DNA of 64,000 nt from Mytilus trossulus. Taxonomy: Eukaryota. Where the stretch lies: contig NC_086375.1 in assembly GCF_036588685.1 (NCBI RefSeq), positions 22,878,001 to 22,942,000 on the forward strand, given 5' to 3'. Shown here in pieces: positions 1 through 64,000 of the stretch. Under the pieces are notes generated by a model that was not told where the DNA came from, made no database searches, and was given only the letters and a program-made list of their open reading frames with translations. Each line of letters starts with the position of its first letter. The first letter of the stretch is position 1. The position numbers were made by a program, and so were the translations under genes.

Positions 1-104
1 GCCCCCCCCCCCCTCTTTTTTTTACCCTCCACTAACAAATGAATGTAGCTTGTGTGCTATCTATCCTATCAACGTCAAACGAACAACAACTCCATTTTCC
101 CCCT

Positions 105-3100
105 ATTAATAGGTCTTTCACCTTTCGGATGAAAGACCTATTGTTTTTGTTCTGATTATTAGGTCTTTCCACCTTTCCGTGGAAAGACCTATTGAATTTG
201 TTCTGATTATTATTATTAGGTCTTTCCACCTTTCCGTGGAAAGACCTATTGAATTTGTTCTGATTATTATTATTATTATTAGGTCTTTCCACCTTTCCGT
301 GGAAAGACCTATTGAATTTGTTCTGATTATTATTATTAGGTCTTTCCACCTTTCCGTGGAAAGACCTATTGTATTTGTTCTGATTATTATTATTATTATT
401 ATTATTATTATTTTTTTTTTTTTTTTTCTTCCGCCTAAATTTTATTCTTGCGCAGTATTGATGTTTCAAAAGATGTCGCTTAGATATTTGGAATATGATG
501 TCGTATAGTTTATACGCTTTAAAAAATTACAACTGCGTCACAAAATACTTTACGTTGTAAGAGTTATCTTCCCAAATACTGTTTTTCTTGTGGCCACTAC
601 TCCTTCGCAACCGTAAAAGATTACGACAAATTTATTTTACCAAATTGCTCGTTACTACTTCAGGATTAGGATATTCATTTGGACCGAAGTTATCCGGAGA
701 CTTCATATGAGAGTTATTTCCCCTTATGCATTTGATATAAGTGATATGCGTTTCTAACTGGTAAACCATCAGTGATATAGGCCTAGGGTCTTTGGATTAA
801 AGTTCATTGTTTCAAAAAAATGAAAATAAGGTCAAGGTCAAAGGTCAAGGTCATATTCTAAATTTTGATTTTGGCTTATTTTCTTTATTTTCAACAACCG
901 TGAAAGATATTGACAAATAATTTTAACTAAATTGTGAGTTGCGACATGTTGTAACTTATAAATTTTGGTTGGAAGGGTGCGTAAACAATAAATGAGAGTT
1001 TTCGCCCAACTTATATTTAAAATCATGCCTTAAGTGATATAACTCATTAACCATACATATTACAGACCTAGGATCTTTTTATTTGAGGTCCTTGGTTGGT
1101 GACCTTGAAATTGAGGTCAAGGTCAAAGGTTAATAGGACGTTCTGGATTTTGACCTTTGCTTTAAATTCACATTTATACATTATAAAGTCATAGGAACTG
1201 ACATTTTAGATTGATTTTTAATATTTTGAAAAAAAAATAGATCTCGACTTGTGGAAAGACCTTCAATTGTTCTCTGAACAATTGGTTTTTAATTATTTTT
1301 TTTTTTTTTTTTCTTCCGCCTAATTTTTTTCTTGCGTAGTATTGAGGTTTCAAAAGATGTCGCTTCGATATTTGAAATATCATATCATATAGTTTTTACG
1401 CTTTAAAAATTCACAACGACAAAATAAAATACTTTACGTTGTAAGAGTTATCTCCCCTTACACTGTTTTTCTTGTGGCCACTACTCCTTCGCAACCGTAA
1501 AAGATTACGACAAATTTATTTTACCAAATTGCTCGTTACATCTTCAGGATTAGGATATTCATTTGGACCGAAGCTTTACGGAGACTCCATATGAGAGTTA
1601 TTCCCCCTTTTTCATTTGATTCAAGTGATATGCATTTTCAACTGGTAAACCATAAGTGATAGAGACCTAGGGTCTTCAGATTTGAGGTCCTTGGTCCAAA
1701 AAAAATGAAAATGAGGTCAAGGTCAAAGGTCAAGGTCATATTCTAAATTTTGATTTTGGCTTAGTTTCACTTATTTTCAAATACCTTATGACATATCGTC
1801 GAATAATTTTTCATAAATTGTTAGTTGTAACATGTCCTTACTTGTCTATTTTGGTTGAAACGGTGCCCACACAATAAATGGGTGTTTTTGCCCATCTTAA
1901 ATTTAGAATTAAGCGTAAAGTTATATTACTCATTAACCAAACATATTTAAGACCTAGGGTCTTTTGACTTAAGGTCCTTGGTTTGTGACCTTGAAATTGA
2001 GGTCAAGGTCATAGGTTAATAGCACGTTCTAGATTTTGATATTCGCTTTAAATTCATATTAACACATCATAAAGCCATAGGAACTGACATTTCAAACTGA
2101 TTTTTCATATTTCAATAATCAAAATAGATCTTAACTAGTGGAAAGACCTTCAATTGTTCTCTGAACAATTGGTTTTTAATTTTTTTTTTTTTTCTTCCGC
2201 CTAAATTTTTTTCTTGCGTAGTATTGATGTTTCAAAAGATGTCGCTCAGATATTTGGAATATGATGTCGTAGAGTTTATACGCTTTAAAAATTTACAACT
2301 GCGTAACAAAATACTTTACGTTGTAAGAGTTATCTCCCCAAACACTGTTTTTCTTGTGGCCACTACTCCTTTGTAAACGTAAAGGATTACGACAAATTTA
2401 TTTTACCAAATTGCTCGTTACGTCTTAGAGATTAGGGTATTCATTTGGACCGAAGCTTTACAGAGACTCCATATGAGAGTTATTCCCCCTTTTTCATTTG
2501 ATTCAAGTGGTATATATTTCTAACTAGTAAACCATAAGTGATAGAGACCTAGGGTCCTCAGATTTGAGGTCCTTGGTAAAAAAAAAATGAAAATGAGGTC
2601 AAGGTCAAAGGTCAAGGTCATATTCTAAATTTTGATTTTGGCTTATTTTCACTTATTTTCAAATACGTTATGACATATATAAATCATTTTTCATAAATTG
2701 TTAGTTGCGACATGTCCTTACTTGTATATTCTGGTTGAAAGGGTGCGCAGACAATAAATGGGATTTTTTGCCCATCTTACATTTAGAATAACGCGTCAAG
2801 TGATATTACTCATTAACCAAACATATATAAGACCTAGGGTCTTTTGATTTAAGGTCCTTGGTTTGTGACCTTAAAATTGAGGTCAAGGTCATAGGTTAAA
2901 GGACGTTCTAGATTTTGACCTTTGCTTTAAATTCATATTAATACATCCTAAAGCCATAGGAACTAACATTTTAAACTGATTTTTCATATTTCAATATCAA
3001 AATAGAACTTTACTAGTGGAAAGACCTTCAATTGTTCTCTGAACAATTGGTTTTTAATTATTTTATTTTTTTTTCTTCCGCCTAAATTTTTTTCTTGCGT

Positions 3101-3954
3101 AGTATTGATGTTTCAAAAGATGTCGCTCAGATATTTGGAATATGATGTCGTATAGTTTATACGCTTTAAAAATTGACAACTGCGTAACATAATACTTTAC
3201 GTTGTAAGAGTTATCTCCCCAAACACTGTTTTTCTTGTGGCCACTACTCCTTCGCAACCGTAAAAGATTACGACAAATTTATTTTACCAAATTGCTCGTT
3301 ACTTCTTCAGGATTAGGATATTCATTTGGACCGAAGTTATCCGGAGACTCCATATGAGAGTTATTTCCCCTTATGCATTTGATATAAGTGATATGCGTTT
3401 CTAACTGGTAAACCATCAGTGATATAGCCCTAGGGTCTTTGGATTCAAGTTCCTTGGTTCAAAAAAATGAAAATAAGGTCAAGGTCAAAGGTCAAGGTCA
3501 TATTCTAAATTTTTGGCTTACTTTTTTTTTATTTTGGCTTATTTTCTCTTATTTTCAACAACCGTGAAAGATATTGACAAATTATGTTTACTTAATTGTG
3601 AGTTGCGACATGTGGTAACTTATAAATTTTGGTTGGAAGGGTGCGTAAACAATAAATGAGAGTTTTCGCCCATCTTATATTTAAAATCATGCCCAAAGTG
3701 ATATAACTCATTAACCATACATATAACAGACCTAGGGTCTTTTTATTTGAGGTCCTTGGTTGGTGACCTTGAAATTTAGGTCAAGGTCAAAGCTTAAAAG
3801 GACGTTCTAGATTTTGACCTTTGCTTTAAATTCATATTTATACATTATAAAGTCATAGGAACTGACATTTTAGATTGATTTTTAATATTTTGATAAAAAA
3901 ATAGATCTTTACTTGTGGAAAGACCTTCAATTGTTCTTTGAACAATTGGTTTTT
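105..3954 (+). mobile_element. Cluster of non-autonomous Helentron/HINE (DINE-1-like) elements: 5 stacked 5' heads followed by 4 bodies of ~880-900 bp
   Basis: Heads start at 111, 161, 218, 281 and 338. Each is a hairpin (AGGTCTTTCCAC-ctttcc-GTGGAAAGACCT), then attg(a/t)atttgttctg, then (ATT)n. Bodies lie at ~411-1290, 1291-2177, 2178-3055 and 3056-3954. Each body ends in the subterminal IR GTGGAAAGACCT, a 3' hairpin AATTGTTC-tct-GAACAATT and GGTTTT. SubTIR + short IR + microsatellite + 3' hairpin at T-rich sites is the established Helentron/HINE architecture. Confidence 0.8.
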
Positions 3955-4423
3955 AATTATATTTATTGCGTTTCTGCTTAGAAAATGTGTTAATTGATAT
4001 GAATTTTGAAAGGCGCATTCAATAACTACAAAAACAGTCAGTGTGTCTTGTTTGCACACTTAGGTTGCAAGAGCAGTTTGAGAAGAAAAATATCTCCTTT
4101 TTACTGGTGTACGTTTGTCCTTGATTTAAATAGTTCTATCGTCCTAAAGATTGAACTCAAAACATATCTCTAAGTACATCGCTTGAGGATAACAGTATTT
4201 TGATCACTCATGTTCTTTTATGGATTACAAATTCGTCCGCAAGATAATTTCCCGATTTGGGTTGTAATGTTTTTGTCACCAAGCAAACGACTTACCCATC
4301 ATTTTGCTCTGGATTCCACCCAGATAAGTAGAAAAATCAGTCAAGTGTGCACAGATAAGATAGATCTGAAATATATACATTATTCTCAGTCCCCTTACCT
4401 GTTTTGACCCAACTATCTCCATC

Positions 4424-7400
4424 ATGAAAGTCTTCATTGCCATTTGTTGTTTGGTGGCTGTGTTTGGGCAGGAGCCACCGCCATGTGGTAAGTTTTTATT
4501 GCATTAATTTTTATAATTAGATATAATTGATAAACTTTCCAAAACAAACCTGTTTAAAAAAACTGAAACCTACATGTACTTTGTCGGGTACAAGGAGAGG
4601 GTAGGTCAAATAGAGCTCTCCTTCAGATTCAATATAAAAAAAAAGAAGATGTGGTATGATTGCCAATGAGACAACTACCCACAAAAGACCAAAATGACAC
4701 AAACATTAACAACTCAAATAAGACACAGGTAACCAGCAATGTAAACATCAGTCATTACTGAGGCATTTAATAAAAATCTAACTTCATTATCTACAATACT
4801 TAAATTTTCGATGGTATATGTATAGTGGCTGTTTTTACTTTACCATTACATTAAGAATCCAAAATTCCAAATTTCGAATATTCAATGGCAAAACACATTG
4901 TAATCTTTGTTGTAAGAGTTATTTAATTACCATATGACATAGACAAATTATTATATGACATTGGTGTATGCAACATTGTTAAGAACAAATAATTGAACTG
5001 ATGGAATGCATGAGTTTTTAATTCCTGACTGTAAAATAGGTTCAACTGACGTCAAACGAGCTTTTTTCGTATTACATTTTAGCACTTAAGAATGTTTCTC
5101 GTGATGCAATATATTTCCGTAAAAATTAGTAAAAAATTACTAGGGAAATAACTGTTGAAGTTATGTCTTCTAAAAATATAATACAAAGATAGAAGCCATC
5201 CTCGCCGGCGGAATACAAAACGCATTGCAGTTCCACAAAACATTAAAATGAAAACCAAAGGCTGGGCCATATGAACCGCATTCACTTGCAAATTTCAGAA
5301 TTTTCAGCACTTGCTTAAAAGGTTGTTAATTCATAATTACTAATTTAATATAAAAAGTTAGACATAGCTGTATCGTTTGAGTTAATTTTCTATTTCATAG
5401 TATGTGAAGTGTCAGAAAATTTATGTTATAGTTATAGTTTCACTTCTCTACAAAACAATATTTTTTTATTCGTATTCCATTCCAGAATCACCAAAACAAT
5501 GGGAAGGCCGACGTGTAGCGGTAAGTAGGCATTGAAATTACTAAACACAATATTTGATATGGCCTTCTCGTACGCCGTACGTCTTTAACGAAAGAAAGAC
5601 AACTCACGATTAATTTAGTTTTAAAGAACTATAATATTCTTCTAAAGATAAAAGGCGGCACAGCTAACAGCTACAGAATTATCTGATAAAAACCTTTATA
5701 TAAGCTTTGCATCGCTCCTACTTGTATGGAACACAACAAAAATCCTAGTGTCGTAAAAGACAATATAAAACGGATTCGAAAGGTACCGAAAGGGACATGC
5801 AAAGTCATAAGTCGGAAATAAACTGACAACGCCATTGCAAAAAAAATAAAAAGACCAAGAGACAACACTATACAAAACACAAAATAGAAAACCAAAGATT
5901 GAGCAACACGAACCAAAGAAAAAACTAGGGGTGTTCTATAAAAAGCTAATTTAAGGATGCTCAAATCTCACACAAATCCTCTAACAACATATAAATCGAG
6001 GTAAATGATTGTAGTTCCAATACCAGAGAAACCGGATGCGTCGACAGAACAGCTTTTCGTATGCAGCCATCACTTGCCATATGGACCCACACTCCGTTAG
6101 AAAAGTCTCAACCCAAAATATGACACAATCGTTACGACGACTTATAAAAATAAAACATAGTAGGCTTAATTTATATATGATTCAGAAAGTCAGACGAGCG
6201 TTTCTTCTTACATAAGATTCGTAAGTGGTGCTCAAACCAAAGCAGGTGACAAACAATACTAAAAAGATGTATCTCTTTTTGCGATTTATACTAAATGTTC
6301 GATATAACTGTAATCCAATTGGTGATTTTAATTTTTGTCATTCAAAATTTATTTCAGTATGACAGGTCAAAAATGTTTGAAGAAAGATCAAAGGTCAGCT
6401 ACGATGAAACAAACGAAAGAGTGAGGATTGTAGAAGAAATAGAAATTGGTCAGGACAGAGAATACTATGATGTTCTATACCTCCATAACATTGTAAGTAT
6501 ATTGTTGAAGACAGAGATATATTTACTATATTATATACATCCATAACATTTTAAGTAAATAAGAAAGGACACAGATATTACGACGGTGTGCTTTACCTCT
6601 ATAACATTGTGAATAAATTGACGAAGACAAATAATATTACGATGTTCTGTAACTCCTCAACAAAGTAAGAAAATTGATGAAACCGGAGATTACCAAAATG
6701 TTCTTCACCTTTTAAACATTGTAATTAAATTGCTAGAGCATGTACTACTACGATGTTTTATACCTTCTAGACATTGTTAGTAAATAAGAGGCAACAATTG
6801 TTAACCGATGTTAAAAGACACCAAGTTGATACCTTAGTACGCCAGACAACCTTCTATTATTCGTTTACATAAGACTCATCAGTGGCGCTCGAATCAAAAT
6901 AGAATCATATTCAAAACAGTGTGGTCCTGGCCATTGATTGACGACCTAAATTATCCCATTGACTGGGACAGATTAGGTGAACGTTTGTCGGTAACAATCA
7001 CTGCTCACTATGTACATGTTAAAGACACCGAATCTGTGGGGTCACCAAAGGTTCTCAACACCTAAATAAAGCAATTCGAAAAACTAATCCGGAATAATAG
7101 GATGTGTTGATTTATATCAATAATATAAATCAAAACATAAAGGTTATTCCTGAATAATTTTTCGAATTATTTTATTATTAAAAGCGTTAAGAACCTTTGG
7201 TGACCCCACAGTTTAAATTCTATAATAAGTAAGAAGTGAGCAATGGTCGTTACCGACAAACGTTCACCTAATCTGTCCCAGTCAATGGGATAATTTAGGT
7301 CGTCAATAAATGGCCAGGACCACACTGTTTTGAATATGATTCTACTAAGAAAGCCAATTGCTGACTTTTCAGTGCTCTTCATCTTTGTTCTTCTTAGAAC

Positions 7401-8389
7401 GCAGTCGGAGGGCACTGGAAATCAAACATCCTTAAAAGTCTCGTAAATCTATTTTCAATTTAATTTTCAAAAACCTGGATTTTATGTAACATTGCATTAG
7501 TTTGGATCGAAAGCTTTGCAAACATCTTGGAGAATGATTTCCAAGAACTGTTTGAAGATAACTAGGGGGAAATCAGCAACCATAGATATATCCGTTATTA
7601 TATATAAATTCGTATATGAAATATACACAACTGTCATAAATTTACACTTTTAATTTTAAAGGGAAAAGAATACAGATTAAATTTCAAAACGCGCCAATGT
7701 AATGTAACAGAACTGACAAGACCATTCAGACCTTTCGGAGTACCTCCAGAGGCAGAGTTCGAAGGATCTGCAACTCTCGGGGTTTCAGGTCTACCCGGAG
7801 AGTTTCTTACCATAGAAAATTTTGCAGGAGATTTGAAGCGTGAAAGCACACGATTCTTTGGTTTTGTTACATCACCTGACTGTTATCCTGTTCAAGCCAA
7901 CTTCATGAGCACCGATACCGGTTTAGTTACCATGTCGTAAGTATTTTGTGGATAACAAATGGTGTATTCGAACACATTTGTGTACTTGTGTAATCGAACA
8001 CACAATTTTATGATTGTTCCTGTTCTTAGTTATGATTTGGACTTGTTTAAAATAAATAAATAGAGAATTGTTCATTGAAAAGAAAATGTTTTTTTTATGT
8101 GGAACCCTTTCCAAAGTTTTGGAGTCTTTATGAAAAAACCCGGGAAATGGGTGCAGATGGTGCACGTTTACACAGAATTGACTGCCTGATTGTATGAATT
8201 TGTAATGTGGCAGCCATTTCCCTTCATTTGCTCTATTTTAGTTGCTATTTACCAAAGTAATGCACGTGAATCAGACACAACTGAAGAATTGTCTAATAGT
8301 ATGAATTTACTTTTTTCAGATTCTATGACATCAACGTTGGAATCACAGATCCAAATGTTTTTATTCCACCTCCAGAATGTTTTAAATAA
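4424..8389 (+). CDS. Ependymin-related protein (EPDR family), secreted, 192 aa, 5 coding exons
   Basis: Exons 4424-4487, 5486-5520, 6358-6492, 7662-7936 and 8320-8389. All introns are GT-AG with phases 1,0,0,2; total 579 nt. Translation: signal peptide MKVFIAICCLVAVFG, then QEPPPCESPKQWEGR...SYDETNERVR...LYLHNIGKEYRLNFKTRQCN...DCYPV...FYDINVGITDPNVFIPPPECFK*. CxSPxQWEGR, SYD and FYDIxxGIxDPxVFxPPxxC are ependymin hallmarks. Confidence 0.93.
6189..6240 (-). ncRNA. Decayed type I hammerhead ribozyme remnant (retrozyme/Penelope-associated)
   Basis: The minus strand reads gagcaccacTTACGAatcttatgtaagaaGAAAcgctcGTCtgac. GAAA and the minimal helix III/GUC are kept, but the CUGAUGA core is mutated. 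It is homologous to 6838-6899. Confidence 0.5.
6452..6790 (+). repeat. Degenerate ~57-bp minisatellite (6 units) built from the EPDR exon 3 end and its 5' splice site
   Basis: The first unit, gacagagaatactatgatgttctatacctccataacatt|gtaagtatattgttgaa, is repeated with divergence five more times into the intron. Confidence 0.8.
6838..6899 (-). ncRNA. Decayed type I hammerhead ribozyme remnant (retrozyme/Penelope-associated)
   Basis: The minus strand reads gagcgccaCTGATGAgtcttatgtaaacGAATaatagaaggttGTCtggcgta. The CUGAUGA core and stem II are present; GAAA and helix III are damaged. Confidence 0.55.
6902..7342. mobile_element. Foldback MITE with >100-bp TIRs and TA TSD in EPDR intron 3
   Basis: gaatcatattcaaaacagtgtggtcctggccatt...aacgtttgtcggtaac at the left end is the reverse complement of the right end. 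An inner arm pair is ctgtggggtcaccaaaggttct / agaacctttggtgaccccacag. TA flanks it at 6900-6901 and 7343-7344. Confidence 0.85.
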
Positions 8390-9223
8390 AGTTTTAAAAA
8401 ATATTTTCAAAACATAAACAAATAAAAATATGCTAAAGAACAGTAACAGTAAAAAAAACCACTAAAAATTGCATACCTCATGTTTTTAATGTATGTCATG
8501 ATAGTTTGCGTTACATGTTATAAATAAAAGTAAATATATGCCATATGCTTACCGTATGTGAGCAAATACTATAAATTGTAATTATGAACAAACATCTATG
8601 ATGTCAGTTTCCTAATAAAGGTTGGCTGTGTTTTTAATTTCTATCACTCCTATTCGATATTTCAATAAGTTTAATTATTTAAGAATTAAACAGGGATGTG
8701 TTACTTTTTCTTTCTTTTTCTTGTGTACAATTTGTTCTGAAGATCTGTTGTACACTTTGAATTGGAGTAAAACGGAATCCTAAAAAAAAAGTATAATAAA
8801 AATACCGCATGGCAAATTTATAAAACAAGAGCCCATAAAAACTGTAATTAATGTAACGCAAACAAACATTGGAACAAGAGAAAACGATGTTATTGTTAAG
8901 ATATTGATAAAGAGGTCGATGCAAGAAATAAACGGAATATTTCTGGAAGGGTTAGCGGTTCCCGTTCTTATAGTATGCATAAATGCTACAGTAGTATACA
9001 GTGTTCAAATGTCATAAATCGATTGAGAGAAAAGTAATCCGGGTTAAAAACTAAAACCGAGGGAAACACATCAACCATAAAAGGAAAACAATTAATAAAA
9101 AACAAGAAACCGAAATGCAATAAAAACAAACGCCAATATACAAATAAACGAACCATTTGATAACAACTGCCTTATTCATGACTTGGTACAGGACATTTAA
9201 GAAATGTTGGAGCAGTTTCTGTG

Positions 9224-9610
9224 TTAGGAGCACTCACGAGCATTACGTATCAATTGAGATACGTAAGCACCGTATGACGGAGCAGAGGATATTAAAATAG
9301 TACTGAGAATTGGAAAATTGATAATTTGGAAGTTGAAATCATCCCGTTTGTCATAGAAGTCAGTGTGAAGTCGTCCATCTGTGTCAATATTGTGGTAAAG
9401 ATCAAGGTATGGAACATTCCTTCTTGTATCAGTAGTATCCATAATTTCAAGTTGGGATATATGAGATGCAAGTTCTGACTGGAATATGGGTTATACAGTG
9501 AAGGGACAACATCAATATATACCAGTATCTGCAAATAAATTTAATAATTTTGCAAGGTGCTTTTTCTTTTTGTCTTTTAAAAGGTTCTGAATGAATTTTG
9601 CTTCATAAGG
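9224..9610 (-). mobile_element. Penelope-like element RT C-terminal fragment (decayed)
   Basis: YLDL...DGRLHTDFYDKRDDFNFQIINFP...SAPSYGAYVSQLIR matches the recalled PLE RT/thumb motif YDKRDDFNFxIVNFP...AYGVYxSQLIRY. It is frameshifted. Confidence 0.75.
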
Positions 9611-11754
9611 TGTCACATATACTGTGAGTTTATGCTTATATTGTTAGCACTTAAATCGAGATGACTTAAATTTATTGCATATACGATGTTGAATTTGTTT
9701 AAAGTAGATATTGGTGAGATAGACCGACACAGAAGAACATTTGTAACCAAACGAAAAATCCTATTCTAAATAAGTTTTGATTATTTCCCTTTACAAACAT
9801 ATTAATATTCATTAACTTATATTTATTATCTACATGGGGATCTACAAATATGGTGAACGCTAGACTTTGCAACTTCTGAAAGCACCTTACCTTAGTCTTA
9901 CGACACCCTTGATAACAAAGCCACCCTCATATACGAAAATACATTATGGCTGAAAATATATACCTGCTGTTTTGCTCAGTATATACATCATATGGTTTAC
10001 CGTCACAGTGGCGGATTTGTGATTACCGAAAAGGGGACCACTGACTGGGATCAGCACAACTTATTACAGCAATTGGTTAAACATGAGTAACACATCAGGT
10101 GTTACTAGTAGAACAGGGCTGCTGTTGGTCCATTCTGGAGCACCCGATTTCACCTCCGGTTTAATAACCGTACTTTTTGCTCAATCTTGAGTGTTTTTTA
10201 ATGATGTTTGGTTATTTGTGTTCGTCTTAAAGTAGTTTTTAGTTGTGTGCATTGTTGTCCGTTATTGACCTCACGATCTCTTTACCTTTTCAAACACATT
10301 CTATAACATCCTTTGGAATACACAGATTTTACCCCCAGACCAAAAATGTAGGATTTGTACAAACAAAACGTGCGTCGTACAACACTGTTAGTCTGATGCT
10401 TTGATTCATTTGTACATACTTATGTATGTAAGTTAAAATACATGAAAATCAATTTATTTAGATATGAAACGATGCGGTATGAGTGTCAATGAGACAACTG
10501 TCCATCGATATATCCAATTCACAATTGGTATAAGAAAACCATTATAGGTCAAAGTACGGTCTTCTTCACGGAACCTAGACTCACACCGAACAGAAATATA
10601 TTAAGGGCCCCAAAAATCACTAGTATAAAACCATCCAAACGGTAAAACCGACGGTCTAATCTATATAATAAACGTGCAAACAAATCCAGTGAGTTAAACG
10701 TTTCAATAGGTACCAACCTTCACCCTTACCGAAACAATAGTGTAACATCACAATATAGAAAGACGTACTTTAAAATAAACTTTAAGGTTATTACATCCTC
10801 TTCTTGTACACCAATTCTGAAAAACCTATTAAAACGCAGATCTCTGGTTTTGTAATCCTCATATGATATAATATATACGAGCACTCTAATTAAAATATGA
10901 CTGTATTCTAATCAGACTGAACATATGACAATGTGATAGTGTTACTAATGTTTGTGAGTGCTCAACTCCAGCCTATCACAGGACAGTGATGCAACTAAAC
11001 AGTACAACATAAGAACAAACTGTAAATATAAGATGGAAAATTACTGAACTCATAATACCGGCAAGTAGCATAAAACGCCTATAGGAAAAAGACAAAATTA
11101 ACGTGCCTTACTGAATTCATTAATTATTCTAATGGTGTGTTGTTGCAACTCTATCACACGCGTGTTAATAACACTAAGAGTGTTTTGAGAAGTAACAAAC
11201 AATCAAACCTGACACATTATTTGCGTGTCTGTCCAAATAGAGGAGCATATAATTAGGTGGTGGTCTTTGGTTGTTGTCTGTCATATTAGTATTGCATGTG
11301 TCCATCACTCTATGGTTTTCGAGATTGGATATGTCTTGTAGGAGCTACTAGCCTACTATACAGTTTGGGTTGTGTATCATTGTTGAAGGCCATACTGTGC
11401 CCTATTATTGTATACATTTACGTCTCTGCATGGGACTCTCAAGCTGTAACTAGATGTCTTGTTAGCAAGCTTTAACATACCGGCAGCATCTTTTTATTTC
11501 TATGATTTTTTAGTATGTGTAAGATGGTTAGGTACCAGTCGATTTCGTGTTTTGGAGTAACTACTTTCACAAAATTATATTGGGCCATAGAAAATACATT
11601 AAGATAGTACTTGTTATGTGCCCTTGTTTTGTTTGGAGTTTTTCTAATTCATTTGTATTCAATAAAGCATTGACTCAGTAATTGAACTTATCTTCTTAGT
11701 TCCGGGCGAATTACATCTTACAAGAGGCAGGTCGGTTTCTGTCATCCCTTCATA

Positions 11755-14700
11755 TATAGACAATAATAGTTCATTGACTTGACATATCAACGATATAAGG
11801 ATGGGGCTTAGAAACGGGGAAATGCGAGGCTGTGCAGGATATGTCAAGTCAATGCATTATTATTGTCTTTATACTGCAATCTAAAAAAAACCATTTTCAA
11901 TTGTTATTTAGTGTGTTAATGTTATTTATTTGATTTAAATATTTAATTCAAATATTTATTGCCATATAAACTTTAAACATTAAGTTTGTGACATATAAAA
12001 TAATAAACAATATAACTATATTTCACATATATATATACACAATCATCCATTTACAGTAACTATTCCAGTGTTCACTGTCCTCAGTTCTAATGACCTTTTG
12101 ATGTAGGACCCCAAATTATTTACTTGTGATGGTGTTGATGGATTGAGTATAGAAATCAACTTTTCTTCATCAGATAAATCTTTAACAGAAAAATTAAAAT
12201 CCAAGTTGTTAAAAAAGTTATTTCTTAGTTCCATATTTAATTTACAATCTAATATAAAATGTTTTTCGTTTTCTAATGTTTTACATTTAAGGCATAATCT
12301 CTGCTCTCTAGGAATATTTGTATGTCTGCCTTTTTCTATATTTAAATTATGGTCACTTATTCTTAGTTTTGTTATTAATTTTCTATAAGTAAAGTTTGAT
12401 GTTCTTAAATAGTCTTCAAAACACAAATTTTGTTTAAGATTCTTATATAAATAAAATTTACTTTTTTCATCTATGTTTTGCATCTTATCATGTATCAAAT
12501 TTTCAAAGAAGTTTTTAGAGCTTGTTTTTATATAAACTTTAAATGAATTATTTATTTTTTTGTCTGAACTAGTATTTTGTTGAATTTGTGATATATCTAT
12601 ATTAAGTTCACTTAAAATATTTTTAACATAGGTAAACCAGGAGTATACTCCTTCCGAGTCTAAGTTTTTACTAAGCAGCTAAGCTTCTGTCAAAAGAGGA
12701 TTTAATTTACAGCATTCAAATCTCTTTAAATATAATAAAGTTTGTGTTTTAATATTAAATTCTATAGGAAGTCTCCCCAATTCAGCTCTAGTTGCAAGAT
12801 TAGATGCATTCTTTCTAGTTCCTAGTAAAAAAATTCAAAATTGCAAGTGTAATTTTTCAATTGGACTTTTTTCTGCAAAATTTAAAATATCTACTTTCTT
12901 TCCAGAATTTAAAGCTCTGTTTTTTGCTCTAAAAAGAGATATATATTTGTCTAAATATGTAACTTCAGAGTTGTATATCATTATTGGTTTATTGAGGGAA
13001 TCAAAGAGGTGGCATGCAACTTTGACTGGTATTCAGAGACTTAGTGTAAGCTTTTAACCCAAATAATGCTTTTTTGGCTTTATAAACAAGTTCTTTAGTG
13101 CTATGAGACATGTTGCCATTGCATTTAATTAATAAGCCTAAAAATGAGTATTCTGATACATTATCAATGTGACTGTTTTTAAAATTCAAAAATGTTTTTT
13201 CTAGTTTAGAGCATGTCCTATTAAATATCATAGATTTTGTCTTTTTAATATTCAATTCTATCTGCCATTTATCACAGTATAAAGCTAAATTATTTAGACT
13301 ATTATGTAGCCCTGTTTTAGTTTCTGAAAAAAATAACAAGTCATCTGCAAACAGCAGGCAACTTAGTTTTGAGTCTATAATTTTTAGAGGATAACACAAG
13401 TCATTATCAAAGACCTCTGTGATGTCTTTAATGAATATATTAAATAAAGTAGGACTCAGTGAATCACCTTGTTTTACCCCTCTTGTAATATTAAACATAT
13501 CAGTTACCATGTTTTTGTATTTAATTGAAGACCCAGTGTCATCATATTGATGTTTTATAATGTTAAAAAATTTCTTCCCTACCCCCATATTATAAAGTTT
13601 GTTCAAAAGAGCATCTCTCCATACAGAGTCAAATGCCTTTCTTAAATCTACAAAACAAGCATAAAATTTCTTTTTGTTTTTATGTAAATACTTATTTATT
13701 AGAGATTTTAATATAAAAATGCTATCTGCAGTTCTGTGATTCTCTCTAAAACCGAATTGGCTGTTACTTAATTGTTCATCTATAATTTTAGTGAGCCTAT
13801 TGTTTAGAGTTGCATTAAATATTTTTGCAAGACAATTAATCATAGAGACTCCTCTGTAGTTATTGGGATCATTTTTATCTCCAGATTTATGTAATGGGAC
13901 TAAAAATGAGTTTCTCCATGTTTGAGGGTATTTCCCTGTTAACAGAATAAGATTAAATATTTTTACATAATTTTTAATCATAAATGGGTTAGAGTATTTT
14001 ATAACTTCATTTATAATTCTATCAGGGCCAGCAACTTTCCCTACTTTTAGTCCATTTATAACTTTTTTTATTTCTGAGAAACTGAAAGGTTTATCTGTTT
14101 CTAAATTTTCTATAATATTATTTTCTATATTCTTAAGTTTATTTTCTATTTCCCTTTGGAAGGTGGTATTAATTTTAGTTGGATTTCCTTGATCTATAAA
14201 GTGCTTGATCAGTTTGTCTTCTTCTTTTAATATTTCAGGGATAGTATCCGTTTCATCTGTTCTCTTTTTTATAAATGATTTTAGAATGTTCCAATATTCT
14301 TTTGGACTTTTACCACTATTATTCTATTTTCTTTAGCTTTACCATCTTTTTAAGATTTTTGCAAAGAAGAAAATATTTTTGTTTTAAATGATTATTAATA
14401 GGGTTATGTTTTATTTTATTACCAATGGAATTAATCTCTCTTTTTGTTTCATAAATTACATTATCTGACCAAGGTTGTCTTTTTTTCTTTTTCTTTTTCT
14501 TTTTACTTCCAAAAAATTTCTTACATGCTTATTGGGAAAAATCCTCCTTTAAAAAGGCCTCATATCACACCTGTCAGGCGGAGAAATATACAACACGATG
14601 AAATGTACATCATTACCTGTTGAAAACCGCAATCAATGCAAATTCGTTTGTTTACAGACTAAAATATCAACAATAAACATAAAACATAATCATTTATAGG

Positions 14701-14957
14701 TTGCAAACAAAAAATAATAAGTGAAATATGTTTTCCCAAAAATTGTAAAAGAAACAAGTTTGAGTCGTAAACGCGTCATTGTTTACATTGGAAACAAGAA
14801 CAGGTTGAAGAGGTCGTATGAATAATTAAATATAATTTCGACAATTTCTATTTAAATATGCATGAGGAAAAGTGATATCAGGTCAGTGATTGTATATGAC
14901 ATAGAAATATACGGTCAACGCATTTTGACTGCTCAAATACAACGAGTGCAGTATAAA
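11755..14957. mobile_element. Non-autonomous double-palindrome element interrupted by a LINE
   Basis: A long hairpin (arms ~11759-11788 and ~11838-11867) is followed by tttatactgca (11868-11878). The inverted partner tgcagtataaa lies at 14947-14957, on the far side of the LINE. Confidence 0.5.
11945..14500 (-). mobile_element. 5'-truncated, frameshifted non-LTR retrotransposon (LINE ORF2; probably RTE-X-like)
   Basis: ORF 13981-13001 carries RT motifs NNYRGVS, QFGFR, FVDLRKAFDSV, GVKQGDSLSPTLFNIF and LLFADDL. ORF 12498-12043 carries the C-terminal LRISDHNLNIEKGR...CLKC...ENEKHFILDC zinc knuckle. No endonuclease domain was seen. The clade assignment is tentative. Confidence 0.92.
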
Positions 14958-15054
14958 TTCAGCTATACTATTTTGACTGATCATTCAGAAAATAAAACAC
15001 AACAACAGTGAAAAATATTGAAAATTTAATGTTAACTTATACAAAAACGATTTA

Positions 15055-18000
15055 TCAAACTACAGATGCTGCTTTGTCCATTTCCTGTCGTTTAATACAA
15101 GAAAAATTCCGGAAAAATGCACGAATGTTTGCTGAAAATGTGTCCTTCTTTCCATCAATGGTTGTATCTATTCTTACAATGTTTTCCTTCATAATATCCA
15201 AAGTTTGAGAATCTTTCTCCTTTTGATCTATAACCTTTTCTTCTCCTTTTTTAGCTTTTCTATTTTTCATAGCAATTTCTTTAGTCTCTACATCATCAAC
15301 AGTGTGAGCCTCTTTCTTCTCATAGTCCTCATTATTCCCTGTAACTTTCTTAACTTTGCTTTTCTTTATATCGTTTTGTTCTTTCTTTACACCTAAAGCT
15401 TGGGCCTGTTTCTTCTTTTCGTTCTTTACACATTCTTTCTCTCTTTTATTTATTTCTATAAATGTAAGTGTTACACTCAAATAAGTTTATGAAGTTTTAA
15501 AAATAAAATATGAAAATAACGCAAGTGCTCTTACGTTCAACGAGACACTAAAATACAATGAAGACACACGTGCAAAAAATATTTTTTTATTGCATACAAC
15601 ATACTTTGTTTCAGTTCCATCTATTTGATCATGTTTTACTTTATTTGTTAAATTGGCTGTAATTTAAATAATGTTTTAAGCAAATATTTTCACTGCAAGA
15701 AAAGCGTCAGCGTCCGAGAAGCAACTGAATAAGCGACTGGTTTTATTAATAAATTAAATGAGTTTCTGTTGTTCTTTTTTAACGTTAATTATATGTAGTG
15801 GGTATTAATAATAACAAAATACAACAAATATTTTCATAGGAAGCTTTGATGTTCAGTGTTCCAATCGTAAATCTAACCAACGCTTAAGAAACTTTTAACG
15901 GAAATGAATTTAAATATTATTAAATTTATAATTTTCGAGTTTGTACGATGTTTTATTCATCATTGGCATGTGTTGGTTAAACTAAAAAAAACATTAAGGA
16001 GAAAAACCCTAAAAGAATACGTTTCAATGTACCTTTCTCCAACATCTTAAGGGCTTTTTTCTCCGCCTTTTCCATTTGTTCCCTCCTCTTTTCTTCCTTC
16101 TTGTGTTGTATTCTAACATCCTTGCTGTACCTTGACATAATGCTGTCAACTGCTTTGAAATACAACTGCACGACTTTTTCCTCTTCTTTGGCTATTTTCA
16201 TTCTAATTTTCTCCTCTTTCTTCAATTTTCTTTTTTCCCTTTTTTTGTCCTTTTTTGTAGGTTTGCTAATAGCTCCATTTAAATCAAAATTTTGGACTGT
16301 ATCCTATAAAAAAAAATGCCCATCGTTTATATAGTCCCAGATGTCATCCTGTTCCACAATCATTCGAGGAAAATATCAATAATAACATATCTATAAATAA
16401 AACATTAAAAAAAAACCCAGGAATTTCCAAAGTATTGGACAGAACCACAGACTTCAGCAACCAACATCGCCTCCCTACTACTAACCAATTAACACGAAAA
16501 GTAACAATATATGGCAAAGATAGTGAGACTGTGGACATTAGGTTATATCTCTATTAGAAAATGCCTGTACCAAGTCAGGAAAATGGCAGTTCTTGTCCAT
16601 TCGTTTTTGATGCGTTTTGTTATTTGATTTTGCCATGTGATTATGGACTTTCCGAATTGATTTTCCTCTAAGTTCAGTATTTTTGTGATTTTACTTTATA
16701 CCCGTTGTACGTACTTGATAAACCTCCTTATTATACGTGTATCAAGTACAACACGACTTTCACCGATTGGAAATAAATCCTTTTAACTATAGTAAGACAA
16801 AACAAAAGATAACTGGATTTACTCACATATTCCACAGTACATTTGATCAGACCAACCATGAACCAAAACCCCACTCCGCAGATTGAAAAGAAACACCATA
16901 TACTGATATACATGCACAAAGACCACAAATAACTGATAATATAAGAAGAACATAGCCAGATTCTACAACAAGTAGTGGGGTTAAACCGGGGCTTAAACCA
17001 GTTTGCCAAGAGGTCTCAAAAGTAAAACATGCTTTCAAAGTTTATACAGCCACCAACAAGATGACCATTAATAAGGGTAAAAAACATAGGAGTCCTGTAA
17101 TTTAAACTGGTATTTTTTTAAAATAATATAAAGTTATAACAACCTTTGGAATGTTAGAGTTGTGCCAGTTCACATCGAAAATAACTATTTTCATTTGGCA
17201 TATCTTTGTAATCTTTGCTCCGTGTTTGGAAATTTAAAAATTTTATTAGCGTCTGTGGTGTTCGCTTAAATTGTATACATTCAAGATTTAAAAAAAGTTT
17301 CTCAGTTTGAATATATTGTCATGATTCCTTTGACATCGTGCTATTAATGAAGAAGGATATCTGTCATCCGAAATATCTAATATTTTTTTTCATTTTATAG
17401 TTATTTATGGTAGAGCCCAGGTGGTCGTGTGGTCTAGCGGGACGGCTGCAGTGCAGGCGATTTGGTGTCACGATATCACAGAAGCATGGGTTCGAATCCC
17501 GGCGAGGGAAGAACCAAAAATTTGAGAAAGCAAATTTACAGATCTAACATTGTTGGGTTGATGTTTAGACGAGTTGTATATATATATATAGATATATATG
17601 TTATTAATATCAACTTCACTTTTTTTAAACATTTATCATGTATTATGTTTCTTGTCACTTGTGTATACAATGTACTATGTTTGCATTTCAACCCGTCAGT
17701 GTTTCATGTTTTTTTGCAATAAAGTTATAAAGTTATATATAACAGGTTTCATTGGTAATATTTGTTAGAGGCGTGGTTTTTTTTTTAACTTTATATTACT
17801 TAGTGTTTTCTGCAGGACATTATCAAGCAAATCTAGCAATCAATCAACCTTGTTAAATCTTACAGCAAAAAGTAACATTTTACCATTTTCACTTGTAACA
17901 GAGTGGCTATTCTCCCCTTCATGTTCAGTGGCAAATAGTTCGTACATATTCAGGACAAAGAAAAGCAATAAAAAAGATATCTGTCCACCGCCCATTAATA

Positions 18001-19692
18001 GTTCACAGTATATCATGTAAGATTGTTTCTGTAATCACCATCTTTCCTATTTACCTTAAAAACATATCTGTCATCTTTCATCGTTTTCTCTGTTGGTCCT
18101 ATAAAATGAACAAAATAAATAAACTTAGTAAAGTGAAATATAAAGATGAAACATGAAATAATTCTTAATATCCTTCAAATCAATCGACTTTACCATTTAT
18201 GTTATTTACTGATGTTTAATGAACGATCCGAAACTCTGTGCTACTGTTCAGCTCAAGGTGAATAACATAAAACAGGGAACTTATAGGTATAGCTGAAAAA
18301 ACTTATCATTTTAACTTAAAGCAAAAACAAAAAAGAACTCAAGAAATACGACTCAATTATGGAGAAGATTTAAAAAGTATTACGTACTTGTGTCTCAAAT
18401 GTAGGAAATAAAATATATTTAAACTTAACCAAATATTTGTTCAATTAGCAAAGTTGAATTCAAGAATAAAGAAGAAGTGACGTCATTACCTGGTGCTGTC
18501 ATTGATGCATTCTGCTGTTCTTCTTCGTCAAGTGATTCCCCTAACTCTTTCAATATATCATCTACACATTGAGTGTCGTCTGGAACTGTCAATTCAGTGT
18601 CCTCTGTTTCTGTATTTTCTTCTGCAGTTGTGTTCTGATCTTTTAATTTATCTAAATGGAGAAACAGGCCTTTGTTAGGCTTGTATGATTTTTAATTTTA
18701 GTTTCTTGTGTATATTTCAGAGTTTAGTATGACGTCAATTATCACTGAACTAGTATATATTTTTGTTTAGTGGTCAACTGAAGCACAACTCCGGGTTAGG
18801 AAGTTTCTCGCTGCATCGAAGACCAATTGGTGGCTTTCGACTGTTGTCTGCTCTTTGGTCGGGTTGTTGTCTCTTTGACACATTACCCATTTCCATTCTC
18901 AATTTTGTATATCACAATTATCTTGAACAATGGGGGGATGGCCTGCTATATTGTGCATGATGAGACAACAATCTAACAGCTCAAATAAACAAAAGTGTCT
19001 GATAAACTTAAGTGACCATTTGTATACACGCGAGGCGATGTTGACCTTGACATTTGTAAGGCTTTGAAACAGAGAATCAGAATGACATTGTTTTATCTGA
19101 GAAATTACCCATTATTGTGCATGAAACTTTTTACTCAGTTTTGCCTTCATACAAACATATCTACAAACAATTTCGTTTTATATCCAGTATCATCTTGAAC
19201 AGTTTGTTTTACAAAACATAAGGTTATAATTTGGTGGGGTTCGTGTTGTTTATTCTTTAGTTTTCTATGTTGTGTCATGTGTACTATTGTTTTCTGTTTG
19301 TCTTTTTCATTTTTAGCCATGGCGTTGTCAGTTTGTTTTAGATTTACGAGCTTGACTGTCCCTTTGGTATCTTTCGTCCCTCTTTTTTTTATCTATATGT
19401 TAAGAAAATACTAGTAGTGGTCAATACATGTACAAAAGGATCATAAAAGACAATCTTTATTTTGATTTATAATTCAGAAGTGTAAGCTAAGACAGAGGAG
19501 GAAGACTATTTGAATGACGGGCATACCTAATTCCTTTATTAATACAGACTCCCTAACTTCCGCTGCTCTGATTTCAACCTCCACAACTTCCCATTTTTCA
19601 AGCGTGAACTTGAAAGTTGCAACACTAAGGATTGCCTCACTCGGGCCAGCTTCTGTCTGATGTACCCTTTCTTCTTGGGATGACATCTCCAT
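15055..19692 (-). CDS. Uncharacterised 5-exon gene, ~347 aa, acidic N-terminal part and Lys/Glu-rich coiled-coil C-terminal part
   Basis: Exons 19692-19527, 18651-18490, 18098-18055, 16303-16033 and 15455-15055. All introns are GT-AG; phases 1,1,0,1 join into one open 1044-nt frame (MEMSSQEERVHQ...TFSANIRAFFRNFSCIKRQEMDKAASVV*). An acceptor just upstream of the ATG (19700-19701) implies a further upstream exon, possibly 20428-20400. Confidence 0.75.
17413..17600 (+). mobile_element. tRNA-derived SINE with Pol III A and B boxes and (TA)n tail
   Basis: A-box-like tggtcgtgtggtctagcgg, B box GGTTCGAATCCC at 17489-17500, an unrelated body and a (TA)n tail. No complete cloverleaf. Confidence 0.75.
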
Positions 19693-21224
19693 GTTTATCC
19701 TGTTGATTGTTGAGATAAATGACAAAATTAAAAATGCATTGTGAAATTTGTTGTTACCCCTCCCCTATGTCCCCCTTCAAAAATTCAGTCTGCTTAAGCA
19801 ATTATACATTATATTTGATTGTTTTTATGACTACTTATTGTATTGTATAAATGAACAGAAAAATCTAAGCTAGCTCTTAAACATTCATTTGACCAATGCA
19901 TTTACTCTAACTTTGCTCAATTTCAAATTTTCAAATGGCTTCAAACCCTGAAACTGATTCTAGAATAAACGAAATTTAACATATCTAATTTGCCAAATTT
20001 CTACCCAGTTAAGTTAATGGGAACTTAATATTGACCCTGAATGCATTTTATCTCAGATTACTGTATCATAGAGCTCCAATTTTAAGGTCAAACGTACTTT
20101 TAGAATTAGCTGTCTAGCCAAACTAAATGTATCGCAAAATCTATGGAAGTATAGAGGATGATCAGCAAATTTAACATACATTGAAATGTTTTAATACTTT
20201 ATTAGGAGATATAACAACGACCTTCTCATTAACGTAACTTCAAGACAATGGAAAAGAAGACTTACATCAACTTTTAGGTGATGAAGGCCTTAAAAAAAAT
20301 CCCTTAACGATGATTTTCCTTTTTTGTCTCATTAGCTTTTTTTTTTTTGAAATGGAAAACAGAGTGACTTGGTTAAAAAGTACATATTAAAAAACTCACC
20401 ACACTTCTCTTTTGATTTCCACTATCTTCTGAAAAGCTGCACGGGATTAATATTTTAAAAAACTCTAAAAACTTATCCTTGTGTAATCTATTGCCGATAC
20501 TTCGACAATAACGTTGTCAGCGGAGATGTTTGTTTATGACGTCGATGTGAATGGAATAAGCGCAAGCGCAACATCTTCTCGGATTCCTTGGATAATGCTG
20601 TGGTAAATGTCATCATCAATTTCGTACATTGTATTTTAATCATATCCCGCCTAATACAGTGACGGAGGAATTCGTCCGTCCGTCCGTATGTGTGTTGTAC
20701 CGTTCGTAGTTTTGTTGCGGTATTTTATCCGCTTCCACGCTTTAACTGATGAACGAAAATTAATGAGACTTTGTCGAGATTTTACTGAAAATATTAACTT
20801 CTGCGCCTATTATTTCATTTTTATCATTTGACCACATTTTGGGTTTTACTTTTGGAAGAAATTATATTTACACACTATAGTAAACATTTGTTATCCCCTT
20901 ATCACATTTACATTATTTTTTTGCAGATTCTCAACTGTGTAATGCTATTGTACACTTTCTCGTTGTTTTGTGTGTATGTGGGGCGGGGGATAGGATATTT
21001 TTCTTTGGGTTCCCCTAGTAGGCTAAGGTATGGACCACACTTTTGCTTTATTTTTAGTTTACCACTATTTTTATGCATAAATCTTCTTAATAAAATTAAG
21101 AATGGAAATGGGGAATATGTCAGAGAGACAACAACCCGACCAAAAAGCAGACATCAGCTGAATGCCACCGATGTACTGCTTGTTCCTTCACGGTATTTTA
21201 TACATATTGTTTTGGTCATATTTT

Positions 21225-21372
21225 CCATATTCTGTGTAGTGTTGTGTGGACTGAGGTAAATTGATCTGTGTAGTGTTGTGTGAACTGTTGTAAGTTGATT
21301 CGTGTAGTGTTGTATGAACTGTTGTAAGTTGATATGTGTAGTGTTGTGCATACAGTTGTAAGATGATATGTG
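21225..21372. repeat. ~34-bp minisatellite, about 4 units
   Basis: tgtgtagtgttgtgtgaactgttgtaagttgat repeated. Confidence 0.85.
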
Positions 21373-22014
21373 TAAAGCGACACGAATGGCCCCGTCCCAA
21401 ACTCGTGTGCGATTATTTTTAGGAACTTTTGATATTGTGTCATATTTCTAAATTCAATATTGATTTGCTGATTATTGTACATAATGAGAACTCAAAATAA
21501 GAAGATGTAAGCAACTATATGTAACTGTATTGCAATTACTGTAACAATAAGCAACACTTATTCATATATGATAGCTAAATAAAAAGCCACCTACATGACA
21601 AAATGCAACAATTCAAAAGAAAAAACAACATCGGATGCTTTATGAAATAACAATAAATGACAAACAGAGTCAGCAACACACAGCAACCTTTTTGTTAATT
21701 GCAGATTCCCGACTTTGGGACACGCACATATAGCATTTGGGGGGTTGAACATGATTTTAACGATCAACCCTCTCCCTAACCTGGTACAATGGTGAACAAG
21801 GTATAAACAAAAATACCGAACGCCAGGGTAAATTAAAAAAGGGGTAGTTCATAAGACTTGACAATCTCAGGTGCTAGACTATTTCAACTAACGGAAAGAA
21901 TGGTAAACAATTATGGTCATATTCCTCATAACAGCACTTCTTAAAAACAAATTGTATGAATAAGTTGGGAATAGTTTGATCTTTCATAACGGAACGACGC
22001 ACATAAAATAACTA

Positions 22015-22125
22015 ATATAAAAAAAGAAGATGTGGTATGATTGCCAATGAGACAACTATCCACAAAAGACCAAAATGACACAAACATTAACAACTATATG
22101 TCACCGTACGGCCTTCAACAATGAA
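22015..22125 (+). repeat. Representative copy of an abundant interspersed repeat (aagaagatgtggtatgattgccaatgagacaac...)
   Basis: Related copies at ~4636-4716, ~10460-10660, ~27215-27485(-), 34640-34748(-), ~42495-42760(-), ~49055-49160, ~50335-50375, ~55575-55775(-), ~56425-56480 and ~63290-63335(-). Confidence 0.85.
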
Positions 22126-22771
22126 TACAACTGACACAAAGTACCGATCTATGAGTACTCAAAGCTTAAAGCCAAATCTAGGTAATATCAAAGATCTGAA
22201 ATTTAACATAAAAGTTTCAAGTTGAAAATAGCGTGGTACATTGTATGTCAATCTGATAACGGTTCAGATATTTGTAAAACTTTTACATAATAGTTACATA
22301 ACAGTTGCAATAAAACTTCAATAATTATACTTAGATTTTCAATGATCGAGTCAGGTAATTTGGACAAGACTAAAATGATCCGTTTATTTCGAGTGTTCTG
22401 TTATGTCAGATAATCATAATATTAAATCACAACTTTAGATCTATAAAATAATCTATATTGAAATAAATGAAATCAACAAAATGTTTACATAAAGGTTATA
22501 ACCCACATTACAAAAGTCTTGCCACTGGACGTTAAGCAACCAACAATTATTATATTACAAAAGTGACACGCCGGAAAGTTGAATAAAATGATTACGAAAT
22601 TAAATGAAAGAAACAAACAAAATGTTAAAAGCTATATTATGAAAGTTTTGCCACTGGACGTTAAGCAACCAATGATCATTATATTATGAAAGTGAAAGGC
22701 GAATAGTATAATTACGAAGTTCAAAGAAGATTATTTTTTACCAATTTATTAATGATCTAATAAATATTCCA

Positions 22772-23428
22772 TCATAAACTCTCGTCTAATGGTAGTAATC
22801 TAACCGGGTATTTTATACGTCTTATAGGCGTAGGTTTTCCATAGTTTGTTTCCCATAGAGGAGGTTTCTGTTTGAGTTGTTCCATTCGACGTCGTTTCAT
22901 TTCCTGTTTTAGAATTTCCTCTCGTCTCTCAGCACGAAGACGAGAAGTTCCAGCATTAAGCAACGTGGAATTTTCCATAGACAACCGTACTACGTCACTT
23001 AGATCTTTTTTCTTCTTTTTCCAAGACACCCACGTTGTATCTTCGAGTTCGAGTCTAAATCCTATCGTATGATAAGAATCTGGAGCAGTGCAGGGGAAAT
23101 GTGGACACTGTCGGTCTCTAAGGACTCCATAAACACAAGAAACACTCCTTCGTATACTCTGTCGTGAATCTGGAGTCACTGATAATCTACCGTACATTGA
23201 ACTTGAGGTTATCCTAGGAAGAGCTACGCCTGCTCTGCTATTTTCAAATTCTAAATTTTCCAATTGTTTCTTCACTAATTTGATAGAATTTTCCATCTTA
23301 TCCTTTTGAATATTGCATTTCTTGTCAATGGAATGTAAATGGTGTTCCATCTGGTTCTCACAAACTCTTCGAATCTTCCTGAATTTCAGCTCAGGACTAA
23401 TATTCAAAACTCTGTTCTTCTGCTTCAT
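22772..23428 (-). CDS. Uncharacterised basic protein, 218 aa, single coding exon
   Basis: ATG-initiated 657-nt ORF in AT-rich DNA where other non-TE ORFs are mostly under 100 aa. It has protein-like coiled-coil segments and a Cys/His patch (CPHFPC). I do not recognise the family. Confidence 0.6.
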   Translation of the reverse strand: MKQKNRVLNISPELKFRKIRRVCENQMEHHLHSIDKKCNIQKDKMENSIKLVKKQLENLEFENSRAGVALPRITSSSMYGRLSVTPDSRQSIRRSVSCVYGVLRDRQCPHFPCTAPDSYHTIGFRLELEDTTWVSWKKKKKDLSDVVRLSMENSTLLNAGTSRLRAERREEILKQEMKRRRMEQLKQKPPLWETNYGKPTPIRRIKYPVRLLPLDESL

Positions 23429-24164
23429 TTTTATTTTAATTAAATGCGATAAAATCCTTTAATATATCAAAATTCTCGACCAAACTTCAGAGCTATTTCC
23501 ACATGTAACATATTGCAATTTCCTAACCTTTTTAAAGAATAGCTGCAAGTTCAAAGCATTTTTGAAAAGTAAAAGTATAATTTGTCCTGATGCATCCAAG
23601 CAAATATTAATGAAAGTTTAAATTCGCTAATCACTCTCTACCTGTGCTTAGTTTCTTTTACAATAGTCTATCAACTGTCGATAGAAGCCACAATACGTGA
23701 GCAAACATTAAACAATTTATATAGTATATATAAACGCAACTGCCAAGTGTGAAAACATTGAGAAATTTATATCTGCATTCTCTATACAAATGTAAATGAA
23801 CTTGGGCTTTATGCTATTAATCTATCACTTCAAGGGAATTTATAAAGCTAATAAATTAAATATAAAATGGAAACTTTGTAAATTAAACATTTGATGGATA
23901 ATATTGTTTAGTTATGGACATTTTTTGAATATATGTATTGACATAATCTATATAAACCCTGTTTGCATAAAACATTACAGCAGAATTTGGTCCTAAATGG
24001 TAAACAATGTATAAACATTCAATAGCAAATTTAAATATTGAAAATTTGATGCAGAAAGAGAAAAATCAATAAGAGTTTTCTAATAAAATCGTATGTTAAA
24101 GGGGAACACTATTGATTGAGGACAACGAAACAAAAGAAATCTATAGTATTGAAACCACGATTCA

Positions 24165-24350
24165 ATAGAGAATTATTTACACTCGGTTTAAAAATCTCAT
24201 TGAAAGTTCTTTGTCTGGATTATGCAACACCATAACCCTTTAACATCATATCCAGCTCGATAGAGAATTATTACACTCTGTTTGAATATATCATTGAAGT
24301 TCTTTGTCTGGTTTATGCATAACTATAACCGTTTAAAATTATTTCCAGCT
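24165..24350. repeat. Two-copy ~95-bp tandem duplication
   Basis: atagagaattattacactc...attgaagttctttgtctgg..ttatgca...tccagctc occurs twice. Confidence 0.8.
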
Positions 24351-25754
24351 CAAAGAAAATTGAAGGATAAAAGGAGAATATACAAATTAAGGCAGGACTC
24401 TTTTTGTAAACCCACAATAGTTGACTGATTGTAGAATGAAAACAATTATACAAACAACAACCAGAACTTTTTCCATATTTTTTATACTTTGTGAGTAGGA
24501 CAAAATGTTAAACGCCTGCCGCTTCTGTAGATGAGAAGACACTATAAGTTTGCGAAATTATGTATTATCCTATTTGAATCAATGATCCAATAAAATGATG
24601 ATATAAACTTATTTATAAATTCGTTATAATTTCTTAGGTACTAATTTTTGTGGACATTATTTGGTAAAAAAATCAATCCAAGAAAATTGTAACCTTCAAA
24701 TATATCCAGAATATAGTGAGACAATTAACCGGTTTAATGGTATTTTTTAACGCGGTATAATTTTTAAAAGCTTAGAGTGATTCTTATCGTGAATAATCTA
24801 TAAGTTTTCTTTAATTTAATTGATATCGTATTTCAGTTGTTGTGGAAGCTGAGAAACCATGGACAGCAACGTATCCAGGTGTAAATAAGTAATTGGATGC
24901 CAGAATACAATGGCTACAACAATCCATTGAATTTCTTTCTTTCTTTTGTTCATACCCCTCGTCTATTTGCGAACAACATAAACTGTGTAACATAATACTA
25001 AATAACTTTTTATCATATAGATTTATAGGGCAATACTTATTAGATGTTTGCTGAGTGGACTTTAAATCTGATTTATAGACCATTGAATAATTATCTGCAC
25101 TATATATACATATATTACTTGTTGGAGTGAGATTGTAAATTAAGATTATTTATCTCCATGGCGGATGTATGAGAAAGGATAAGAAGAATATATAATTATA
25201 AATAGACATTGGCTAACTGTTTCTCCAAGTAGAAACTCCAACAGACAAGTTCCCAACATAGTTTGTGAAATCAGCTAATGGCACGATTAACTATGCCATA
25301 TATTACGAATAAAACTTTCGGACATGTTCATATTTGGCAGATTTATAAAAAAAATTAAAAGAAATCAGTTCCAAACATCCAAGTTTAAAAAAGAAGGCAT
25401 ATAGGCGTGAATAAATGACTATATGTCAACTGAAAAATGTTATGGATTTTTGTCTAAGTCAGACATTTTTCTCTCGCGCAAAGCGAATTTAAATGGTTGT
25501 TCCCTTAGAAAAATTTATTCTCAGATCCCAGAACACTGAAATATGATAGACATTAAATTTAAAAAGAGATACCAGTATAGATAATTTACGATATCCCAAC
25601 TGCATCTGCAAATCACAACAACTAAAGATATGACTGGAGAAAGCAACACAGTGTTATATTCGTGACATTATATAGTTTCTGCATGTATATGTTGATACAA
25701 ATAAGGGCTTTAGTAGTTTATAATTTTATATTCAATATATATATAATAATAAAG

Positions 25755-25925
25755 AGGGACCTCACTGACCGCATGGTCTAAGTAGTTCAACTACTATATC
25801 ATTAGCTCAAACCCCGCATGTATCAGGTGCGTTCGACTCCAATATTAGCAATTGCATGTCGATGGTCAGTGAATCCCTCCGACTTCTTCAACAACAACAA
25901 AAATAGACCGTCACAAAAGTGAGTT
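25755..25925 (+). mobile_element. Decayed tRNA-derived SINE
   Basis: A-box-like gaccgcatggtctaag, degenerate B-box-like sequence and a SINE-like 3' body. Confidence 0.35.
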
Positions 25926-28149
25926 TAACAATCTATCTATGATCAAGAGGTCGTAAGTCTGTCCAAATGGTGGGAACTTTCCTCCACATATTTTAGAATA
26001 TTAAAAAAAATAGACATCTTTTTTACCATTGAATCAACACAAGGATAAGGATTATGTACCCTTGCGTTGATTCAATGCTAAAAATATGGAAATTTGATAG
26101 AAAATTCACTTCCTTTCCCCGTGTACTCTCATATTTGGTAAATTCGGTGCTTTATGGATAGGAGAATTTGCTAGCAACGATTTCTTTAAAATTAGTAAAT
26201 TTAGATATTAGTTATAACAAATCAAAAACACCTTTTAGTTCGACTTTAGCGACTACAAGCTTGCATGGATGCTTATGACTTTTTGTAAACATTAAACGCT
26301 GGCACATCATTGAAAAACATGTGACTTCTCTGTGTGTAATGAATTTCCTACAAGAACCTTGGTTTTATTTCCAAAAAAAATCCCCCTTTTCTGTTAAATG
26401 CACTGACACAATAAATAATAATGCTTTCCCCATAGTATATGTTCAAAATGGCCCATGTCTATTATTCATCATCTTTGCTGTTTTGATACTATTGAAATTT
26501 TGTAATTTACATGGCTACAGAAGGGGTCATAAACCTAAACTGAATGTTGATTTTAGTTTTAAAATGCTGATCAAAACATATTTACACTATACTCAAGGTC
26601 ACACAAAATGCATGTGTATGGCGTGACTACAAAACATAATAATTTATTAGAAATTTTAATTGCCTTTTTATTGCCTAGTACATACTATATGCGTCGATTT
26701 CCGATGAGTTAATGAATAATTTACTTAGACATAATAGTTAATTCACATTAAATGATCACATTTACTTTTCTATATATTAAAATTTGATGGCACAATAATC
26801 ATCATTAAAATTTATGTTCATTTCACATGCATCATTCCTTCAGTAAACTGTCAATCTATAAATTAAGACTTGAATGTATATATTGATCAATTGTGTGTAG
26901 TAGATTTTCGTGTCAATAGTTATCAAAGGTACCAGGATTATAATTTAATACGCAAGACGATAGTTCGAACTGAAAACGCGACTAAATAAAATTAATTCAA
27001 TTGTGGTCTGTGTACATAATTGTATGGGAGTAACCAACGAACGTTTGGAAACATAAATATTAAGGGGAGTGGTTGGGAAGGGATATCTTCAACATTAGAG
27101 TTTAAAATGTGTGATTTCTATTTCGAAATAAAAATTTTGTCACGAATTATATTAGACGATAGGTGCAGATGATGATAATTGTAATGACGCCCTAATTGGT
27201 ATAAGGCTGCTCTTAGTCAGGAACCTGATGTTCATTGGTTGTCGTTTGTTGATGTGGTTCATAAGTGTTTCTAGTTTTTTTATATGTATTGGACTGTTGG
27301 ATTTCCTGTTTGAATGGTTTTATACTAGTCATTGTTCAGGCTCTTTATAGCTTGCTGTTCGGCGGGAGCCAAGGCTCCGAGTTGAAGACCGTACTTTGAC
27401 CTATAATGGTTTACTTTTACAAATTATGACTTGGATGAAGAATTGTGTCATTGATATCATATCATATAATATCTTCTTATATCTAAAATTTAGCAACCAG
27501 TGCTGGTATTGTAATGGTTCCTGATGTAGTTGTTGTAATACACATTTCATTCATGGGAGAGGACGAAAACAACTACGGTTTAGGTTGTGACATGAAAGAT
27601 TCATTCGAGTCTGTATCCACCATCCTTGAAACCAAGAACGAGTTGGCCTAAGGAGGTGCCACAATATTTGCAGTGTTTCCTGGCATCGTGTTTGCTGGCA
27701 ATCTAAAAAACGTGAATATCTTGGTTGTAAGCTTCTGAGGTTCCAAAAAAATCTTCAACGTGCCTTTTAGCATCTTTCTTGAGGAATGGGCCTCCGGTAG
27801 GGGAGAAGTTGTCTTCCTGACCACTCCTCCTTTGATAAGATGATTAGATGTCATGACAGAGTTTGTTATATATTTTACTTATCTTGTCTCTCGAGGATTT
27901 TCTGATCTTACATCTTCGTCGGGTTTTGCTTAACCACTCGGTGTCTGTCCTCTATTGCTAACAACGATTTCTGATGCCTCCGACTTTGATACCTCATAAA
28001 ATTACTTTTTCTGCTGATAGCATATGGACAAATGTCAAAAAGGTATTTTTTAAACAGCAGACCTTTTCTTAACACATGCTAGAACATGCTAGAACATGCT
28101 AGAACGTGATCATCAAAGTCCTTCTCGGTTTCAGTCATCCCTTCGTTTG

Positions 28150-31100
28150 ATGTGTTCGAACTTTTGATTATGCCATTTGAGTACAAAGGATCCGTTTGGA
28201 ATTTTCCTGGGAGTTCAATATTCTTGTTATTTTACTTTTTGAACAGTAAATTTGATCGTCTTGTTCATTGGTCTCATCTCTTTTAACAAAATCATATCCA
28301 ATCGAGGCACTTTCGACAATATCTCGAGATTGGTCGTCCAATTCGGATACATTGTAATGGTTCACCTAATAAACCGAATAAACGTTGATCCAGCTGTTGG
28401 CCGTTTTGTCGCCGTTAAGCAGATAGGTTGCATCCGAGTATTGCTTTAACTTGTAAACTAAGGGGATATTCCAAACTTACGTACAAGAAAGAAAACACAA
28501 AAAACACTTCGTCATTTTTATTAAATGTATTCCAACTTAAATGTGTGTCACGATATTGATATTGCTTTTGCTGATTTTTTCTGTACAATCTGTGAGGCGT
28601 CCTATATTCTCTCCTGTAACTCCCATACCCATTTATTAGCCTGAATGGACTTCACCTCTCTTGGGAGATCATTTATAACATCAAGAAGAGAAACTACTTT
28701 TCTTTCTATCTATGTATGGTTCGGAGTGAACCAGGTGGTTTCGTGTGCAGCTGATTAAAACTGGTCGAAGTTGGTTTTACTAACGCACTGTTGAATCTTT
28801 ATCGTATTGTAGATGTAATGGTTTTGTACGCGTTTTCCTGATTGGGAGAAGGTTACCCATTTCAGAGAATAGGTCACTCTCAAAGCGTCTTTCTTGATTG
28901 GAATAAATAATTGTTGGTACGCCGAATCTGCAATCTGGAGTAAAGGTATTTGTATGGTAACTCTCGATGTTTGTAAGAATATTATAAAAAACACTCGTTA
29001 AATAAAAGTCAACTCGTATCAACTTTGAGATGCATTTAATATCAACAATACATACAAATTTCTAATAACTTAACAGTATTCTAGTCTAACAAATAAATGT
29101 CTTATTAACTTTAGAATATAGTGAATTAAAGAAAATAGAAAGCGGAAAAATATACTAATACTCGGAAAGTTTACTAATTTCCGCAAATGATAAATCAAAT
29201 TCAATGCCAAAAGATATAGTTTCTCTCCAGAAGATACTCTCTAAATGCAACGTGTAAAGGAATGAACAATCCCACATTATAGGGGCATCATCTCCTAAGA
29301 CATTGTAATAGTGTTGGCTGTCTGGTTACTATCTTTGGTCTGGTATCTGAACGTATATCAAAATAGCTTGGAATTACCGAGTGTTACTTGCTAAGGGTAA
29401 AATCGTGCTGAAGAAATATCTGTATTCGTCGTCGTATCAATACTTAGGTAAACCAATTCACCGATTTGGTTTACCATTTACCATTTTGGTTTACCTTTTA
29501 CTATGAGGTAGAATACCTAAAATACCTTAATTACCTAATTTACCGATTTGGTTTACCATTTAACATTTTGGTTTACCATTTACCATTTAGGAACTTACTT
29601 AAATTACCAAAAACGGAACTGACTTCATTGTACGTCATTTAAAATAAACAATTCAGAGGTTCTCCGAACCTTAAAACATAGGCAAGAATAATAAAAAGTT
29701 TTAGAGTTATTAATGTTTAATATAGTTATACAAGAAATATATAAGAAAGGTCAATTATCGGTACGAATAAATCAACGTCATCACACAATTTTAGGTAAAA
29801 CAAGTTCCATTTCAGGCAACCGACATTTCGTTTCAGTGTTGCTCCAATTGCAGACTGACTTACATCAATATCGAGTATGAAAGGTATAGAAATATTTGGA
29901 TGTGAGAATTTTGGCGCCTCGACGATCTTGGATTTCAATGTCTTAACTGCATGTTGACACTTTCCAGGTATTCGCGACTCTTTTCTGTTAATTTTTGCAG
30001 ACATTTTACAATGGCTGCAAAATTGCAAATGTATCTTCTGTAATATCCACACATTCCGAGAAAAAACTCGCTTAAATCTTTCGGTTCTGTCCATGACTCT
30101 CACCTTTTGTGGATTCGTCGTCACAACATCGTAACTTATTACATATCTAAAGAAGGACACTAATTTGCGAACAACGAGCTCTTTTTGGATTTTAACTTTA
30201 ATCCGGCGTTAATAACAGGTAAACAACACATTGGTTAACATCTCTTCGAAATTGCTGTCGACTACAATTATGTCATCCAAATACACCAATACACGAAGCA
30301 AATGTTTAACTGGAGTCAAGCCATAACTGTTTTCCATCATCCGTTTAAACGTTAAAGAAGCACAGACAGGCCCAAAAAGCATTGTTTTTTAAATTGGAAG
30401 AGGCAACGTAGTGTCGCAAATGCAGCTTTAGTGCTGCAACTCTCTTCTACCTCTACCTGCCGATAACCTGAGCTAAGGTCTAAAGTTGAGAACAACTTGT
30501 TGCAAGTAAGCTGTTCCAATGAATCGTCTTTGAGGGAATGGATACGCATCTTTTATCGTACATCATTAATACGACGATAATCTACACAGAAACGAGTATA
30601 TCTGTCGTTCTTTGGAATCCATTCTTTCGGCTCGATTACTCGTGTGCTAAAATATGTGTGTCAAGTTCTTCACGCATGGCTACCAATGTCATAAAGAAAG
30701 TATTTGAGGTGTACATGTCGGTCTGAGAGGGTTCTTCTGACTGACCTCATTGTAAGTCTCACGTGGGAGCCCTTTCTGCTAGGATTCATATGACCTTGAT
30801 CTCACTTCCATAGTCCATTGATAATAATGAATTTATGATACTTGTACCACGACTGCAATCTAGTTACAGCCCAACCAATGGTATACTAGAACTTAACTCA
30901 ACAGATCGGTACAAACCACAAATGCAAGTTCTAACGAGAGATGAAGGGCAAAGATTGCTTTCATTTTTCAATTTTGTGAATTTTATTAGCATGGAATTGT
31001 ATTTTGCTAGGCAAATTTAACCTTTGTGTTGGAGTTCTCTTCCTTTATTTATGATTGAAATATTTTGTATAACAGATTCATACATTATGCATTACTTGCA
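28150..31100 (-). mobile_element. Decayed Ty3/Gypsy LTR retrotransposon pol (RT, RNase H, integrase)
   Basis: RT: DDSLEQL...FSTLDLSSGYRQVEV...KAAFAT (30549-30352). RNase H: PFILDIDVSQSAIGATL (~29880-29830). Integrase: RFGVPTIIYSNQERRFESDLFSEM...IRKTRTKPLH (29022-28780). The RT-RH-IN order is Gypsy-type. Many frameshifts. Confidence 0.88.
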
Positions 31101-31536
31101 AATGTGTGTATTTAAAAAAAGCGCTTATATACGGTAATTTCTTATGACTGGATAGAATCTAAATAATGATTAGTACAAAATACAGATCTGAGAGTACTTG
31201 TACTTACTGACAGCTAATGAAAAGTCAATAACAACTAGTAAAAATTCATGTATCTAAGACTTAAATTAGATGAGTTGATACATATATGTTATTTCTCATG
31301 AATAGGTTACTACATAACTTCTCAAAAATTCATTTGGATTGTAGAATGTTTTGGTTATATTGACATAAGTGATTGAAGACTTCATGCTCAACGTTGTACC
31401 ATGCTAGTTGATATGTACACTAATGGACATTGATATGTGCACTAATGGACATTGATATGTGCACTAATGGACATTGATATTTCAGTCATTTGTTGTTAAA
31501 AAAAGTACAAACAAGAGGAAACCATATTATGTTTAA

Positions 31537-31803
31537 GGTGATACCTATTTTAAAACACTACAGGGAGATAACTCTGTAAAGTCAGCTAAACGTTTTAATA
31601 ACGTCGTGTTGCAAAAGGAATATTAAGCTTCTTTCTAAATGATCAAAATTAGTGTATGTCAGATTGCTATATAACCAGACAAAACCGTTCAAAGTTTTTG
31701 AATTTTTTATATTTTTGTTAAAGGGTTAAAGATAATACTTTGACAAAATTTTATGAAAAATAAACGAGCCAAATTAATTTTAGTTAAAGTGTTGGGTACC
31801 ACC
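31537..31803. mobile_element. TTAA-flanked MITE, Kolobok-like (copy in unit 1)
   Basis: TTAA-ggtgatacc...ggtaccacc-TTAA. GG...CC termini with a TTAA TSD fit Kolobok rather than piggyBac. Confidence 0.65.
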
Positions 31804-31833
31804 TTAAAAAACTAAAATAAATAAATAACTTAA

Positions 31834-32874
31834 TTATACACATGTGATAGAAAGTTTGTGGATTTTAAAACCATCGCTTGCAACAAAATATAAATATTTC
31901 CCAATGTTTGTTAGACAGTCAATACTTTCTAAATCAATTGGTTTCCTATAAGCAAGATTGCCGTCTTGAGACAATACTAGCAAAGTCTTATCAGTAAGTA
32001 TGAGTACACGGCCACTATCCGCACAAGCTACGGCATCTGGACAAAAAATCTCATCAGGTTCATCGAACGGTCCATGAAACATCCAATGAATGTTCCCTGT
32101 TTTAGATAAGCCAACAACTCGAGTTGAAACTTCACAATTCCAGTCTATTATTATAATGTCTCCATTCAATGGATTAACAGTAATTTGTTGAGGCAAAGCA
32201 TCAATAAAGTCAGGCGTATCGACAATATTATATTGGAAATAATTCGTCAATTCCCCATTTGTGTTGTACATAACAATCTTATGGAATGGTTCTGCATCAG
32301 TCTCATTTTCTATAACCCCAACCACAATATCTCCTGAATCATATGCATAAATTCCACAACACCCATAGGGAGACTCGTCAGCAAACTTTTCATATTTTCC
32401 TTTTAAATTGATTCGTCCTATTTCACCATTTTGAGTAAGGTAAAGAAATCCAGCTTTAGAATAAGAAATTTCAAAAATTCTGTCAGCACTATAGTCACTT
32501 TTAACTTTCAAATCCTCTCCCAAAGTAATATAAAAGACAGTTGCATCACCTAATGCCCATAAAGTATGTTCATCAATAGCACAAATAGTTTCGAGTTTGA
32601 CGTTTTTTCCATCTTCTTGGATTATTTCCTTCTCAGCTAGTGCTGAAGATAAGTCGAATATTTTTAATGTATTAACATTTGTATTTTGTTCTGGGTTTCT
32701 TGATTTATCTGCTGCTTCACGCCGGGCAAGCTCATTTTCGCTAAATTCAATTTTGTGGTCATCATGTCGTAGATTGCGACATTTTGGACAAAAAAGACTT
32801 TTAGGTTTACATGTTGTACACTTGAAACGAACATCGTAAGCTGACAAACAGCCTGAGCACACCACGTTCTGCAT
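31834..32874 (-). CDS. Intronless B-box zinc finger plus NHL-like beta-propeller protein (TRIM-like), copy 1, 346 aa
   Basis: The first ATG is at 32874; the ORF track's TTG start at 32901 directly follows an in-frame TAG. The N-terminal CSGC-x8-CTTC-x6-CPKC-x4-HxxH is a B-box-like pattern. The C-terminus has propeller blades (PQQITVNPLNGDIIIIDW, FCPDAVACADSGRVLI, LLVLSQDG). Confidence 0.8.
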   Translation of the reverse strand: MQNVVCSGCLSAYDVRFKCTTCKPKSLFCPKCRNLRHDDHKIEFSENELARREAADKSRNPEQNTNVNTLKIFDLSSALAEKEIIQEDGKNVKLETICAIDEHTLWALGDATVFYITLGEDLKVKSDYSADRIFEISYSKAGFLYLTQNGEIGRINLKGKYEKFADESPYGCCGIYAYDSGDIVVGVIENETDAEPFHKIVMYNTNGELTNYFQYNIVDTPDFIDALPQQITVNPLNGDIIIIDWNCEVSTRVVGLSKTGNIHWMFHGPFDEPDEIFCPDAVACADSGRVLILTDKTLLVLSQDGNLAYRKPIDLESIDCLTNIGKYLYFVASDGFKIHKLSITCV

Positions 32875-33639
32875 TTGGTTGTATATAAAACCACCTATCA
32901 ACTAAATCCAGCGCATGCTCCCTTTAATACTTAACCACGTTCAAAATCATCTTCTTCTGATATGCCTGTACATTGCTTGAAATTTGAAACTCCTATTTCA
33001 CAACACTTGTTTGATTCTGGTATCCACTGTTCTGTTTTGTTCTGTACATGTATTTTCCTCCGTTATATATCGGAGCACTCCCACTTGGGATACAGCTTAA
33101 ATACTTAACAGCTATTTACAAAGATATCGCCGTAGTGTAATCGGGGTGCTGAAGTTTTAAAATTTTATATACAGGTGAGAATTGTGGGTTTTAAAAGCAA
33201 GAAATGACAATTTTGTGCTATTTATAGTTCTACTTAGGTTACAATTTAGGATTAAGGTAATATTTGAGTTTCTATTGAAGATACAGAGGGATGTTTATAT
33301 CATATTTCTTTAAAAGTTAAAAAAAAAAAAAAAAGTTAAAAAAATTGTACGATTAAAATAAAGATAATTTAAACAAAAACAAAAAAATTGAAAGGAGGTA
33401 AATTAAGTCAGAATGTTATCAGCTTTACAAGAGAGAGAAAAAATGAATATTTCAATAATTATAATTTTATAATGTGCCGTGAAATTTGGAAATATGGTGA
33501 CCCCCTGTCAAAGTTTAAGCATATAATTAAAAAAACTAACTGCTTTACCCATATATGGGGTCGTTATATAGTTAGAAATTCTATGCAGATTGATTTTTCC
33601 TTAGTTCCTGTAATTTATATGCATTGTATTAATTTGTAT

Positions 33640-34640
33640 AGTCCAATACAATATTGTTACTAAATTTAATTCAACTTGTTGAGGGTCTTAGAGAAAAAGT
33701 ATTTGGATGTTTCAGGATTTTCAATGCAGCCTCTGATTAATGTATCACTGTATTTGTAGGCCCGTGCTTTTTTTGCATTTGGTGACAGATTTTTTTCAGT
33801 TTGTTAAAATTAGTTTTTAGATGGGATAAGGTAGTTGTTGATAAATTTGAAGCATATCCTCTTGTTAATACTGATCTTGCATATCTCTCCCATTCAACCC
33901 GGTAATGATATAAGTTTGTTCATCTGTTTTCAAGATTCTCCAGAGACTCATTTTACAGTAAATAATGCGTAACATCCTCTTCCGCTTTGGTGTAGAGCTC
34001 ACATATTCTAGATGTTTGATTTAGATGATTGATGCATGTCGGTTCTGGTTATAAGAATACTTTTAACCTTGGCTTTTTAAAAGTCATTCTGATTGTTTTT
34101 GACAGATTTCTAGATATTGTATGGGTTTTCAGTAGGGGTTTCTTGGATTGACAAGTATATAATTGCTGTATTTTTCAATTATTCCTCCTTCCAAATATTT
34201 AACCAGTAGCTATGGCCTTTTTCGTCAAGTTTTTCCATTTGTACTTTGATGGTGGATTTTCTGTAATTATTTCTTTTGGATCTGGCAAACTATATTTATT
34301 CAAGGTTTTTCCTTCTCTGTTTATAAATGATTATGTGAATTCCTTTCTAATTACTAGTTCCCTTTGTAGAATTGCATTTTCAATCCAAAAAATTGTAGAA
34401 ATAAAAAAAAAACATATTTCAATAAACTGGTTCCATTCCAAGAGGAATATAGAGGGCAAATAATGCAGCCCTTTCAGGTAGACTTAGGAATTCTCTAAAT
34501 ATTTTCCATTGTAGTTTTTCTAGCTCATTTCTGTTTACTTTCTCTAAATCTGTACTTCTAGACCATGGATATATCTTAGGACTACATATGGATTTTGCAG
34601 AGAACTCGCGGGCACATTCCTTAACATGGATGCATGCATT
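33640..34640 (-). mobile_element. Decayed LINE ORF2 3' remnant (unit 1 copy, truncated at the duplication junction)
   Basis: LEKLQWKIFREFLSLPERAALFALYIPLGMEPV resembles the post-RT region of LINEs. It is homologous to 39340-40365. Confidence 0.55.
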
Positions 34641-35399
34641 CATTGTTGAAGGCCGTACGGTTACCTATAATTGTTAATGTTTGTGTCATTTTGGTCTTTT
34701 GTGGATAGTTGTCTCATTGGCAATAATACAACATCTTCTTTTTAATATACGTGTAAAGGAATGAACAACCCCACATTATAGGGGCATCGTCTCCTAAGAC
34801 ATTGTAATAGTGTTGGCTGTCTGGTTACTATCTTTGGTCTGGTATCTGAACGTATATCAAAATAGCTTGGAATTAGCGAGTGTTACTTGCTAAGGGTTAA
34901 ATCGTGCTGAAGAAATATCTGTAATCGTCGTCGTATCAATACTTAGGTAAACCAATTCACCGATTTGGTTTACCATTTACCAATTTCGTTTACCTTTTAC
35001 CATGAGGTAGAATAACTAAATTACCTAATTTAGCGTTTTGGTTTACCATTTACCATTTTGGTTTACCTTTTACCATGAGGTAGAATACCTAAAATACCTA
35101 AAATACCTAAATAACCTAATTTACCGATTTGTTTTACAATTTTGGTTTACCATTTACCATTTCGGAAAATACTTAAATTACCAAAAACTGAACTGACTTC
35201 ATTGTACGTCATTTAAAATAATTAATTCAGAGGTTCTCCGAACGTAAAAGCAAAGGCAAGAATAATTAAAAGTTTTAGAGTTATCAATGTTTAATATAGT
35301 TATACAAGAAATATATAATAAGAAAGGTCTATTATCGGTACGAATAAATCAACGTCATCCCACATGTTTAGGGAAAACAAGTTCCATTTCATACAACCG

Positions 35400-36700
35400 T
35401 CATTTCGTTACAGTGTTGCTCCAATTGTAGACTGACTTACATCCATATCGAGTATGAAAGGTATAGAAATATTTATGTGAGAATTTTGGTGCCTCGACGA
35501 TCTTAAATTTCGATGTCTTAACTGCATGTTGACACTCTCCAGGTATTCGCGACCCTTTTCTGTTAATGTTTGCAGACATTTTGCAATGTCTGCAAAATTG
35601 CAAATATATCTTCTTTAATATCCACACAGTCCGAGAAAAAAACTTGCTTAAATCTTTCGGTTCTGTCCATGACTCTCACATTTTGTGGATTCGTCGTCAC
35701 AACATCGTAACTTACTAGTATTACATATCTAAGGAACGACACTAATTTTGCGAAAAACGAGCTCTTTATGGATTTTAACTTTAATCCGGCGTAAATAACA
35801 GGTAAACAACACATTGGTTAATATCTCTTCGAAATTGCTGCCGACTACAATTATGTCATCCAAATACACCAATACACCAAGCAAATGGTTAACTGTAGTC
35901 AAGCCATAACTATTTTTCATCATCTGTTCAAACGTTAAAAAAGCACAGACAAGCCCAAAAAGCTTTTTTTTTAAATTGAAAGAGACAACGTTGTGTCGCA
36001 AACGCAGTTCTACCTCTACCTGCCAACCTGCCAATAACCCGACCTAAGGTCTAAAGTTGAGAACAACCTGTTGCAAGTAAGCTGTTCAAATGAATCGTCT
36101 TCGAGGGAATGGATACGCATCTTTTACTGCACATTCATTAATACGACGATTATCTACACATAAACGAGTATATCCGTCCTTCTTCTGAATCCATTCTTTC
36201 GGCTCGATAACTCGTGTGCTAAAATATTTAAATATGTGTGTCAAGTTCTTCACGCATGGCTACCAATGTCATAAAGAAAGTATTTGTGATATACATGTCG
36301 GTCTGAGAGGGTTCTTCTGACTGACCTCATTGTAAGTCTCACGTGGGAGCCCTTTCTGCTAGGATTCATATGACCTTGATCTCACTTCCATAGTCCATTG
36401 ATAATAATGAATTAATGATACTTGTACCACGACTGCAATCTAGTTACAGCCCAACCAATGGTATACTAGAACTTAACTCAACAGATCGATACAAACCACA
36501 AATGCAAGTTCTAGCGATAGATGAAGGGCATAGATTGCTTTCATTTTTCAATTTTGTGAATTTTATTAACATGAAATTGTATTTTGCTAGGCAAATTAAA
36601 CCTTCGTGTTGGTGTTCTCTTCCTTTATTTATGATGGAAATATTTTTTATAACAGATTCATACATTACACATTACTTGCAAATGTATGTATTAAAAAAAC
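35400..36700 (-). mobile_element. Decayed Gypsy RT/RNase H remnant (unit 2 copy)
   Basis: LVYLDDIIVVGSNFEE (RT YxDD motif) in ORF 36034-35729. It is paralogous to 29720-31100. Confidence 0.85.
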
Positions 36701-36817
36701 AAACACTTATATATGGTAATTTCTTATGACTGGATAGAATCTAAATAATGATTAGTACAAAATACAGATCTGAGAGTACTTGTACTTACTGACAGCTAAT
36801 GAGAAGTCAATAACAAC

Positions 36818-36957
36818 TAGTTTAAACATATTTATTTAGAGTGGATTGGGAAACAAGTTTTGCAACTTATATTAATCCCTTTCCACTTTGCTGGTGCGAG
36901 TGCTGTCTTGTAGCGGCATTAGCCTACTCTTTACTCTAAATAAATATGTTTAAACTA
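36818..36957. mobile_element. 140-bp hAT-like MITE with 25-bp TIRs and 8-bp TSD, present only in unit 2
   Basis: TIRs tagtttaaacatatttatttagagt / actctaaataaatatgtttaaacta. TSD ataacaac (36810-36817) / ataacagc (36958-36965). The empty site aagtcaataacaactagtaaaa is at ~31222-31243. Confidence 0.88.
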
Positions 36958-37246
36958 ATAACAGCTAGTAAAAATTCATGTATCTAAGACTTAAATTAGA
37001 TGAGTTGATACATATATGTTATTTCTCATGAATAGGTTACTACATAACTTCTCAAAAATTCATTTGGATTGTAGAATTTTTTGGTTATATTGACATAAGT
37101 GATTGAAGACTTCATGCTTAACATTGTACCATGCTAGTTGATATGTACACTAATGGACATTGATATGTGCACTAATGGACATTGATATTTCAGCCATTTG
37201 TTGTTAAAAAAAAAGTACAAACAAGAGGAAACCATATTATGTTTAA

Positions 37247-37502
37247 GGTGATACCTAACACTACAGGGAGATAACTCTGTAAAGTCAGCTAAACGTTTTA
37301 ATAACGTCGTGTTGCAAAAGGAATATTAAGCTTCTAAATGATCAAAATTAGTGTATGTCAGATTGCTATATAACCAGACAAAACAGTTCAAAGTTTTTGA
37401 TTTTTTTATATTTTTGTTAAAGGGTTAAAGATAATACTTTGACAAAATTTTATGAAAAATAAACGAGCCAAATTAATTTTAGTTAAAGTGTTGGGTACCA
37501 CC
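37247..37502. mobile_element. TTAA-flanked MITE, Kolobok-like (copy in unit 2)
   Basis: Same termini and position as 31537-31803. Confidence 0.65.
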
Positions 37503-37532
37503 TTAAAAAACTAAAATAAATAAATAACTTAA

Positions 37533-38573
37533 TTATACACATGTGATAGAAAATTTGTGGATTTTAAAACCATCGCTTGCAACAAAATATAAATCTTTCA
37601 CAATGTTTGTAAGACAATCAATACTTTCTAAATCAATTGGTTTCCTATAAGTAAGATTGCCGTCTTGAGACAATACTAGCAAAGTCTTATCAGTAAGTAT
37701 GAGTACATGGCCACTATCCGCACAAGCTACGGCATCTGGACAAAAAATCTCATCAGGTTCATCGAACGGTCCATGAAACATCCAATGAATGTTCCCTGTT
37801 TTAGATAAGCCAACAACTCGAGTTGACACTTCACAATTCCAGTCTATTATTATAATGTCTCCATTCAATGGATTAACAGTAATTTGTTGAGGCAAAGCAT
37901 CAATAAAGTCAGGAGTATCAACAATATTGTATTGGAAAGAATTCGTCAATTCCCCATTTTTGTTGTACATAACAATCTTATGGAATGGTTCTGCATCAGT
38001 CTCATTTTCTATAACCCCAACCACAATATCTCCTGAATCATATGCATAAATTCCACAACACCCATAGGGAGACTCGTCAGCAAACTTTTCATATTTTCCT
38101 TTTAAATTGATTCGCCCTATTTCACCATTTTGAGTAAGGTAAAGAAATCCAGCTTTAGAATAAGAAATTTCAAAAATTCTGTCAGCACTATAGACACGTT
38201 TAACTTTCAAATCCTCTCCCAAAGTAATATAAAAGACAGTTGCATCACCTAATGCCCATAAAGTATGTTCATCAATAGCACAAATAGTTTCGAGTTTGAC
38301 GTTTTTTCCATCTTCTTGGATTATTTCCTTCTCAGCTAGTGCTGAAGATAAGTCGCATATTTTCAATGTATTAACATTTGTATTTTGTTCTGGGTTTCTT
38401 GATTTATCTGCTGCTTCACGCCGGGCAAGCTCGTTTTCGCTAAATTCAATTTTGTGGTCATAATGTCTTAGATTGCGACATTTTGGACAAAAAAGACTTT
38501 TAGGTTTACATGTAGTACACTTGAAACGAACATCGTAAGCTGACATACAGCCTGAGCACACCACGTTCTGCAT
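37533..38573 (-). CDS. Intronless B-box zinc finger plus NHL-like beta-propeller protein (TRIM-like), copy 2, 346 aa
   Basis: Paralogue of 31834-32874, same length, intact frame, 12 amino-acid differences by manual comparison. Confidence 0.8.
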   Translation of the reverse strand: MQNVVCSGCMSAYDVRFKCTTCKPKSLFCPKCRNLRHYDHKIEFSENELARREAADKSRNPEQNTNVNTLKICDLSSALAEKEIIQEDGKNVKLETICAIDEHTLWALGDATVFYITLGEDLKVKRVYSADRIFEISYSKAGFLYLTQNGEIGRINLKGKYEKFADESPYGCCGIYAYDSGDIVVGVIENETDAEPFHKIVMYNKNGELTNSFQYNIVDTPDFIDALPQQITVNPLNGDIIIIDWNCEVSTRVVGLSKTGNIHWMFHGPFDEPDEIFCPDAVACADSGHVLILTDKTLLVLSQDGNLTYRKPIDLESIDCLTNIVKDLYFVASDGFKIHKFSITCV

Positions 38574-39339
38574 TTGGTTGTATATAAAACCACCTATCAA
38601 CTAAATCCAGTGCATGCTCCCTTTAATACTTAACCACGTTCAAAATCATCTTCTTCTGATATGCCTGTACATTGCTTGAAATTTGAAACTCCTATTTCAC
38701 AACACTTGTTTGATTCTGGTATCCACCGTTCTGTTTTGCTCTGTACAGTTATTTTCCTCCGTTATATATCGGAGCACTCCCACTTCGGATATAGTTTAAA
38801 TGCTTAACAGCTATTTACAAAGATATTGCCGTAGTTTAATCGCGGTGCTTAAGTTTAAAGGTTTTATATACATAATACAGGTGAGAATTGTGGGTTTTAA
38901 AAGCAAGAAATGAAAATAAGGTGGTATTTATAGTTCTACATAGGTTACAATTTAGGATTTAGGTAACATTTGAGTTTCTATTGAAGAGACAGAGGGATGT
39001 TAAAATCATAATTTTCAAAAAGTAAAAAAATTATACGGTAAAAATAAAGATAATTAAAACAAGAAACAAAAATTGGAAGGAAGTAAATTAAGTCAGGATG
39101 GTAACAGCTTTACAAGAGAGAAAAAAACAAAAAAAATGAATATATCAATAACTATAATTTTATTATGTGCTGTAAAATTTGGAAATATGGTGACCCCCTG
39201 TCAAAGTTTCAGCATATAATGTAAAAAAAAAAAGTAGCTGGTTTAGTCATATATGAGGTCGTTATATAGTTAGAAATTCTATGCAAAACTGCGTTGTTCT
39301 TTGTTCCTGTTATTTATATGCATTGTTTCAATTTGTATA

Positions 39340-41640
39340 GTCCAATACAATATTGATGTTACTAAATGAAATTCAACTTGTAGGTGGTCTTAAAGAAAAA
39401 GTATTTGGATGTTTCAGGATTTTCAATGCAGCCTCTGATTAATGTATCACTGTATTTGTAGGCCCATGCGTTTTTTTTTGCATTTGGTGACAGAATTTTG
39501 GAGAAATTAGTTTTTAGATGGGATAAGGTAGTTGTTGATAAATTTGAACAGTAAATTACAATTTGAAGCATATCCTCTTGTTAATAATAATCTTGCCCAT
39601 GTCTCCCATTCAACACGGTTAACAATATAAGTTTGTTCATCTGTTTTCAAGATTCGACAGAGACTCACATTACAGCAAATAATGCGTAACATCCTCTTCA
39701 GCTTTGGTGCAGAGCTCACATATTCCAGATGTTTGATTTAAACATTTAGCTTTAGATGATTGATGCATGTCGGTTCCGGTTATTAAAATACTTTTAACCT
39801 TGGCTTTTTAAAAGTCATTCTGATTGTTTCTGACAGATTTCTAGATATTGTATGGGTTTTCAGTAGGGGTTTCTTAGATTGACAAGTATATAATTGCTGG
39901 GTTTTTTTTTCAATTATTCCTCCTTCCAAATATTTATCCAGTATCTATGGCCTTTTTCGTCAAGTTTGTCAATTTGTATTTTGATGATGGGTTTTCTATA
40001 ATTATATCTTTTGGATCTGGCAAACTATATTTATTCAAGATTTTTCCTTCTCTGTTTATAAATGATTCTGTGAATTCCTTTCTTATTTCTAGTTCCCCTT
40101 GTAGGATTGCATTTTCAATCCAAAAAATTGTAGAAATAAAAAAAAACATATTTCAATTAACTGTTTCCACTCTAAGATGAATATAGAGAGCAAATGATGC
40201 AGCCCTTTCAGGTATACTTAGGAATTCTCTAAATATTTTCTTTTGTAGTTTTTCTAGCTCATATATGTTTACCTTCTCTAAATCTGTACATTCAGACCAT
40301 ACATAAATCTAAGGAATACATATGGATTTTGCAGAGAACTAGCGGGCACATTCCTTAACATGCATACAGGACATATACTAGAAGTGTATGTATAGTGTGT
40401 CTACTGGTTTTAGTCTATCATCAGTGTTACTTATCTTTTGTCATTTTTTCTTTTATGGTAAGTCTAATTCTTCAATAAAAATATTTCATATGTCAGTTAT
40501 TTCCTCTGTGTTTTAAAGTTTGTTTGATAACCTTTGATAACTATTTGCCAAACTGATTGATTGTTTTCTCCCTCAAATCTTTGGTTTCCAATGTAAAGTA
40601 TATCTGTGTTTGTATCAAATGTTACTGTCCTTCCGGGGTCTTGCATAATATAGCGTTGATAAAAAAAATTATCTTGGAGGCATAGGCTTGCATTTGTAAG
40701 TCATCAGTCTGTCTTACGATTTGGTAATATTATTTATTTGTCTATATTTGAGTATGGACTTTGTGCTACCTTGTGTATTGAATTTTCAAGAAAATTGATA
40801 CGTTTTCAACGCTATATAATTTTCTTCGACTTTTGCATTCCAGCTCTTGTTTTAACGTTGATGTGTATGAGTTGGGCTCTCATTTTCCCCAGTTTTGGTC
40901 TAGTGAAGATTTTGACTAGTTGGGTTTTGGTTTTGTTAATCTCCATTGGTATATTAGACTTCTGAAGTGTTCGTTTGATGTCTCTCCTCTATGACTATTT
41001 TGGAATTTCATATCCCAGCTTCATTTATAGGAAAAATTATGTAGTTTTTTTGGGGAGGTGTACGTCCCATTAATGATTGAAAAATGTAAGAGACGTTGGA
41101 TATCTGTTGACTGAGGATGACTTGTTGTTGATCATGAATTCCTTTAGTTTTTGGTCGCGTATTCTGTTATCTCTGTGAAGTGACGCATTCATGTCCTCGC
41201 AAATAATTGTATGGTAATAATGTACCGTTCTTTCATTTTGGATATCTGATCCATTTTGTCTTTATGATCAAGATCTGCTTGAAGGGATGGCATATAGACA
41301 TAACTAGGAGTGTTTTCAATGGACTTCTATTGATTGAGATCACTTGTATACGACTGTTGCCATTAGGCATTATATTTATATCTTTATTCCAAAATAATGC
41401 TGGTCCGCCTTACTCTCTATTTGCTCAATGATTTATTATGGGATCATCATCATCAACTGATTTGAAGTCATCATTTTTCATAATATCCTTTTTTCTAGTG
41501 ATCGAATCAAGTGTTCTTGGATACAGAGTATTATAATTATTTTAAGATAGTTTGTATATAAAAGAGTTGCCTTTTATATTCTGGATGTTTAAGGTTCCTA
41601 TTGTGGAGTTGCCTGATAAGAATTATGTGTTGGCATTCCA
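39340..41640 (-). mobile_element. Heavily decayed LINE with APE endonuclease remnants and an apparently deleted RT core
   Basis: The minus strand gives TIGTLNIQNIKGN (~41600, EN motif I) and HTIICEDMNASLHR (~41200, GDxN-like motif). The post-RT segment follows at ~40300-39400. Confidence 0.6.
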
Positions 41641-43127
41641 CACCAATTAGGAAGTTATCCGAGGAGTGCGAGATGGAATTACATACCAGCTAACACCTGG
41701 TACAGTGTTAGTACTGTTGTATTCTCCAACACTCAAAGTTTGCAAAATTTTGATGTATTCTGTTTCCTTTCGATGGAGGTTGCATTTCAATTCATTAATT
41801 TCTGAATTGTGTTAAAGTTCTATGCTTATAATTTGCATTTTGCGTTGGCAGTTCATTCTAAATTCTTCAATTTGTTGTTCCATTTTTAGATGATTCTAAC
41901 GCACATATATATAGTGTCGATGGAGGATGATTATTGTTATATCCTACAGGCGATGGTGTTGGTATCATCATTTGGAAGAGTCATATTTCGTTGTTCCGAG
42001 TTGGATGTTTTGCTGTGATTTTTTCTAGAATTCTGTGGCTTTTTAGTACCTCTTCTTCCTGTGACATATTCTGGTGTGGCAACCTGTAAGCTTTATCACC
42101 TTCTACGTTGTATTGATAAACATTAATTTGGGGAGGGATAGTTAAATTGAGTTGTTCATTTGAGCCTTCAATATAGGTAGAGTTCACAATTCGTTTTGAT
42201 AGAGTCTCTTAACGATATTGTCTTGTTAAGACTAGTGCTCTTCAATAAGAGCATGTATATGAATCATATATATGGTTTGCCATGAGATATTCAGTAACCC
42301 CTTCACATGAGATGTGAAACCAGAGTTTGCATTCTGACATTCAATTGCTGATGTGTTTGTCAACAATGCTTTCAACATTGATTATATTTTTTTGTTAAAT
42401 CATCAAGAAACTTCTTAATATGATGCCGAAATTTAACCAAAATATAAATGGTAATAACTGTCCTTTTCTTGATTTCATTACAAAATTTGACAAGCTCAGG
42501 AGCCTGTAATTCAGTGGTTGTCGTTTGTTTATGTGTAACATATTTGTTTTTTGTTCATTTTTTTATATAAATAAGCTGTTAGTTTTCTAGTTTGAATTGT
42601 TTTACATGGTCTTATCGGGGCCTTTTATAGCTGACTATGCGGTATGGCTTTGCTCATTGTTGAAGGCCGTACCGTGACCTATAGTTGTTAATGTCTGTGT
42701 CATTTTGGTCTTTTGCAGATTGTTGTCTCATTGGCAATCATACCACATCTTCTTTTTTATAAGCTTTTAATGCCACATCATGTCCAAAGAATTTGTATTT
42801 ACAAACTTAACCTAAATATTAATGACAATGACTCTGACAATGGAATTCAGGAAGGTTGTGTGTCGATTTTACCACATTAATGTCACAGGCTTTACAAAAA
42901 AAACACGATTCCATAATAACAAGTGCATAACTTCAATTATGTGTGCAATTGTTCTGTAAGCTTTCAAAAAACAGCTTAAGTAAAAGTTTAAAACATAAAA
43001 TTGATGAGGCTTTTTAAAAATCTTGCAGAAAATGACAATGGATCCTAGTCTTCTAAAACGGAAAAATTTCTTTAACAAAATTTAGTAATATGATGCCAAA
43101 TTTCAATATGTGTGCAATCTCTTTGTG

Positions 43128-43440
43128 AAGTTTCATGAATCTGTGTTAAAGATCAATAAAGACCCTGGGAAGACAAAAACAAAGTCAGTTTCAGTTTCTT
43201 GAATCTGTGTTAAAGATCAATAAAGACCCTGGGAAGACAAAAACAAAGTCAGTTTCAGTTTCATGAATCTGTGTTAAAGATCCCTAAAGGCCCTGGGAAG
43301 ACAAAAACAAAGTCAGTTTCAGGAATCTGTGTTAAAGATCACTAAAGGCCCTGGGAAGACAAAAACAAAGTCAGTTTCAGTTTCATGAATCTGGGTTAAA
43401 GGTCACTAAAGACCCTGGGAACAAATGCAAAGTCAGTTCC
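43128..43440. repeat. ~62-bp tandem repeat, 5 units, possibly within a reverse-oriented HINE-like remnant
   Basis: gaatctgtgttaaagatc(a/c)(a/c)taaag(a/g)ccctgggaagacaaaaacaaagtcagtttcagtttcat repeated. A hairpin ttgcactttgtgcaa lies at ~43497-43512. Confidence 0.85.
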
Positions 43441-43566
43441 ATTGTTGGAAACACAAGCCCAATAAAACCTGAAATCAAAAGATTATAAGAAGGTTTTTGC
43501 ACTTTGTGCAACCAACCCGAAAAAGACGATAACATCCAGTAACTACACAAGATATATCACATATTT

Positions 43567-43572
43567 TTTATT
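43567..43572 (-). promoter_or_regulatory. Candidate polyadenylation signal for SDCCAG8
   Basis: AATAAA on the minus strand ~570 bp after the stop codon, followed by GT-rich sequence. Confidence 0.4.
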
Positions 43573-44140
43573 TATAATATAATATACAAGTAAATAGCAC
43601 ATTGTAAAAATATCAATAAAATATCACAGAATATTCATATCTAAGATCCACTTAACCTACAACCTAACAGTACATTGGACACGTTAATGTTTAACTTGAC
43701 TTTTAAAATATCATAACTGCTTTTATACTTATAATCATTTCATCATTTGAATCATACATTTACATGTATTAAAATAGTTTTTCTTTTGTTGCAAAATAAG
43801 AAATTTAAGGATTTCTTTTTTATAAAATCGAAAATTGATTTGTATTTCATTTACATTTCAAATTAAAAACACAAATAAAATTTAACCTCAACTATTCTGA
43901 TGAAAATATTCCAAAGAGAGTAGCCATCTTTTAAGATCTATTTCTATACTAACCTTCTTACATGAAAAGTATTCAAAATTACAAAATGTATATAAACCAG
44001 AACTTCTGCCTGAGATGAACATGCCAGAACTAAAAACTCTTTTTAGAATTCAGGGCAGAATCGCCACTCTTTAAAGCCTAAATGCACTTTATCATAAGTC
44101 ATATTCTTAAAAACTATCATGTTTTTGTTCCCTTAGGGTG

Positions 44141-47100
44141 TCATGTTTTTGTAGATTCATCGAAATGTACACGTTCCTTTGGACCTGAGAAATAAGCCTC
44201 CTTTTCCTCTGAATTAACAGTTGATATAATTTCATCTACTAAAGGTTTGTTTGATGATAAAAATTTGTTAAGATCTTCTTCATTTGATTTGGCGATTTCC
44301 TTGCGTAAAAATTCCACTTCTCTAACAAGTAACTGTCTGTCTTTCATCAGATGACTTTGACACGCTATAAGCTCTAAAATCTGCAAAAGAAAATTGAACA
44401 TTGATATGCTGTCGCATGTGGTAAAATAATAGGCATAAAGGGTCAACCCATGGTAAAATCAGTATAAATTCAAGCCCCCATAACTATTTCTTAGACAATG
44501 CTAAGAGATAAGAAATTATAATGTTGACAAATATTTTACAGGAGAAGTTTCCACGTAATACCAGTCTATAACTGAGGATAGCCTCTTTTTGAATTCCAAA
44601 ATTATTTTGTATGTAATTTTTCAAATAGTAAACAAGTAAGACAATTTCGTGCCTCAAATTTTCTTTTTGTCAGCATTTAAACCATTCAGAAGCAAAAATT
44701 ATAAATATGGCTAGTGTTTATGTTTGATATTGGGAGTATAACTATATTGTCATATTGTTTTATATAATTGTATGACAAATCTAATCCCATTTGTTTTTGT
44801 AGTTTTTTTAGTAGAGAATTGTATTGTAAAGATATATACAGTAAAACAAAGCGAGTCAAAATAATGAGTAACAAGAAATGTAGCATATGAAAGAATCTTG
44901 TAACTGAATTTTCTTCAAACAATATAAAAACATAAACTTTGTAACAAAAAGTAAAACCTGAACTAATGCTAACTTATACCAACTGTGTGCTATAGAACAA
45001 AGTATAAAGAGAGACATCACATTGAGTTCAAAATAATGTTAAAGGTTGCAACAATTACATTACACATTTATAAAAATTATGGACAATCATTTTTTAGTTC
45101 TTGCAAACCTACAAAGCACTTTGGGTACAACTTAAATATAATCTATAAACAACAAAGGTGAGTTATTTATTGAGAATCTTTACTTGAACAAAACAAATTA
45201 AATGATACAAATGACAAGGAACAATTCTGTGCAGTAAATTTCAGGTATTATTTTTTTCCCCTGGCTTGAAAAGATATTAGATTCAACAATATCTTATACA
45301 AAAAGAAAAGATCTGAAAATGAAAATATTTTTTTTTATCATTAAATTATCTCCCCTAAATGAAATGAGCACTCTATGACACTAATAAATGTAAATATAGC
45401 TCCATCCATATTTTTTTTTAATAGTTTTGAGAGGTCTCACACTGATTTTTAATGATTATCTTAAACTTTTCTTTATTCAAACATAGTTGTAGTGCTCACT
45501 TTTTTGTAAATCAAACAATTGCAGGGGAGATAATTAATTCAAACTTTCAAATATTTAAGGGGAGATAATTAAATTTTCTGAAATTTAATAAAACAATTAA
45601 TTTGTCCAAAAAACACTGCATCTAATTGTAACTTATATAAAATTATAACTCTTTTGGTGTAATTTTCTTAGATTGGAAATAAGAGAATTTGGTAAATCAT
45701 CATATTTTGAAAAAGTAAAACCTGACATCTAGCAGCAAACATACCTGTTGTGACTGATTTTGGCCATGGTCATCCAACATTTTTAACCTTTCTGTCATCT
45801 TCTTGTGTACTCTGTCATGTTGTTCACTCTGTTCTTCTAAAGTGGTCATATGTGTTACAGCTCGTTCTAATCGATGTCGTAACTCATCATTTTGTGTACG
45901 TAAATTACCACACTCACTCCTGCAAAGAAAATACATAGTAAAATAAATGCCTTGAAACTATGCAGGTTATAATTGTTTTTAAATGCTTGATTCTACAAAG
46001 AGTTTGGTGAAAATATTGTTGACAATACTACCTCTAGCCTCTTAGAAATGTACAAATCTTCAAAAAATGCAATACTATAGGGTTATTGCATGAATATTGG
46101 GGAATATTGTTCGTGAGTAGAATTTTTATTGCACGAGCTTGCTAGTGAAATATATGTTCTATGAGGGACAATATTCCCCAATATTCATGCAAAAACCCTT
46201 TTATTGTATAGCAATATAAAATTTGAAAGTAAAAATCTGTTTAAATTAAGATTTTGTCAATGGTGACATCATAATTTTTTAAGATTTATTGCACTAGTGC
46301 AATATTATACAATTACTGTCTTTTGGTGAGGTAAATGTGTGGTTTTATTGACTTTTGAAAAACTGACATTCACTGAGGCCAACGGTCAATAAAACCACAT
46401 ATTTACCTAAACAAAAGACAGTAAATGTTTTATTCCATATTCCAAGAGAAATTAATGTAATGGAAAATATTTACCAAAATCAATTGTACATCAAACGTTT
46501 TTTTACCAAAATTATACACGTAAAAGCATGCGACGTTTTGCGCGGTGAATATCCTTTTTCCGCAGGTGAATATGCTTATTTATTCAAAATCCCATTCATT
46601 TAGAAAAAGCTACAAATATTTTATCAATATGGAATAATAGAATTTATTGCACACTAACTTTTGGTTACTTTCTGTGGGAAATATTATATTGCTATGCAAT
46701 AATTATTCTTTATAGCCTTAAAAAAATATTTTCTTTCTTGGATTGTCTCACACTTTTATCCAAGGACCAATTATAGCTTACTGTAGGGTATGGATTTTAC
46801 ATTATATGTTGTTCACATTTTGTTATGATAAGCATCTTATAGCTTAGTACACACTAAGGAATTTTCTTGCTGCTGAAGCAGGGTTTTAGCTAGGATTTTG
46901 AGGGCTTTAGTCACTTTTGCGCGTGATAAAAATCAGCCTTATTTTTTTATAAAGCAAGGGATCTAGGATGTTTATCAAACTAGCATTACATATATGTCCA
47001 AGTCCTTCAAGGACTAGTCTAGGATCTTTGAAGACTTTAGGATTGCTAATGTAGGCAGTTATTTGCAATATTGAATGAATTGACTGATGTGATGCTAAGA

Positions 47101-50100
47101 TATGAAGATAAGAACAGGGATCTGGTAATATGGTCAAAACTTCACTTCAGTTATTTTCAGGGCACACCCCTTATCAACAAAAGTTGGGTGCCTTTATATT
47201 TAACCACTGCACAAATGAACTTGTAACGACTTTTTCACTTCACAATCATTTATATCCTTGAAAATACGTTTTAATATCTATTTGGAATCAATTTCTTTAA
47301 TATTGGATAGAAGGATCTGCATCTATACTTAATGGGACATTTCTAATGACTGTAGATCACGTTTACTTTCGATTTTTAAACGAAATGAAATGAAAACGGG
47401 AAGTGACAATTGAATAATAATTTTAGAATAAAACCGGATTCATCTACGAACTTTTACGCATGCGCAATGCATTGAACAGGAAGCACCTGTTTGCAAGTGA
47501 AAATATTTACGTTTTGAATAAAGTTCATTCTTTTTAATCGAAGTTGTCGAAAGTTTTTGATGAATATATTTATATAAAGTATGACGAAAATACGTTGAAA
47601 TGACGAAACTACGACAAGCAAACTGCAAATTATAATCCTAAGGGAAATATTGAAATTTAAATAAAGTTGAAATGTCCGGGAAGTTTATCAATTTTGTTCA
47701 AATGACGAAAATACGACTGAACTGTGAGAAATGATTAAAATGAAATGCTGACTGACTGATTTAACTTAAATAGATTATTATGATGGTCATTTATGAGGTT
47801 TTATAATGATAATTAAGGGATTAGTGACCCATCTGATTGGCGATAAGCGGATTACTTGTCATCACAACTTTTAACACCTTTGGTAAACGTTAATTACCTG
47901 AGGGCCATAAACTTGTCAGAATCATAAAGACAGGTAGAATTCAAGTAATTTGATGTGTAAATACTTTTACACCTTCCAAATTTAAGTGACGAAATTGATA
48001 TGAAATATTTTCGTCATTTCGAAAACCTTTTCGTAAAATACGAAAGTGACGAGCGCTAGCTAAATCACTGGCTGAAGGCTGTTCTGTGACCTTTGGTTAT
48101 TTACCTCTGTGTCCTTTATTGGTGACAAGTTTTCTCATTGTCAAATCTTCTTTTTCTTTAATTAAATTATAACAAACAAACCTATTTTTCTTGACTAGTT
48201 TTTCTACTTGAGCTGTCTGCCGTTTACATTCCTCCCTCAACTTTCCAATCAGACGATTTTGTTTCTTTAACATAACATCCATGTCATGTGTTGTTCTAGC
48301 TACAATTAAAAGAAAAATAGCTACACATCATTTACTTTCAATGATAGTACTAAATAGAGTTTAATAACGACTACATTCACGGGTATTGCACCATTTTACT
48401 GTATATAAAAACATATCTAATATATGTTTTTAATTTATTACTATTTAGGAATTAACCTTTATTATATATTCATATTATAGAATATTGTGAGGTTTTTTCC
48501 CCTCTAAATTTAATTTTAATTAAACTTTGATGTGTATTTTAATTACCTCGTTTATCTTGTGTTTAATTTATAGAGAGAAGAAGAGTTTATGTGAGCTAAT
48601 TATTCCTTCATATGTCATTTAGCCTGCTTTGTTTGCAAATATTAAATAATTTGGTAAATAGGTGTGTTTGTTGTTTATACATGATATACATGAAAACTAA
48701 GTATCAAATACTCTTGGATAGACATATCTGACTTTTCCAAATATGCAAATCTTTTATAAGTAAAAGTGCTATCTTCAGTCAAATTCAATATACAGAGAAT
48801 CACAGTTTACCAAGGGCGTACGAGCCGCGGTATAATTGTATTAATGTATATACCATGTACCAGAATATGTCAGACCCCTTCTAGGATTTGCATATTTGGA
48901 AAAGTCATTAATACAAGTACACAGCAGCTCGTACATCCTTGGCAAATTGTAATTCTCTGTATATTGATTTTGACTGAAGATAGCACTTTTACTTATAAAA
49001 GATTCTTAAACTTACGTTCTAGAAAAAAATATATATAGTATTACCGTGTATAGATATAGGAAGATGTGGTGTGAGTGCCAATGAGACAACTCTCCATCCA
49101 AATAACAATTTAAAAATTAAACCATTATAGGTTAAAGTACGGCCTTCAACACGGAGCCTTGGAGTGTATGTATAATTAAGAACTGTAAGATTAATGTATT
49201 GTTGTAACATATGTGTGTGTAATAAATTGCAAGTGTTCATGTTTTGCTGATATGTACAGTGTTGATACCAGAGAGTGCTATCTTGGTAGTACTTGTTTTA
49301 GTGTACTACTTTTTTAAAAACTTTCGATAAGGTTTTAGTGTATATGATATTTTCAAGATAAAAGTAATAGCAGAGCTTTTGTAGTCTCTTTTTAAGTTTT
49401 TGCATAGCTTGTATAGACTTTGGGTACTAAGAGCTAACACTTTTTCATTGTTGCAAATCCTTTGTTTACCTCTAGATGATTTAATAGTGTTGATTGGTTT
49501 TAATGTAAATGTAAACTATGCTGAAATAAGTCTAGATTAAAGGGGTTCAAATTCTGACAGGCATAAATCTTTTTAAAATCACATTTTCAGAATAGAAGAA
49601 TCATCATCCTTGTCAGATCAATAGAGAAACATACCATTTTTCTCTTCAACATCTTCAATAAAACTGCCCAATTGTTCTTCTCTCTGTTTGGCACGGATAG
49701 ACACAGCTTTCATATCTTCATTTCGTCCCCTTTCTATACTGTCTCGTGCTAATTTAGCCAGATGCAGCTAAAAATAGATATCAGAGTAATTTATTCATGT
49801 AATAGAAATAAGGTTTTTGAAAGTATAATTTCTAATTATGCAAGAATAAAATTAAAAGTACTGTAGAATAAAAAAATTCTGAGATATACACAACATTTCT
49901 TTAGATTTAATTATAATTATCTATTTTTCTTTCATTCTTTTAATAAGGCAACCTTTATTTCTATTGATAACTCAAAACACCTGCATTATAGATCAAAACA
50001 TTATTTAAAATGCAAGTTGAACTTCTAGGAAAACCTCAAGTTTAAATAACATACCTTAAGTTTCTGAGATTCCATTTTAGGTGACGAATATTTTAAAATC

Positions 50101-53100
50101 CTTTTCTTGTTTTTTTATAATTTTAGGTTACTTTTCATCATACATTTGATTTTTTTCTGAATTATCACAAAATGTAACCAGAATGTTTGGGTAACCTGAA
50201 TTTTCACAGTGCATGGTTCACACATGGATAATCCTGCTTGTTGGGTAAGTTTTCATCATCATTTCTTATCAATTTTCCAGATTTAATTTTTTTTCAGATT
50301 CAAATACATGTGTAATTCCTTGTTATCTGTGTATAAAAAAAGAAGATATGGTATGATTGCCAATGAGACAACTATAATCTATTTACCTCTCTTTCTAATG
50401 CCTGTGTATTTGAAGTTAGATGAATACATTCTTCTTTACTATTTACTAAATCTCTCTCTGCTTTTTTCAATCTTCTCCTTAAATCTTCAATTTCCATTGA
50501 CATTCTGCTCTTTTCCTTAAAGAATATATATAAACTCATAAGTCACCAATAATTTAACTAATAGAGTCAACAACACTACAATTATTTCATAATTAGGTTA
50601 AATTTGTTAAATCTTTCTAAAATAACCTCAAATTTAGACTATAAGACTTTTTTTTAAATGAACTCTGTTTGAACTACTAGTTTTATAACAATTTAAGAAG
50701 ACAATTGACCACTAGCCTTTGTTTTATTATAAATGTATTGTCACCTACCTGTTTTGTCTCTACCGCATGTTCTTCAAATGCCTTCTTTGTTTTACTAAGT
50801 TCTAGTACAGCATGACTCTTTTGGATACTAGCATGAGTTGATTCTTGCCTGAATGTGTCATGAGCCTTTGAATTTAAAAAATATAGATTATTCATACTTG
50901 TACATCTTTTCTGTATGCAAAAAGCATGAGAAAGTCATTTTGTAAATTTCTTTACTGTTTTAACTTGAATTGAGTTTCATTTAGTAAATATTTTTTTTCT
51001 TTTCAGATACCTATAGCAGATAAAAATACCATGTTGCATGGGTTCGTTTTAAGTTTTTATTACAATTGAGGATGGCATTAAATGTGCAAGCAACTTTTTC
51101 ATAGTATGTATATAAATCATTTGTGAAGTATTAAATTTTTTTAATTTTTTTTTTTATCTTTTTAACTTTTTTTTTATCAACTCTGTGTGTGACTGTAAAT
51201 GATTAGTATGTGACTTCTAAGCGTGCTGTATATATTTTTGTATCAGAATCAGTATTTTCAGCTTATCAATAACTTACAATAGATGATTCTTTGTCAAATC
51301 TTTTCAGTTGTAACTTTGTTTCATCTAATTCTCCAATCAGAGCCACTTTGTCTCGAGACAGCTTCTCTAACTCTGCGGACCATGCTGCATTCTTTTCTAA
51401 AGTCTCCCTCAGCTGTTAAATAACAAAACTTTTAAACTTCTTTATACTGCCATTTTGTTCCTTTATCATTTTTATAATGATACCAAGGATACAAGATGGC
51501 AAAAGAGTTTTTTGAGACTGTATTTTTGGAGAAAATTATCATTATATCATGTGCATCTGCTATAAATTTCATTATACATGTTATAGCTTTGTTCAAACCT
51601 TTTCAAGGTGATTTAAAGATTTTAAGTCACATCTTTAAATCATTATTGTCCCCTTTTCAAATTATAATTCATAAGGAAAGGATTTACATACACAAATTGA
51701 AAAGTTGAAAACCCAGCATATAACTACTTTTTTCTATATTAATATTTAATTTATAACCAATCACAACTTGTTTCTTCTATCAATAAAAAAAATCAAATTT
51801 CCTTAATGATTAAATGGTTTCATAAATAAACTAGCAATACCTTAGCATTCAGTTCATCCACCAGAAGTTTATTTTCTCTACGGACTGATTCTCTCTCCTC
51901 ATGTAGTCTAGCTTGAGTATCAAGAATACTCCTATCAAACCTCTCTTTCATATTGTTTAATTCTTCAGCTAATTGTTCTTTCTGTACTAATGCCTTAAAT
52001 ATAACATAAAATGAAATATTACATTAACATTGTTACACCATAAATCAGCCAAATCTCAATAATGGTCTTGCATCTGGTCATTTGAATTTAATAAAAATTA
52101 TTTCATGATTGAATCTTAATAGAATCATATTGCTGAAATAAAAACATCTGTAAACTATCTAAAATAACAGTATCATTTGTCTCCAAACATACATGAAGAT
52201 TTGATAGAAAGTATGATATCTGCCAACCTACATACCTATATTAGTATCTATAGTAAAGCAGACATTACCTGTGTTTGCTCAAGCTGAGCTTGTTCTACCA
52301 GTTCAATGCCTTTCTTCATTTGTCCATAAGCTTCGTCCTCTCTATGGTTCATCTCATGTACACGAGTCTTTAAACTGGTAACCTGATCCATTAATTCATC
52401 TCTTTCCCTGTTAATTATCAACAATAAAACATACAATATATCATTGATTTTCAAAATGAATATTGAACAATCTGACATGTCTCACTATTATGAGTTTCAG
52501 TCAATGTTGGTTGATTTTAAAAACACCACTATGAAATGAATTCTGTAAGGAAAGTTGTCTGCAAACTGCAATTTATTATGTTATGACAATACATGTATTT
52601 CTCTAATTAGTTATTTTTTTTGTGTTCATTTTTTTTTTTATTGTTTTACTATATTTTTTTTATCTCTGTATATTTAACCATGGCACCACAAAAATATATT
52701 AAAACTTAAAGCTTACAAAAAAAAAAATCTGTTTGCCTTATTTCCAAAAATTCTGCTTGTATAATGTCTATAATTTCTACAGGCCTTCATAACATTTGAA
52801 TTGAGTTTCTGACTTTAATATCATTGCAAAAACTTTTAAAAGTTCAAATCAGCAATAAAAAGTCTTTTAAGAAGTACATTTTTTGTTTGTTTATTGCTAT
52901 TTCATATGTGTCTTCACTCCATTTATTCTAAATGATTGGTTAATATCAATCAAAAACAAATACCAGGGGAATGTCAAACCTGTCTTTGTTCTCAATATGC
53001 TTTGAAATTTTAGTTTTAAACTGAAGAAATATTCTGTCATATTATTTCCTCTTGGAGAAATATTACAGTATTAGTTCATGACAGAATAAAGATTATAGAA

Positions 53101-56100
53101 AATTTGTTGGTGTTGGTTGTCCTTTTTGTAATTGTAATTTTTCATATCTTTTTTTATTGTCTCCTATATTTAACATAAAATAAATACCTTGTCAAAGAGT
53201 TTATAGTATGTACATGGAAAGAATTGTGACCATCAGCATAAGGTAGGAATCCATTATCTCTTGTTGGAATGGAGTCATGAACACGGAGTTGTGATTTGTA
53301 ATCTTCAATCATCTGTTCATATTTCTGTATTTCTGACCTATATCAGAAATAATTAGATATGGTAGTACTCACACATTTCAGATATCATGGTAAATATCAA
53401 ACTTGTTCATATTCTTTCATAAAATGATCTACAAATCTAAAAGCTTGCATAATTTTTTGGAATCATATTTTTCATTTTATATGTTGATCTTCACTTAATA
53501 AAATCATTACATAACAAATTTGGAACACCCAGTTTAAGACTGGTTTGCATTTTTAATACCTGTTCAAACACAGGTTTTCGAAAACAGATTTTATAAATCA
53601 AAATGTTCAAATTAAAACTGAGTTCCTATTTGAAGAAAAATACACCACAATTTCTTCTGTGCAAATAAATATTTCTTTTAGTTTAAACCTATTTTATGCT
53701 AAACATAAATTTAGAACAAATGCACACAGACAAATTAAAGATGACTGCTGTCTAATCATCTGTAATGATATCTGTTAATATATGCTTATTGATTAATGTC
53801 TTTATATGTAAAATCATAAGGATCAATCAAGCATCAAATATACACCCTCAGAGTGTACCGCTCTTTGAGAGGAAAATAAAAAATTTGAGAACCACATATG
53901 AACTCATACTCCATTGCCATTCTTTTCTAAAGATTTTTGCATTGCCTTTTTTTGTAAAGATGTTAACAAAAACCCGGAACCTGTGTCTTAAAACTTGGTA
54001 CTGAGAACTCTGAGTACAAAATGTGTGCTTGAAACACCAAATCCAGCATTTAGATGGTTTGATTCATAATTCAAATACAACAATTGTACTGAAAATTTTA
54101 TGACCCCAAGGCCAGAACCCCACCTTGAATGTTCTAACTGTACTTCCAATCTGTTACATTTAGCTGCATGTAGAGAGTTCAACCTTTCCTATAAAATAAA
54201 AAAAAATCACACTTTGAGTTATACATGTAACATGAACAGATATGTTTAATTCATTTTCTTTCTCTTCAGTTATTGGAACTTCAATTAAAAAGTGTACATG
54301 TGGAACAGAAATTATGTTCCTTTTTGCACAAGTTGAGTTCTCAAACTTAAACTATTTCCTCATTATCTGTGCTGGAGTTGTGTGTATCAAGATTGAAGTT
54401 ATAAGTTAACTCCCCTTAACATTTGAGGCTAATTTTCCGTTATGAACTCACTCAGGTAGTGTTCTATAAATATGGTCACAAATAATATTTTCCATATTTC
54501 TTGTGTCTGAATTATGAATTTTTATATCTGCAAAAATGTAGGTCCTGAATGATAAACCAGAAAGCATACAAATCATATATATATTTTTTTTTATCATATC
54601 TTACCATTTCAACTTGTATGTTTTTTAATTCTCTTTTCTGAAAGATTCTTCCTCCTGTTTCTTCCATGAACAAATCATCCAACTAGAAAAACAAAAGAAA
54701 GTTCATATTCAAATAAGTTTTAAAAGGATTTTTTAACTGCCTTTTTATTTTATTGTTTGAGGGATTGAATTGCTGTCTAAAGGGTCCAGTGTATACCTGT
54801 ATCTCTTTCATTCATACTTTCAAGCTAAGCTCTGCACTTGACCTCATTTTTGGAATATCAGTATTAATTATAAGATCTTTCTTTGAACCAATCAAGCTCA
54901 AGGGTTAGCTTTGTATAAAATTCATTTGTAAAATAAAAGAAGATCTAAGGCTGCAGTGAACTTATTCATGACACAAAAGCTCTTCAACAAATTAAAGTAA
55001 CAGAGGTGTTGTTGCTACATTTTTTTGTATTTTCCATCTCTATGTTTACAGTGGTATCTCCAAAATGGAGCATTAAATCAAACCTTTCTTCAAATTCAAG
55101 ACATCACCTTGAGTCTATTTATTTTAACATAAAATCTGATCATTGAAGACTGACACAGGGATAATGTATAATATTCTAGTTAGTACAATGTAACCCATAC
55201 AAAAGGTTGATAGAACATTTTTGAAACTTGTTAATCATAACAATGTGCTATTGACATCTATGATTTGAAACTGATCAGACTTTATTCCCTCTCTTTTGTA
55301 TAATACCTTGTGTATTTCTTTATCATCTCCCATGATTTCTTGTAAAACACTTGACTTCAGTTCTTCATGAAGACGTTTATTCTCTTCAATCAGCTCACTC
55401 AATCTAGCTCTCATTGCAAACAGCTCATCCTGAATAAAACAATATTAACATTATAGTACAATCTCAATAAGAAATGTTCTTTTATTTCTCTTGATTTTTT
55501 ATATTCTTAATGTCATAGAGTTTGATATTTATTTTTACAAAAACTATTTTACATATTTGTTTCTTTTATTTTTTTACACATATAAGGCCGTTAGTTTTCT
55601 CGCTTGAATTGTTTTACATTGTCTTATTGGGGCCTTTTATAGCTGACAATATGCGGTATGGGCTTTGCTCATTGTTGAAGGCTGTACAGTGACCTATAAT
55701 TGTTAATGCTTGTGTCATTTTTGTCTTTTGTGGATAGTTGTCTCATTGGCAATCATACCACATCTTCTTTTTTATATATTGTTTTCTAATAAAAAAATTC
55801 TATATTATCAACATAAACAATATTTTGAAAATTGATTGCATTAGTTTTCTTTGTTATTGAATTGATATCTCAGATAGACAGGACAACAATTGTATTCCAT
55901 GCAACTTTTTTAGCATTTTTTATTTAGGTATGCTAAGACAATTTTTCTATATTGTTTCTAAGGTTTTGCTTGTAAGCGCTGCAGAAATTTTGAATATACC
56001 AGTAATCTCTACAGCATTTATATTGTAGTTAAGGCTTTTCCATTTGAATCATAGTTTGCACATGGAATATAGTTTCACTATTTATTAGAAAACATCTTAA

Positions 56101-59100
56101 TTTCACCTTGCAGTATCTATTTTCTGATTCTAGTTGATACATATAGTCTGTCTGTGTTTGTACAATAACAGCCAACTCCTCTGATGATGGCAACCCTGAC
56201 CTCTGTTCTGGACTGCCTGATGGTGGCAACCTCTACAAATTAAAGAAAGTGATCAAACTTTGTGTGTATGAAGTATAAACACATGTATGATTAAAAGATG
56301 TGGATCACCTGATAAAAAAGCACAATCAAAAGACAGACATTTTAACAAAGCTTTAAGTAAAAGTCACATAAAATAGAAATGTCAGGCTTGAAATACAAGT
56401 CTTATTCAATTAGATAAATAAATGTATAAGAAGATGTGGTATGAGTGCCAATGAGACAACTCTCCCTCCAAGTCATAATTCTGCTATTGAACTTGCACTG
56501 GTCCACTTTATATTTATTCATGGGTGGCAGATCTTTAATAGTCAATCTTAAATCAACCACTTTTTTATGTTTGCTTTGAAAAGATTAAAGTCTTTTAATT
56601 TTTTGTGCAATTAAAGATTTTAATCTGCATCCAAAATGCAAGTTATTTTTTTTTTTTTACTGTGACAGTTACATTCCTATTATACATGGATTATACATGT
56701 AATTATATATTAACGTTTGAATAGTTTGTTTTTAAACATGTACATGTAACAAACAAAAAGTTAAACTATGCTTAAAAGGAAGTCAAGTATATAAATGTTC
56801 TTGAACTATAAATCTTACCTGTGGCTCATGACCCAAGATTTGGTTGAGTTGACTAGCTGCATCTTTATACTTTGTGGGGCGATTATTTTCTTCATACCAT
56901 TTCAAAGTACGAGGATGTAACACAGATTCTAGCTGGTGTTTAGCTTGAGATTGCAGTGTTGTATGATGTGAAGTTCCTTGTAAAATATCCTCTAGTTCAT
57001 GCAAACTTACATTTGCTCTGTCTAAAAAACAAAATACAAATAACTAAAATAAGTGTTGGTTGCAAACATCTATTTCAAAATTCCCTTTTCATATACATCA
57101 CTGTCAGACTGTCTTACAACTTATATATTGAACTGGGAAATGTTTGCAACAGCTTTATTTTCTCTAATCTCATAAAAGATAGGGAAAATGATCTTTAGGG
57201 TAAATCAGAATAAGAGCAACAAAAGGGGTATACAATAAGAAATATTAGATTTGGTCAGACATTTCACAATATTTATTATTATTCAAACAATAAAATTGAG
57301 AATGGAAATGGGGAATGTGTCAAAGAGACAACAACCCGACCAAAATAAAAAACAACAGCAGAAGGTCACCAACAGGTCTTCAATGTAGCGAGAAATTCCC
57401 GAACCCAGAGGCGTCCTTCAGCTGGCCCCTAAACAAATATATACTAGTTCAGTGATAATGAATGCCATACTAATTTCCAAATTGTACACAAGAAACTAAT
57501 ATAAAAATAATACAAGACTAACAAAGGCCAGAGGCTCCTGACTTGGGACAGGCGCAAAAATGCGGCGTGGTTAAACATGTTTGTGAGATCTCAACCCTCC
57601 CCCTATACCTCTAACCAATGTAGAAAAATAAACGCATAACAATACGCACATTAAAATTCAGTTCAAGAGAAGTCCGAGTCTGATGTCAGAAGATGTAACC
57701 AAAGAAAATAAACAAAATGACAATAATACATAAATAACAACAGACTACTAGCAGTTAACTGACATGCCAGCTCCAGATTTCAATTAAACTGACTGAAAGA
57801 TTATGATTTCATCATATGAACCTCAGGCACAATCCTTCCCGTTAGGGGTTTAGTATCATACCATCTTAACATATATGAGAAGAGCATAACCCATGTCATG
57901 CCAACAACTGTTTTTAGAATAAATGTCTTTAGTTCCGACACAAAGACCTTATCAGTGACTCAATATTAACGCCAAAATATGCAATCTTTAATGACTTGAC
58001 AACAGTATCGTAATTATATCCCTTCTTAATCAGTCTATTTAAAGGTTTTGTAAGTTTCTGAGGTGAATACTGACACCTTTGTGCTTTATAAAGAATATTT
58101 CCATAAAAAATTGGATGTGAAATACCTGAACGTATAAAAAGTCTGCATGTTGAGCTATATTTACGAATGATGTCTTTATACCGATGATAAAATTTAGTAA
58201 AAGTTTTGACTAGTTTGTGATATCGAAAACCCTGGTGTAATAATTTTTCAGTAATACATAAATTTCTCTCGTTAAAATCTAAAACATTGTTACAAACACG
58301 AGCGAATCGTACAAGTTGAGATATATAAACACCAAATAAATATACAGTACTGCTGGTTCTAGAGTATATGTTAGTCTTTTACATTTTATGTAAATAAAAA
58401 CATCAGAAAATATTCTTAATTCATAGTGTCCAGAAGGACTTAAATTGACATGTGAACAGTGGAAGTGGAAAACTGAATCATGCTGCTCAATATGAGATCT
58501 TTCAAGATTTTTATTTATTCATTTTCATGATCTTCATCTTTTGGCTTGACTGTTTATCTGCATGAGCAATTCTGAGCAATGAGTGACTCTGCTATTTTTC
58601 TTGATGACCAGTGATTCTTTTAGAAAAAAGGTTATCATTTTATATAAAATTAGAGCTATTCATACTTCATAGATAAAAGACCAATACATGTACATTGTAA
58701 ATAAAATTGAGAATGGAAATGGGGAATACAAACTACATTTGAAAAAAAAAAATTTAACTCCAGCAAAATTTTCATAAATGAGGGGTTGTTCACATTTGCC
58801 GAGTTGTTCTCTATGAATAAATAAATTTTAAAGAGGAGGCATGCTGTCAAAAATAGTATTATAATTAAAATTAATAATTATATTTTTTTCTTTCTTTCAA
58901 TGCTACATTTAAGTCTATCATTTTACAATTAATATGCCTGTCTGCATGTCTGTCTGTTTGTTTTTGTTTTGTATTTTAGTAACAATCCAATTGTTTGGAT
59001 TTTATACTAATAAAATTCTTGTTCTTATTCTTATTTTAAATATTTGACAGTTTGTGTCTAACCAAGTAAAAAAATAAAAAATAATTTTATTAATTTATGA

Positions 59101-59675
59101 AATTAAGTTAAATATTTGAATATGTAACAATCAAGTATGTATTTATTTGCATATGAATTCATATTAAAACCGAAGGAAAAAAAGGGTTTTTGAATTGTTT
59201 GCCTATGATATTTAGAATGTTTAGTCTTAAAAATTTTAAAAGCGAAAGACTAATTAAATTGAAATGACAATTAAAATTACTAACTTTCTTTCTTTCTTAT
59301 GACAAGAGAGATTTTCCTATATCTTTACTTTTAAAGAGTGTAATAAAACATGTTCATACATGTCAGATTAAAAAAAGACATAACTTAACAACTTGTTTTG
59401 CATATTGTTGCGCATTAATGGTCAGTATTACGATTATGAAATATCCCTAAAATTAAAAACAACACAGTTATGTTATTACTGAAGGTGCTATTTTGTTTCC
59501 AAGAGAAGGTAAATCACTAAATGATACTCAGTACCACAGTAGTCTGGTAGTGGTTGACCTATTTTTTCTGAATTTCATACATTTTAAAGACTTTAGCATA
59601 TAGAACTTTTAAATTTGCACCTCTCACTGATCTATGGTAATTTTCAACTGCATCTTCATCTGTATATGCATACAT
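44141..59675 (-). CDS. SDCCAG8: Serologically defined colon cancer antigen 8 homologue (centrosomal/ciliary coiled-coil protein), 16 coding exons, 712 aa
   Basis: Exons 59675-59621, 57021-56819, 56232-56107, 55429-55307, 54682-54605, 54188-54124, 53337-53188, 52407-52269, 51993-51841, 51412-51278, 50865-50749, 50515-50387, 49767-49635, 48299-48182, 45919-45745 and 44380-44141. All introns are GT-AG with consistent phases; total 2139 nt. Segments resembling recalled vertebrate SDCCAG8: YHRSVRDRANVSLHEL, QTDYMYQLESENRYCKDEL, RERDELM...REDEAYGQMK, QNRLIGKLREEC, QHDRVHKKMTERLKMLDDH...DRQLLVREVEFLR. Confidence 0.9.
45341..45572. mobile_element. Small inverted-repeat element (MITE-like)
   Basis: aattatctcccctaaat ... 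atttaaggggagataatt form an inverted pair. Confidence 0.45.
46076..46702. mobile_element. Two nested double-palindrome non-autonomous elements (inner 46311-46637)
   Basis: Outer element: hairpin arms 46080-46110 / 46168-46198, then ttattgtatagcaatataa...ttatattgctatgcaataa. Inner element: arms ~46313-46352 / 46385-46424, then ttattccatatt...aatatggaataa. Confidence 0.7.
46879..48070. mobile_element. ~1.2-kb non-autonomous DNA transposon with CAG...CTG TIRs and 7-bp TSD
   Basis: Left end cagggttttagctag; right end ctagctaaatcactg (13/15 inverted match). GCTGAAG flanks both sides (46872-46878 and 48071-48077). Confidence 0.75.
48745..49005. mobile_element. Foldback MITE with ~75-bp inverted arms
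   Basis: aatcttttataagtaaaagtgctatcttcagtcaa...tatacagagaat pairs with attctctgtatattgattttgactgaagatagcacttttacttataaaagatt. Confidence 0.8.
57288..58300 (+). repeat. Long copy of a second abundant interspersed repeat (aataaaattgagaatggaaatggggaatgtgtcaaagagacaacaacccgacc...)
   Basis: Shorter homologous copies at ~18690-18905(-), ~21090-21170 and ~58700-58730. The right boundary is approximate. Confidence 0.7.
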
Positions 59676-59714
59676 TTTTACAAATGTGACATGAGTGGTT
59701 TTTCGTTTGTTTTC

Positions 59715-59760
59715 TTTTTACCGGAAGTTGTCGGCCTAAAATAAATCATCCAATCAACGA
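59715..59760. promoter_or_regulatory. Putative SDCCAG8 proximal promoter (ETS and CCAAT motifs)
   Basis: CCGGAAGT at 59721-59728 and CCAATC at ~59750 lie 45-80 bp upstream of the start codon, typical of TATA-less housekeeping promoters. Confidence 0.45.
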
Positions 59761-62700
59761 CTTCGTTACATTTGGCAATACATTAATGCATTTCCTGTGT
59801 ATTCAATGATCTATTGAAGCGTGAAGAAATGATAAGTCACTGTCATATTTTCTGCAAAGTGAGCAATGCAGTTATTATTTCTTGAAAATATGTAGCAGGA
59901 ATATTTTCCTCAGCAAAGTGAAATATAATGACATCGGTAAGAAATTAGTATTGACAGTAAAAACATCAACAATGTTGCTGAAGTTCAACTTCGTCTGCTA
60001 TAATTTTAAATGAGTCATTTGGTCTACAGTCAATTTTTAGTCAATTAAGTAATGAAAAAACAATTATATATATGAAATTGTTCTATTGGCATTGAAATTT
60101 ACATATAATTGAGTCAGTTTTTACATTCCTATCAAGAAAAATATCTGAAGCTTTCATAGGTTTTGTTTACTCCTTTGCTTCATCAGTCCATAGTAGTCCT
60201 TATCAAAAATATCAATTACAATGTAAACAAAATGTGTAAACATGTTGTGTAATTTGTGTAATAACCAAAAGGATAGCTACCCAACAATGTCTACTGGTAA
60301 AACAATGTAACACACAATTTAATGGTAAGCACTCAAAGAAACACTAATTAATACATTACATAATCAATATATCTTCTTCATATCTATTCTTTTAATTACA
60401 TGTACCTATAAATTATAATACGTACTGCATGGTTTGTGCTGAATAATCCAACTTACTGTGAAAAAAGCTGTCTGTTATCTTAATTAATATGTAAATATGG
60501 ACAGAATTTCAAAGTAAATTGGTCATCAAAGTAAGAATCTTAAAAAAATAAGATTGCTTATAGTTATTGTATTGATCTATGATTATAGAATGACATCTAA
60601 AGGGCAATGTTTACTGAATGTAATACTTTGTATAATAAATTGGTAGTTACCAGTCTTTTGAAATGATGGGCATAGGCATAGTCAGCATGTACACAGACAT
60701 AACAGGTGCAGATTGGTCTCTAATAAGTAGTTCATCTACTGTCTTTCAAACTTGCCAACTTGGCAGGTGCTTCCAACTGCAAGCTTGATTGACCAGGATT
60801 GTCAGTTTGAGGTTCTTTATGAACACAGGCTTCCTCCATAAATAATAGCTGATCCCACAAAATAGCCTATATGCATGTACATATATACATGATACATGTA
60901 TAAAGTTTATATCATGTATATATGTAGAAGTGTTTAAATTGCCATTTGGTGTGAGCCAAATCTCTAGGTTGTAGACTGTACCAATTATGGTTTGCATTTA
61001 CAAATTGGGACTTGGATGGAAAGTTGTCTCATTAGCTTCACACCACATATTTTGTATCTTTAAAACACCAACAGTCATTCAATCTTCTGAAATTTTTGAA
61101 GATGATTCCTTATACTTTTTATTAGGTTTACAACATGTACAAAATGTAGGTATTGTAAAACCCAGGGTCCAACCCATTATTTAGCCATAGAAAACGTCAT
61201 GCACCAATTAAGTCATGCACATGACAGTCTTTTTGCATTTTTTCCATTCTAGAGATTCATACGTACTTCCTTGGTACATTTGTAGTGTTTTTACTATTTT
61301 AGTAATATAAAGATCATAAGCTTGAAGATTTTTGTGAGTGGCTAAATAGAATGATTGGGTTAAGGACTCATTTTGTATTATAAGAAATAAAATGAAAGAT
61401 ACTGGAAACTCTTCATCACGAATGGTACTATAAATACAACTGCAAATATATGTATAAAAATCTCTTACATAACATTGGAAAAACTCCAGCTTCCTCACAG
61501 TTTTTAGGTTATTGGCTGTCTACTGGAAACAGACAATGACTAGAAAATTTCTTTGTACTAGATGTTCTGTGATTGAACAAAATTGCTTACAAATGAAAGC
61601 ATGTCATTTCTGTCATACCGAACACATCAGAAGTGTAGAATCATCTCAGTTCTTAATCCCAAACAACTGTGTTATATAACAAGGATTTTGAAAACCAACA
61701 TGAGGCAGTTTTTTTTTTGTTATGGCTGTATTGAAGGAAAAAAAGGGCAATGATTTCAAAAGATTTATTTTTGTATTTACATTTATTCCATGTATAGTGT
61801 ACACAAAATAAACATGATAAACACTTATTTAACTGGTCTAATATTGTATGTGATCACATTAAAGCTGAAGAATTTTGTCAGTTTTCAATATCTTCTAAAT
61901 GAGTATATTTTTTTTTAAATGCTAGGGAGGGGGAGTGTCATGAGCTATTAGTGTTCAGTCTTATTTCAATTTGAGAAAAGTTTGGTCACATGCATCATTT
62001 ACAATGATTAAAGAGGTTTTTTTCTGCTGACATAAATGTAGAGCTGGTTTATCAATTCTTGTAAGAACCATGCATGTACAAATGGATTAAGGTGGCAGAT
62101 AATTATTTAGAAATACATGTAATAATTATATTTTTTAAGTACATACTGAACATGCTGAATGAAAGAAACTCATACATGTGCTTTTTATGGATTTATTCTC
62201 TACAACATACATGTACATGACATGTATATTCAAGAAGAAAAAAAGAAAAATCTTGGTTTTTTAAAATATATTTTTTTGTTTTTGTTTAAGTTACTTCTAA
62301 ACCACCCACTCTTTGAGATAACACATTTACTAAGGACAAGTATAGTTTTAATCCACTGACAATGACTGACATCATCATAAAAATATTAGCATAAAAAAGA
62401 AGAAATCAGATTTCTAATTTTGAAATCATTCACAATTTGTCTGAGTATTTGAAATAAACTTTATAGTTCACACAAGGTAAACTCTTACTGGTGGTGTTGA
62501 TTATGATTTAAGGCATTGAAATGTAATTGAAGGTGACAACACTCTGAATTACGACCCTAATGTCTTTTGAATACACATAAATAAATATTTCAGAATGAAT
62601 AACCCTAAATAACCTGCATATACTGTGAGAAACCACCACAAAAGTGATGTTTAATGGAATTAACTTATGTACCCTGTATTGTGTACTTTAATGTTCTGTG

Positions 62701-64000
62701 ATATTACATAATATTTTATCTTCAAATCAGTAAATGAATGGATTTATTTTTGTAGGTAAAAGAGGAACAAATTTATCCCTGTAGGGATAAATAATTCAAA
62801 ATCAAATAAATTTTCTGTATTGCACAATTTTATGCATATATTATAGTACATGTATATATCTTGAGGGTTTAAACATATATAATATTCAAGGTATGGAACC
62901 TTTGAATATTGCAAATTTATGTTTTAGTAGATTTAAAGCTGAAGTCAAAAAGATTTTTGTTGATGGATAGTTTTTTTGTGTTCCATTTATATTCCAAATT
63001 ATTCCATATACTTTTCAAGGCACACATGAAAGAATCTGTTACCTAATTCATGAACAGTAACATATTTATAGGCCATCATGTTGGAATGGTTTTGTCTGTT
63101 ACTTACAAATAACGTATGGTAGTGACTATTTTGAACAATAGAACTTCAATTCCCATAACCAAAAAGCCCTATCCTATACATTGGAATTAAACTTTTTTTT
63201 ATTGAAAAATGGAAACACTTTTGTGAACATGAAGGGCATCAAATATACAATGACGGCCATCCAACGACCAATGCCACTTAAACTCAGGTTGATAGTTGTC
63301 TCATTGGCAAGTCAAACCACATCTTTTTATTTTTATATTGCTACTTTAGTCACTTTTAAGTGTATCTGATAAGTCAAAATGAAAATAAAAAAAAAATATG
63401 TATAGATAGAGAATACACTGCTTTGGTCTCATTATGAGTGTGCAAGCAATAGAATTTCTATCGTGGAGTGAACATATGTTCCTACGTGTTTACAATATGT
63501 ATGATGGCTGTCATGGTATAATTACACATCAAATTATCAAAGAAATTGTTGTATACTTTAATCTTATTAATTGAAAAACTATGTAATCGAAAATATGTCA
63601 TAATGCACTACATAATTTTATTCATTATACATATGTATTTATTCCTGCTCATATGGTTTTGTAATGAAATGTAAAAAAACATTTCCTTGGGGACTGACAT
63701 ATGAAATTACCTATATCAATGCTGGTGAATTTTAGATATGATTTAGATGAAATATTCTTTTCATGTGAATATCAACAACCTCATATATTAAACGTAGATA
63801 TGATTACATCATGGTAATAATCTCTTTTGTCTATATGCATTGTGTGTTTTGTATTGGAAGATCTAAATGTTCAGTGAAGTGGAACGGTAATTGCCGATAA
63901 GAAAAGGAACAACTGTTGATAGTATACTTGTTTAAAATCTGATAATCTTGACAAATATAAAGATTAATGAATGGTTGAGTATTTCTGTGTCGAAAGGTCA

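Follow-up and report, generated by a model that had tools for sequence, protein, structure and literature searches.

Stacks of non-coding HINE-like elements nested in the ATT tracts of earlier copies in Mytilus trossulus, with a likely role for RepHel at resident ends

Introduction

How does a locus come to carry several 5' hairpin heads on its left and several bodies on its right? The question arises near the left edge of the window, the 64,000-nucleotide stretch of the 1.3-Gb Mytilus trossulus genome that was analysed (starting at G000:C3:22878001). A sequence-only reading of this DNA had proposed that each new copy was inserted into the (ATT)n/T tract of the previous one, so that heads were stacked on one side and bodies, in mirror order, on the other.

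The anatomy of the elements is that of HINE/DINE-1 (Thomas et al., 2014, PMC4067079; oyster Cg_HINE, PMC7492417), and clustering of related insertions has been mentioned for that group (Thomas et al., 2014). In Fusarium oxysporum, serial 5' termini of FoHeli (Helitron2) were ascribed to self-insertion, with the proposal that a copy event runs from the leftmost 5' end as far as the first 3' end (Chellapan et al., 2016, PMC5148889). Shuffled Helitron loci in oyster and multiple 5' ends in plants have also been reported (PMC12628747), as have frog elements in tandem arrays, not self-nested in the sections covered (PMC12001565). In the parts of the literature surveyed, the target choice of Helentrons is given only as "T-rich" or "TT."

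Materials and Methods

An exact 30-nt head pattern occurs 556 times genome-wide (0 times for the reversed control pattern), and a looser head pattern 1,420 times. Genome-wide pattern counts gave 1,063 head-head and 603 tail-body junctions; the ratio of the two was rejected as a test, the patterns being unequal in strictness and family range. Loci were chosen almost wholly by head patterns and not randomly, two of them by a tail-body junction. The fetched loci were merged into 103 regions (1.31 Mb) and parsed into 165 clusters; in one of the head-pattern sets, of 89 places, the long arrays at C11:32.4 Mb and C13:1.58 Mb were covered in part. Identical segmental copies (clusters 76 and 77) were left out of the family-order, body-kinship, inner/outer pair, and internal-junction counts, incomplete clusters were left out of the count correlation, and one token-free region (C1:48.64 Mb) was dropped. 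The rules for family assignment were written after the data were seen; 203 of 223 directly joined head-body pairs conform to them.

Results

Element anatomy and assignment

An intact element consists of a head, an (ATT)n/T tract, a body, and a tail. In each head, a 5' subTIR is followed by a short inverted repeat, giving a perfect 12-bp hairpin, and the microsatellite just inside this end is (ATT)n, mostly of 3–9 units in intact S copies. The 3' subTIR is complementary to the 5' one and is followed by a stem-loop near the element end (window tails at 1251, 2138, 3016, and 3915). Heads and tails covary, a CAAC head variant being paired with a GGTTG tail variant. The elements have no coding capacity, the longest frame within a body being at most 82 codons, and the body interior holds only degenerate internal repeats of ~285 bp, with no clean central array. 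The ends read (T)AGGTC and TTTTAA(T). A canonical Helitron (HLE1) was considered and rejected, as its 5' TC and 3' CTRR ends are absent. The earlier assignment as Helentron/HINE-like holds, on the HINE end structure and on termini common to an autonomous RepHel element (see below).

At least six sister Helentron/HINE families share this plan of head, ATT tract, and tail and are nested in one another. The families of this clan, with distinct heads, bodies, and tails, are S (~870-bp body), Q, M, N, P, L (1.7–3.4 kb), and the more distant K. Nesting occurs between sister families as well as within one.

The stack at the window locus

The stack begins 4.9 kb upstream of the window and spans 8.8 kb (G000:C3:22873122-22881957). 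With capitals for heads and lower case for bodies, it reads SSSS s SS s s l ~190 bp~ L SSSS ssss, that is, 11 heads and 8 bodies once the upstream DNA is included; its features within the window are given in Table 1.

Table 1. Features of the stack inside the window (all positions counted from the first letter of the window)
Feature	Position	Strand	Remark
End of the ~190-bp spacer behind an L-family body just upstream of the window	1..110	+	Spacer also present between the L units of tandem arrays (C1:42.0 Mb, C3:46.15 Mb)
L-family head and 2 ATT units; no L body follows at the locus	111..160	+	L heads precede L bodies in 13/13 directly joined cases
S head 1: 5' subTIR and its inverted copy (12-bp hairpin), then 4 ATT	161..217	+	
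S head 2, then 6 ATT	218..280	+	
S head 3, then 4 ATT	281..337	+	
S head 4 (GTAT variant), uninterrupted tract of 10 ATT and 15 T; with body 1, the innermost intact element	338..427	+	
Body 1; 3' subTIR and stem-loop at 1251-1291	428..1291	+	
Body 2; a copy on contig C2, with a head variant other than that of head 3, matches it at 99.9% identity	1313..2178	+	
Body 3; mosaic, first 200 bases like bodies 1 and 4, later part like body 2	2194..3056	+	Window-by-window differences
Body 4, right end of the whole 8.8-kb stack; unique flank next	3075..3957	+	

The heads first noted at 161, 218, 281, and 338 are all present with their perfect hairpins, the (ATT)n tracts do differ in length (4, 6, 4, and 10 units), and each of the four bodies ends in GTGGAAAGACCT followed by a 9-bp stem. 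The description of four heads and four headless bodies needs amending: a fifth head, from the longer sister family L, lies at 111, and body 1 is joined directly to the head at 338 and so is not headless. The four-and-four count owes part of its neatness to the position of the window's left edge; the window by itself does not hold equal counts because the stack extends further upstream.

As cut, the bodies are 866–884 bp long and 86–96% identical to one another (96% for bodies 1 and 4, 92% for bodies 2 and 3). Since three of the four window heads are identical, mirror order is not testable from the window alone. Bodies 1 and 4 are consistent with the head variants of their nearest relatives, and the variant of head 4 is shared by all 4 head-bearing copies among the 8 nearest relatives of body 1. 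Body 3 is ambiguous, and body 2 is discordant: its three closest relatives go with GTAT heads, whereas the head that bracket pairing assigns to it is of the GAAT variant. The exact order of four heads mirrored by four bodies proposed earlier therefore fits bodies 1 and 4 but not body 2. No donor of the entire stack was found among the fetched loci, and the nearest relatives of its bodies lie at separate loci. Contigs from 3 of 4 runs begin or diverge exactly at 3953, one of them with 73 unaligned letters there, which hints at the branch point expected of an empty allele.

Simple nesting does not account for three of the heads, which are in excess, or for the inverted "L body, spacer, L head" segment. 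Both features may stem from a copy event that began at one head of a tandem L array and ended at a non-partner tail, or from head slippage combined with body loss.

Filled and empty insertion sites

Paralogous tandem copies provide a direct comparison of filled and empty sites. At C3:46.147-46.165 Mb, a 3,973-bp unit is repeated, and the fourth copy matches the third with 0 mismatches apart from two 1-base indels and one 940-bp insert, which consists of one head and one body. The new body stands before the old, identical body and is 5% diverged. A joint change of one head and one body, which had been proposed as a check on nesting in the form of a loss between haplotypes, is thus seen as a gain between paralogs at this locus (C3:46.16 Mb). 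In six pairs of filled and empty tracts (S in S, S in L, and four K in L, the K-in-L pairs coming from related arrays and not being fully independent), the ATT units on the two sides of the insert, added together, exceed those of the empty tract by exactly one in 6/6.

The outer left flank reads T-W-A-T-T before the head (68, 65, 68, 69, and 68 of 70 per position), and the right flank after the tail is ATT in 37 of 43 cases and ATA in 6 of 43. The right flanks favor terminal bases of the element over a 3-bp duplication, and the junctions would fit an element with ends T...AT inserted at T^T without target duplication, as is the rule for HLE2 (PMC11417382); an A^T register would be equally compatible. 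The first ATT of a tract does not present the TWATT motif, and the site is available from the second ATT on. Among the commonest head-head spacers listed, none has a single ATT, two units being found in 125 of 261 and three in 72 of 261.

At the other end of the element, 34 of 78 tail-head junctions are flush. The motif is restored by the tail end, which makes the 3' terminus of the element another landing site. Because the tract and the 3' end both offer the site, each insertion brings new ones. An insertion in the tract pushes the older body rightward and gives a last-in-first-out order, and an insertion at a 3' end places siblings side by side. The incoming copies derive from distant loci and from sister families.

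A likely autonomous partner with the same ends

We found 115 Helitron_like_N matches in the genome and read seven RepHel loci, two adjoining open-ended stacks and five picked for long frames. The locus C3:3.601-3.626 Mb has five S heads and four short bodies, and behind them a 20.9-kb body that carries a 3,101-codon RepHel frame; since this body comes after the four short ones, the autonomous element is the outermost member of the stack. It has an S head, the first 457 bases of its body are 88% identical, and its tail motif is the same. At C5:9.055-9.077 Mb, an L element encloses an N-headed RepHel copy whose frame is broken, the L body ending only behind this copy, and three further RepHel loci have clan ends beside the frame. 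Flanking clan ends were lacking at two of the seven loci (none at C11:53.8 Mb; one K-type tail on the other strand at C4:39.7 Mb).

Pfam hits across three partner frames comprise Herpes_teg_N, OTU, DUF6570, Helitron_like_N, and PIF1, and Exo_endo_phos was matched in the C12 copy (E = 1e-9) and, below the cut-off, in the C3 copy (E = 0.006, with a stop inside the domain). The partner therefore carries the Helentron/HLE2 domain set (Rep and PIF1 helicase, DUF6570, C-terminal AP endonuclease). All six Pfam domains, as well as insertion compatible with T^T, are shared with the autonomous elements of HLE2 subgroup b/Helentron (HELIANO, PMC11417382), for which fixed-site self-nesting is unmentioned in the sections covered. 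From the domains and the shared ends, we infer that RepHel-EN elements of this kind mobilize the non-coding copies, presumably by rolling-circle transposition.

Insertions are likely drawn to resident copies

The loci selected with the first 100 exact heads contain 105 such heads, of which 83 directly follow another clan head or tail, a figure somewhat inflated by segmental copies and head slippage. By extrapolation from the window density, TWATT occurs at ~2 × 10⁷ sites genome-wide, compared with roughly 1 × 10⁴ in clan tracts, so that chance nesting would be well under 1%. A short motif preference cannot alone give ~80% nesting, and something at the resident end therefore likely attracts insertion: either enzyme binding at the subTIR/hairpin or a single-strand-prone structure might do so. 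The best inference, which we regard as likely, is that resident ends attract the RepHel enzyme supplied by the autonomous partner.

The main rival to such enzyme recruitment is a passive hot spot, in which the hairpin is irrelevant and every (ATT)n/T-rich tract of such a shape would in itself be a strong, strand-specific target. Consistent with it, the outermost insertions use the same TWATT site in unique DNA (68–69 of 70 at each fixed position), and in the C1:41.95-42.06 Mb array of ~54 L units only one has a longer spacing, so that not every tract is hit. Orientation is also compatible with it: genome-wide, 0 reverse-orientation S-type tails lie behind a head tract, against the 1,063 head-head junctions in the same orientation, and strand-specific targeting alone has been argued to yield such a bias for the telomeric Helitrons of Paramecium (PMC13085455). 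However, even ATTATT has ~2.8 × 10⁶ sites genome-wide against the same estimate for clan tracts (a comparison made for the hexamer), and insertions crowd to the hairpin side, after two or three ATT, though intact tracts mostly hold 3–9 units. On balance, we consider the passive hot spot unlikely.

Head and body counts and bracket order

If copies were nested, counts of heads and bodies should go together, as the sequence-only reading had pointed out. Across the 71 clusters with more than one head or body (among 78 complete clusters), the two counts are correlated (Spearman 0.64). Balance was found in 33 of the 71, all 33 being valid bracket words, and the difference between heads and bodies is at most one in 53. 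A deep example at C1:100.19-100.20 Mb has ten heads and ten bodies (QSSSS ss SSS sss SS ssssq). The 38 unbalanced clusters comprise 25 with extra heads and 13 with extra bodies, an imbalance of which part, but not all, reflects a last body longer than the fetched region. Unbalanced stacks, the one at the window locus among them, likely arise either from copying that starts at one head and stops at a non-partner tail or from slippage that adds or removes 51-bp heads or whole bodies.

Where stacks contain different families, the pairing can be read from family identity. In 15 informative balanced clusters with bodies separated from heads, last-in-first-out pairing matches family in 41 of 44 pairs, compared with 18 of 44 for same-order pairing and 25.0 ± 3.5 after shuffling (p = 5 × 10⁻⁵); in all 32 informative clusters, the values are 107 of 129, 73, and 80.1, respectively. 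Of the 47 non-S heads in all clusters together, only 33 are matched with a body of their own family. Within family S, two head variants were predicted from the body by a predictor correct in only 83 of 120 joined pairs; bracket partners match in 17 of 24 cases (10.5 when shuffled, p = 0.002) and, over all clusters, in 60 of 108 (41.5 when shuffled).

The bodies of a stack are not close kin. A sibling is the closest relative for only 17 of 309, and the median difference is 11.4% between adjacent bodies and 11.3% between random pairs. As siblings are rarely closest and neighbors are as unlike as random copies, neither local duplication nor single-template concatemers are the main process. Inner copies are nearer to a relative than outer copies in 31 of 47 pairs (p = 0.024, the pairs not being independent), and the 99.9% identity of body 2 to the C2 copy indicates that the family moved recently.

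These results bear directly on independent local amplification, under which a 51–60 bp head minisatellite and a 900-bp body satellite would have expanded in one place. The three identical window heads, with their 120-bp period, speak for such a process, as do the head-only arrays and unbalanced clusters and the few bodies that are closest to a sibling. Against it stand the adjacent body pairs, only 1 of 179 of which is within 0.5%, the mirror order of unlike families (among 14 clusters of two bodies and two unlike heads, 12 are mirrored and 0 keep the same order), and the joint gain of a diverged body and a head at C3:46.16 Mb. Local amplification is refuted as the main process, as which we hold it to be very improbable, and it remains a secondary one. 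Head-only arrays of 13 to >50 heads occur, and heads therefore also multiply without bodies. The earlier idea that one mechanism made both a 60-bp minisatellite and a 900-bp satellite needs qualifying, since the formation of long head minisatellites and of L-unit arrays requires ordinary tandem amplification on top of nesting.

One-step rolling-circle concatemers, or recombination with a circular intermediate, could also have made arrays. Partial rolling-circle replication in plants is reported to lead to several 5' ends and one 3' end (Xiong, 2016, via PMC12628747), head-to-tail L arrays with a fixed spacer do occur in this genome, and the "L body, spacer, L head" segment of the window locus could stem from such a circle. 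A concatemer, however, repeats one template, whereas neighbors here differ like random copies and often belong to other families, so that the explanation fails for mixed-family stacks; crossover with a circle would moreover be expected to give head-body-head-body and not head-head-body-body. We give this origin very little credence. An assembly artefact is scarcely credible, for although repeats of this type are difficult to assemble, the window bodies differ by 4–14%, the same grammar is found on many contigs, and the junction arithmetic is consistent.

Nesting of new copies inside the (ATT)n/T tract of an earlier one is thus supported, none of the three tests set against it (count correlation, body kinship, and paired gain of head and body) having gone the other way.

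Discussion

Overall, the locus is very probably an 8.8-kb stack of non-coding HINEs nested one inside another, each in the ATT tract behind an earlier 5' hairpin, likely via a RepHel enzyme drawn to resident ends. Several known systems share parts of this picture. With HINE/DINE-1 (PMC4067079; PMC7492417), the mussel elements share a 5' subTIR and nearby inverted repeat followed by a microsatellite, a 3' subTIR with a stem-loop, the lack of coding sequence, a T-rich target, and, probably, the absence of target duplication. By contrast, the microsatellite is (ATT)n here and GTCY-like there, a clean central array is absent here, and neither the microsatellite as a landing site nor bracket-ordered stacks are described in the accessible sections of those papers.

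FoHeli is a precedent for self-insertion: its 5' termini also lie in a row, TNAT precedes the insertion point, and some elements have a reversed ORF (PMC5148889). There, one nested example, with several 5' termini and a single 3' terminus, was presented as a hypothesis, whereas in the mussel stacks displaced bodies are kept and mirror-paired, stacks are up to about ten deep and cross family lines, and nested copies are the majority of those sampled. The double-insertion model for the origin of TE tandems and satellites (McGurk and Barbash, 2018, PMC5932611) likewise starts from a target preference that yields clustered copies able to seed arrays, but it concerns side-by-side dimers at a host site (the accessible text does not use the word "Helitron"), whereas here the site is inside the element and is renewed with each insertion. 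As for satellite DNA formed by local tandem amplification, that model was rejected for these bodies, neighbors being no more alike than distant units. The telomeric Helitrons of Paramecium are also rolling-circle elements in a simple repeat with an absolute orientation bias, but that repeat is the host telomere and is not borne by the element (PMC13085455).

The covered parts of PMC7348941 and of bioRxiv 10.64898/2026.02.10.705023 contain nothing on nesting, and in the openly accessible literature searched we found no description of bracket-ordered HINE stacks that span several families and build on a fixed landing site inside the element. Self-insertion is already known as a proposal for fungal Helitron2; what appears to be new, within that literature, is this degree of fixed-site nesting.

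A broader reading, which we offer tentatively as a real but not yet favored possibility, is that the 5' microsatellite of HINE/DINE-1 elements is a self-made landing pad. RepHel would recognize resident ends and add copies of its own and of sister families there; most insertions would then avoid host DNA, the stacks would record insertion order, and re-pairing of heads and tails would give rise to chimeric subfamilies, minisatellites, and arrays. Such a pad offers a possible role for the HINE 5' microsatellite. Nesting also explains why repeat annotation would split these elements into a 51–60 bp minisatellite and a 900-bp satellite. The stacks form an ordered record of which families moved when, and the target choice of Helentrons becomes testable, now that the site is defined, a partner protein is likely identified, and nesting is known to be in large excess.

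Arrays and minisatellites of clan elements

Sister families of the clan to which the nested Helentron/HINE-like elements of the stack belong also occur as head-to-tail arrays. On contig C1 (41.95-42.06 Mb), about 54 units of family L, each of about 2.1 kb, follow one another head-to-tail over 110 kb, and a nested insert is visible in only one spacing of this array. Similar L arrays are carried by C3, C6, and C11, and a 2.7-kb array headed by family P is situated at C1:18.81 Mb. Minisatellites consisting of heads (the 5' hairpin units) alone, from about 15 to >50 diverged copies, are present at three loci; the C3 minisatellite shows higher-order periodicity of about 884 bp.

Immediate neighborhood of the stack

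The right end of the stack is separated by about 470 bp from the start of an ependymin-like gene, and a TATA-like stretch and two GATA-type motifs lie upstream of its first exon (window 4424-4487), at about 4320-4380. The Pfam Ependymin match (E 1e-20) covers window 7620-7937.

Features in the window and head-only minisatellite loci
Feature	Position	Strand	Basis or remark
Ependymin-like gene	window 4424-about 8200	+	Pfam Ependymin match; signal-peptide-like first exon
Very high-copy short repeat	window 4637-4714		in intron 1 of ependymin-like gene
LINE-type reverse transcriptase frame, fragments	window about 12040-14530	-	by-eye recognition in translation
Head-only minisatellite, L090	C3:15.62 Mb
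Head-only minisatellite, L124	C11:43.477 Mb
Head-only minisatellite, L128	C13:9.884 Mb

RepHel loci and chimeric subfamilies

At C3:16.466-16.496 Mb (L179-L181), a RepHel frame of 3,000 codons runs against its K-like direction from head to tail, on the opposite strand, and is reminiscent of the HLE2 elements with a reversed ORF (PMC5148889, PMC11417382). A further sister family, with a T-only tract in place of (ATT)n, is found at C9:58.757-58.766 Mb (L182-L184), where it too has the head-head, body-body layout, behind a RepHel frame. Repeated RepHel copies, spaced about 20-29 kb from one another and matching in both score and frame length, are present at C4:39.69-39.74 Mb (L188-L190) and C7:50.12-50.14 Mb, and are possibly tandem autonomous elements.

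In seven directly joined pairs, distributed over several loci (e.g., L048, L057), a family S head is combined with a tail of family Q type, and these pairs are chimeric subfamilies. Such S/Q chimeras are what re-pairing of nested heads and bodies, if real, predicts.
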